Both the position numbers and the translations under genes were made by a program. DNA of 64,000 bases, taken from positions 79,608,001 through 79,672,000 of the forward strand of contig NC_091983.1 in the NCBI RefSeq assembly GCF_044704955.1, in the 5' to 3' direction. Positions 1 through 64,000 of the stretch are shown here, piece by piece; position 1 is the stretch's first letter, and the number at the start of each line of letters is the position of its first letter. The stretch comes from Pristiophorus japonicus. Lineage: Eukaryota. The notes beneath the pieces are model-generated. The model searched no databases, was not told the DNA's origin, and saw only the letters and a program-made list of their open reading frames with translations.

Positions 1-159
1 TGAACCAAATTTAATGCAAAACATATAAGGCATTAACTCTTGCATGGCAATTCCAGTCAGTCAAATATTTTGGATCAGTTCCTGCAACTCGTATACTGTA
101 CTTTAAAACCACAAAAGATTAGAGATGGTTAGCAGTATAGATACTGAAGAAAGCTTCCT

Positions 160-730
160 TTCACTTTAATTCTCCACTCCACTCCCACTCTGATATCTCC
201 GTCCTCTGACTCCTGCACTGTTCCAATGAAGCTCAACGCAAGCTCGAGGAACAGCACCTCATCTTTCGTTTAGGCACTTTACAGCCTTCTGGATGCCATA
301 TCGAGTTCAGCAATTTCAGAGCATAAACCTCTGGCCATCTTTGGCTCCCTTTCCCCCCCATCTTATGTTTTCTTTTGTTTTCTCTTTGTCTATAATGGCA
401 GTTGGTCATTGCTACGCTATTCACACCCTATCCAGATTAACCTTTTTCTAATGTCTGTCATTACCATTTCAATTCGTCCCATCATCCTTTTTGTGTCTCT
501 AATCTCTCCTGCCTTCCACAGACCTTCTCTTTTGTTCTTTCTTCCCCATCCACTTTCAGTGCTTAAGAATGTGCTCTTTTCGAACATTCTGCAGTTCTGA
601 CGAAGGGTCGTCGACCCGAAACGTCAACTCTATTTCTCTCACCACAGATGCTGCCTGACCCACTGAGATTTCCAGCATTCTCTGTTTTTATTTCAGATTC
701 CAACATCCGCAGTATTTTGCTTTTGTATTA
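160..730 (+). mobile_element. Penelope-like element 3' end (GIY-YIG endonuclease C-terminus plus 3' terminal region)
   Basis: ~161-325 translates HFNSPLHSHSDISVL*LLHCSNEAQRKLEEQHLIFRLGTLQPSGCHIEFSNFRA*, typical of a Penelope GIY-YIG C-terminus. It is followed by a pyrimidine-rich spacer and a hammerhead motif. Confidence 0.8.
593..629 (+). ncRNA. Minimal type I hammerhead ribozyme motif (Penelope-associated)
   Basis: AGTT (593-596), CTGACGA (597-603), A, stem II GGGTC/GACCC (605-617), GAAA (618-621), CGTC, then AACT (626-629), which pairs with AGTT. Putative GUC cleavage triplet at 623-625. Confidence 0.75.
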
Positions 731-840
731 GTTTGGGACCTTTGCAGATAGACTTTTTGTAGCTGCTCTTGATGCCAGATATTTCTTACAGTACTTTGCT
801 ATCTAATTTTTGTTTTGTCCCAAGTAACTTTTTCTTTTGC

Positions 841-1060
841 AGGGGAAGGGGAGTGGGGGAGGGCGGGGTGGTGGAGAGAGGGGGAAGTGGGGGTAGGGAG
901 TGGGGAGGAGGGAGGGGGAAGTGGGGGTGGGGAGGAGAGAGGGGGAAGTGGGAGTGGGGAGGAGGAAGGGGGAGGTGGGGAGGGGTGTGGGGAAAAGGGA
1001 GGGGGAAGTAGCAGGTGGTGGGGGTGGGGCTGGGGGGATATGAAGTGTGGGAAGAGAGAG
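841..1060. repeat. G/A-rich low-complexity tract (G-quadruplex/triplex potential)
   Basis: Many G3-G6 runs separated by short A/T spacers. Confidence 0.8.
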
Positions 1061-2169
1061 AAATTGAGCATTTGGATCTCATGCCATATATATTTCTCCA
1101 TGAAAACTGTGTCGCATTTCCAGGCTCTCTACTCGTAACTTGAGAAGCTAGACCGTAGGCATTATTACTGTCTGAGACAGTATAAGAATATGCTGCTGTG
1201 GTGCCAAAGGTGCAACCAGAGCATCAATTAAATATACACTGGTTAGACAATTGTCTGTAATCAGAATTTGAAGACTCTGTCACATGAATGTATATAAAAA
1301 GTTAGATGTTTTTTTTTGGGGGGGGGCGGTGGGCGGAGGGAGAGGAGTAGAAGAAGGGTTGATAAATGTATATACCTTTGATGGGGAATCCTCTTAAAAA
1401 GCATACAATCTCAATAAGGAACATATAATCTAGATTTTTGTTGCATATATGTTTTATGTACAACCTCAAGATTTTGAATTGCCATTCTAATTACTGGAAC
1501 AGGCTAGTAAAGGTTGGTTTCTTTGGCAATTATGTAAGTGTTGTGGATCAGCCAGCAAGAGATCAATATTTATCGAGACATGCATTATTTTATGAGGGTT
1601 GAATTCACAATTTGCTAAACCACTCAAGTGTAAATTGAGGATACAATTTATTTTCAGTCATGACCAATAAGGCAATTTATAGAATAGAATCATAGAAAAA
1701 TTACGACACAGAAGGAGGCTATTCGGCCCATCGTGTCTGTGTGGTAACAATTATGCATCTGGTTTTATAATCTCTTCTCAACCAAATCATTTTTTTTCTT
1801 CAATATTTTTTGGGGGTTAAATGATGTAAACTGGCTCTAATAGGAAGTCGAGAGCCCTGCCAGTTTTTGTTTGTGGAGGGCATGGTGTGGGTAACAAGCA
1901 AGTTTGGACTGCCCAAAGGGAAATTGTCATAGTTGCTGATGTGGGTTGGCTGTTGTCTGAGACCAGATCTGTTGAATCCATGAATCAACTGGAAAATAAA
2001 TCGGCAAACTGTGCTTGGGGCAAGGGATGTAGATCGTGCATTTTTGGGAGTTGTGGTGAGTAAGTCTTGCATCTGGCTTATAAAACAGTCTGGAAAGATG
2101 TTGGCTCCAGAAGATTGGAACAATTAGAATATTGCTCAAGGAACTGAAGGAGAAGGATTAGAACCTTAA

Positions 2170-2640
2170 ACTGCTTTTCCCTGATGGTTTAATGGATAAA
2201 TGCATGTCACATACACCAGTAGGGTCCCAAATTCAGTCTTTGCTCTTTGCTCAGTTAGCATCTCTGGGGTGATGGTGATGGAATGCTGCAATAGGTCTCA
2301 ATGCCTTTGAATTGGGAAGGAGTGGGATCTTCCAGGGTTTCTGTTCCTATCAAGTGATCCCTGTTGGGAAGTCCCCATGTGGATGTTGGATGAGGGGAAA
2401 AAAAATCAATCGAAAGTCTGGCCTGAGCGTTTGCTCTCACCCCATGCCCTGCTCTTGTTTTCTCCACCACTCCCTTCTCATCCACATGTTGACCAGCCTG
2501 TTAACACCCACAGTCCTGCCACACTTTTGAAGAAAACTCCCTTGAGTGAGATATGAGGGCTGCTGGCATCAATAATACTTCACTGTGGCATATGACCTGT
2601 TAAATTAGGATATGAGGGAAGGAAACAGCTTGGGACTGGA
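2170..2640 (+). mobile_element. Highly degraded tRNA-head SINE-like remnant
   Basis: Weak box A/B-like head (tgatggtttaatgg...gtcccaaattcagtc) followed by a SINE-like body. Boundaries are uncertain. Confidence 0.3.
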
Positions 2641-3020
2641 GGTTGGGCAATTGCAAGAGTTAAAACTGAAGTTTGGAGCTCAACGTTTGTAGTGTAAAAT
2701 CATCATCACCACTACTCCACCTATCCTGAAGCCACGTTGGAGAAATAAGCAATTAGCTTCTACAATAGTTCATACATTGGAACAACTTGTGCATTGTGTC
2801 CATTTAAACTTTATTCTCTTCTTCCCCTGTTGGATCTGTGTATTAGTTTTGTGTAGAATAGGATGTGGTTCTCAATATGTTCAAGATACTCTTTCAAAAT
2901 TTCTGATATAAATAAAATGAGACTATTTCTTTTTTTATTGCTCGCATTTATTTTATATTTAGCTTGTCAATTTGCCTATTGCAGAAGAAATAATTTCTGG
3001 TTAACTTTTTTTCTCAATAG

Positions 3021-3219
3021 GAGCAAAAACTAAAGACGTTGGTGATTTGAAATTCAAAGCTAGTAATGTTGCAGATGAGTTGCAAGAAGATGAAGGGGAG
3101 TTTGGAGATTTCTTCAACCAAGAGACTTCTAAAGACACTGGAATGTTGAGATCATCAAAAACCCATGTCCCTACAGCAGAGAAGTCTGAAGAAACTACTG
3201 ATCCACTGGGTGTTACTAG
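3021..3219 (+). CDS. HS1BP3: Internal coding exon (199 nt, phase 1 in, phase 2 out), probably HCLS1-binding protein 3
   Basis: Acceptor ttttttctcaatAG (3019-3020) and donor AG|GTAACG (3220). Open frame (G)AKTKDVGDLKFKASNVADELQEDEGEFGDFFNQETSKDTGMLRSSKTHVPTAEKSEETTDPLGVT(R). This resembles, from memory, the post-PX segment of human HS1BP3 (G...DEEAFDFF...EALDPLGIMR). The exon call is stronger than the gene name. Confidence 0.6.
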
Positions 3220-4383
3220 GTAACGTGACTTGCTTTTAATGAGAAATGACTGAACCTACTGTGTTTTGCTACTTTGAGGTTTAGAATATCATTATTTGAT
3301 TGAGGAGACCGACTGTAAGATTTTTTTCCAGCTGTCATTGCATCACAATTATTATGGAGTAAGGGATGTTACTGTTACTCTTTAACTGGATTTGCATACT
3401 TCTCTCTTTTTGCCCTAATCAATGTAAAAAATGGCACTTTGTGTGATCCTTGAATTGTACTTCGATCAAATATGAATTAAAAGCTGTACATATGCAGCAA
3501 CACCAATCTCTATCTTTTGGGAACTGATTAAAACAGGTAAACCCCCTAGAATTTTCTTAAACGGGTAATGCAATTTGTCACTCTATCCTTCAATGGGACA
3601 TTGGCCTATTGTTAAAACAATTCTAATTGTGTACTGGATTATGTTAGTGTTTTCCCAATAATTCTGATGTTATATTGAAAATAATGCACATTTTGAATAA
3701 TTTTGGAAGATAGCAACAATTTGCATTTATATAGCACCTTTTAACGCAGGCATATTTCACAAGCGTTTTCAAACAACATTTGAAATTTAGAAAATAACAC
3801 TAGAATGATTAAAATGTGTTGGTGTTTGAGCATTTTAAAACAGGTGCATTTATTCTAAGTATTGTCCACATGCTAGATTAGGGGCTAGACTTTCAGTATA
3901 TCATCGCCCATTTAGCGCCCATATAAGTGCTGAGATTCAGGCTATCGTCCATTTTTGATGAAAAATGGAAACTAGCGCCCGATTATAGCCCATTTATCGC
4001 TGGCACAACTTTCGGCATACAGGAATGAGCAACATCGCCTGGCCTATTTATAAAAAAAAAAAAAAAATTTGCTGTCATCCTCGTGTAAAGCCCAGAATAC
4101 TGGTTGTAGTGGAAGCTAATGTCCGATTATCGCCCAGATTATCGCCGAGCGTTACCTTCGGCATTTCACCCATAATTCACCCAAATGATTACTGGTCCAA
4201 AAAGACGCTGAAGAAAAGCTGCAATCATCTGACCTTAACTCGGCACTATGGACGCCATTTTGTATCTCGGAGGATCTTTAATGATAGGGTGCTTGAAGCA
4301 ATTTGTGAGTGATTTTACAATCATTTAATCACATTTTAATTTGTTGAGGACAAATTAAGAAGAGATTAAAGGCGTTTATAGTG

Positions 4384-5573
4384 ATGTGACCTGTAATTTC
4401 TCAACCAGTATTGATGACTAATCACATGCTTCAGAATAGAGATGGGAGAAGGTTTATTATGTGCCCAATCAAAGAGGTGGCAGACTGCTCATGAGGAGGA
4501 TATGTTACACCCAACGCATTTACAGGGATAAGCGATCATACCTGGACTTGTCCAATAACACGTGCGTTAGAAGGCTGCGATTCCGAAAGGAGATCATCAG
4601 TGAGATATGTCAGCTAATTAAGGAAGATCTGCACCCTACCAGCACCAGCAGGACCGTACTGCCCGTTGAGGTTAAGGTTACTGCAGCACTTTCCTTCTAC
4701 GTATCAGGCTCCTTTCAGGCCTCAGCTGGCGACATTTGCGGTATCGCTCAGCATGCCACACATTGCTGCATTCGACAGGTGACTGAAGCCTTTTACGCAT
4801 GCAGGATGAACTTTATAAACTTTCCTATGGCCAGGGAGGCACAGAGTGGGAGGGCTTTGGGTTTCTAGAGAACAGCAAACTTCCCCAAGGTGCAGGGAGC
4901 AACAGACTGTATGCACATCGTCCTGCAAGCAATTTTACAGGATGCAGAGGTGTTTCGGAACCAAAAGGAATTCCACTCGCTGAATGTGCAACTCATTGTC
5001 AACCACAAACAAATAATCATAGCAGTAAATGCAAATTTTCCGGGGAGCATCCATGATGCACACATCTTGCGTGAGAGCGCTGTCCCTGACCTGTTTAAGA
5101 GTCAGCCACAAGGTCACGGTTGGATGCTGGGGGATGAAGGATATGGCCTTGCCAGTTGGCTCATGACCTCCCCTGTGTAAGCCCCAGACAGAAGCCAAGA
5201 AGTACAACAACAAAAGCCATATAGCTCCACACAATATCGTCAAAAGAGTTCTGAAGCAGTGCTTCAGTTGCCTGGACCACTCTGGAGGCAACCTACAATA
5301 TCACCCTGAGCAGGTCGATGAGTCCATTGTGGTATGTTGCATAACCTAGCTATCAGGAGAGAACAACAATTGCCAGATGGGACCGCCGGTGTCCACCTTA
5401 GGAGAGAGGGGAGGCGGAAGAGGAGAACGAGGAAGAGGACATGGACCTCGGGGAGGACGATCGGCCTGGCAGTGAACCCACCCTCCCCCTCGCACACCAC
5501 TGGAAAAGCCCTGTGTAGTTATGCAGCTGCAAAACTCTTGCATCAGCAGCTCATAAATGAATGTTTTGCGTGA
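4384..5573 (+). pseudogene. HARBI1-like DDE transposase of H1, disrupted by stops and frameshifts
   Basis: Motifs RLRFRKE, LSFYVSGSFQ, GATDCMHI (GAIDGTHI-like), FPGSIHDAHIL, MLGDEGY and CMLHNLAI across ORFs 4461-4868, 4890-5180 and 5334-5573. Confidence 0.92.
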
Positions 5574-5989
5574 AGTTACGTTGGTGACAGTTGCAGTTGG
5601 GTTATGTTTCATCCTTGCCTGGCCTGGCCATGGCCATTATTTGCAACCATTGTATTGATGTTTTACCTTACGTTATTAGAAGACACTTCACAACAATTGT
5701 AAACTTAAATTAAAAAATGTAAGAATTTAACAGGTATTTAACATTTTTTTTAACAAACATATATAACAACCCCCCCTCCCCCCCACCCCAATCCCCAACA
5801 GTGGACAACATTTTTAACACAATATAACAAGAACACCCTCCCACCATCCCAAACACATTTTTTTAATAACCACAAAACAATAATATACGCCCCACCCCCC
5901 CCTCTCTACCTGCGGCCATGCTACTCTCCTGTAACTTGACTCCCCTCCCCTTGTTGTAACCCCCCGTTTCCCACGTAATCCCCAAGTAA

Positions 5990-8628
5990 TGGGACCAAGA
6001 TGTCTTGTAGCAGAGCACCTCAGGGGCTGCTGCTGTGGGGTGGGGGTGGGGGTGACGTTGGCAGAATGACCTCAGTGGATGGAGGAGAAGACATTTGCGA
6101 AGCAACGTCTTCCGAGTCAGAAGGAAGTTCTTCCTCTTGTCTCGCAACTGTCGTGCTGGTTGGTGGTACGGCACCTTGGGGTGCAGTGCCGTATCCTGAA
6201 ACTATTGCATGCCGCAAGGCATCGACAGAGTGGTTGTTCGCCGCATTGCCGCAACTATCTGCTCCATGGGTGCGGGGCGGGGGGGGGGGGGGGGGGAGTG
6301 TTCCAGGTGTTGGGTGGGTCCAGAGCCGGGGGGTGGGGGCACTCTCTTGGGATGGGGGGTAGGCTGTTTGGGGCTGGGATTGGGAGAGACTTCTTCACTC
6401 GGGGAGTTGTTGGCCTGTGGGGTTCCCTGCCGCGGAGAGTTGTTGATGCCAGTTCATTGGATGTGTTCGGGAGGGAGTTGGATGTGGTCCTTGCGGCGTG
6501 GGGGGGAGGTGCAGGGGTGGGTGATCAGCCATGATCTTGTTGAATGGTGGTGCAGGCTCGAAGGGCCGAATGGCCTAATCCACCTATTTTCTATGTTTCT
6601 ATGTTTCTATGCCTTCCGTTATTCTTGCAGACAGTGTGGCAATGTTACTGGTCAACCCACCAAGCGCCTGGAGAAGCTCTCGACCTATGTCGATGCTCGC
6701 CCTCGATGGTGACACCATGTCCTCATTGACATCTGCCTGTCGCAGCATGTGCCTACCTCGCTGACTCAACCTCCGCGGGGTTGGCATGGGCACTGGGCGA
6801 CTTGGAATGGCCTGTTGCAAGCCACTTGCCCCCGCTACTTCATCCGTTGAGGATGACATGGTCGCAGGTACCACAGATGAGATATCAGGCTCGGATTCGT
6901 CCTCCTCCTCCTCCTCACTTTGCTGCTCGTCACCCGCGGTGAGCACAACCTGCAGCGGTACTGATGTTGCTGCAGGGGCCTCCCGTTGCTTCTGGGGAGC
7001 TGGAAAACATAATTGAGGTTATTAGAAGAGAAAGGGAGACATGAGAATGCTTGTGCTGCGCAGGCATATGTACGAGGAGCAGCACTACTGCAATAAATCT
7101 GACTGAGAGACGTTACATATGATTAATGTGAGAATACAGAAGAGTACAGAAGCTGCATGCATAACATTGCATCATTCATATATTACAATCAAATGCCATT
7201 AAATTACTTTAAAGTACCATTGGTTTACCACTGCTTTACACATTACTCACATGGTGCAACAACGGGATCTGCACCACCACGGGTGGCAGAACGATTATGG
7301 GTGCCCACTTACGCTACAGCACTTTCCTCCAGATCGGTGCGAGAGTACAGCTCAGCAGGCCCTCCTCCGGTCCGCCTCTGCTCTGCCTGATTCTTAGATA
7401 TCTTCCTCTGCAAACAGGACAAGAGCATGGCATAAGCTAATTGACTAGGTACTATTACGGAAACACAACAGATATTGTAATCCACAACTAGTCACCCCAC
7501 ATGCTATTCATCATTAATGTTATATGCTAATACGGTTTGTATCCACAATGGATGCATGGTTATAACATCTACGTTCAGAGAAAATATTTAATAAGATTGT
7601 GTTTATGAACTAATGCTTGACACCAAACATCTCGCGTACAATCTCCAGGAAAGGCCCCATCCACGAGCCGTGCCATTCAGCACCTGAGGAGGGGTAGGTG
7701 GTTTATTTGAATCGATGGAGGTCCCCCGGGGGGGTGGGAGGAGGGGAATCAGGATCGCTGGTGAGCTCTGCAATGACAGGACTGTAATGGGAGGGGGCAC
7801 CGTGTCCCTGGGCTGTGCTCGGAGACCTCCTTGTGGCCGGAGCTAATGTCCCAAAGTGTCCCAGGCAGACAGTGAGCCAGGGCAGCTCTCCCCCAGTCCA
7901 GGCTGAGTCACTGTGTGATTGACAGAAGCCGGAGAGATTCACACAGTCTGGGTAAAGCTGACCAGACCCCTCAGTGCTCAGTCGTGTCCCATCCACCAAC
8001 GTAACCAAAAAGGAGACGGTGCCCAAGTTAAAGAGTTACTCACAGCACACAAGAATTCTCCTTCTAAGCTAAAGTGTTAGAAATGCCAAATGTTTGCGGT
8101 CTGTCCATTTCCAGTCATTCCTTTGGCCACAATTTTCGATCAAAGTCTTTAAATATTAATAATTGATGCTGTTGATTAAATGTAAGGCATCTCAGCAACA
8201 TTAGACTTAAAGGGCACAGGTTCTGACCCCAGTCCAAATCTTAGCTGGGAAGCTACCCAATATTACCCAGCTTAATTACAATCCAGCAGATTTACATTCT
8301 AATTAATGAGTCAGTGCATCATTACAATTAAAAATGTAATAATTGAATAATTACATAATTAACTGTTCCATCGCTTGCGGCACTGGTCTGCCTCTCTCCT
8401 ATCGTGGGCCACCGATGATACCAGGGTGGCGATATTGCCCCATATTTTTTGATAAATGCCGGGGGGGGGGGGTGGGGAAGGTTTCCCATGCCCACCCCGG
8501 GTTAATTGGCTCCACTGATTTTCCACTTCATTCACCAAGGCTTCCTTAGCCTTATCAGAGATGGCTTTCGCCCTCATTCTTCCTGAAATATTCTGCTGCA
8601 TACTATCTGTAGATTCTTCGTTAGACAT
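5990..8628 (-). pseudogene. Myb/SANT-like (trihelix) DNA-binding gene of H1, three exons (8628-~8359, 7407-7251, 6999-~5990)
   Basis: Exon 1 has ...QKIWGNIA...QCRKRWN. Exon 2 (RKISKNQAEQRRTGGGP) is bounded by ttgcAG and GTGAGT. Exon 3 follows tttccAG and continues in phase into ...EQQSEEEEEDES. Interrupted by a CR1 insertion. Confidence 0.85.
6269..6608 (+). mobile_element. 5'-truncated CR1 LINE 3' end with A-to-G hypermutation, inserted in H1 Myb exon 3
   Basis: (CTATGTTT)n tail and CR1 3' UTR. ATG is duplicated at 6266-6268 and 6609-6611. The body aligns to CR1 41231-41773 with many A>G changes. Confidence 0.9.
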
Positions 8629-9949
8629 CTTGACCACTCCACACACTTCTTTCCACCTTACTTCTCTCTCTCCCTCTCTTTCTGTTTTCTGAGCATGAGC
8701 AGATGACCCCTGACCTCCAGATTCGCGGGAAAAGTTCTTTGCTGAAAAAAAAACACGCATGTGCAGAACGGCTGTTGCTATGGACACCAGCCTTGCATGA
8801 CTGATTACATCACTAAGGCCCATTTCACATCGTTAAGGCTATCACCCAAATTAAAAAGGTGAAACTAGCGGTTTTTAAAATGGGCGATATTCCAGCAATC
8901 CTGAAAAATAAAAAAAGCACTAAGGCCTGAAATATCGCCTATTTTTAGGAGATAGCAATCATAGTGGAAAGTCTAGCCCATGGTGTAAAATTAGAATTTT
9001 TTCATCATGCAGTAAGCGAAAAATTCCTTATTCCACAGATGGCATTTCTCAGAATATTTTAGTTGTTGGCAATGAGTGTTAACCTTTTCTGGTCTTGGTT
9101 CCATTACAGCAGAACTTGGAAACCTATTGGCCATGGATAATTGTACAAGTATGTATTTCTGTGCTGAACTTGCTGCTTTTAGCTCTGTAAGGTTCCAATT
9201 ATTTTTGGTCTGATGTTTCATAGAATCATAAAATCTTGCAGCACAGGTGAAGGCCTTTTGGCCCATTATGCCAGTGCTGCCTCTTTGAAAGAGCTTTCCA
9301 ATTTAGTCCCAAATGGAACAGTTGTGTTTTTACTAACACTAATACACATTTTACAAGTCTTGAGTTTTATAAAACTGGAATTTATATAGTCAGATATGCA
9401 ACATTTGCAAATGCACTGCAACCAGTGTGAAACTGGCTTCTCCAGAGTGATCACTAATATTTTTTAGTGAAGCACAATGGCCAGCGTGTGACAATATTGC
9501 TCACTAGCCATACCTGGAAGTTTGAGGATATTTAATGCATAGATTTATTTAAGTTATATGGCACGGTTTTTCAAAAAAGTAAAATAGTAAGCAGCCTATT
9601 TAAATTGATAAAACCAGAAGCAGGTCCTTCTCTTTCCAGATGAGAGATTTTTGTTCACTAGATGCTTTTAGCTCATTGAGATAGATATTCATTAGTATAC
9701 TGTTGTAAGAAAATCTAGAAATATATTTTGTAAATGAAAGGAAAGGACAATGTTGGAAAATCAGAATAGCAGTAGAAAATCTAAGTGATAGAAGCAAGAA
9801 TCAAGGGACAAGAAGAACCTGAATTCAAATGCAGCAATGAATGGGTTTAAAGGAAAGGAAAACATCTTTTGAGAAGGACAAAGCTGTTTTATGGACAAAG
9901 GACATGTAAAATGAGCTAAAACCCAAAATAGAAGAATACAATGATGTAC

Positions 9950-10133
9950 TGTAGTGATGCTCAGCCGTTGAGTATATTCAGTTCAGAGGTCGATAAATGT
10001 TTGGGAATTGAGGGATATGGGGATAGTGCGGGAAGGCGGAGTTGAAGTAGATCAGCCATGATCTTGTTGAGTGGTGGAGCAGGCTCGAAGGGCCAAATGG
10101 ACTGCTCCAGCTCCTATTTCTTGTGTTCTTATG
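9950..10133 (+). mobile_element. CR1 3' end fragment
   Basis: gatcagccatgatct...ggctcgaagggcc...atttcttgtgttcttatg tail. Confidence 0.8.
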
Positions 10134-10617
10134 TAAAATATTAACAAAAAGATATATCAAATGGACCTGGAGAAAAGAGAAACACTGCCCAAGTAATAGA
10201 ATAACGAGAAGACAAGTGATCAACGGAACCAAGTTAGTCCTTGCCTGATTCATACCATCCCTTGTTATGTGGGATTATTTAAATGTTTTCAGGCTCCTGG
10301 ATCGGTTGTAATCAGACAGTTATGATTACTACCAGCCCTCGTAATTCTCTATGGGATTGCCCAAAGCTCTTAATGCTTGTCTCTTCTTCGTTCCATCCCT
10401 CATAGTACAAGGTATGTAAAGATGGATGTCTGCATTTCCTTAGTTATACTGGTCTAAAGCTGATGTAAAGTGATTAATGTAGTGTATTTTATGTTTGAAA
10501 GCAACTATAGGTTGTTGTGTAAAGTTTTTGTCATGAAGGCATGGGGCTATACTTGTAGCATCGATTATGGCTGGAGACCAGGCCCTCTGCAAAAATAGAG
10601 GAAAGCACTCATTTAAC

Positions 10618-11220
10618 ATCATCATCATAGGCGGTCTCTCGTATTGAGGATGACTTGCTTCCACGCCAAAAAAGGGGGTGAGTTCACAGGTGTTTCAATG
10701 AAGGACCTAATATTCCAGGTCCCGAACTACATGTTGAATGGTGGAAGATGCCTGTGCGTGGAATTTTTTAATGTGTGGTGACCATTGCACTGCAGCCACC
10801 ACACGAGCTTGACAGAGCTAGGTCTAGGTCCAGTGGCAAGGATTAACCAAGACGACTAGAGACCAGCTCTGCTGCACAAACCTAGTGAGCACACATATCG
10901 CAGTGTGGGCTGGCCCGTGCTGCCCCCTGGTCCCTTGCCTCTTCTGGGCCCCGAACTCGAGCCTCTCTTGGGCCCCGATCACATCGCTCCACAATCTCTC
11001 GCTGCTTCTGCACTCTGGCCTCGGTGCTGCTTTGCCCCGACCAGCGAGGACCATCAGCAGCAGGTCGGGGCCTTAAAGGAGGAGCAAGGTGGAGCACCCA
11101 ACTTCAAGGTACAGGAGAGCGACGGCTGTGAAGAGGGTGACATCATCAAAATCCAGGTCGCTGATTGGAGCGCGGGCAGGTACATCAGGAGCGGCAAGGT
11201 CGGGGTGAAGGAATGGTAGG
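10618..11220 (-). mobile_element. Non-autonomous element/SINE with an RTE-type 3' tail
   Basis: catcatcatcataggcggtctctcg...gacttgcttcca matches the reverse complement of the RTE tails at 13788, 43805 and 56161, but the body is non-coding. Confidence 0.6.
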
Positions 11221-11232
11221 GTCGGTCATTTA

Positions 11233-12410
11233 ACAACAGCAGCAACAACTTAGATTTATTTTGCACTTTTAACATAGTAGAACGTCCCACGGCACTTCAT
11301 AGGAGCTTTATCAAACAAAATTTGACCCTGAGCGACAGATGACCAAAAGCTTGTTCAAAGAGGTAAGTTTTAAGGGGCATCTTCAAGGAGGAGAGAGAAT
11401 AGGGAGGTGGAGCAGTTTAGGGCAAGAATTTCTGAGTTTAGAACCTAGACAGCTGAAAGTACGGCCATCACTGGTGGACGATTAAATCGGGGATGCAGAA
11501 GAGGCTAGAATTGGAGGAGTGCAAAGATCTCCGAGGGTTGTAGGGCTGGAGGTGATTAGAGATAGGGAGAGGTGAGGCCATGGAGGAATTTGAAAATGAG
11601 GATGAGAGTTTCAAAATTGAGATGGTGCCAGACTGAGAGCCAATGTAGGTCAGTGAGCATGGGTGATGGGTGAGCAGGACTTGGTGTGACTTAGGGCAAT
11701 GGCAGCAGATTTTGGATGACCTCAAATTTATGGAATGTGGATGATGGGAGTTCAGCCAGGAGAGCATTGGAACAGTCAAATCTAGTGGAAACAAAGGTAT
11801 GAATGAGGGTTTCAGTAGCAGTTGAGCTGAGGCAGGGGTTGTGTAGGGCGATATTGCAAAGGCGGAAATAAGTGGTCTTGGTGCGGATCTTTGGTTGGAA
11901 GTTCATCTCGGGGTCACATACGACACCAAGATTGCGAACAATCTGGTTCAGCCTCAGACAGTTACCAGAGAGAGGGATGGAGTCAGTGGCTAGGGAATGG
12001 AGTTTGTGGCAGGAACCAAAGACAATGGCCTCAGTCTTCCAAATACTTAGTTGAAGAAAATTTCTGCTCATCCAGCACTGGATGTCGGACAAGCAGTCTG
12101 ACAATTTAGAGACAGTGGAGAGTTCGAGAGAGGTGGTGGTGAGGTAGAGCTGGGTGTCATCAGCATACATGTGGAACCTGACATTGTGTTTTCGGATGAT
12201 GTGATGATGTGCTGAAGGGCAGCATGTAGATGAGAAATAGGAGGAGACCAAGTCTCTGGCTTTGACTGGAGAGATAAGAATGGAACCAGGCGAGTGCAGT
12301 CCCACCCTGCTGGATGACCGAGGAGAGGTGTTGGAGGAGGATGGTGTTTTCTACCATGTCAAAGGCTGCAGACCGATCGAGAAGGACGATGAGGGATAGT
12401 TTACCACAGT
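11233..12410 (-). mobile_element. L2-clade LINE fragment (RT)
   Basis: ORF 11691-12305 contains FHMYADDTQLY, WMSRNFLQL and VRNLGVV. L2-like 3' end near 11233. Confidence 0.85.
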
Positions 12411-13107
12411 CACATTTATGAATTATGGAGTTTCTAGGTTCGTGTATGTGGATGTTATTATTGGAAAATAAACACTTGTAGTTTAAATCCGACTCCTTTT
12501 GCTTTTTGTGGTATACATCAATGATTTAGACTTCAATGTAGGGGTATTAGGCTGGATAGCTCTTTTGGCTGCCACAGACATGATGGGCCGAATGGTCTCC
12601 TGTGCCATAAATTTCTGATTCTAGGACAGGGAATTGCATGTTAAAAAAACAAAACGTGTAAATGCAGCAGTAAAGAACAGACCAGTTAATGATTTATTGT
12701 TCTGATTTTTATTTCATATTTCCATTATTTGCAGTTTTTTTACTTTGACTTAAACTCCTTTTTTAAAAAAAAAAAGCCATTTGTAATCAACCATTTTTGA
12801 GGTTTGTGTTTAAACTCAGTGCAGACACAAGGGGCTGAATGGACTCCTTTTGTGCTGTATTATTCTATGATAGAAATGTCACATGGGGTAGGGATTATCT
12901 TGCACACAATCAAGAGTTGGTGCAAAGATCAATTAATGGTCAAATATTTTGATGCCAAGAAAGTGAGTAGGGAGATTAGTGGATCTGTAAGGCTATACAA
13001 TTGCACAAAGATGCTCTTAAATTGTCTTTCTGTTGACTAAAGTCTCTTCTCAGTCATGATCTTGAGAAGACATGTATTAAGAAGTTAAAGACACACAAGC
13101 TTGTTTA

Positions 13108-13524
13108 CAGGTGCAGCGTTGAGAATCCGGAACCCTCGGGACCAAGGCCGTTCCGGATTCCGGACATTTCCGGACTTTTGATCGTCTTTTTTCCGGATTT
13201 CAGAACGTCAGAAAAGGGGGAGGAGGGAGGAAAGAGAGGAGGGTGGGGAGCAAGGAGTTGTTTGGGCTGGCCGGCCCCGTTGAGAAGGTTGTCGGGCGGG
13301 GCTCCGCTGAGTTGTTCGAGCCGGCCGGCTCCGTCGTGGAGGAGGTGTTTGGGCGGGCCGGAGGCCCCGAGGTAAGGGCAGCGGGGGCGAGGCTCGAGGT
13401 CGGGCAGCGTCGGAGGGTCCGGATTCCGGAACATTTTACGGATTCCGCACGACCCTGCTGTCGATTGGTCCGGATTCCGTAACATTCCGGATTCCAGAAC
13501 TCCGGACTCTCGATGCTGCACCTG
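13108..13524. mobile_element. Tc1/mariner(pogo)-type MITE
   Basis: TA|CAGGTGCAGC...GCTGCACCTG|TA, with subterminal TCCGGA repeats. Confidence 0.88.
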
Positions 13525-13787
13525 TATAGCATTTATCTTGGATGTCTACAACATCTCGATGGCTGGCTTGTTGCAAGCTGTCCTTTTAGATACTTCCACC
13601 AGGCTGACTAGGAAAGTGACTTGAGATGGTAGTTAACTTGAAGGGTGGGTATGAAAATGTCCGTTTTATGCCCTAGACTTGGTACCCACCATGAATCAAT
13701 TACAGAAAGGCAAACAGCTGCTGCTAAAGCTCTCTGAGCTGGCTGAATCATCATTCAGTGGGGTATGCCGTGTGTCTGTGCTGTAGT

Positions 13788-14950
13788 CATCATCTTCATA
13801 GGCAGTCCCTCAGAATCAAGGAAGACTTGCTTCCATTCCTATAATGAGGGGGTTCTTTGGTGGCTGAACAGTCCAATACAAGAGCCACATACTCTGTCAC
13901 AGGTAGGACAGATAGTCGTTGAGGGAAGGGTTGGGTGGGACTGGTTTGCCGCACGCTCTTTCCGCTGTCTGTGCTTGATTTCTGCATGCTCTCGGTGTCG
14001 AGACTCAAGTGCTCAGCGTCCTCCCGGATGCACTTTCTCCACATAGGACGGTCTTTGGCCACGGACTCCCAGGTGTCAGTGGGGATGTCGCACTTTATCA
14101 GGGAGGCTTTGAGGGTGCCCTTGTAACGTTTCCGCTGCCCACCTTTGGTTCGTTTGCCATGTAGGAGCTCCACGTAGAGCACTTGCTTTGGGAGTCTTGT
14201 GTCTGGCATGCGAACTATGTGGCCTGCCCAGTGGAGCTGATGTGTGGTCAATGCTTCAATGCTGGGGATGTTAACCTGGACGAGGACACTAATGTTGGTG
14301 CACCTGTCTTCCCAGGGGATTTGTAGGATCTTGCGGAGACATCGTTGGTGATATATCTCCAGCGACTTGAGGTGTCTACTGAAAATAGTCCATGTCTCTC
14401 AGCCATACAGCAGGGCGGGTATTACTACAGCCCTGTAGACTGTGAGCTTGGTGGTAGATTTGAGGCACTGGCGCACTGGATGCGATGTTGAATCTCCTCA
14501 TCAATGGCTGCTTTTGTTGATAAGAGGCTCCCGAGGTATGGGAAATGGTCCACGTTGTCAAGGGCTGCGCGGTGGATCTTGCTGACTGGGGGGCCGTGCT
14601 GTGCAGCGAGGACAGGCTGATGAAGGACCTTTGTCTTATGGATGTTTAGTGTAAGGCCCATGCTTTCGTATGCTTCAGTAAATACGTTATCTATAACCTG
14701 GAGTTCAGCCTCAGAATGTGCGCAGATGCAGGCGTCGTCCACGTACTGTAGCTGAACGATAGAGGTTGGTGTGATCTTGAACCTGGCCTGGAGGCAGCGA
14801 AGGTTAAACAGCTTCCCACTGGTTCAGTAGTTTCGTTCACTCCAGCGGGGAGTTGACTGTGAGGTGGAGCATGGCAGCGAGGAAGATTGAGAGGAGGGTT
14901 AAAGCGATGACGCAGCCCTGTTTGTCCATGGTCCGGATGTGGATTGGGTC
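13788..14950 (-). mobile_element. RTE LINE 3' fragment
   Basis: ORFs with HFPYLGS, WAGHIVRMPDTRLPKQ and GGQRKRYK; (CAT)n tail. Confidence 0.9.
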
Positions 14951-14961
14951 TAATGGTAAGA

Positions 14962-16160
14962 TAGGAATATCAGAACAGGAGTAGGTCATTTAGCCCCTCG
15001 AGTCAATTCTGTCATTCAGTGAGTTCAAGGCTGTTCTGCGGCCTAACTCCATGTACCCACCTTTGCCCCATATCCATTAATACCTTTGATTAACAAAAAT
15101 CTATCAATCTCGGATTTAAAATTAATAATTGATCTAGCATCAATTGTTGTTTGTGGAAGAGAGTTCCAAACTTCTACCACCCTTTGTGTGTAGAAATACT
15201 TCCTAATTTCACTCCTGAAAGATCTGGCTTTAATTTTTTTTAAGAGTATGCCCCCTAATTCTAGACTCACCACCTAGCAGAAATAGTTTCTCTCTATCAA
15301 CCCTATCTGTTTCCCTTAATATCTTGAAAACTTCAATCAAATCCCCTCTTAACCTTCTAAATTCTGGGGAATACATCTCTAGTGTGGACTCATATAAAGG
15401 AATGCCAGCACAGATTTGTTAAAGGCAAATCGTGTTTAACTAACTTGGTTGAGTTTTTTAATTAGGTAACAGAGAGGATTGATTAAGGCAATGTGGTTGA
15501 TGTGGTGTACATGGACTTCCAAAAGGCATTTGATAAATGCCAGCAAAGTTGAAGCCCATGGAGTAAACGTTACGGTGGCAGCATGGATACGAAATTGGCT
15601 ACGTGACAGGAAACAGAGAGCAGTAGTGAACGATTGTTTGTTGGACTTGAGGAAGATACACAGTAGTATTCCTCAAAGGTCGGTACTAGAACCACTGCTT
15701 TTCTTGATATATATTAATGACAGACTTGGGTGTACAGGTCACAATTTCAAAATTTGCAGATGATACAAACGAGGAGAAGAACCAAAGGCAACATGAGGAA
15801 AAACTTTTTTATGCAGCCAGTGGTTATGATCTGGAATGCACTGCATGAAAGGGATGTGGAGGCAGATTCAATTGTGGCTTTCAAAAGGGAATTGGAAAAG
15901 TACCTGAAGGAAAAAAAATGCAGGTCTATGGGAAAAGGGCGGGGCGTGGGCCTAGCTGAAGTGTTCTTGTAGAGAGCCAGCATAGGCTCGACAGGCCAAA
16001 TGGCCACCTGTGCTGTAACCATTCAATGATTTGAGTAATCTTTCCTCGTAATTAAACCCTTTGAGTGCAGGTATCATTCTGGTAAACCTACGCTGCACTC
16101 CCTCCAAGGTCAATATATCCTATAATACAAGGGGATAGAAGTTATGCTGCAGCTATACAA
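14962..16160. mobile_element. Rearranged CR1 fragments in both orientations
   Basis: Minus-strand 3' end at ~14962-15380, plus-strand RT and 3' pieces at ~15385-16030, minus strand resumes at ~16035-16120, short plus piece at ~16121-16160. Confidence 0.75.
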
Positions 16161-16164
16161 AAAC

Positions 16165-19100
16165 GTTTCTGGCTTTCTCAAAAGCAATTACTTGGTTTTT
16201 TTCCCCATACCCAGTTCTCACCTTTACGCAATAACACATGTAGGGGCTCTAAGAGGGTGCTTAACCCCGGTAGGAAGTTACCAAAATAGTTGAGGAGTCC
16301 CAGGAACGACCGCAGCTCCGTGACATTCTGTGGCCTGGGCACATTCCTGATAGCCTCTGTCTTGGCGTCTGTGGGCCGAATGCCATCCGCCGCGATCTTT
16401 CTCCCAAAAACTCCACTTCTGTTGCCATGAAGACGCATTTCGATCTCTTCAGCCGCAGCCCTACGCGAACCAATCGCTGGAGGACCTCCTCCAGGCTTTG
16501 TAGGTGCTCGGCAGTGTCCCGATCTGTGATTATTATGTCATCCTGAAAATCCACCGTGCATGATACCGACTTGAGTAAGCTCTCCATGTTTCTCTGGAAG
16601 ATCGCTGCAGCCAACCGACCGAATTCCAAATGGTCATCTGTTGTAGATGAACAGTCCCTTGTGCGTGTTGATGCAAGTGAGGCCCTTCGAAGATTCCTCC
16701 AGCTCCTGTGTCATGTAGGCCGAAGTCAGGTCGAGCTTGGTGAACATCTTGCCTCCTGCCAGCGTCGCAAATCGGTCGTCTGCTTTAGGTAGCGGATATT
16801 GGTCCTGTAGCGAGAAACGATTAATAGTTACTTTATAATCGCTGCAAATCCTGACCGTGCCATCGCTTTTGAGTACTGGAACAATCGGGCTAGCCCACCT
16901 GCTGAATTCCACTGGGGAGATGATGCCCTCACATTGCAGCCTGTCCAGCTCGATTTCCACTCTCTCCCTCATCATGTGAGGTACCGCTCGCGCCTTGTGA
17001 TGAATGGGCCGTGCCTCTGGGACCAAGTGGATCCGCCCCTTCGCCGTGGAAAAGTTACCAATGCCTGGCTCAAAAAGGAAAGGAAATTTGTTAAGAACCT
17101 GGGTATATGAGGCCTCATCGACATGTGATAGTGCTCAGATGTCATCCCAGTTCCAGCGGATTTTGCCCAGCCAGCTCCTTCCAAGCAATGTGGGGCCATC
17201 ACCCGGGACAATCCAGAGTGGCAGTTCGTGCACCGTGCCCTCGTAGGTGACGTTGACCATGGCGCTACCCAGGAAAGTGATGAGCTCTTTGGTGTACATT
17301 CTCAGTTTCGTGTGGATGGGGCTCAGGGCTGATCTGAGTGCCTTGTTGCACAACAGTCTCTCAAACATCTTTTTACTCATGATGGATTGGCTAGCGCCAG
17401 TGTCCAGTTCCACGGCTATGGGTAAGCCATTCAATTTTACATTTAGCATTGTAGGTGGACATTTCGTCGAAAACGTGTGCACCCTGTGTTTAGCGTTAGT
17501 GTTTTCTTAGAAGAATCACTCAACACTCAGGGTCGGTTCCAATGCTGAAGCAGCTTTTATTACGCTCAGCGGGAAGGAAAAACTCAGGACCGTATCCAGG
17601 TTTCTCTTCACAGAACAAAGAGTTACATGTACCTTTATATGTTTCACAACAGTTACAAAACAGTTTACTACAGTTACACAGCCCATCACGGCTGGACACA
17701 AGCCAATCACAACGATTATAGATTACATATAGGTTCTTTTAACCCAATAGAATTCTCCTAGTATCCAGGGAACCATTGTCAACTTGGGCTGATCGATGAC
17801 TTTATATGTTCTCTCCCTAGTTCTTTCATCTGGGAGAAATAATTGGTTTGTAGCCTTGTTTACAGCAAATGGCTTCCCTCTTATCTTTCTTCCTGGGGAA
17901 TTAATTGGTTTATGGCCTTGTTCACAGGAGATGGTTTCCTTCTTATCTCTGTCTTCCCAGGCATTCCTACAGTGGGCCTCACAGGGTTATTGCTCGGTCA
18001 GTGAACGTTCAACAGTTCACAGTTTGACTACCTGGTTTCCCATCATGCCTGGGCAGCCATTTTATGTGTGTGTCCATTTAAGCTTATGTGAGTTTTAAAT
18101 ATCCAGCAGGTGCCTAATGCCTAAGTCTATATATATCTTTCGACTCTCTACAACACTGTGTACTTCAGCATCTGCCTCCTCTCTCTGAGGCTCGAACTTG
18201 CTTTGATCTTCCGATCTTCCTCTGCCACGTGGTGATTAGCAGGTCTTGCAGAGCTTGCAGCTCATCTGCAATTTCATTGGAGGTGCCCCATTGTTCCACA
18301 GCTCTTGCAAACATACCCCTTGAAGCAGCATAAATAGACTGAATGGAAGCCTCCACAACGCCAACAAGGTGTGAATTGCCTTGCATTCATCCTTTGTTGC
18401 GGACTCTGAGTCACCTGGGTCACCTGAGGCCTGCTGGCAGTTGCAGACTCGTTTCTGCCCTGTACATTTCTGCTCACAAACACAGTTCCAGTTAATTTAT
18501 GAACATTGCTAGCCCTTGTGCTGAGAAATTTGTTTGGTGTTATCACTAGTGGACATAAACGCCTGTGCTATGGCAATGGCCTTACTGAGGGTCGATGTCG
18601 CTACAGTCAAAAGTTTTCTTGGATGGTCTCGTGCCCAATGCCCAGTACAAAAAAGTCTCTCAGCATCTGCTCCAGGTAGCCATCAAACTCACATTGTCCT
18701 GCAAGTCGCCTTAGCTTGGCGACGTAGCTCGCCACTTCCTGACCTTCAGATCGTTGGCACGTGGAGAACCGATACCTCGCCATCAGCACGCTCTCCCTCG
18801 GGTTAAGATGCTCCCGAACAAGTGTCCACAGCTCCTCATACGACTTATCTGTGGGTTTCACCGGAGCCAGAAGATTCTTCATGAGGCTGTAGGTCTGTGC
18901 CCCGCACACCGTGAGGAGGACCGCTCTCCTTTTTGCAGCGCTTCCTTCTCCGTCCAGCTCGTTGGCTACAAAGTACTGGTCTAGCCGTTCGACATAGGCT
19001 TCCCAGTCCTCATCCTCCAAGAACTTCTCCAGGATGCCCACAGTTTGCTACATCTTTGCATTGGATTCGTATACTCATCGCAGTCCTAATACAGATGAGA

Positions 19101-19286
19101 CTGCACACAGGGAGGTTAAAGTAACAGTGACCTCAGTCTTTATTAAGACACTCCAGGGTGAGGAACAGGTCTTTGGGGCCGGCATATATGCAGTGCTCCC
19201 AAGGGATGCTGGGATCCCTTGGAACTTCAGGGGATGCGCTCCGTGGTGGCGGAACATGGGAGTGCATGCTTTACAGATACACAACA
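16165..19286 (-). mobile_element. Gypsy LTR retrotransposon (K02A2.6-like), 3'-truncated: 5' LTR, gag, protease, RT
   Basis: LTR ~19083-19286 starts TGTTGTG. Degenerate PBS tgcgatgag. gag WEAYVERLDQYFVAN with a CWRCGG knuckle; protease ELDTGAS; RT WASPIVPV, KLDLTSAY, FQDDI, LRSFLGLLNYF. Confidence 0.93.
17489..18155 (-). mobile_element. Solo LTR (~670 bp) of a different LTR element, inserted between Gypsy gag and protease
   Basis: CTGTG direct repeat at 17484-17488 and 18156-18160. The minus strand starts TGTTGTAG and has TATAAA (17634-17639) and AATAAA (17556-17561) in U3-R-U5 order. Confidence 0.8.
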
Positions 19287-19289
19287 ATA

Positions 19290-19880
19290 GGCATCTATAT
19301 ATAAAGGCCAGCATTCCATTAGCCTTTTTGATTATTTTCTATACCTATTCATGAAATTTTAATGATCTATGTACCTGGATGCCCTTTAGCTTTTCACCAT
19401 TTAGAAAGTAACCTGTTCTATCCTTTTGAGGTCCAAAGTGAATTCCTCACATTTGCCTACATTGAAATCCATTTGCCAGTGTTGCCCATTTGCTTAATCT
19501 ATCGATATCTTTGTAATTTTATACTTCCATGTACATTGCTTACAATGCTGTCTATCTTTGTGTCATCTGCAAATTTGCAAATGTGACTTTTTATCCCATT
19601 ATCAAAGTTGTTAATAAATATGGTGAATAGTTGAGGCACTAACACGTCCTTGCAGGACACCACTAGTCACATCCTGCCAATTTGAGTTCCTGCTCATTAT
19701 CCCTACACTCTGTCTTCTGCCGCTCAGCCAATTTCCTAACCAGGTCAATAATTTACCTTCAATTCCATGGGCTTCAACTTTTTAGTTACTAGTCTCTTAT
19801 GAGGGACTTTATCAAATGCCTCTGGAAGTCCATATAAATAACATTCCCCTGTACACTATTTTAGTCACCTCTTCACCTCT
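19290..19880 (-). mobile_element. CR1 RT fragment (host of the Gypsy insertion)
   Basis: Reverse complement of KFADDTK- and DFQ.AFDKV-type RT sequence. Continues the fragment at ~16035-16120. Confidence 0.75.
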
Positions 19881-20430
19881 GGATCATGTACAGTAGACAC
19901 CAAGTCGCTGGAGAAATACTACCAACGATGTCTCCGCAAGATCCTGCAAATCCCCTGGGAGAACAAACGCAACAACATTAGTGTCCTCGACTAGGCCAAC
20001 ATCCGAAGCATTGAAGCACTGACCACACTCGATTAGCTCCGCTGGGCAGGCGCATTGTTCGCATGCCAGACATGAGACTCCCAAAGCAAGCGCTCGACTC
20101 TGAACTCCTTCACGGCAAACAAGCCAAAGGTGGGCAGAGGAAATGTTTCAAGGACACCCTCAAAGCCTCTCTGATAAAATGCAACATCCCCACCGACACC
20201 TGGGAGTCTCTGACCAAAGACCACCCTAAGTGGAGGAAATGCATCCGGGAGGGCGCTGAGCACCTCGAGTCTCATCGCCAAGAACCTGCAGAAATCAACG
20301 CAGGCAGCAGAAAGAGCGTGCGGCAAACCAGTCCCACCCGCCCTTTCCCTCAACGACTGTCTGTCCCACCTGTGACAGGGACTGTTGTTCTCGTATTGGA
20401 CTGTTCAGTCACCTAAGGACTCATTTTTAC
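19881..20430 (+). mobile_element. RTE LINE 3' fragment
   Basis: MPDMRLPKQALDSELLHGKQAKGGQRKCFKDTLK. Confidence 0.88.
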
Positions 20431-21993
20431 AGCGGATTGTTGGTTGACTGAGCAGTCAGCCAATTTCCTTAATGGTCGGGTAGACCTGTCGCTGGATTCT
20501 TCCCACTTGGCCTGAGGTAATATCAGCATGCCAGTGCTCCAACTTGTAGCTGGTCCTAATTGAACAACCAGCAGGAAGCGTACCCATATTTTGTGCTGAT
20601 GGGCCTTGGCTGTTGTGGTCTTCGCACTTGAATAAGTGGGGTGTGTCCCCATCAGGAAAGAGTGTGCACCCCATATCAGATAAACTGAATCAATGCCTCT
20701 CTGGATGTCTTCGTGGCTTGTTTTGAAGACAGTTGAGTATGATGGTGGATTCATGTGCTCGTCAGATGTATATGCTTAATAGAATAATGACAATGTTGCT
20801 CCCTGACGTGGTCTTGCATTTGAAAGCAAATACAGAATTTATGCTGTTTTGGTTGTCACCGTGCCACACACATTTTGCAGCATTGTGAAGCAGGAGAAAA
20901 TATGCACTCCAACCACTCAATTTAAAAGTTTTGCTACCTCTTCAATCTATGAATTAGGTTAATAATGTGGCATTTTTAAAGTCAAAGGTATACCCTTTGC
21001 TCAGGACATGTTTAGTTATTTGTAGCCATCAAGTCTTAGTCATTGTTACAATTCCTCACAAAATTCTTAGCACACTTATTCTTGAGGGAGAGTGCTTTGA
21101 TTTTGTCTTGTGTAATTGCATTGCCAGTACCTGTACAAAACAGAAGCACTGTGGCTAGATTGCATAATCCTTGGATACTATTTTTAATGTACATTTGAAG
21201 TCTCAATAGACTGATAGTTTAAATTCAATTAAAGTTCACTGCATTATAAGGATTATCAAGTTCATAAGTCCCTGCATACTGTTGTCAGTGATTGGGTCCA
21301 ACTAGTTCCATACTGTATGCTAATTCACTAATTTTCCGAGAAGGAGCCTGAATTGTTTCCTACAGAGCATTATTACCATGTTCAGATTTAACCCTTGCTT
21401 CACTTCAGATGAGTTTATTTATTCAACAACGGCCTCTTTCTGTTTGCTGCAGCAAACACTGAACTTGTTGCATCAATGCAACCATATCAACCGCTAGTTC
21501 TTTGTCATATAATTGGTTGAAACAGTCTCCAAAGGCTAGTTTTCAGCCAACCCAATGTTTTTTTTAAGTTGCTCTCATCTCCAAAATGGGTATAATAGGC
21601 ATTGGGGAGCAGGGAAGAATAGAAAAGTAAAAATTTAAAATAAGTAAAGTTAGAAGGTTTTAGAGAAAAAATAAAGGGAGGAGTTTTGCTTCAAACTACA
21701 TGCCCATTTTGTACAAGAAAATGTTTCATGCTTTAGTAAAAATGGAAATGTTCTCACTGCTGTGTAGACCAACAAGTCTGATCTCCATCCCTGCTCCGCT
21801 GCTTTGCTGGTGTCACTGAATGCACCTGGATCTTGGACCTGTTATCAACTGGGAATTCTGCAATCCAGCCAATAGGGTTTAATGGCCCCAGAGCAGCTGT
21901 CTGGCCAATTTGAAGATGTGGACTCCACTGTTCTTGTGAAATGCCTAGGGACTCATAATCTCCCCATTGGTAACAACACAAGCTGGGAGACCT

Positions 21994-22525
21994 TGTAATG
22001 TAGAGCTCCACCTAGTGGACTACTGCTCCACCTAGTGGACTAATGTGGTAATGCAACTGCTGATGTAAACACAATAAAAGCATCATGTGACAAACATGAC
22101 AAGTTCCTGTGCCATGGAGCTGTGTAGTGTGCTTAGTGATGTCGTAAGGATATATCACATTGGCGATGAAAATAGGATAATCGGATTCCTTAGCTGAAAT
22201 TTGTGTTGGTGGCTGTTCCAGCCAACCAACAGAGAGACTTTGAGAGGTACTTTGTTTTGCAGCACAGCTAAAAATCCAAGGTAAATTACAAGTACATTTG
22301 GTTGAACTGAAGAGTCGAGATGGTTGCACCTATGGGAATAAAAGGGCACTTGGATGAGTTCTGTCATGACCGAGACACTTTCGGAGCGTATGTGGAGTGG
22401 CTAGAAATGTTTTTCACCACAAATAGTATCGTCAAAGTCCCCGATGATGAAAACTGTATCTGGGTGGCTTTAGAAAGAAAACAGGTGTGTAGTGTGCTTA
22501 GTGATGTCATAAGGAATATATCACA
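21994..22525 (+). mobile_element. Internally deleted Gypsy element (5' LTR, PBS, gag start, end of 3' LTR)
   Basis: LTR TGTAAT...ATCACA (21994-22159), PBS TGGCGATGA (22161), gag-like DTFGAYVEWLEMFF, and a repeat of the LTR end at ~22485-22525. Flanks GACCT/GACGT. Confidence 0.8.
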
Positions 22526-23653
22526 GACGTGACTTGTGATCTCCATGGTGGTAAGAAAATTGAAGCTTTTGGAAAATTCTGCTGTCTTTTTTCCAAAATG
22601 GAGGAGTATTTTTTTCTTTCCAAATAAAATTGCATTTTAATTCTTTTGTTAGTTCAATATTAGTTTTATCCTGTTTTGAATGATGACCCCCCCCCCCCCC
22701 CCCGCCGGATAAAATACAACTAGTCAAATCAGGGAGGCAGGAATTCTCCCCAAACAAAAGCTTAATAGCTGTTGGTGAATGCAATGACGAGAACGTGCCC
22801 AAAAGGATACACAAGTCCTATAAAAAGAGACTTGTCAAGTATTGTGATACAGAAGCAATGTATGCACTGCATAATGTGCACCAGTGTAGGCTCATCTTTA
22901 TTTTATTTGTGTGGTGCCACAGTCTGCACCTGTAATATTGTGGCTTCTTTTCCATAGCTCACTCTGTGCGGAAATCATTTGTTGTGCAATCAGATCTTAT
23001 GACCACATTCTCAGTTATAAGAATATCGTTCCAATAAACCAGTGTGAGTGCAGTACAGTGCAAAAGCAATAACTGAATAGCTTTAGTGTTTCCCAAGTTC
23101 ATTTTCCAGATTTTTGTTCACATTGAAGAATGAAAGGTGTCTGGAGCAACCACTGCTAAATTTTTGTAAGGCAATTCAGCATGTTGATGCCTTTTTAAAC
23201 ATGTGTTCGTTCTAGCTGGAAGTGTTTCATTTATCAAAGCAGATCATTTCTATTGACCTGCTCCATCTTGTTTGATGTTTCCATTAGCACATTATGAGGT
23301 ACTGAATCCAAAGCGTTATCATGTGTGAAATAAGCTGTACACTGGTGTAGCAATCCTAAAAGTGAGTATACTATATGGCACATATGGAATTTATTTCTTG
23401 GGGTTTCTGAAAATGTTCATGTGTATGCGAACTGGATACAAATGTTGCAAGTTTTCTTCGTTGTTTACAAACCAACTGATTTGGTAAATGATATGTATGA
23501 CGACCAATTATTCAAATCCACAAAATCCTGGCAACTGTTTTGGGGATATTTACAACATTTATATAATGCCTTTTAACATAGGAAATTTTGTCCCAATGCG
23601 CTTCTCAGAAGTGTAATGATAAAAATTGATACCAAGCCAAATAAGAAGATATT

Positions 23654-24545
23654 GGGCCCAAGTTTCGGCCTCAGTTGCTCCTGATTTTTTGGAGCAACTG
23701 GTGTAGAACGGAGTATCTTAGAAACTCAAATTCTCGGCATTTAGTTTGCTCCAGTTCTAGTCAGTTAGAACAGTTTCGCTTTGGAACAGAATTTTTTTTT
23801 CAAAAGGGGGCGTGTCCGGCCACTTACGTCTGTTTTCAAAGTTCCGGCAGTGAAAACTTACTCCAAACTAACTTAGAATGGAGTAAGTGAAGATTTTTGT
23901 ACGTTCGAAAAAACTTTGTCTACACTTTAGAAAATCAGGCGTAGGTTACAAATTAGGCGTAGGGAATGGTGGGGGGGGGGGTTTAAAGGGAAGTTTACCA
24001 ACATTAAACACTTCAGTTTTACAAATAAAGAGCCATCATCAATAATAAATGATAAATACATCAATAAATCAACCAATAAATCAATCAAAAAAAATTAATA
24101 AAAAATAATTTTTTAAAAAATCAATAAATAAAACATTTTCTACTTACCGACTGCAGCACCGGGAGTCCTCCGTCAGTGTCTCTATCTGTCTGTTTGTGTG
24201 TGTGTCTCTCACTCTCTGTCTGTCAGTGTCTGTGTTTCTGACAGCGAGGGGAGGGGGAGAAGGGGGGTTGGAAGGAGGGAGGTAGTGGGGGGGAAGGGGG
24301 GGGAGGGGAGGAGGGGGGGGAGAGGATGGAGGGAGGGGGGAGAGGAGAGAGGATGGAGGGAGGGGGGAGAGGAGAGAGGATGGAGGGAGGGGGGGAAGAG
24401 GATGGAGGGAGGGGGGCAGAGGATGGAGGGAGGGAAGGAAGGAGAGAGGATGGAGGGAGGGAAGGAAGGAGAGAGGGGGGAGGGAGGCTGAACGGCCAGG
24501 CCCAAGACCTCGGGCTAGATTTACAGGTAGGTGGCGTCGGGTCTC
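23654..24545. mobile_element. Truncated Harbinger-type MITE (GGGCCCAAGTTTC family) inside an old L2 fragment (~23545-24830)
   Basis: Left end homologous to the element at 26231. Internal GGA-rich repeats at ~24245-24490. Right TIR absent. Confidence 0.7.
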
Positions 24546-26230
24546 GGGGGCAGAGGAAGTTGAGAATACAATGCATAAGAGACCAAATTTGGAAGAGTGC
24601 CAAATTCTTGGACAGTTGGAGGCCTGGAAGAGGGCTGAGGTTATGAAGGAATTTAAACACTGGGATGAGAATTTCAAACTTGAGGTAAACATAGATGATG
24701 GGTGAGCGGGACTTGGTGCTGGTTTGGATATGGGCAGCAGAGTTTTAGATAAGCTCAAGTTTATGGAGAGTGGAGAATGGGCAGCTTGCAAGAGGGAGCT
24801 GAAATAATGACTGGAGGTGACCAAAGAACTGTCTGAATCTTGGAGTCCGTTTGGAACTTTAAAAATATATTATTCAAATTAATAGAACTGCAGTAGTAAG
24901 AAATGTAAGTTTAATATTTAGGGAGTGAACGCTTTTATTTTCCTTTTTGGAGGGGCTAGACTTAGAATTTCCTCTGTAAATATACATCTATGTACAAAGT
25001 CTTGAATATGATGCACCGTTCCTGTTCGCAAGCAGTTAAAAACAGACGTTACCCAAGGAGGATCTAGTGGGATGCTTTTACCTGAAATTCTCACCTCTGA
25101 TGCCCCCCACGTAGTGTACGCCAGCACAAAACACTTTTAAGGGGGCAGAATTGGGTCCCACCTAGTTTGTAAAGGCCAGTTTCCTTTCAGTAGTTGATCA
25201 CACAAAATTATTCATCTTCTGCTGGACCAGTCAGCATACCTCTATGGTGGCTGACCAATGTTATCATTTCTACCCTTCTCCCACTAAGCAGATACACCAG
25301 CCATGCAATACTGGCATGGGCATCAGCCCACTATATATTTAAATTGCCTAAACCTGGGAATTCCTACAGAATCTGGAAAGTGGGATAAGGCTGGATAGCC
25401 TCTTGTTGGCTGGCATGGACACGATGGGCCGAAATGTCCTCCTTCCATGCTGTAAACGTCTATGATTCTATGATATAAATGGCCACTGTAGGGGAAGTCC
25501 AGTCATTGTTAAGGCCATGTGGGATTGTAGAGTTTTGGCCCTGCTTTTTCTCCTCCACTTCAGTATCTTTTATGAAAATGGATACGTAGAAATTCTGTAA
25601 AACCTTGAACTTCTGTTGTCAAATTCATTTAAAATGGCTTATATATACTTCAAAAGTCAGAAAAAATGATTAAAGTAGATGAGAGTTTGAGTAAAGCCTT
25701 TATTAGTCGACTCACTGTTGTAGTTACTGTTAATCTTATCTTCGAGTCTCAGAAGAGTAGTCTGCTCGCCACCATTTCAAAGTTGTCCCTTGATAGTTAA
25801 AAATAAAATGCAGTTTGAGGTTCTATAGTGCCCATTATCTTGTTAATGAGGTTACTTTGAATTGCCAAGAGGCATGCCATGTTGTGTTCTCATTTGTACT
25901 CCCAGAACTGACCTTGTTAACTGCATGTGGATACGTATATAGCATGTTTGGATTAAGTCGCTCACTCTTAATACACAAATGCTCCTCCAGTGTCTCATTT
26001 GAGCGTTCAGTTCCCACAGAATTAATGGGCTTGGGTCCAGATACATTCAAATACTTAGTAGCAGCCACAACATTTGTTTTAAAAAAAATTGATTGTAACT
26101 TTTATCACCAAATAGTGTTAATGCTTACTGCGAGCTGAGGTGTTGTCAAATCTGACAAATATATCTAATGTACTCCTTTTATTTTCAAGTAATTTAAATC
26201 ATTTTATTTTCCAGCATAAAATGACTTCTT

Positions 26231-27311
26231 GGGCCCAAGTTTCCACATGATTTGCGCCTGATTTTTAGGAGCAACTGGTGGAGAACGGACTATCTTAGAA
26301 ATCGCAATTCTCCACATTTTTTTTCTGCAGTTCTAGTCAGGTAGAACAGTTCTAGTTTGGAACAGAATTTTTTCTTCAAAACGGGGCGTGTCCGGCCACT
26401 GACGCCTGATTTGAAAGTTTCCACAGTGAAAACGTACTCCAAACTAAAGTAGAATGGAGCAAGTGAAGATTTTTGTAGAACTGAAAAAACCTGTTCTGTA
26501 CATTAAAAAATCAGGTGCAGGTTACAAATCAGGCGTCCAGAACGAGGTGGGGGGGAAGGGGAGCTCATTAAATTCTACAATAAATCCTTATTTATACTTA
26601 TACAATTATTATACAAATAAATCCAACCTGAATGAACATTTATAAGCAAAGAAAAGATTAAATAAACCATCTTCCTACCTGTGTGAAAGTGCTGCAGCCA
26701 GGAAGAATGCTGCAGCAAGCGTCACAAAACGAGGGAGCCGACCGAACGCGGGTGGGAGGGAGCCGACCGAACGTGGTGGTTGGGGGGGGGGGGGGGGAGC
26801 CGACCGAACGCGGGGGGGGGGGGGGGAAGAGAGAAGGCTGCAGGAAGCCTCAAAAATTGAGGAGCCATTTCCTGACGGCAAAAGGGGGAGGTCGTCGGGA
26901 AACGGCTGGCTCAACTTTCTGAGGCTTCCTGCACCCTTCTCACTGCTACAAGAAGCCTCAGTGCTGATGTGTTGATGGCAATGTACTTTTATAAAAAAAT
27001 GTTCAAAAATTAAACAGCTACAAAGAACTACAAAAATGGCCGAGTGCCAATGTTTTTTTCACACTGAGCATGTGCGAATGCTCCAACGCGCACGCGCAGC
27101 GTTGCCGGCAGGAAAAAAACTAATTTAAATAGTACCCGCCCCCTCCCACTTACAAAATCGGCGCGAGTGTAGGCTCCGCCCCCCTGGGCGCAGCGCCAGG
27201 CAGACAAGGAGCTGCAAAGCTTTCGAGAATCGCGAGTTTTTTTTTAGGCGCGAAAAACGGGCGCCCAGCTCGGAGGGGCGCCCGTTTTTTTTCATGTGGA
27301 AACTTGGGCCC
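26231..27311. mobile_element. Complete non-autonomous Harbinger-type MITE
   Basis: Perfect 20-bp TIR GGGCCCAAGTTTCCACATGA and 3-bp TSD CTT on both sides. Confidence 0.93.
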
Positions 27312-28328
27312 CTTGTGACTACTTAGCACCCAACTGAAAGAAAAATATATTTCCACTACTAAAGTGCCGGAACAGCAATTATATAAGCTGCCTCCCAATG
27401 TGCAATTTCACGCTATATTATTTAGGTAAGTTTTTAATTACACAGGAGATATATTTGAATATTATGCTGCTAACTGACTCCAAGGAGATTAAATAATTAT
27501 CAATTATCTAAATCTTTTAATTTTAAGGTCTTTCTCATCATTTCTCTTTCGCACATGGAGACATCTTATTTCTACATATCTATGTTTGTTTCTCTCAGTA
27601 ACCAGCCACTAGGAGATGCCCTACAACAGCTTTGACTGTGGCTGTGTCTTTGGTGTTCTCTCCCTGCAAAGAAATGGCTCCTTTGGGAACAAGGGAACTC
27701 GCTGTGTAGCTTGCCACTTTGGAGTGAGTTCAATAAACTTCCATTATTGGAAATCTTTTCGACAATTGATATGTTTCTTCACAGTAATTCGTGTAACCGA
27801 GAGCACACTGTAGGCATTGCTGGCTCACTGCTTTCTCAACATTGCAATGCAATACAGTTGGTGATCTTTGAGAAAGCGACTTAATCTATTAAAGTTTAAA
27901 TGACAAACTTCAATCTAAATAGAGTCAAGCAATTAATATCCAGGATTAAAAAGTAATAAGGGAACTGGCACTGAAATGGGCAAAGGCTACAAATATCAAA
28001 GTAGTAAAAACTTTCATTTCTGAATTTCTACATAAATGACTCCCCATCCCCACTTTTTCAATTCTAATAACTGGACAGGATTTAAAATTTTACAACTATG
28101 GGGTGGTATGCTTTACAGAGATGTCTAAATGTCAGCAGACGTGCACAGATTTTATTGCACCACTTTTTAAATAAAAGATGAAGAGGGAAAGTAGGATGCC
28201 ATAAATCATGAAAAGTAAAGATAAGGGAAATAAAACAACACTGTCCAGAATGGGACACACTGAAGAAAACCATCAGTACATTATCTGGCACTAAAGAATG
28301 ATTGATTTTTTTCCAATGTAGAATTCAA

Positions 28329-29135
28329 GGGCTGGATTTTAAGGAGGAGGGCGGGTTGGGGTGGGGTATCCAAGGTGGTCGGGAAACACTGGGTGCCAGG
28401 TTTCCCGCAGACCCTGCTGACTTTAACGGCAGGGACTGATTTGCATGTGTGACCTCGGTTTCCCGCCCAGCCAGAGAGAGAGGGTGGCTGGCTGTGGGCA
28501 GGTAGGCCGCAGAGAGGAGGGATTGCATGGGGGCCGAGGGTCGGCTGGAGAAGCACTGGGAGGACGGTCTGCAGACGATCGCGGGCCAGGGGGAGTGGGG
28601 GATCTTCAGGCGATGTTGGGCCCGGAGCAGCATCGTGAAGGCCGGAGGAGCAGGGGCTTCATGGAGGCCTTGGTGGGGGGAGGGGGGTATGATTGGTGGC
28701 CTGGAAGGGGCGGGGGGGTGGGGAGAATCGGAAGTCTGGGGGGTTGAGCGTCTCCGATCGCGGGGGGGGGCAGGGGTGGGTTAGGCAGCGACCCAGGATT
28801 TAGGAGGTAAGTGTGAAGGCACTTACCTCCCGGATACAGCAGTCCTAGCCTTGCTCTAACTGCTAGGTTTTACAAATTGTTTCAAACCAGCTGCGGTTAA
28901 AAACAAAATGGAGGCTTTCAGATTCATGATATTTAAATTAACATCCTGCCTCCTGGGAATGGGTTGGCCACCTGTCCCTCCCCCCTCCCCCCCCCCCCCC
29001 CAATCCCGCCCCACCTCTATTAAAACCAGAAGTGGGTCGATTGGAGGCAAGTTCAGGTTGCAAATCCCATTTTTAACAATTTAACTGCCCCCACGCACCC
29101 AAACCACCCATTACTTTTAGGTTAAAATTCTCCAC
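28329..29135. mobile_element. Degenerate Harbinger-type MITE
   Basis: Left end GGGCTGGATTTT is the same 12-mer as the H2 TIR. Right end ttaaaattctcc is decayed. GC-rich body. Confidence 0.6.
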
Positions 29136-30757
29136 AGAGACTTTGTAACATCACAGAACAATTAGACTTGGAGCAAATGAACTGCAACCTTATTTATTTT
29201 AAAGTGGCAGAACTTCGGAACCAGAGCATTTGGTTTGTTCTATTTTGCTTTCTCAAAATTAATGATCACCAACTGGATTGCCTTGCAATGTTAAGAAAGC
29301 AATGGAAACCATGGAATATGTGCCCTAACCAGAGGTAACCTCTGCTTTCCCCCAGTGCTCTGTCTATTCCAATTAGAACAACGGTCTATGAGCATTAAAA
29401 GGGACTCTGCTTTTCCTAAGTGCTCGGGTGATAAATTGAGCCATATGAACAAATTATATTTGAATGAATTCTTAACTGTGAAAGAATTAGTCCAAAGAAT
29501 CTTTGCCGGGAAGGCAATGTTTATATTATTGTGGGGTAACCTGTGTGTGCACTTTCCTGGTCAACAAAAGGGCAACTTATTAATCAATGAACTGATGAAT
29601 ATTTGGATTCTGGGCTTGAGGATTATGTATAGTGGAAAACATTTTGGATATGATTTAAAGCCTTGCATATAGTGGGAGGTGCATTCAATCTCCATTTCTT
29701 TCTGCATTTTGAACTGTTTTTTGTTACTGAGCAGAATTCTCTTAAATCCCAGGCATGTGTCATATGTCAACACAATTTGAATTTCAACGCCTACAGGGTT
29801 GAAATTCGCCTGATAACGCTACCCGTTAGCACCGATGCTAGGCAGCTAACTGGTGGCAAAGGCTACCTTCGACAGTAAGCAATGTCGACGCCGTGTCCTA
29901 AATTCAGTTGGCTCTTTGGCAGAGGCACCAAGAGGCAACGCTCCGCTGGCTAATGCCACCCACGTGGTGACATCATTCAGCGTACAACGCCTCTTTGATG
30001 CCTCTGTCGCGACATTTGCTTTGTATGGCTGCCGTATAAACAGGCGGCCATACAGCTAGGAAAAAGTCGGCGTAAAAGAGCGGATCTCGGGCGGAATCAC
30101 CCAGAAAGGATAGTAAGTTTTTCTCTCTCTTTATTTCTGCATGTTTTCATTAGTTTTAAGAGTGGGGAAGTGGATCGGAGAAGTTTTAGTTTTTTCTTCC
30201 TGTTTTTTTTTCTAGTATGGTGGCAGCCTTCCGTCGGGAAATTCAGTAGGCTTCCTGAGCTCCCGCCTGAGGATGAGTGTACAACACCACTTTTTAGTGC
30301 TGCTCTCTCATCTTTGGGCGTAAAAACTGAATTTAGGGGCTGGATTTTCGGCTCATTTGCGCCTGTTTAGCGCCTGGGCGAGGCGCAAAAATTATTTTTT
30401 TGCCACGAAATGAGACGCACAACATTTTGCGCCTGGGCGGAACTTTCGGCAGTTGTTTTGCGGAAACGCTTAAACTTAACGCCCGCCTGATGTTTTCACC
30501 GTTTGGATGACGTCAATCGGCAAGCAACCCTGCACTAGCACCCCGGGCGGAACTTTTGAGCATATCGCCCGACTTAGCGTCCGCCTGGGAACCCGCCAGC
30601 AAAAAGCGGCCTGACCCAGGCACTAGCGGCGCCACCTTTAAAACGGAGGAGAAGTTGAGTGCATAAAAGGATTGGGAAAAAAGGCTGCGTTTTTCATAGT
30701 GAAGTTTTATGTGAGTTTATAATTTGTTTTAAAGGACATTTAAGGATAGTTTCAAAG

Positions 30758-31922
30758 ATGGGGCCACACTATGCCAGCCATTAATGCTAGCTGCTATATC
30801 TATACGGCATCAAGCTGGAAGAAAGCTTATTGATGAGCATTTTCAACATAATCAAAGAGGTCGCAGACGTATGGCGAGGAGACCTTACCCCCAATGAGTT
30901 TACAGGGAACAGCGCTCATACCTGCATCTCTGAGGCACAGTGTGTTCGAAGGCTGTGCTTCCGAAAAGAAGTGCTGACAGAGATATGCCAGCTCATAAAT
31001 GCAGACCTACAGCCTACCAGTGGCAACAGGATTGCACTGCCCGTCGAGTTGAAGGTGTCTGCGGCACTTGCCTTCTATGCCTCTGGCTCCTTTCAGGCAT
31101 CAGTAGGGGTCATATGCTCCACCTTGCAGCACATTCTACATTGCTGCACTGTATGCATGCAGGATGGACTTCATAAACTTCCCAATGACCAAGAAGGCCC
31201 AGAATGAGATGGCTGTAGGTTTTGGATGATTTGCTGGCTTCCCCAAGATTCAGTGTGCCATTGACTGTACGCACATCGCCCTGTGAGCACCTTTACACAA
31301 TCCAGAGGTTTACCGAAACTGAAAGGAATTCCATTCCGTGAACGCACATATCGTCTGCGACCATACTCGGCGCATCATGGCAGTCAATGCCCAATATCCA
31401 GGGAGCATTCATGATGCTTTCATCTTGCGTGAGAGCACTGTCTCAGGCATGTTCCAATATCAACCACAAGGCCAGAGCTGGATGCTGGGGGACAAAGGTT
31501 ACGGCCTCGTCACCTGGCTCATGATCCCCCTTGGGAAACCTCAGACAGAAGCCGAGCATCGCTATAATGAGAGCCATTCAGCCACACGCAACATCGTCAA
31601 CAGACAATTGGAGTGCTCAAGCAGTGTTTCCGATGCCTGGACCCTCAGGAGGCTGCCTGCAATACTCCCCTCAGTGGCTCTCTGAGTTCATTGTGGTGTG
31701 CTGCATGCTACACAACTTAGCCATCATAAGTGGACAGGATTTGCCCATGGGGATTGCAGGACCACCTCAGGAGTTTGGGGGGGGCGGTGGGGAGGAGGAA
31801 GATGACGATGAAGAGGAGGAGCCTGGCGAGGAACCCGTGCCACCATCACAGCCACAACCATAGAGGAGGCCTATTGGAGCTTTCGCCGCTGCAAAAGCCT
31901 TACGTCAGCAGCTCATAACTGA
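30758..31922 (+). pseudogene. HARBI1-like transposase of H2, disrupted
   Basis: LAFYASGSFQ, AIDCTHIA, YPGSIHDAFIL, MLGDKGY, YNESHSATRNIV and CCMLHNLAI, with frameshifts and stops. Confidence 0.92.
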
Positions 31923-32269
31923 ACCCCTCATTTTGAAAAGTGAATGCCATGTTTGACCGTTGCCTGCCCACTCTATCCCACCATGTTGATTATTCCCCCT
32001 CTTATTCTGCAAATGAGACACTACACAGGAATGGCTAAGGTGAACAATAGAATTTATTAAACATTGTAAACTTTGTCAACTTTGTAAACATAATTGTGAA
32101 ACTTTAATAAAATTTATTAAACATTGTGAACTTCTATAACTTTCTGAACATAATTTGAAAACTTTGAAAGCTTTAATAAAATAATAACAACAAAACAACA
32201 ACTCCTTCCCCAATGTCTTTTACCACTGGCTCACCCCCCCCCATCCCCACCCTTATCCCCCTCCCTCAC

Positions 32270-34040
32270 CTGATGCCCCTATCCAAAGTGGCACCAAGAG
32301 TTTGTGCATCAAGGCGGCCAGAGTCCTGCTGTGTTGGGGGAAGAGATATTGGAGATGCTGTCTGGGGACGCACTGGATCAGCTTGTGGCGAGGAAGGCCC
32401 GGCTTCTGACTAGCGAGCCTCTTTATCGGCGTCGTCAGTCACAGGTGGTTGTGGGTCTGGGTGTCACGCAGAGAGTATGGCGGAAGGGTTTATGGGCTGC
32501 ATCACCTGCCCAAGCTGAAGCGGAGCTCGTGCCTGTGATGCACCATATTCGGAAAGGTTTCTCGCCACATTCTCTGTGACTCCAGTGTCACTGCTGGATC
32601 TACCAGCCTCGTGTGAGCACTGATGGCCTCGCAGGTTTCGCGGCTCACACCAACAATCTGCGACCCTAACTCCGTTATGGATTCAGTGAGTTTCTCGATG
32701 CTCACAGGAATCCTATCCAGGACATCAAGGAGCTGACGGGTGAGTTGGATGCTCTCCCTGGACAGTCCCAGCATGTCCAGTTCCACATCTGCCTGTCTGT
32801 CAGCAGACCGACTTTGCCGACTCGCCCTCCGGAGAGATGGCATATGGGATTCGACCTCAGAACTGCGTTGCTACACACCACTAGTCCCAGGAGCCTCGGA
32901 GGTCTCAAAGCCCGAGAATGTAACATCATCCTCGGACGAGGTGTCTGCCGGTGGAAAGAGGTGTAGAGTGCATCGGCCCCCCTCCCCGCAGTCTGTTGAT
33001 CGCTGAATTCCTTTTCCACTTCCTCCTCCTCCCCCACATGATGGCCTGACGTGGAGGGTTGATCCCAGGGATTCGGTGCCTGCGACTGGTCATCTGAAAG
33101 TAGAAAGCAACAGACGAGTGGTTAGCAGCAGGGGAGGGGGCAGGATGATGCGAGCAAGGGTCCGTAGCATCGACTTATTTGAAGGACCACTGCTGCTCCA
33201 TTATATGTAGTCCAGAGACCCTACATCACATTGCCCCAACCCTAGTCCACAGACATTTCCCCAAACCAGCCCAGAGAGCGTCGGGACTTATCCTCAGTTT
33301 CCAAGTGGGGGTCAGTACCCCCACTGGCAGTTTCCCGACCTGAGATGGCGATGAGACCTGCCACGCGCTCCTCCAGGTTGGTGAATGGCAGGGTCAGGGG
33401 CAGACCACTGCCTGTCCGCACCTGCTCGCGCTGACTATGAGACTTCTTTTCTGCAAAGATGAAAATAGGAATGCTTACAAGAAGGTCCATCTGCTCTTGT
33501 GGCACACACAGATAGCCACTAAAGCACTTATACCATACTGTGTGAATGTAATTGAGTCCTCTGTATAATGGCCTTGGAAGATGCATATCATTCATCAGGA
33601 GGATATTGAAGTGTGGAAACATCTTATGAGATTTCAGAAAGCAATCTTAATAATGTGTAACGATCATTCATGGCAAATAGGGTGCCAGATTAAGCCTACC
33701 TATGTGTCATGCATTTTAGGAGGCAACGCAGAAAGTGCTGAGAGCCAGAAACAGCATGAAAACAAACAGTGTGTCACATTTATAACTTAAATAATGGAGT
33801 GCATCAATAAAAATTGTACTCTAACGACCCTCGAAAGATCGTTAAATTTCTTTCGGCACTGTGTTGCACTCCTTACAACAGTGTCCGAGGCAGAGACCTC
33901 CTCTGCAATTTTTCTCCAGATTTAGTTAAAAATTGATGGCAGGGGTCGAGATCCATCTCTACGCTCCTCAGCCCCAAGAGAGCTTTGTTTGCCTCTTGGC
34001 TAAATCGTCTGGCACGCTGTCTGCTGTCCTCCTCCATCAT
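32270..34040 (-). pseudogene. Myb/SANT-like gene of H2, three exons (34040-33820, 33450-33292, 33093-~32270)
   Basis: RARRFSQEAN...QCRKKFNDLSRVVR|GT. Exon 2 contains REQVRTGSG and its donor has decayed to ATAAGT. Exon 3 is acidic and follows tttcAG. Confidence 0.8.
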
Positions 34041-36239
34041 GAAAATCCAAAAGGAAAATGGCTGATTTAGCCACTGGTGTAATGTGCATGCATGCAGCCA
34101 CACCCTGCATTAGCGTTTGCGATCGGACAGCAGACCAGAAGCACGAGAAGAAAAAAAAAATGACGCACATGCAGAACGACCGATTTTTTTCCGGGGCAGT
34201 ACTCCAGTGCACAAAATCTGTTGTGCATGCCGGAATTAGCGCTAACGCTCGTCGGCAACTTCGATTTGTCAAAAGTTGCGTGCTCTGACGCTAACGCTAA
34301 TCCGACACTAAAAAAAATTTTCACCACGATTTGCACCCTAAAACGGGCGAAATCGCAAAAACCCAAAAATCCAGCCCTAGGACTTTTATGCTGCGCCTAA
34401 CGTCCGGCGCTAAAATCAGCATTTTTGATACCGTCTCAAAAATGGCTATAGTGAGTTTTGACCCCTATGACTTTACAAGTCAAGAAGTAAAATGAGAGAA
34501 GAGGAAAGTCTGTGTTCGGGAATGGAATACGTTTTCAATTTTGCCACTATCCGCATCAGCGACTCTCCGTTCTGTTATCAAGCTATACCTGATTTTCCCT
34601 CATAAACCAATCTATTTGTTTCCCTCGCACAAGGAAGAATTGAGCTCCATTCTGAACCCAAATTGAGGACGTATGGAGCTATTCATGTATTTAAACATGC
34701 TTTACTTGAATCCAGTTGTTTTGAAATTTCTGTCAGTAATTGCACATTTTTTAAAGCCGATGTTTTGAATTCAAAGATCTGAAACTAAATCTCCCTATCG
34801 TGCTTTAGACTTGTCCAAATGCATTGTTATCTTCAGGAGCCATTTACCCTGCAGCTGTGATGGTAATTTGAGTTTGGCTGTGAAATGGTTTTGTTAGGCT
34901 TTCATGTGAAATTTATCAGCAAGCAGGAGATATGTTTCTTCTTAGGTTATTGAAAAATGTCCCCCTCCCTCAAAAATAATATCATGTTCAGCAATTGCAA
35001 GGCAGTCACGCTCAGTACATATGCAGCGGCTAAAATAGCTCCCAGATAGGGTAGTATAATTTCAACTCCTGCCCCTGCTTCATTTTCTATTGTTTTTGGG
35101 TAATGTCCAAATTATTGAAGTGTTTTCAACAAGCATTCCCTTTCATTTGTGAACCATTGAAGTCTACAGCTCAGAAGGAGTCCATGGTGTCTGTGCCAGC
35201 TCTATGCTAGAGCAATCCCAAATTATTCCCAGTGCCCTGCTCTCCCCATGCCCCATGTGTTCCTCTGCTTCAAATATTTATCCAATGATCCTTTAAAAGA
35301 TGAAATGGTCTCTGTTGCAGTCACTTCTTGTGACAAAGCATCCCATGCACCAACAACGCTCTAAAGAAATTTATCCTAACCTCTCTCCTCACTCTTCCTG
35401 AATCCCTACGCCTTTCTGCCAACTATCTGCCCATTCCATTAGTCTCTCTGTCTTCCTGAAATCTTTTGCCAAATGTTGTTTGTCAAATCTTAATTTGTTG
35501 AGCATTAGTTTAGTGGGCTATTAAGCTTTTATCAATAATTGGTTTAATCAATTTTCATTCCATTTACCAAACCCAACAACTTACACTTGTATACTGCATT
35601 TTAACATAATGAAATGTCATAAGGTGCTTCACCAGAAAAGGTGAAGCTGAGACTGAACAGGGATTGTACGTTAATTGGTAGCGGCAACCCAGAATTGGAT
35701 TGATTTTAGGTAAGATTAAATAAAGTTGGGTAATAAATAATTATTTGAGAAGTTAAAATTTGCAAAGCTTATGTACCTAAAAGGGAATGAAGAATTGCAT
35801 ATGTTCCAAGTCCCATTTCACTTTTGATACAAAACATAGGAAAAATTAGTGGCATGAAGCTGTAGAACATAGTTTATCTCATCGCACATTAGCACTGTGG
35901 TTAAAGCAAGAACTAAATCACCAAGAGATGGAGGCTTGTTATCTCTTTCCTACAGAATTAGACATTTCTGGAATTCATAAACCAGGCCACGACTTTGAAA
36001 ATAATGCAGCACCAGTGGTCCCCTGGATATAGGATATTGCTGCTTGGTGGAAGAATTGTATAAAAGGACTTTTTCGAAAAAAAAATTAAAAAAGGAAGGG
36101 ATAAACTGGAAGAAGTGGCAGTCTGGTAATAAGCAAATTGTATTCAAAATGCTAATAAAGGGTAGCATAGTGACTGTGTCAGTAAGTGGTAGAATGGTTA
36201 GAAATGGGATTGAAGGTTATAAGTGTGGATAGGGATACA

Positions 36240-36450
36240 CAATGCAACATCCTGACTTGGAGATATATCACCATTCCTTCATTGTCATTGGTCAAAACCC
36301 TTCAACTCCCTCCTTAACAGCACTATGGGAGTATCTTTACTGCATAGACTGCAGCAGTTCAAGAAGGTGGCTCACCATCATCTTTTCATGATCAATTAGG
36401 GATGGGCATAAATGCTGGCCTTGCCAGCGACGCTTAAATCCCAGGAACAA
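36240..36450 (+). mobile_element. Old LINE 3' end, same family as the host LINE at 57665-61992
   Basis: catcctgacttggagatatatcacc...cagcactatgggag matches the reverse complement of 57665-57740 and 59750-59800. Confidence 0.65.
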
Positions 36451-38024
36451 ATTTTTAAAACTGCTTTGTGGAATGCTTCATTCTTAAATTGCTGGGATCA
36501 TGGTAAGCTGACTGCAGATGAATAATATAGATTATCAAAGTAGATGTTCCAGAATTTTTCTGGATTATATCTTGGGGAAGGAGAAAGAAAGAAGAGATAA
36601 GGAGAAACTTTGCAGCATCTTCCATCAGGAAAATTGGGGATAACCTAGTATTGTCTGATCAGCTGAAGTATTTTGTTTATCGATTCAAGGAAGCCCGAAT
36701 CTGCAAGAATGGATGGAGTAACAGTTGACACGAGAGAAAACTGATGGGAACTAGTTTGGTAAAGACAACCATTTTAGTTTAAAGAAAAAATTGTATTGTT
36801 TGGGAGGAAACTCGAAGCATGAGAAAGCAAATTGAGCTTTATAATGGTGGAAAATCTGGAAGATGGCACACAAACATGGCTGTGCAAAATATCCATTCAT
36901 TCAAAAGGAAAGTAACTCCTTAAATTGTCTACTCTATAGTGGAATTATGACTTAAATAAGCAGAATGTCAAGTTGTCTGGCTGTGACTTTGCCGCTTGGT
37001 CTTTGAGCTGAACCTTCTCCTCATAACAACATTACCTAGTTCAAAACACGTAGTGCATTTTGGAGCGACTGCAGTGTGATCATTCAGCTGATTTCCATGT
37101 TAATCAGTATTTATTTTTCCATTTGGTATCTGTGAAAAAGCCTGTGAAGATACTCAGATGGAGCTGTTTAGATTGGCTGGGTTTTATGAGTATTTGCTTC
37201 TTAGTTAATGTGAACATCTGTTTTCTCAGTGAAAGGGGGTCTGAATTGAATTACAATTAACTATTGGTCATAATCGCTAAAGTGTGTATATTAATGTACA
37301 TTTTAGCTATTCGGTGTCCTGAACTCATTATGTTACTTCCTTTTAAAGAAGACACATTGTTCTTTTAACCTCTATCAGTTGGAAGGCCAAGCAAAACGCA
37401 GCATGTCTTATTCCAGCTGGCACAGCGCATTATCATAATGCAATTTTAATTTTATGTTTCTTTCTTCCAATGATGTTGTGTATCACTAAAACATTCAATT
37501 ATTTTTTTATTGCTGCACAGGAATGAATGTAATAAATAACAACTTCTTCACTGAAATGCTACTTTGGTAGCAAGTTGTTCATACAGATACTCCATCTGGT
37601 TCGAATTACAGGCCAGGATAGTGTCACGTTATATTGAGTAAGCCTAAAGCATCTCTGAACTATAATATTCACCACCTTGTATTTTCTAGCCTGAAAGGCT
37701 TTCTCTTTTTTTTAAAGATCTTAATCCTAAATGCTATTCTGCGTGCATTGTAACTATTATGTGTTCTCTGTTTTAATCACTTGTACAAAAATAATATGCT
37801 TCTTGTTAATATGTCTAGACAAGAATTAGAACACACAATACCTGAAGCATTTCAATAATCTTAAAATAAGGGAAAGGTTAGTAAGTCTTTTGCAAGGAAG
37901 GTTGAAATCATATTGGATCAGTAGCTATAGACTGAGATGAAATGCATGTTATTGAGGCAGATGAAATCCAAAAAACAATTCTTCATATTAAGCATTATAT
38001 GCACAAAACAGTTTCTGTGTACTA

Positions 38025-38956
38025 CAGGTTGAGTATCCGAAATTCGGAGTTCCAAAATTCAGAATATTCCGGAATCCGGACACCGGGCTGATCCGTGGCG
38101 AGGTCGTCCGGAAAGCGGGAAATGTTCTGAAATCCGGACTCCCTCCGCCATGGCGGCCCGACCTCTCCCTGACCTTCGGCGGCCCGACCTCGCTCCAGCC
38201 CGGCCCTACCTCACCCCAGCCCTCGGCGGCCTGACCTCGCCCCAGCCCTCGGCAGCCCGACCTCACCCTGGCCTGACCTCGCCCCAGCCCTAGGTGGCCC
38301 TACCTCGCACCGGCCCTCGGCGGCCCGACCTCGCTCCAGCCCGGCCCTACCTCGCCCCGGCCCTCGGCGGCCTGACCTCGTGGCAGCCCGACCTCACCCT
38401 GGCCTGACCTCGCCCCAGCCCTAGGTGGCCCGACCTCACCCCGACCCGACCTCGCCTCGACCCGACCTCGCTCCAGCCCGGCCCTACCTCGCCCCGGCCC
38501 TTGGCGGCCTGACCTCGCCCCGGCCCTTGGCGGCCTGACCTCGCCCCGGCCCTTGGCGGCCCTACCTCGCCCCGGCCCTTGGCGACCTGACCTCGTTCCG
38601 GCCTGACTTAGCCCCAGCCCTCGGTGGCTTGACCTCGTCCCGGTCTGACCTCGCCCCGGCCCTCGGTGGCCCAATCTTGCGCCAACCCTTGGCGGCCCGA
38701 CTTTGCCGTGATTTCACCCGCTCCGACTTCGCCGCGACTTCGCCCTGGCCCTTGGCGGCTCGACCTTGCCCTGGCACCCCTCTCCCCCTCCCCCCTCTCC
38801 CTCTCCCCATTACCTTGGCGGGCCGACCTCACCCCCTTACCTCGACTGCCGACCCCACCTATCTCAGCCCAGGCAAAGACGTTCCAAAATCCGGAAATAC
38901 CCAGAATCCAGAACGACCTCGGTCCCGAGGTTTCTGGATTTTGGACACTCAACCTG
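38025..38956. mobile_element. Tc1/mariner(pogo)-type MITE with an internal GC-rich minisatellite
   Basis: TA|CAGGTTGAGT...ACTCAACCTG|TA. Confidence 0.88.
38155..38775. repeat. ~25-bp GC-rich minisatellite (CCTGACCTCGCCCCGGCCCTTGGCGG-like)
   Basis: Tandem imperfect copies visible directly. Confidence 0.85.
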
Positions 38957-39144
38957 TACTTCTATTTAGGCCAAGAAAGCAATAGGCTCTACACTAATAT
39001 TGCAGTGAGTAGAGGTTCTTGCTAACCATAGTACATTGTCAGATCATTAAAGGCACAGAATCTATTCTACTGACCAACATTATTCCAATCGATTTTGAAC
39101 TGCTGCATAAAATCTATTTATGCCAGCAAAAGCTCAAATATATT

Positions 39145-39849
39145 GGGCCATAATTTTGTGTCAAACTAATGGTGAGGCTAATGACACTCGCCGTTATTTA
39201 TGCACAAATGATACAGCAACTTCAGGTGAGGGGCAGATGCGCGGTTAAATTCCAAAAATTGCTGTCCAAGTTGTGCCGCTCTATCGTTAGCTTCACGAAA
39301 ACGACATCTCGCTGTCTGGCTCACCGTCGAAATGCTTTGAATATCATGAAGTTGCTGTATTTGCGTGATAGATACGAACTAAACTCGCCACAGAAGGTTA
39401 AGTCTTGTCCATTGCAGTCTAAATACCCTTTTGAACAACGCCAAACAACCTCCTCTGGCTCTGAAAATTAACTGTTACAAGTATGGAGTCTCATTCTCAT
39501 TTGTAATTGTTTGAGATTTTAAAAATATAAAACTTTTTTTTACTTGTCTTTTGTCTTTTTCTCTCTCAATCCAATCTTTCTTTCCCTCTCTTTATTTCTC
39601 TTTCTGTACCCGATTTGACATTGAATTCACCCTCTTTCTCAGTCCTTCCACTGCTAATTTCACAATTCTTCAATCTGATTGGTTATCTGTTCACTCAGGT
39701 CCCAGATGCCCGGTTTCCCTCACTACGTCGTGACCAGCACACGTGCACCAACTTGCCATGTAAAAAAAAAAATTATAATTAAATTTGCAAGAGCAAGTCT
39801 AATTATCAGCAGATGCCATTAGATGCCCTGCTATAGCAAATTATGGCCC
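39145..39849. mobile_element. Complete Harbinger-type MITE
   Basis: ATT|GGGCCATAATTT...AAATTATGGCCC|ATT: 12-bp TIR and 3-bp TSD. Confidence 0.9.
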
Positions 39850-40404
39850 ATTATTGAACCTAGCCTTGGTGTCGAGCAGCTTCTAAATTTAAAATTTACT
39901 TTTCATTGGTTAAACCAATGGTTATGATAAATCTGGACAGTTGCAGGCAGGACTATGGTTTTGTATTTGTTTCTGGAGCCTCCAAAGTGATGCACAGTGA
40001 CATTTAGTATCTACATCCTTATGGCTTTAGCTTATGAGTAGGTAGCTGGACCCTCTCAATAGACTTCCTTTATAGCGATAATCTGCACTGTGGAGCAGCT
40101 TGAAGCCCTGAAATGATGGGTCTTCATGGGTATGGAGAATTAGATTTCTTCCCCCGACCTGCAAGTGACTGTGGTCCAAATCAGGCAACAAAACCACACT
40201 AGAATTTAAGGATGAAAAGGGGTTATTCAGCTCATCTCATGATTTAGGTCCAGGTGCAGGATCTGCTCAGACCACTTTATTTCCACCATGTCATCGTGTC
40301 AAGCCTGTATCCACATACACCTGGGGTAGGAATAGAACCCTTCTCAATGCCAGTACATATTTCTTGCACTAGGCAGACTTTTGTTCCATAATTATTTGCA
40401 TAAA

Positions 40405-40876
40405 TAGGGAGGGTTTCGGCCGAGTCAGCAGTTTGGCACCCAAGAGGGGGTGCCTGGCTGCCTGTTGGCGGCCCGACCGAACCCGCGGCCATAATTGTCG
40501 GCCCGACCTGGCAGTCGGCCAACAAAATAAAATAACATGGAGTCACCAGTAGCACCACCTCCCCTTTAAGGGCGGCCGCACCGCCAAGCCACAGAAATGG
40601 CACCGGCAATAAAAGCTGTCAGTGACTGGCAGCGGCACTGCACCCGCGGGGCAATGTACAAACGAGGCAATTTCGGAAACTGGTCACCGCTGGTCGGTAA
40701 GGGATTGGCGCGTGCATGAAACGGCAGAAAAACAGGCGGAGCGGTCCCCTACAGCACTCCAAAAGTAAAGGGGGGCAATGTTCAAAATGGCAGCCCCTCC
40801 GCGGCCAGTCTGCGATGACCCATGGCCGCCATTGTAAGGAAGCCACAGGTCTTATAGAAAGGAGCAATTTCGGCCC
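40405..40876. mobile_element. Right arm of a Harbinger-type MITE
   Basis: CpG-rich body ending gcaatttcggccc. No left TIR seen. Confidence 0.5.
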
Positions 40877-40944
40877 ACTAGTCTTCACCTGGTAGATAGG
40901 TTGGTTGTCTGGTTAACTTTTTGTTGGGGTAAGGGGTAGGGGGA

Positions 40945-43635
40945 ATAAGAACATAAGAAATAGTAACAAGAGTAGGCAATATGGCCCCTCGAGCTGGCTC
41001 CGCCATTCAATATCATGGCTCCACTTCCCTGCCCACTCCCCATAACCCCTTATCCCCTTATCGTTTAAGAAACTGTCTATTTCTGTCTTAAATTTATTCA
41101 ATGTCCCAGCTTCCACAGCTCTCTGAGGCAGCGAATTCCACTGAGTTACAACCCTCTAAGAGAAGAAATTTCTCCCCTCAGTTTTAAATGAACGGCCCCT
41201 TATTCTATTATCATGCCCTCTAGTTCTAGTTTTGGTCTCCTAATCTGAGGAAGGACATTCTTGCTATTGAGGAAGTGCAGCGAAGGTTCACCAGACTGAT
41301 TCCCGGGATTGCAGGACTGACATATGAAGAAATACTCGATCGACTAGGCTTATATTCACTGGAATTTAGAAGAATGAGAGGGGATCTCATAGAAACATAT
41401 AAAATTCTGACGGGATTGGACAGGTTAGATGCAGGAAGAATGTTCCCGATGTTGGGGAAGTCCAGAACCAGGGGTCACAGTCTAAGGATAAGGGGTAAGC
41501 CATTTAGGACCAAGATGAGGAGAAACTTCTTCACTCAGAGAGAATTGTGAACCTGTGGAATTCTCTACCACAGAAAGTTGTTGAGGCCAGTTTGTTAGAT
41601 ATATTCAAAAGGGAGTTAGATGTGGCCCTTATGGCTAAAGGGATCAAGGGGTATGGAGAGAAAGCAGGAATGGAGTACTAAAGTTGCATGGTCAGCCATG
41701 ATCATGTTGAATGGTGGTGCAGGCTCGAGGGGCCGAATGGCCTACTCCTGCACCTATTTTCTATGTTTCTATGTCTCCCCCATCAGTGGAAACATCCACT
41801 CTGCATCCACCTTGTCAAGCCCCTTCATAATCTTACACGTTTCGATAAGATCATCTTTCATTCTTCTGAATTCCAGTGAGTAGAGGCCTAACCCACTCAA
41901 CCTTTCCTCATAAGTCAACCCCCTCATCCCCGGAATCAACCTAGTGAACCTTCTCTGAACTGCCTCCAAAGCAAATATATCCTTTCGTAAATATGGAAAT
42001 CAAAACTGCACGCAGTATTCCAGCTTCACCAATACCCGTGTAGCTGTAGCAAGACTTCCCTGCTTTTATACTCCATCCCCTTTGCAATAAAGGCCAACAT
42101 TCCATTTGCCTTCCTGATTACTTGCTGTAACTGCATACTATCCTTTTGTATTTCATGCACAAGTACCCCTAGGTCCCGCTGTACTGCAGCACTTTGCAAT
42201 CTTTCTCCATTTAAATAATAACTTGCTCTTTGATTTTTTTCTGCCAAAGTGCATGACCTCTCACTTTCCAACATTATACTCCATCTGCCAAATTTTTGCC
42301 CACTCACTTAGCCTGTCTATGTTCTTTTGCAGATTTGTTGTGTCCTCCTCGCACATTGCTTTTCCTCCTATCTTTGTATCGTCAGCAAACCTAGTCACGT
42401 TACACTCAGTTCCTTCTTCCAAGTCGTTAAATATAGATTGCAAATAGTTGGGGTCCTAGCACTGATCCCTGTGGCACCCCACTAGTTACTGATTGCCAAC
42501 CAGCGAATGAACCATTTATTCCAACTCTCTGTTTTCTGTTAGTTAGCCAATCCTCTATCCATGCTAATATATTACTCCCAACCCCGTGAACTTTTATCTT
42601 GTGCAGTAACCTTTTATGTGGCACCATGTCAAATGCCTTCTGAAAGTCCAAATACACCACATCCACTAGTTCCCCTTTATCCACACTGTTCGTTTCATCC
42701 TCAAAGAATTCCAGAAAATTTGTAAAACATGACTTCCCCTTCATAAATCCATGCTGACTCTGCCTGACCGAATTTTGCTTTTCCAAATGTCCTGCTACTG
42801 CTTCTTTAATAATGGATTCTAACACTTTCCCAACCACAGATGTTAGGCTAACTGGTCTATAGTTTCCTGCTTTTTGTCTGCCTCCTTTTTTAAATAGGGG
42901 CGTTACATTTGCAGTTTTCCAATCTGCTGGGACCTCCCCAGAATCCAGGGAATTTTGGTAAATTACAACCAATGCATCCACAATCCCTGCCGTTACTTCT
43001 CTTAAAACCCTAGGAAGCAAGCCATCAGGTCCAGGGGATTTAGCTGCCTTCAGTCCCATTATCTTACTGAGTACCAGTGATTGTGATTGTGTTAAGTTCC
43101 TCTCCCCCTATAGCCCCTTGACTATTCACTGTTGGGATATTGTTAGTGTCCTCTACCGTAAAGACTGATAAAAAATATTTGTTCAGAATTTCTGCCATCT
43201 CCATGTTCCCCATTACTAATTCCCCGGTCTCATCCTCTAAGGGACCAACATTTACTTTATCCACTCTTTTATATACCTATAGAAACTCTTGCTATCTGTT
43301 TTTATATTTTGTGCTAGTTTATTTTCATAGTCTATCTTCCCTTTCTTAATTTTTTAGTTATTTTTTGCTGGCTTTTAAAAGCTTCCCAATTTTCTGTCCT
43401 CCCACTAGTTTTGGCCACTTTGTATGCCCTTTTTTTAATTGGACACCGTCCTTTATTTCTTTAGTTAGCCACAGATCGCTATCTTTTCTCTTATACCTTT
43501 TCCTCCTCACTGGAATATATTTTTCTTGAGAGTTGTGAAATATCTCCTTAAATGTACACCACTGTTCAACAACCGTCCTACACTTTAATCTATTTTCCCA
43601 GTCCACTTTAGCCAACTCTGCCCTCAAACCTTCAT
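40945..43635 (-). mobile_element. CR1 LINE (ORF2 RT, 5'-truncated)
   Basis: KSPGPDG, NYRPVSLTS, YLDFQKAFD, GVPQGSVLGP, FADDTK; (CTTATGTT)n tail at ~40945. Confidence 0.93.
41231..41773 (+). mobile_element. CR1 3' fragment nested in the opposite orientation
   Basis: QRRFTRLIPG...RNFFTQR plus a (CTATGTTT)n tail. Host sequence ctagttctag/tctccccc resumes after it. Confidence 0.9.
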
Positions 43636-43804
43636 AGGCAGTTCCATTTCTAAAATTGTATGCCCTGCCTAAATTCTCTCATCGGCTCCACACTTAATCA
43701 TACTTGTTTGTTTTCTGGGTCCAAAACGAACTCATGTTTACATTATTTTTAAAGTTTATTTCAAATTTTGTAATTTAATTTACGTTTGGTTTAAAATCTC
43801 ATGC

Positions 43805-44140
43805 ATCATCATCATCATAGGCAGTTCCTCAAAATCGAGGAAGGCTTGCTTCCACTCTAAAAGTGAGTTCCCAGGTGATTGAACAGTCTAATACGGGAAT
43901 TATAGTCCCTGTCATAGGTGGGAGAGACAGTCGTTGGAGGAAAGGGTGGATGGGGAGTCTGGTTTGCCGCACGCTCCTTCCGCTGCCTGCACTTGATTTC
44001 TGCAAGCTCTCCGCGACGAGACTCAAAGTGCTCAGCGCCTTCCCTGATGCTCTTTCTCCACTTAGGGTGGTCTTTGGCCAGGGACTCCCAGGTGTCGGTG
44101 GGGATGTTGCATTTTATAAAGGAGGCTTTGAGGGTGTCCT
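43805..44140 (-). mobile_element. RTE 3' fragment
   Basis: (CAT)n tail; KDTLKAS...WESLAKDHPKWRK. Confidence 0.85.
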
Positions 44141-45539
44141 TGTGCAGCAATGCATATGACTGAAGTATGGAAATGCAAAAATTTCAGCAAAGCTAACTTG
44201 TAGGATCTGATAAATCATCATTCATTCAATCATACTGTACAAGTACGAAACTCATTATTATCTCCATACTGCTAATTTGTCGTAGATTTCTCCCATCATA
44301 AATTTCAGTGCAACTTCAAAGCAGCTCTCAATGTATCCTGTCTGCATCCGCTGTCTGTAGTGGTACAGATAACTTGCATATTAATTTTTAAATTGGCATG
44401 AAAACTTACCTTTTGTGCAGACAAGTTCAAATAATGTTTGATGAATAGTGGTGGTTCAGTCATTTTGAACTAGTGAAAGGTTTGACATTTTTGAGAGAGT
44501 GCAGTAGCATCAACTGGTCTTGTGGTATGATAATTGCAGTGTGTGCTTCTGTGGTAGTGAGTTAAACAAAGGTCTACAGCAGCAGATTATGGAGAAGGCT
44601 GGGAGATGAAAGACAATGACTAAAATAAATGAGAAAATGAAAAGGAAAGAAATTAAAAACTTGTCAGATTTATGATAAAAATGTGTGCATGTTGGAACAC
44701 TGCAGACCCTCACAATGTGTTTTGGAGTGAGATGATGCATGTTTGATTTCTAAACTCCCTCCTCCCCAGCCTCCATGCTGTGCAGAGAGGTATCAAGTAA
44801 CTGTGTGGGGCCCTTTCCTTCAGGGGTAAAGAAACTGGGGACATTCTCGCTTGGCATGTTGTCTCATTTGCCAGGATAAGGATAGATGTTAACTTGGGAG
44901 CAGGCCATTTTCTCATCCTTTAGGCTACAGAGGAATGTGGACTGGAATGTATCTGTATGAGGAAGGGAAAGAAATATAAAAGATGCGTGCCTTTTGTTGG
45001 AGGATAAATACCCACTGCCAGAAAGATTCGATTTAAAGCAAAAATAAAAAACGTGTCTAAGCCAGACTTGCATAGAGAATAACTGGGGCAGAGAGGGAAA
45101 TATTGCTCTGCAGACTGGCACTACCCAACTTGCTGAACTTTCTGTCTTTTAAGAGCCAAGACCTTTGTTAAGCATTCTGAACATTAGATTTGGTAGGGAG
45201 ATGCAAATTTTAAATCATTTCCAAGATCCCAAGTTCACTCATTTGATTTCTGCAGAGTCAGAATGCCAATGCAAGAACAGCAGCAAGAAGGGAGGGGGTG
45301 GGGGAATTCCAGTGACTGATGCATGCAGCTGTTCCATCTCTTTCCTGATGTTATGACTTTCTGTGGGATGGACAGAACTTCTGCCAACTCCAGCCCCCAG
45401 CGGGAATTCCCTTGCATGGAATGGAGGGTGGAGACCCAGCATTTCTGGTCCCATCCGATTTTATGACCCACTTTGCTGCTCCCTTGGCCACTTCACGCCA
45501 GGCGTGCACCGCAAGGAAATTTGGGGCCAGAATATTTTC

Positions 45540-46155
45540 ACGTTCAGATTTGATCGCCTGACTCCGCCCCTCCCTCAGCTCCTCTGCTGCTGAAACCCTC
45601 GTCCATGCGTTTGTTACCTCTAGACTTGACTATTCCAATGCTCTCCTGGCCGACCTCCAATCCTCCATAAACTTGAGCTCATCCCAAACTCTGTGCCCGT
45701 GTCCTAACTCACACCAAGCCCTGATCACCCATCACCCCAGTGCTCGCTGACCTGCATTGGCTCCCGGTCTGGCAACGCCTCAATCTTAAAAATTCTCATC
45801 CTTGTTTTCAAATCCCTCCATGACCTTGCCCCTCCCTATATCTGTATCCTCCTCCAGCCCAACAACCCTCCGAGAACTCTCCACTCCTCCAATTCTAGCC
45901 TCTTGCACATTCCCGATTTTTGGCGGCCCTGCCATCAGCTGCCGAGGCCTAAGCTGTGAATTCTCATCCTAAACCACTCCACCTCCCTATCTCTCTTCTC
46001 CTTTAAGATGCTCCTTAAAACCGACCTATTTTACCAACCTTTCTGCCCTAATGTCTCCTTATGTAGCTCTATTAAATGTTGTTTGATAACGTTCCTGTAA
46101 AGCACCTTGGGCTGTCTTACTATGTTAAAGGCGCTATATAAATGCATGTTGTTGA
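45540..46155 (+). mobile_element. L2 LINE 3' fragment
   Basis: HAFVTSRLDYSNALL and LHWLPV-type sequence; gcgctatataaatgca 3' end. Confidence 0.8.
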
Positions 46156-46284
46156 TCATTTTGTTTTCTTGTTTCACTCCTTTCAGTCACAGGTATTTAA
46201 AGATATTCTACAGCACATTTATGTAAGCAGCTGTTGCCTCTGACCACTGTGCCACATGTGACAATATAAGTATAAAATGGGTTG

Positions 46285-46423
46285 TCACTAAGGGAATCAA
46301 GGGATAAGGGGATAGTGCGGGCAGGTGGAGTTGAGGTAAAGGATCAGCCATGATCTTATTAAATGGCGGAGCAGGCCCGAGGGGCCAAATGGCCTACTTT
46401 TGCTCCTATTTCTTATGTTCTTA
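46285..46423 (+). mobile_element. CR1 3' tail fragment
   Basis: gatcagccatgatctt...tttcttatgttctta. Confidence 0.75.
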
Positions 46424-47515
46424 AGAGTGGCCATGGTTTTTAGGTCACCAACAAACTGTGTGGTTGAAGTGTTCTTGCCTGCTGTGTACAGTCCATTGAA
46501 ATAGTTTTATTATCACTGGGCTGTACAGAACTTCACCAGACATTGGGGGATTCTGGCTCCAGCAAATGTCACTGTTGAATAAAGGTAGCACTGTAATACA
46601 AAATGGGGCAGTTTCAACAGCATTAGCAGCTAGTTTCTCAGAACTGCATCAGGAAGCACTTTTGGAAATAAAGATAACATTAGTTTCTATTGACGTTGCA
46701 AGTAATTATAGAGCTACTTCTACGAGCTGTAACTTAATTTCCACAGTGGCGTAGCACACTTGTGCCACAGTGCACTGTAACATTGAAGAGATGGATGCAG
46801 CTTCTTGACTGTGATCCAACCTATAGGGTCTGATCAATCTCGCCTGATTTCTTTTCAAGGATGATCGTGAACACAGTCTAGGTGTGTCCAGCTAACCAGG
46901 AAAAAAACAGGCATGTCACATAAATGAGGAGAGGATTTTAAAATTAAAACCTTCAGCCACAGCAATGAAAAATTATTTATGATCGGTTATTGCTCTTTGT
47001 TGCTTGGTATGTACAATATATGCTGTCATTAATTAATTATATCTATCGCTAAGTAATTCATCATCTCCGTGGTGTTTCTGAGGCTGCATCATAAGACGTA
47101 CTGTTTTATAGCAACGGTTGTGTTATGAGGAAAGTGTTAACACGAAGTAAGTGTGACACTAACTGGAAGTTCACGCTATATGGAAAACTTTAAATTGGTG
47201 AGGCAGAGAAAGTCTGAGGAACTGAGCTTGACAAACTGTGACTAGACAAACCAAGGCAGGGGCTGGAAGGATAGGAAGAAAACCGAGGGAAAACAACAAA
47301 ATGGAATATTTAAAATGATGACTGTTGAATACTGCTTTGAAAAGCTCCAAGACATCGGTAAGCCCTGTAAACCAGTGGGGCAGAAGGACATTAATCAAGA
47401 TTTTGCTGGTCTTGTATTAGAGGCTGGGTGCAGTTAAGGCATTAACCAGTGGGATTTGAGCGGGGCTGAAGAAACAAGTGTCGAATATTGCGAGGGCCCA
47501 GGCCTGACCCCAATG

Positions 47516-50500
47516 GAAACATAGAAACATAGAAAATAGGTGCAGGAGTAGGCCATTCGGCCCTTTGAGCCTACACCAATATTCAATATGATCATGGCTG
47601 ATCATGCATTTCAGTACTCCATTCCTGCTTTCTCTCCATGCTCCTTGATCCCTTTAGCCGTAAGGGCCACATCTAATTCCCTTTTGAATATATCTAACGA
47701 ACTGGCCTCAACAACTTTCTGTGGTAGAGAATTCCACAGGTTCACAATTCTCTGAGTGAAGAAGTTTCTCCTCATCTCGGTCCTAAATGGCTTACCCCTT
47801 ATCCTTAGACTATGACCCCTGGTTCTAGACTTCCCCAACATCAGGAACATTCTTCCTGCATCTAACCTGTCCAATCCCGTCAGAATTTTAAATGTTTCTA
47901 TGAGATCCCCTCTCATTCTTCGAAATTCCAGTGTATACAAGCCTAGTCGATCCAGTCTTTCTTCATATGTCAGTCCTGCCATCCCGAGAATCAGTCTGGT
48001 GAACCTTCGCTGCACTGTCTCAATAGCAAGAATGTCCTTCCTCAGATTAGACAACCAAAACTGTACACAATATTGAGGGTGTGGCCTCACCAAGGCCCTG
48101 TACAAATGCAGTAAGACCTCCCTGCTCCTATATACAAATCCTCTCGCTATGAAGGCCAACATGCCATTTGCCGCCTTCACTGCCTACTGTACCTGCATGC
48201 CAACTTTCAATGACTGATGTACCATGACACCCAGGTCTCGTTGCACCTTCCCTTTTACTAATCTGTCACCATTCAGATAATCTGCCTTCCTGTTTTTGCC
48301 ACCAAAGTGGATAACCTCACATTTATCTACATTATGCTGCATCTGCCATGCATTTGCCCACTCGCCTAACCTGTCCAAGTCACCCTGCAGTCTCTTAGCA
48401 TCCTCCTCACAGCTCACACTGCCACCCAGCTTAGTGTCATCTGCAAACTTGGAGATATTACATTCAATTCCTTCGTCCAAATCATGAATGTATATTGTAA
48501 ATAGCTGGGGTCCCAGCGCTGAACCTTGCGGTACCCTACTAGTCACTGCCTGCCATTCTGAAAAGGATCCGTTTATTCCTACTCTTTGCTTACTGTCTGC
48601 CAACCAGTTCTCTATCCACGTCAATACATTACCCCCAATATCATGTGCACACCAATCTCTTGTGTGGGACCTTGAAAGTCCAAATACATCACATCCGCTG
48701 GTTCTCCCTTGTCCACTCTACTAGTTACATCCTCAAAACATTCTAGAAGATTTGTGAAGCATGATTTCCTTTTCATAAATCCATGCTGACTTGGACCGAT
48801 CCTGTCATGCTTTCCAAATACACTGCTATTACATTTTTAATAATTGATTCCAACATTTTCCCCACTACTGATGTCAGGCTACAATTTCCTGTTTTCTCTC
48901 CCTCCTTTTTTAAAAAGTGGTGTTACATTAGCTACCCTTCAGTCCATAGGAACTGATCTAGAGTCTATAGAATGTTTGAAAATGACCACCAATGCATCCA
49001 ATATTTCTAGGGCCACTTCCTTGGGTACTCTGGGATGCAAACTATCAGGCCCTGGGGATTTATCGGCCTTCAGGCCCATCAATTTCCCTGACACAATTTC
49101 CTGACTAATAAGGATTTCCTTCAGTTCATCCTTCTTGCTAGACCCTCGGTTCCCTATTATTTTTAGAAGGTTATTTGTGTCTTCCTTAGTGAAGACAAAA
49201 CCAAAATATTTGTTCAATTGGTCTGCCATTTTTTAGTTCCCATTATAAATTCACCTGATTCTGACTGCAAGGGACCTACATTTGTCTTCACTAATCTTTT
49301 TCTCTTCACATATCTATAGAAGCTTTTGCAGTCAGTTCTTATGTTCCCTGCAAGCTTACTCTCATACTCTATTTTCCACCTCCTAATTATACCCTTTGTC
49401 CTCCTCTGCTGAATTCTAAATTTCTCCCAGTTCTCCAGTTTGCTGGTTTTTCTGTCCATTTTATATGCCTCTTCCTTGGATTTAACACTATCCCTAATTT
49501 CCCTTGTAAGAACATAAGAACATAAGAATTAGGAACAGGAGTAGGCCATCTAGCCCCTCAAGCCTGCTCCGCCACTCAACAAGATCATGGCTGATCTGGC
49601 CGTGGACTCAGCTCCACTTACCCGCCTGCTCCCCATAACTCTTAATTCCCTTATTGGTTAAAAATCTATCTATCTGTGATTTGAATACATTCAATGAGCT
49701 AGCCTCAACTGCTTCCCTGGGCAGAGAATTAGCCATGATTGAGCCACCTTCCCCGTTTTATTTTTACGCCAGACAGGGATGTACAATTGTTGAAATTCAT
49801 CCATGTGATCTTTAAATGTCTGCCATTGCCTATCCACCGTCAATCCTTTAAGTATCATTCGCCAGTCTATCCTAGCCATTTCACGTCTCATACCATCAAA
49901 GTTACCTTTCTTTATGTTCAGGACACTAGTCTCTGATTTAACTGTGTTACTCTCCACCTTAAGAATTCCACCATATTATGGTCACTCTTCCCCAAGGGTC
50001 CTCGCACAACAAGATTGCTAATTAATCCTCTCTCATTACACAACACCCAGCCTAGGATGGCCAACTCTCTAGTTGGTTCCTCGACATATTGGTCCAGAAA
50101 ACCATCCCTTATACACTCCAAGAAATCCTCCTCCACCGTATTGCTACCAGTTTGGTTAGCCCAATCTATATGTAGATTAAAGTCACCCATGATAATTGCT
50201 GTACCTTTAATGCACGCATCCCTAATTTCCTGTTTGATGCCATCCCCAACCTCACTACTACTGTTTGTTGGTCTGTACTCAACTCCCACTAGCGTTTTCT
50301 GCCCTTTGGTGTTCTGCAGCTCTACCCATATAGATTCCACATCATCCAAGCTAATGTCCTTCCTTACTATTGCGTTAATCTCCTCTTTAACCAGCAAAGC
50401 TACCCCACCTCCTTTTCCTTACCCCTGGATGTTGAGTTCCCAGCCTTGGTCACCCTGGAGCCATGTCTCCGTAATCCCAATTATATCATCTCTGTTAACA

Positions 50501-51727
50501 GCTAGAAACATAGAAATTAGGTGCAGAAGCAAGCCATTCGGTCCTTCGAACCTGCACCGCCATTCAATAAGATCATGGCTGATCATTCAATCTCAGTACC
50601 CCTTTCCTGCTTTCTCTCCATACCCCTTGATCCCTTTGGCCGTAAGGGCCATATTTAATTCCATTTTGAATAGATCTAACAAACTGGCCTCAACAACTTT
50701 CTGCGGTAGAGAATTCCACAGGTTAACCACTCTCTGAGTGAAGATGTTTCTCCTCATCTCGGTCCTAAATGGCTTACCCCTTATTCATAGACTGTGAGCC
50801 CTGGTTCTGGAACTCCCCAGCAACGGGAAACTTCTTCCTGCCTCTAACCTGTCTAATCCTGTCAGAATTTTATATGTTTCTATGAGATCCCCTCTCATTC
50901 TTCTAAACTCCAGTGGCTGCAAGCCCAGTTGATCCAGTCTCTCCTCATATCTCAGTCCTGCCATCCCAGGAATCAGTCTGGTGAACCTTCGCTGTACTCC
51001 TTCAAAAGCAAGAATGTCCATCCTCAGACTAGGAGACCAAAACTGAACACAATATTCTATCTGTGCAGTTAATTCATCCACCTTATTACGAATGCTTCTC
51101 GCATTGAGACACAGAGCCTTCAGGCTTGTTTTTATAACACTTTTTGTCCTTTTAGAATTATGTTGTACTGTGGCCGTTTTTGATTTTTGTCTTTGATTTC
51201 TCTGCCCGCTACTTTTCCTTATCTCCTCTCTACCTTTTTCTTCTGCCCCCATTTTACTTCCCTCTGCCTCCCTGCATAGATTCCCATCCCCCAGCCATAT
51301 TAGTTTAACCCCTCCCCAACAGCACTAGCAAACACTCCCCTTAGGACATCGGTTCCGGTCCTGTCCAGGTGCAGATGGTCCGGTTTGTACTGGTCCCACC
51401 TCCCCCAGAACCGGCTCCAATGTCCTAGGAATTTGAATCCCTCCCTCTTGCACCATTCCTCAAGCCATGTATTCATCTTAACTATCCTGCTATTTCTACT
51501 CTGACTAGCATGTGGCACTGGTAGCAATCCTGAGATTACTACCTTTTGAGGTCCTACCTTTTAATTTAACTCCTAGCTCCCTAAATTCGTCTTGTAGGAC
51601 CTCATCCCGTTTTTTACCTGTATTGTTGGTACCTATATGCACCACAAACAACTGGCTGTTCACCCTCCCCCTCCAGAATGCCCTGCAGCTGCTCCGAGAC
51701 ATCCTTGACCCTTGCACCAGGGAGGCA
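47516..51727 (-). mobile_element. Long CR1 LINE: ORF1 SGNH-esterase part plus ORF2 APE endonuclease and RT, decayed, with two nested CR1 fragments
   Basis: ORF1 VVHIGTNN...HLHL; endonuclease LNARSIRNK, MGDFNL, SDHNM; RT motifs; tail at 47516. Nested pieces at ~49508-49728 and 50505-51056. Confidence 0.92.
50505..51056 (-). mobile_element. CR1 3' fragment nested in the endonuclease region of the CR1 above
   Basis: CTA duplicated at 50502-50504 and 51057-51059. ORF 50785-51252 is a chimera of host and insert. Confidence 0.88.
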
Positions 51728-52054
51728 CAATGGATTAGGAAAATGGGAGAAAAATCTTATTTAACATGGTTGACGAGTCATAAACCAGCAGCGCAGTTGT
51801 AGCAGCCAAATCTTGATTTACTATGGCTGGGGTGCAGGCCAAACTGAGACATGAACTAGTGGGCTTGAAGAAAATTTAGATTAGTGGGGCTGGAGGACAA
51901 ACCTTAAGCACAAGTAGCAAATAGAACAATGTTAAAATTATTTTGAAAAGAAATTCAGAAACATGCGGGCAATTTCTAAAGTGGGGAAGCAGAGGCTTCA
52001 GCAGATCAACCGGTTTTGTTTCGCGGCTGTTGATGGGAGCAAGAGGCACCACGT

Positions 52055-52067
52055 CGCCATCTAGTGG
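52055..52067 (-). promoter_or_regulatory. CTCF core motif in non-repeat sequence
   Basis: Minus strand CCACTAGATGGCG matches CCASYAGRKGGCR. Locally CpG-retaining. Confidence 0.55.
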
Positions 52068-53235
52068 CAGAAAGCCTATAACTATGTTGTGATGGGCAAC
52101 AGTTTTACATATGGAATTGCCTGTTTCAAATGGGTAATTTCTTTCATTTTCTTTAATAAAAGTACTGTAGTATGGCAGGAAACTCTTGCATTTCCAATTG
52201 GCCATAACACTAATAATTTTGACTATTGACTCATTAAATGACTCCACCACAATATGCTAGTGCTTAGCGATACAAGATACTCCCTGTCATCTGCTTTGGA
52301 AAGCTGTTTACTTTCTTTTTATTGTACTCTGTGTCGTCACCCCACCCCACCCCACCCCACCCCACCCTTGACATAAAGTTCAGCCTTTTTATTGAACTGA
52401 TACTATGGAGTTTTGACTTGTCGGAGCATGGCTTCACCAGTAGGGTGTAGTCATCTTCTAGGGAACTGAAGTCCCAGCAGCAACTAGCCCAATACCTTAA
52501 TTAAAGGCATACATGTATTTATATTGCATCTCGGAATTGTCTCCAAGTGCTTCATACTTTTTGGAGTACAAGAAATTGTTAGCAACATTGCCATTGGTAG
52601 CATTTATATAATGATGTTTTCATTGGATTACTTTTGGTTTCAGCATCAATCAACTGCATATTAATTAATGATTGATGACTGGCCTCCAATCATTGGCACC
52701 ACATAAACAATAAAATAGTTATCACTGAACAAGTGGTGACTTCAAGATTGTACAATAATCTATCATGAGAGTTTATCAACTGCTTCTGCTTCACTGTCAT
52801 TTTAAACCTAGATCAGATAATTGCCCATGTATGCTTACTCTTTGGTTGCTAATTAGGTGCAGATTATCACTGTTTAAGTTGAATAATTTTTCTGAGAGCT
52901 ATATGTGCCATCCTGCTTACTATTATCCAGCAAGATTTTCACTTCAGAAAGATAAATACAACTGCTCACAAGCTCCACGCACACAAAAAAGTAACGAATA
53001 TATAAAAGAAGTTTGACAAATCCATGAGCTCTTTATACTTGGCATCACAGGTGATGCTGGAAGGAACTGGAGAAGGGTGTCAAAGAAAACCATTTGTAAT
53101 GGAGGTCAATCTGGGGTTGCCCTTGGCCTCAAGGATGAACCTGGCATAATAAGAATTTGATGGCAGAGGGATAAGCAATGTTAATTGGAGGTGGCAAACC
53201 AGATCTAATGATGGATGGTCAGTTTAGTGCTAAGT

Positions 53236-56161
53236 CTTACCCTATCCCGGAACCAATGCGCCACCATCATCAATGCGTACGCCCCAGCGCTCGATGCAAT
53301 GGATAAGGCTAAAGAGGGTTTTTATTCCAACCTTGAGACATCCCTGTCCCGCGTCCTCACAGGCGACAAATTGATTCTCCTAGATGATTTTAATGCCAGG
53401 GTCGGCAAAGACACAGCCCTCTGGGGAGGCGTGATTGGCAGAGAGGGGGTAGGGAAAGCCAACTCCAGCGGTACCCTACTCCTGACAAAATGCCTAGAAC
53501 ATGAACTCCTCATCACCAACACCCTGTTCCGCCAGAGGGACGAATACAAGGCATCGTGACAGCACCTTCACTACAAACATTGGCACCTGCTCGACTATGT
53601 CATCGTCCGAGCCAGGGACCGCAAGTGTGTGCGCATCACCTGCGCCATGACAGGAGCTGACGACTGCTGGATGGACCACCGCTAATCCGATCCATCATCA
53701 ACATTAACATAACTCCAAAGCATAGAGGACAGCAGAAGCAGTGCCGCAAAAAAGTTAATGCCAGGGCACTTAAAGACCCGAGTAAGAGAGCCCTATACAG
53801 CCAGCACCTCACAGCCATTCTGGTGTGCCTTGATGACCCTGAGATGCTGAATGCCCACAGCGCTTGGTCTGCCCTCCAGGCCTCCATAACCAGTGCCTGT
53901 GAAGAGACACTTGGTCACTCAACCAGAAAACACCAGGACTAGTTTGATGAAAATGATCAGGAGATCCAAGAACTAATAGATCGCAAGTGCAGAGCATTTC
54001 TGAGCCTCAAGCAACAACCCAACTCGGGAGCAGCAAAGCAACGTTACAGACGGCTCAAGGTTGAGGTCCAACAAAAAACCCGGGACCGAAAGAACAGGTG
54101 ATGGCTGGAGAAAGCACAGGAGATACAACAACTGGCCAACAGCCACGATATGCGAGGAATCTTCATTGCAGTCAAGGCCACCTACGGTCCAAACTCCCAA
54201 GGCCCCACCCCACTCCTGTCCAAGAACGGGGAAACATTCATCAAGGACACCAAGGCTGTCGGGGCCCGCTGGAAGGAGCACTTCAAAGAACTCCTCAATC
54301 GAGACTCTGTCTTTGACTCGAATGTTCTCGATTCCATCCCGCAGCATGCGACCCACGACCACCTCAGTGAAACCCCAACACTGCACGAAGTTGGCAAAGC
54401 CATAAAACAGCTCAAGAATAACAAGGCTACGGCTGCGGATGGATTCCCTGCTGAGGCACTAAAGTATGGCGGAGAGGCGCTGTTGGCACGGATACCCGAC
54501 ATCTGGAGGGAGGAGAGCATGCCGGGAGATCTCAGAGATGCAGTGATCGTGACCACCTTTTTTAAAAAAAAAAAGGAGACAAGTCCGACTGCGGCAATTA
54601 CATGGGAATCTCCCTGCTATCAGCCACTGGGAAAGTTGTCACTAGAGTTCTCCTCCACTGTCTTCTCCCTGTGGCCGAGGAGGTCCTCCTGGAATCACAG
54701 TGCGGATTTCGTCCCTTACGGGGCACAACGGACATAATCTTTGCAGCGCGACAGTTGCAGGAAAAGTGCTGGGAGCAGCGCCAGCCCTTATACATGGCCT
54801 ATTTCGATCTCGCAAAGGCCTTTGACACTGTCAACCATGAGGGTCGATGGAGTGTTCTCCTCTGTTTTGGATGCCCTCAAAAGTTTGTCAACATCCTGCA
54901 CCTGCTCCATGACGACATGCAGGCCGTGATCCTTACCAACGGATCCATTACAGACCCATTCCACGTCCGGACCGGGATCAAACAGGGCTGCGTCATCGCT
55001 CCAACCCTCTTCTCAATCTTCCTTGCTGCCATGCTCCACCTTGCAGTCAACAAGCTCCCCGCTGGAGTGGAACTAAACTACAGAACCAGTGGGAAGCTGT
55101 TTAACCCACGCCGCCTCCAGGCCAGGTCCAAGATCACACCAACCTCTGTCGTTGAGCTAAAGTACGCGAAGACGTCTGCGTCTGCGCACATTCTGAGGCT
55201 GAACTCCAGGATATAGTTGATGTATTCACCGACACATATGAAAGCATGGGCCTTACGCTTAACATCTGTAGGACAAAGGTCCTCCACCAGCCTGTCCTCG
55301 CCGCCCAGCACTGCCCCCCAGTCATCAAGATTCACGGCGCAGCCCTCGACAACATGGATCATTTCCCATACCTCGGGGGCCTCTTGTCAATAAGAGCAGA
55401 CATTGATGACTAGATCCAACACCGCCTCCAGTGTGCCAGTGCAACCTTTGGCTGCCTCAGGAAAAGAGTGTTTGAAGACCAGGTCCTCAAATCTACCACC
55501 AAGCTCATGGTCTACAGGGCTGTAGTAATACCCGCCCTCCTGTTTGGATCAGAGGCATGGACGATGTACAGAAGACACCAAGTCGCTGGAGATATATCAC
55601 CAACAATGTCTCCGCAAGATCCTGCAAATTCCCTGGGAGGACAGGCGAACCAACATTCGTGTCCTCGTCCGGGCTAACATCCCCAGCATTTGAAGCACTG
55701 ACCACACTCGATCAGCTTCGCTGGGCAGGTCACATGGTTCGCATGCCATACACGAGACTCCCGAAGCAAATGCTTTATGCGGAGCTCCTTCACGGGAAAC
55801 GAGCCAAAGGTGGGCAGCGGAAACGTTAGAAGGACACCCTCAAAGCCTCCCTGGTAAAGTGCGACATCACCACTGACACTTGGGAGTCCCTGGCCGAAGA
55901 CTGCCCTAGGTGGAGAAAGTGCATCCGGGAGGGCGTTGAGCTCTTCAAAACTCAATGCTAAAAGCGTGAAGAGGTCAAGCGCATGCAGCGGAAGGAGCAT
56001 GCGGCAAACCAGTCCCACCCAACCCTTCCCTCGGCAAATGTCTGTCCCACCTGTGACAGAGTCTGTGGCTCTCGTATTGGACTGTTTAGCCACCAAAGAA
56101 TTCACTTCAGGAGTGGAAGCAAGTCTTCCTCGATTCCGAGGGACTGCCGATGATGATGATG
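53236..56161 (+). mobile_element. Long RTE LINE (APE endonuclease and RT), decayed
   Basis: AYAP, DFNARVG, LLDYVIVR, QCGFR, DLAKAFDTV, QGCVIAP; (GAT)n tail. Confidence 0.93.
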
Positions 56162-56170
56162 CATCAAGTG

Positions 56171-57397
56171 CTGCTCCACGATGACATGCAAGCCGTGATC
56201 CTGACCAATGTATCGACCACAGACTCATTCCACGTCCAGACCGGGGTCAAGCAAGGCTGTGTCATCGCACCAACATGCTTCTTGATCTTCCTTGCTGCAA
56301 TGCTCTGTCTCACCCTCAGCAAGCTCCCCGCCGGAGTGGAGCTAATTTACAGGGCAAACGGGAATCTGTCCAACCTCCACCGCCTCCAGGCCAGATCCAA
56401 GGCTGTCCCATCCTCTGTCATTGAATTACAGTATGCAGATGACACCTGTGTCTGCGCACACTCTGAGGCCGAACGCCAAGCCATCGTCAACGCCTTCACC
56501 GAGAGCATGGGCCTTACACTAAACATCAATAAGACAAAGATCCTCTACCAACCTGCCCCCGCCGCACAGCACTGTCCCCCGATTATCAAAATCCATGATG
56601 AGGCCTTGGACAATGTGAACCATTTTCCATACCTCGGGAGTCTACTGTCAACAAGGGCAGACATCGACGATGATGAAATCCAACACCGCCTTCAGTGTGA
56701 CAGTGCAGCTTTCGGTCGTCTGAGGAAGAGGGTGTGTGAAGATCAGGATCTCAAACCCGGCACGAAGCTCATGGTCTACAGAGCAGTAGTGATACCCGCT
56801 CTCCTATATGGCTCAGAGACATGGAGTATGTACAGCAGGCACCTCAAAACACTGGAGAAGTACCACCAACGCTGCTCTGCAAGACTTTGTAAATCCATTG
56901 GCAGGATAGGTGCACCAAGGTCAGTGTTCTTGCTCAGCCCAACATCCCCAGCATCGAAGCACTGACCACGCTCGATCAGCTCTGCTGGATGGGCCACATC
57001 GTCTGCATGCCTAACATGAGACTTCCAAAACAAGCACTCTACTCGGAGCTCCGACACAGCAAGCGAGCCCCAGGTGGGCAGAGGAAACGCTTCAAGGACA
57101 CCCTCAAAGCCTCTTGAAAAAATGTAACATCCCCACCGACACCTGGGAATCTCTGGCCCAAGACCGCTCAAAGTAGAGGAAAAGCATCTGGGAAGGCGCC
57201 AAACTCCTCGAGTCTCTTCTTTGGGAGCAAGCTGAAGCCAAGCAACCCAGGCACCCTACCCACCCATTCCTTCAACCACCATTTGCCCCACCGGTGACAG
57301 AGACTGTAGGGCCCACATTGGACTCATCAGTCACCTGAGAACTCAATTTTAAGTGTGGAAACAAGTCATCCTCGACTCCAAGGGACTGCCTATGATG
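56171..57397 (+). mobile_element. Second RTE LINE fragment (RT to 3' end), different subfamily
   Basis: QYADDT, HFPYLGS, LLYGSETW; tail gggactgcctatgatg. Confidence 0.9.
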
Positions 57398-57740
57398 TTG
57401 AGGGATCAAGTGTACTCGAGCCTACAATTCTCTGATTTAAGGTCATGAATGTGGGTGCTGTACCGGGGTCAATGGTAGGAATGGGAGACACTGAATGATC
57501 CAGTAGGCCCTCTGTGTTGCAGACTGTTGAGTGAGTCAGTGGAGGTGGTATTGTCATTGGTAGATTGCCAGAGGAGAAGGAGTTGTGAGTGTGAGCTGGT
57601 ACACAGTTTTTCTGAGAAATATAAGAGAGAAATATTTATGCAGACTACCCCACCTCCCCCCTCAACTGTGTGGTGAAGGTACTCCCACAGTGCTGTTAGG
57701 GAGGGAGTGCCAGGATTTTGACCCAGTGACAATGAAGGAA

Positions 57741-59749
57741 ACATAGAAACATAGAAACATAGAAAATAGGTGCAGGAGTAGGCCATTCGGCCCTTCTAGC
57801 CTGCACCGCCATTCAATGAGTTCATGGCTGAACATTCAACTTCAGTACCCCATTCCTGCTTTCTCGCCATACCCCTTGATCCCCCTAGCAGTAAGGACCT
57901 CATCTAACTCCTTTTTGAATATATTTAGTGAATTGGCCTCAACAACTTTCTGTGGTAGAGAATTCCACAGGTTCACCACTCTCTGGGTGAAGAAGTTCCT
58001 CCGCATCTCGGTCCTAAATGGCTTACCCCTTATCCTTAGACTGTGACCCCTGGTTCTGGACTTCCCCAACATTGGGAACATTCTTCCTGCATCTAACCTG
58101 TCTAACCCCGTCAGAATTTTATATGTTTCTATGAGGTCCCCTCTCATTCTTCTGAACTCCAGTGAATACAAGCCCAGTTGATCCAGTCTTTCTTGATAGG
58201 TCAGTCCCGCCATCCCGGGAATCAGTCTGGTGAACCTTCGCTGCACTCCCTCAATAGCAAGAATGTCCTTCCTCAGGTTAGGAGACCAAAACTGTACACA
58301 ATACTCCAGGTGTGGCCTCACCAATGCCCTGTACAACTGTAGCAACACCTCCCTGCCCCTGTACTCAAATCCCCTTGCTATGAAGGCCAACATGCCATTT
58401 GCTTTCTTAACCGCCTGCTGCAACTGCATGCCAACCTTCAATGACTGATGTACCATGACACCCAGGTCTCTTTGCACCTCCCCTTTTCCTAATCTGTCAC
58501 CATTCAGATAATAGTCTGTCTCTCTGTTTTTACCACCAAAGTGGATAACCTCACATTTATCCACATTATACTTCATCTGCCATGCATTTGCCCACTCACC
58601 TAACCTATCCAAGTCGCTCTGCAGCCTCACAGCATCCTCCTCGCAGCTCACACTGCCACCCAACTTAGTGTCATCCGCAAATTTGGAGATACTACATTTA
58701 ATCCCCTCATCTAAATCATTAATGTACAGTGTAAACAGCTGGGGCCCCAGCACAGAACCTTGCGGTACCCCACTAGTCACTGCCTGCCCTTCTGAAAAGT
58801 ACCCATTTACTCCTACTCTTTGCTTCCTGTCTGACAACCAGTTCTCAATCCATGTCAGTACACTACCCCCAATCCCATGTGCTCTAACTTTGCACATCAA
58901 TCTCTTGTGTGGGACCTTGTCGAACGCCTTCTGAAAGTCCAAATATACCACATCAACTGGTTCTCCCTTATCCACTCTACTGGAAACATCCTCAAAAAAT
59001 TCCAGAAGATTTGTCAAGCATGATTTCCCTTTCACAAATCCATGCTGACTTGGACCTATCATGTCACCTCTTTCCAAATGCACTGCTATGACATCCTTAA
59101 TAATTGATTCCATCATTTTACCCACTACCGATGTCAGGCTGACCGGTCTATAATTCCCTGTTTTCTCTCTCCCTCCTTTTTTAAAAAGTGGGGTTACATT
59201 GGCTACCCTCCACTCCATAGGAACTGATCCAGAGTCAATGGAATGTTGGAAAATGACTGTCAACGCATCCACTATTTCCAAGGCCACCTCCTTAAGTACT
59301 CTGGGATGCAGTCCATCAGGCCCTGGGGATTTATCGGCCTTCAATCCCATCAATTTCCCCAACACAATTTCCCGGCTAATAAGGATTTCCCTCAGTTCCT
59401 CCTCCTTACTAGACCCCCCGACCCCTTTTATAACCGGAAGGTTGTTCGTGTCCTCCTTCGTGAATACCGAACCAAAGTACTGGTTCAATTGGTCCGCCAT
59501 TTCTTTGTTCCCCGTTATGACTTCCCCTGATTCTGACTGCAGGGGACCTACATTTGTCTTTACTAACCTTTTTCTCTTTACATATCTATAGAAACTTTTG
59601 CAATCCGTCTTAATGTTCCCTGCAAGCTTCTTCTCATACTCCATTTTCCCTGCCCTAATCAAACCCTTTGTCCTCCTCTGCTGAGTTCTAAATTTCTCCC
59701 AGTCCCCAGGTTCGCTGCTATTTCTGGCCAATTTGTATGCCACTTCCTT
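57741..59749 (-). mobile_element. Young 5'-truncated CR1 with an uninterrupted 633-aa ORF2 segment (57842-59743)
   Basis: All RT motifs are intact through the native stop. 3' UTR and (CTATGTTT)n tail present. GAA duplicated at both ends. Confidence 0.95.
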
Positions 59750-59808
59750 GAACGGCGATATATTTCCAAGTCAGGATCGTGTTTAACTTGGAGGGGCACT
59801 TGCAGGTA

Positions 59809-60990
59809 ATAGAAACATAGAAAATAGGTGCAGGAGTAGGTCATTCGGCCCTTCTAGCCTGCACCGCCATTCAATGAGTTCATGGCTGAACATGCAATTT
59901 CAGTACCCCATTCCTGCTTTCTCGCCATACCCCTTGATCCCCCTAGTAGTAAGGACTTCATCTAACTCCTTTTTGAATATATTTAGTGAATTGGCCTCAA
60001 CAACTTTCTGTGGTAGAGAATTCCACAGGTTCACCACTCTCTGGGTGAAGAAGTTCCTCCTCATCTCGGTCCTAAATGGCTTACCCCTTCTCCTTAGACT
60101 GTGTCCCCTGGTTCTGGACTTCCTCAACATTGGGAACATTCTTCCTGCATCTAACCTGTCTAACCCCGTCAGAATTTTAAACGTTTCTATGAGTCCCCTC
60201 TCATTCTTCTGAACTCCAGTGAATACAAGCCCAGTTGATCCAGTCTTTCTTGATAGGTCAGTCCCGCCATCCCGGGAATCAGTCTGGTGAACCTTCGCTG
60301 CACTCCCTCAATAGCAAGAATGTCCTTCCTCAGGTTAGGAGACCAAAACTGTACACAATACTCCAGGTGTGGCCTCACCAAGGCCCTGTACAACTGTAAC
60401 AACACCTCCCTGCCCCTGTACTCAAATCCCCTCACTATGAAGGCCAACATGCCATTTGCTTTCTTAACCACCTGCTGTACCTGCATGCCAACCTTCAATG
60501 ACTGATATACCATGACACCCAGGTCTCGTTGCACCTCCCCTTTTCCTAATCTGTCACCATTCAGATAATAGTCTGTCTCTCTGTTTTTACCACCAAAGTG
60601 GATAACCTCACATTTATCCACATTATAACTTCATCTGCCATGCGTTTGCCCACTCACCTAACCTATCCAAGTCGCTCTGCAGCCTCATAACATCCTCCTC
60701 GCAGCTCACACTGCCACCCAACTTAGTGTCATCCGCAAATTTGGAGATACTACATTTAATCCCCTCATCTAAATCATTAATGTACAGTGTAAACAGCTGG
60801 GGCACCAGCACAGAACCTTGCGGTACCCCACTAGTCATTGCCTGCCATTCTGAAAAGTCCCCATTTACTCCTACTCTTTGCTTCCTGTCTGACAACCAGT
60901 TCTCAATCCATGTCAGCACACTACCCCCAATCCCATGTGCTTTAACTTTTCACATTAATCTCTTGTGTGGGACCTTGTCGAAAGCCTTCT
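59809..60990 (-). mobile_element. Sister CR1 copy, 5'-truncated and frameshifted
   Basis: Near-identical to 57741-58930, with scattered SNPs and indels. Confidence 0.93.
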
Positions 60991-62439
60991 GATGGTGTTC
61001 CCATGCGCCTGCTGCCCTTCTTCTAGGTGGTGGAGGTCGCAGGCTTGGGAGGTGCTGCTGAAGAAGTTTTGGCGTGTTGCTGCAGTGCAACTTGTCGATG
61101 GTATACACTGCAGCCACGGTGCGCCGGTGGTGGAGGAAGTGAATGTTTAAGGTGGTCGACGGGGTGGCAATCAAATGGCTGCTTTGTCCTGGATGGTGTC
61201 GAGCTTCTTGAATGTTGGAGCTGCACTCGTCCAGTCAAGTGGAGAGTATTCCATCATACTCCTGACTTATGCCTTGTAGATGGTGGAATGGCTTTGGGGA
61301 GTCAGGAGGTGAGACACTCGCCAAGGAATACCCAGCCTCTGACCGGCTCTTGTTGCCACAGTATTTATGTGGCTGGTCCAGTTAAGTTTCTGGTCAATGG
61401 TGATGGTGGGGGATTCGGTGATGGTAATGTCGTTGAATGTCAAAGGGCGGTGGTTAGACTCTCACTTGTTGGAGATAATCATTGCTGGCACTTGTGTGGC
61501 ACGAATGTTAATTATCAGCCCAAGTCTGAATGTCATCTAGGTCTTGCTGCATCCGAGCATGGACTGCTTCATTATCTGAGGAGCTGCGAGTGGCACTGAA
61601 CACTGTGCAGTCATCAGTGAACATCCCCACTTCTGACCTTTATGATGGTGAGAAGGTCATTGATGAAGCAGCTGAAGATGGTTGGGCCGAGGACACTGCC
61701 CTGAGGAACTCGTGCAGCGAAGTCCTAGGGCTGAGATGATTGACCTCCAAGAACCACAACCATCTTGCTTTGTGCTAGGTATGACTCCAGCCAGTGGAGA
61801 GTTTTTCCCCTGATTCCCATTTACTTCAGTTTTACTCGTGCTCCTTGATGCCACACTCAAAATGCTGCCTTGATGTCAAGAACAGTCACTCCTCACCTCT
61901 GGAATTCAACCTTTTGTCCATGTTTGGACTAAGGCTGTAATGAGGCCTGGAGCCTAGTGGACCTGGCTAAACCCAAACTGGGCATTAGTGAACTGTTTAG
62001 ATGGAAAATAAGATAAGCTACTTAAGTTTGTAGGAGTTAATTTCTAAGAAAAGTCATGCAATACAAGAAAGTTCATACTAAAATTATTACTGGCTTTTAT
62101 ATATTATATCAAAGATGAGATGCAAGAAAAATATTAAGTATTTTAACATTTAAAATCGGTTTGACTTTAGGGGAAACTATTAACTGTTCTGGGTAAAACC
62201 TGGTGTATTTAACATTTTAGAAAGCTCCAGTTAATTATAACTCTGCTTTAATTCTCCATGTAAGCAATTAAAGGCTCCCTGTGAGAGTTTCTGGAGCATA
62301 ATTGCATGATTATGACCCTGGACTTCTAACTAAATACTTGAAAGACTCTAGCCATGTGATTTTAAAAATAACATGCAAGATCAGACCAGGAGCAAAACAT
62401 TGCCAAAACCTTGAGACTGATATCATTATAAATCAGACC

Positions 62440-62800
62440 TGTGGGCAGGTTGGAAGGCCTCCTTGTAGAACTGCTCCTGGGCATGGCCAAGGGGGCCATT
62501 AACCGGTCCGGGCAGCGGGCGGTCGAGGGGGTCGTTCAGCCCGACTGCCTACCTCTCTTCCGTGGTTACATTCGAGCCAGGGTGTCCCTGGAGATGGAGC
62601 ACGCGATGTCCACGGTACGCTCACGGCCTTTTCGAGAGGTGGGCGCTGGAGGGATTGGAGTGCATCATTTCAACAGTGAACAGAATTTTAATTTAATTTG
62701 ATTTGAAAAAGGTTCCCTTTAATTTTCAATTGTTAATTTGTGGATTTTGGTGCCCTCAAAAAAAAAAGGGAGCACTTGATTGAAAGTTGCTTTTAAAAAT
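62440..62800 (+). mobile_element. Tx1-like LINE 3' end
   Basis: LLLGMAKGAINRS...DCLPLFRGYIRARVSLE resembles a Tx1 ORF2 C-terminus; T-rich 3' UTR. Confidence 0.6.
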
Positions 62801-63079
62801 AGTTGTAGTTATGCATTTTATTTGTCTATTTTTAAAAGGTCATGCAATGTAGAACTGTGTTTTGTGGACCTCTTGGATGGAATGTATTACTCTCGATGAT
62901 TATATATATAGTTTTATACTCGGGAATAGGAGAACTAACAAGGACAATATGTATACATGCATATTTTTTTTATATATATATATACACGCTTGTATTTTTG
63001 TGACCTATTAAACCGGATGCGTTGCTTGTGCAGTCATTTTAGCACTCCTATAAATCATGAATGCAACATATACATTGGG

Positions 63080-63595
63080 CTGACTGTTCCCGGGGCCCAT
63101 CCGCACGGTGCGGGGAACTCAGTCAGGAGGCCACAGGACAAAGTAGGTGCTGGACCCAGGATGATTGGCGGGGTGCAGTGTTCAAACCCGGGGGATGAAA
63201 TCGATCTCCAGGGTGGGGGCCGATCCCCTGGGGCTCAGTTGCGATCCCAGGGGGTGTTCCAGGCCTTGGGGGGGAGGGGGGGGGGTCCGATCCCTGACCC
63301 CGGCAAGGGTTATGGGCTGATTGTGAGGGAGCTTGGGGGGCTGGGAGTTAGCACTCCTGCTCCTCCCAGCCCACAAAAATTGCTCCCGAGGCGGAGGGTG
63401 CCTTGTTGTAGCCACCAGGAATCCCGAGCCCCGCGATCCCCGGCCATCTGCATAGCAGGTTAATGTGGAGGCCTCAGGCCTCATTAAAATATTTAAACTG
63501 CCAACTTCCCTCTTAGCAGCGGGTTAGCAGCCCCGCCCCCCCGTCTCACCAAAGTGAAAGATGAAAGTGAGCGGGTTTGATGCGGGTTGGGGCAT
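63080..63595. mobile_element. GC-rich non-autonomous DNA element fragment
   Basis: Resembles the right arm of 28329-29135 (cattaaaatatttaaa...gcgggttgg). Confidence 0.45.
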
Positions 63596-64000
63596 AGATC
63601 TGTTGGGCCAAATGGCCTGTTTCTGTACTTTAAATTCTATGTATGCCATTTTATGTATGTAATAATGGGCACACATCTAGTTTAAAGTCATGTAAGCCTA
63701 AGTATGAGTAGTATGAGTAGTGCTTCAGTTCATGGGTGAAAGCTTGACTGTTTTCTGCAGAATGTGAAAACGGCAATGTTAAATGGGATCAAAGCTGAAT
63801 CATTTGAGCTATTGAAGGAAAGCAGGCCATGCAATTCCTTTTTAAAAGGATTTGAATGATGTAATTGTTCAGATTTAAAATCTTTCTTCCCATGGGCTTT
63901 CAGGCTAGATGGTTAAATCCGAAGCATTATATTGAAATGTATGCTCTCAGTAACTGCTCACAGTGCTTGTGTACTGGGAAAGCTGAATCAATACTGGTTC

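Follow-up and report, generated by a model that had tools for sequence, protein, structure and literature searches.

The window, a 64,000-nucleotide stretch of DNA (G000:C7:79608001-79672000) within a 5.9-Gb genome, holds a G-rich CR1 segment that raises the question of how a LINE-derived sequence came to carry a dense burst of A>G changes on one strand. By family search and alignment, the segment is a 5'-truncated copy of an edited composite family, in which only the 3' CR1 part is present (6267-6611, plus strand), and it is alignable over this length to five ordinary CR1 copies elsewhere in the window. An ATG flanks it on both sides and may be a 3-nt duplication or microhomology. Its parts, all on the plus strand, are a G run (6275-6297) that, in alignment to the family, is expanded from the founder's run of six G, itself a product of A>G changes; the converted body (6298-6522), which spans the end of CR1 ORF2 and the beginning of the 3' UTR and carries the A>G changes; and an unedited CR1 3' end (6523-6611) with a stem-loop at about 6549-6584 and 8-nt tail repeats at 6588-6611. 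The copy also has a private 28-nt deletion near 6500 and a 3-nt deletion in the stem-loop.

Compared with the CR1 at 41400-41780 of the window, the body of this copy showed 48 A>G and 2 G>A changes; the burst is thus real, although the original prediction, at about 30 changes, had counted too few. The reference copy used there, an ordinary unedited CR1 (41223-41778, plus strand), belongs to a sister subfamily and is not the closest parent. Against a closer parent consensus, 50 of 70 A were changed to G, with 1 G>A and 1 T>C, and there were 14 non-A>G differences, several of them due to the misaligned G run. Changed A numbered 11/12 after T, 13/14 after A and 10/14 after C, compared to only 16/30 after G, in agreement with the earlier observation that surviving A mostly follow a G. 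The tail was nearly untouched, as had been noted (1/18 A changed in 6523-6611 relative to the parent consensus), and the drifted peptide read from the converted segment, RDFFTRGVVGLWGSLPRRVV, does lie in frame within 6070-6534. The host element is of Harbinger type and retains a transposase remnant (4440-5177, plus strand; DDE_Tnp_4 at 4869-5177) and a Myb/SANT-like ORF remnant (8362-8832, minus strand; a weak Pfam hit below cut-off). Comparison with 11 homologous stretches bore out that its flanks, which had been described as unaffected, contain no surplus of A>G (122 A>G, 140 T>C, 132 G>A and 162 C>T). Elsewhere, self-comparison of the window revealed a tandem repeat with a unit of roughly 130-140 nt at 38148-38870, and several nested reverse-strand CR1 copies lie at 47513-49730 and 57743-60992; two reverse-strand copies, at 57751-58934 and 59809-60992, are 97% alike across 1.2 kb.

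A genome search with the edited stretch returned 883 candidates. All 40 that were scored matched, and the 39 besides the window copy were 92-97% identical to it and shared its edits, which overturns the claim that the window copy is itself the edited, mobilised transcript. The multi-copy, G-rich CR1 subfamily that the original prediction had named as an alternative source of the changes does exist, and its existence moves the editing event to the founder of the family rather than removing it. An exact edited 27-mer matched 1,002 times (483 and 519 on the two strands), the exact unedited 27-mer matched 42,003 times, and the reversed control of each matched nowhere; the CR1 parent accordingly has at least 42,003 copies by exact 27-mer. 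An exact probe for the edited deletion junction matched 807 times. When such counts are corrected for the proportion of sampled copies with an exact match (8/29; 17/29 and 13/29), a rough family size of 1,400-3,600 copies results.

The G-rich family is a non-autonomous composite retroposon, VNTR-MITE-like-deleted-CR1, of more than 1,000 copies. From 5' to 3' it comprises a VNTR with units of 37-38 bp, a piece of about 155 nt that matches dispersed hairpin-rich repeats at 66-75% (MITE-like is a descriptive label), 333 nt from the start of CR1 ORF2 and the last 380 nt of CR1. The two CR1 parts correspond to positions 717-1049 and 3413-3790 of the parent consensus, joined with a 2-nt microhomology at the junction; 2.36 kb of ORF2 including the reverse transcriptase is missing and the start of the endonuclease is degraded, so that ORF2 is not intact. 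The 5' truncation points of the copies are many and lie mostly in the VNTR; long copies start inside the VNTR, of which they hold up to about 14 kb. Random 5' truncation together with 5' inversion are marks of LINE-driven insertion; among 22 copies checked, none had convincing target-site duplications. Individual copies varied in structure: L055 has a 5' inversion, in L018 the VNTR is joined directly to the edited 5' segment with opposite-strand VNTR units nearby, and at L106 and L108 (G000:C20:16755000-16774499) one family copy is attached to about 14 kb of VNTR (about 350 units), an array that was already present in the RNA or else grew once the copy had inserted. The 5' end of the family was not reached, as arrays of 32, 36, 155 and about 350 units all begin within the VNTR. 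Across 46 loci, shared upstream sequence other than VNTR was limited to one 87-nt pair at 77%, and a search for a pol III small-RNA head gave no Rfam match in L002 and L033, whose sequence stops short of the true 5' end.

The parent is a LINE that we take, from its domain layout, to belong to the CR1 clade, presumably of the type found in cartilaginous fish, which it resembles. It has an ORF2 with an APE endonuclease and a reverse transcriptase and an ORF1 with a weak esterase-like match (in copy L097, RVT_1 at 1e-31, Exo_endo_phos at 1e-8 and, below the cut-off, Lipase_GDSL_2 at 4e-4). Its 3' end is a stem-loop followed by short tandem tail repeats, and its copies are frequently 5'-truncated.

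We compared the consensus of 40 family copies with that of the parent, built from 30 copies for the 3' part and 8 copies for the 5' part. A>G changes had occurred at 147/231 A (84/126 in the 3' part and 63/105 in the 5' part), whereas T>C had occurred at only 2/155 T. A>G made up 147/169 of all differences, and the remaining 22 included 7 G>A, 2 T>C, 2 C>T, 1 A>C and 3 T>G. The direction of change, A to G, is fixed by the 42,003 versus 1,002 exact matches and by the loss of endonuclease motif residues. With 7 G>A against 147 A>G, a sense-strand G>A cluster of the APOBEC type is absent. In the family core, 140/196 A were converted, and conversion depended strongly on the 5' neighbour (T 29/29, A 54/68, C 28/40, G 29/59; p=1.4e-7), with no clear effect of the 3' neighbour (G 50/66, A 51/68, T 25/38, C 14/24; p=0.35). 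In 590 nt, 0 TA dinucleotides remain. This 5' order is that of ADAR, as Table 3 of PMC3113232 gives U>A>C>G for both ADAR1 and ADAR2. In ordinary parent copies A>G is also rarer after G (22/2590 versus about 3% elsewhere, all variants), and depletion after G is therefore not specific on its own.

Conversion was confined to the CR1-derived sequence of the element. In 6 alignments of the MITE-like piece, A>G (21) did not exceed G>A (24) or T>C (23), and the VNTR keeps CA and AA. In the family tail, 1/18 A was changed against 13.6 expected from the core rates, given as observed versus expected since a core rate of 1.0 after T leaves the probability undefined. The tail may have been spared through selection for recognition by the reverse transcriptase, through a position outside the duplex, or through a template switch. 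One separately edited CR1 copy, L139, has a largely edited tail (10/15), yet inserted once.

Editing of CR1 was not limited to this family. For a part of ORF2 that the family lacks, we designed a 35-nt probe in which four TA were replaced by TG; it matched at 10 places (L134-L143, on C1, C3, C10, C12, C15, C16, C22 and C28 of G000), compared to 0 for the control and a chance expectation estimated at about 0.03 from 42,003 copies and about 3% per site. All ten are undeleted CR1 copies, each with an A>G tract of its own of 65-970 nt, and their main alignments contained 33-165 A>G versus 1-12 T>C, L135, L137 and L138 being weaker. With the probe excluded, the pooled tracts held 460 A>G, the next class reaching 27. 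By 5' neighbour the pooled tracts gave T 122/140, A 127/163, C 97/186 and G 114/353 under a scoring that favours the A>G pattern, and the order was unchanged under a density rule (146/219, 158/275, 111/283 and 130/488). The sets of edited sites disagreed at 23-50% of shared A (32 pairs; L135 and L138 had too few sites), compared to 4% of parental A sites within the family (406 pairs, maximum 7%), showing that L134-L143 are separate events. Since the probe covers one position only, the genome likely holds many more edited CR1 copies. L134 and L136 have differing edit sets, but their best tracts both end at parent position 3476, with L142 ending nearby at 3511; possibly, one donor locus was edited in separate RNA molecules.

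One of the ten, L140, is an inverted CR1 pair inside a split CR1 (G000:C15:11418203-11421237). Its antisense CR1 arm is preceded by a leader of 857 nt and separated by a short loop from the sense arm, after which comes the tail. The antisense arm carried 56/105 A>G changes (5' T 16/20, A 20/29, C 17/30, G 3/20) and the sense arm 55/123, on the same strand as those of the antisense arm. The loop and the 857-nt leader, by contrast, retain TA, and conversion of the sense arm begins where the partner arm ends. This pattern is what editing of a folded RNA predicts, unlike polymerase error. L140 is known from the assembly; the short-read runs X1, X3 and X4 have no cover over its loop and possibly come from another individual.

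Long duplexes are edited by ADAR, inosine is read as G when copied, and CR1 proteins act on the 3' end of their element. We consider it probable, at roughly 0.86, that a single founder RNA was edited, likely by ADAR, and was then copied into the germline and amplified, likely by the CR1 reverse transcriptase. The idea of an ADAR-type edited CR1 RNA fixed in the germline with its 3' end spared is thereby supported by evidence beyond that from which it was first drawn. In this sequence of events, a long read-through transcript would have contained the CR1 part and an inverted CR1 partner and folded back on itself, and ADAR would have deaminated about 70% of the paired A. Priming at the intact 3' stem-loop and tail would have followed, with inosine turned into G on reverse transcription, and the edited genomic copy would have become a master whose later copies inherited the edits and were truncated at random 5' points. 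Edited duplexes usually arise from intramolecular folding, according to the accessible text of PMC13445718. Counting against this explanation, no edited partner arm was present within 1.5 kb at 9/10 independent loci, and L1 RNA was not edited by ADAR1 in HeLa assays, in the portion of PMC5224506 available.

The closest alternative, which overlaps with this explanation and leads to the same outcome, is that ADAR edited the founder in a trans duplex with an antisense CR1 transcript. With at least 42,003 parent copies, antisense CR1 RNA was likely abundant. Moreover, no inverted CR1 partner was seen in the family copies examined, and an edited antisense arm occurred in 1/379 CR1 alignments, that of L140 alone. 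However, 5' truncation would remove an upstream partner, and in human data cis-antisense duplexes are seldom edited, as far as the accessible part of PMC13445718 reports. L140 demonstrates the cis route in this genome. We regard the trans route as a possible but distinctly less probable origin.

Improbable, in our estimate, is another process acting on one strand, such as misincorporation by the CR1 reverse transcriptase, an error-prone second-strand polymerase, or deamination by ADAR of the DNA strand in a hybrid. Sense-strand A>G with a preference for 5' T or A resembles the WA pattern of polymerase eta; furthermore, ADAR activity on DNA in hybrids has reportedly been described. However, such processes should ignore the borders of a duplex, whereas in L140 the arms are converted and the loop and leader are not, and in the family the MITE-like part and the tail are spared. 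A polymerase also fits poorly with the conversion of A preceded by C (28/40 in the core), and deamination of the cDNA strand would read as T>C, a change present at only 2/155 T.

Even less credit can be given to a gradual origin of a G-rich subfamily, with changes accruing from master to master through drift, GC-biased conversion or an A>G bias linked to transcription, a reading that the data largely refute. Consistent with such an origin, the family is multi-copy, one site segregates A and G (22 versus 29 copies, with weak subfamily linkage), and variants shared among parent copies (L064-L093) lean towards A>G (183/8039 versus T>C 100/6996) and tend not to follow a 5' G, although these counts are non-independent and located in coding sequence. 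This lean may reflect low-level editing shaping CR1 master lineages, or coding constraint. However, variants private to single copies among 30 parent copies were strand-symmetric (A>G 87/7685, T>C 72/6867; p=0.63), and a ratio of 147 A>G to 2 T>C, with A>C seen once and T>G three times, does not fit GC-biased conversion. Furthermore, in 82/82 sampled family alignments (59 from copies already collected and 23 from copies selected because they carry a parental A, with at least one place represented twice), G was present at the great majority of 145 sites, leaving 0 intermediates. Two sets of loci that have a single parental A at a junction (11 and 12 loci), taken up as candidate precursors, proved to be ordinary edited copies. 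Exact-match probes, which could miss a diverged single copy, gave 0 matches each for the fully unedited deletion junction, for an edited but undeleted form and for the edited CR1 without the MITE-like piece. No precursor, whether unedited or partly edited, came to light, and the founder event is therefore a reconstruction based on the consensus comparison. Within the family, back-changes were near background (G>A 2.2-2.3% at edited sites versus 1.5-1.6% at ancestral non-CpG G), and private A>G showed no clear excess that would indicate ongoing editing (26/5632 versus T>C 36/9350). Copies diverged from their own consensus by 3.1-3.6% in the family and 5.5% in the parent, both sets being top matches and hence ages biased low.

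Finally, hyper-editing of the window copy alone before insertion, or a sequencing artefact beside the G run, is refuted: a long G run does lie just 5' of the stretch and no short-read contig bridges the window copy's own junctions, but the edited 27-mer is found 1,002 times on both strands, copies without a long G run bear the same edits, and the edited form, at the level of the family, recurs in short-read contigs. These contigs, from 3/4 runs (X1, X3 and X4; one sample, its type guessed to be DNA), contain fragments of the edited form that are 83-116 nt long and show 4-10 differences, and thus remove the assembly artefact raised in the original prediction for the family as a whole. The remaining run, X5 (organism B), covered the CR1 tail only and was not counted as absence.

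The edited family differs from its parent in having 36 CpG versus 8 and four G-quadruplex motifs versus none, and 0/310 and 21/255 of its 26-nt windows lie within 2 mismatches of CR1. It is conceivable, though we hold it only tentatively, that ADAR, which guards against double-stranded repeat RNA, has repeatedly mutated LINEs in the germline here and in a single step turned a defective CR1 into an element that CR1 antisense or small RNAs no longer match, although it retains the tail required by CR1 proteins, and that this escape and the gain of CpG and G-quadruplexes drove its amplification. Under the founder-editing explanation, an RNA edit was made heritable at scale, with about 150 substitutions in one step followed by more than 1,000 copies, and the family would be a fossil record of ADAR activity and its neighbour preference in germline or early-embryo cells. 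It would also imply that a LINE reverse transcriptase can copy an inosine-rich, folded RNA, and that new repeat families can arise by a saltational route and would then be mistaken for very old, diverged ones by ordinary subfamily clocks. Two effects of ADAR thereby become testable, namely restriction of LINEs by editing (not seen in HeLa, in the available portion of PMC5224506) or their release from silencing, and an A>G-collapsed scan of repeat libraries could reveal more such families.

In the literature searched, mostly non-subscription, we found no report of a retroposon family founded by an A>G-hyperedited RNA, and the nearest parallels each share part of the pattern. The VNTR composites SVA, LAVA, PVA and FVA are likewise non-autonomous, composite and LINE-dependent, with VNTR units of 35-50 bp, in the parts of PMC5753468 and PMC3287187 available. 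Of the SVA makeup (hexamer, Alu-like, VNTR, HERV-K and poly(A)), only a VNTR is present here, in an unrelated context; Alu, HERV-K and poly(A) were not seen, the 3' end is that of CR1 with its stem-loop and 8-nt repeats, and the LINE part is internally deleted and hyper-converted, so the likeness is one of analogy only. APOBEC-edited LTR retrotransposons also carry heritable clusters of deaminase hypermutation, but, in the accessible text of PMC4866542 and PMC2873906, these are G>A changes from cDNA deamination, found in screens of LTR elements with A>G filtered out, whereas here A>G lies on the RNA strand in ADAR context. Ultra- or hyper-edited inverted-repeat RNAs likewise reach a very high fraction of edited A in fold-back pairs and, as far as the available part of PMC3197674 describes them, are transient; here the pattern sits in genomic DNA. 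ADAR-type A>G hypermutation was reportedly described in RAV-1 U3 by Felder in 1994 and in an ALV inverted repeat by Hajjar and Linial in 1995. Such avian retroviral DNA similarly shows clustered A>G at about half of the A, tied to inverted repeats (accessible portions of PMC12925331 and PMC8586724). Unlike these cases, the events described here concern a non-LTR element and are fixed in the germline, at least 11 of them are present, and one became the master of more than 1,000 copies.
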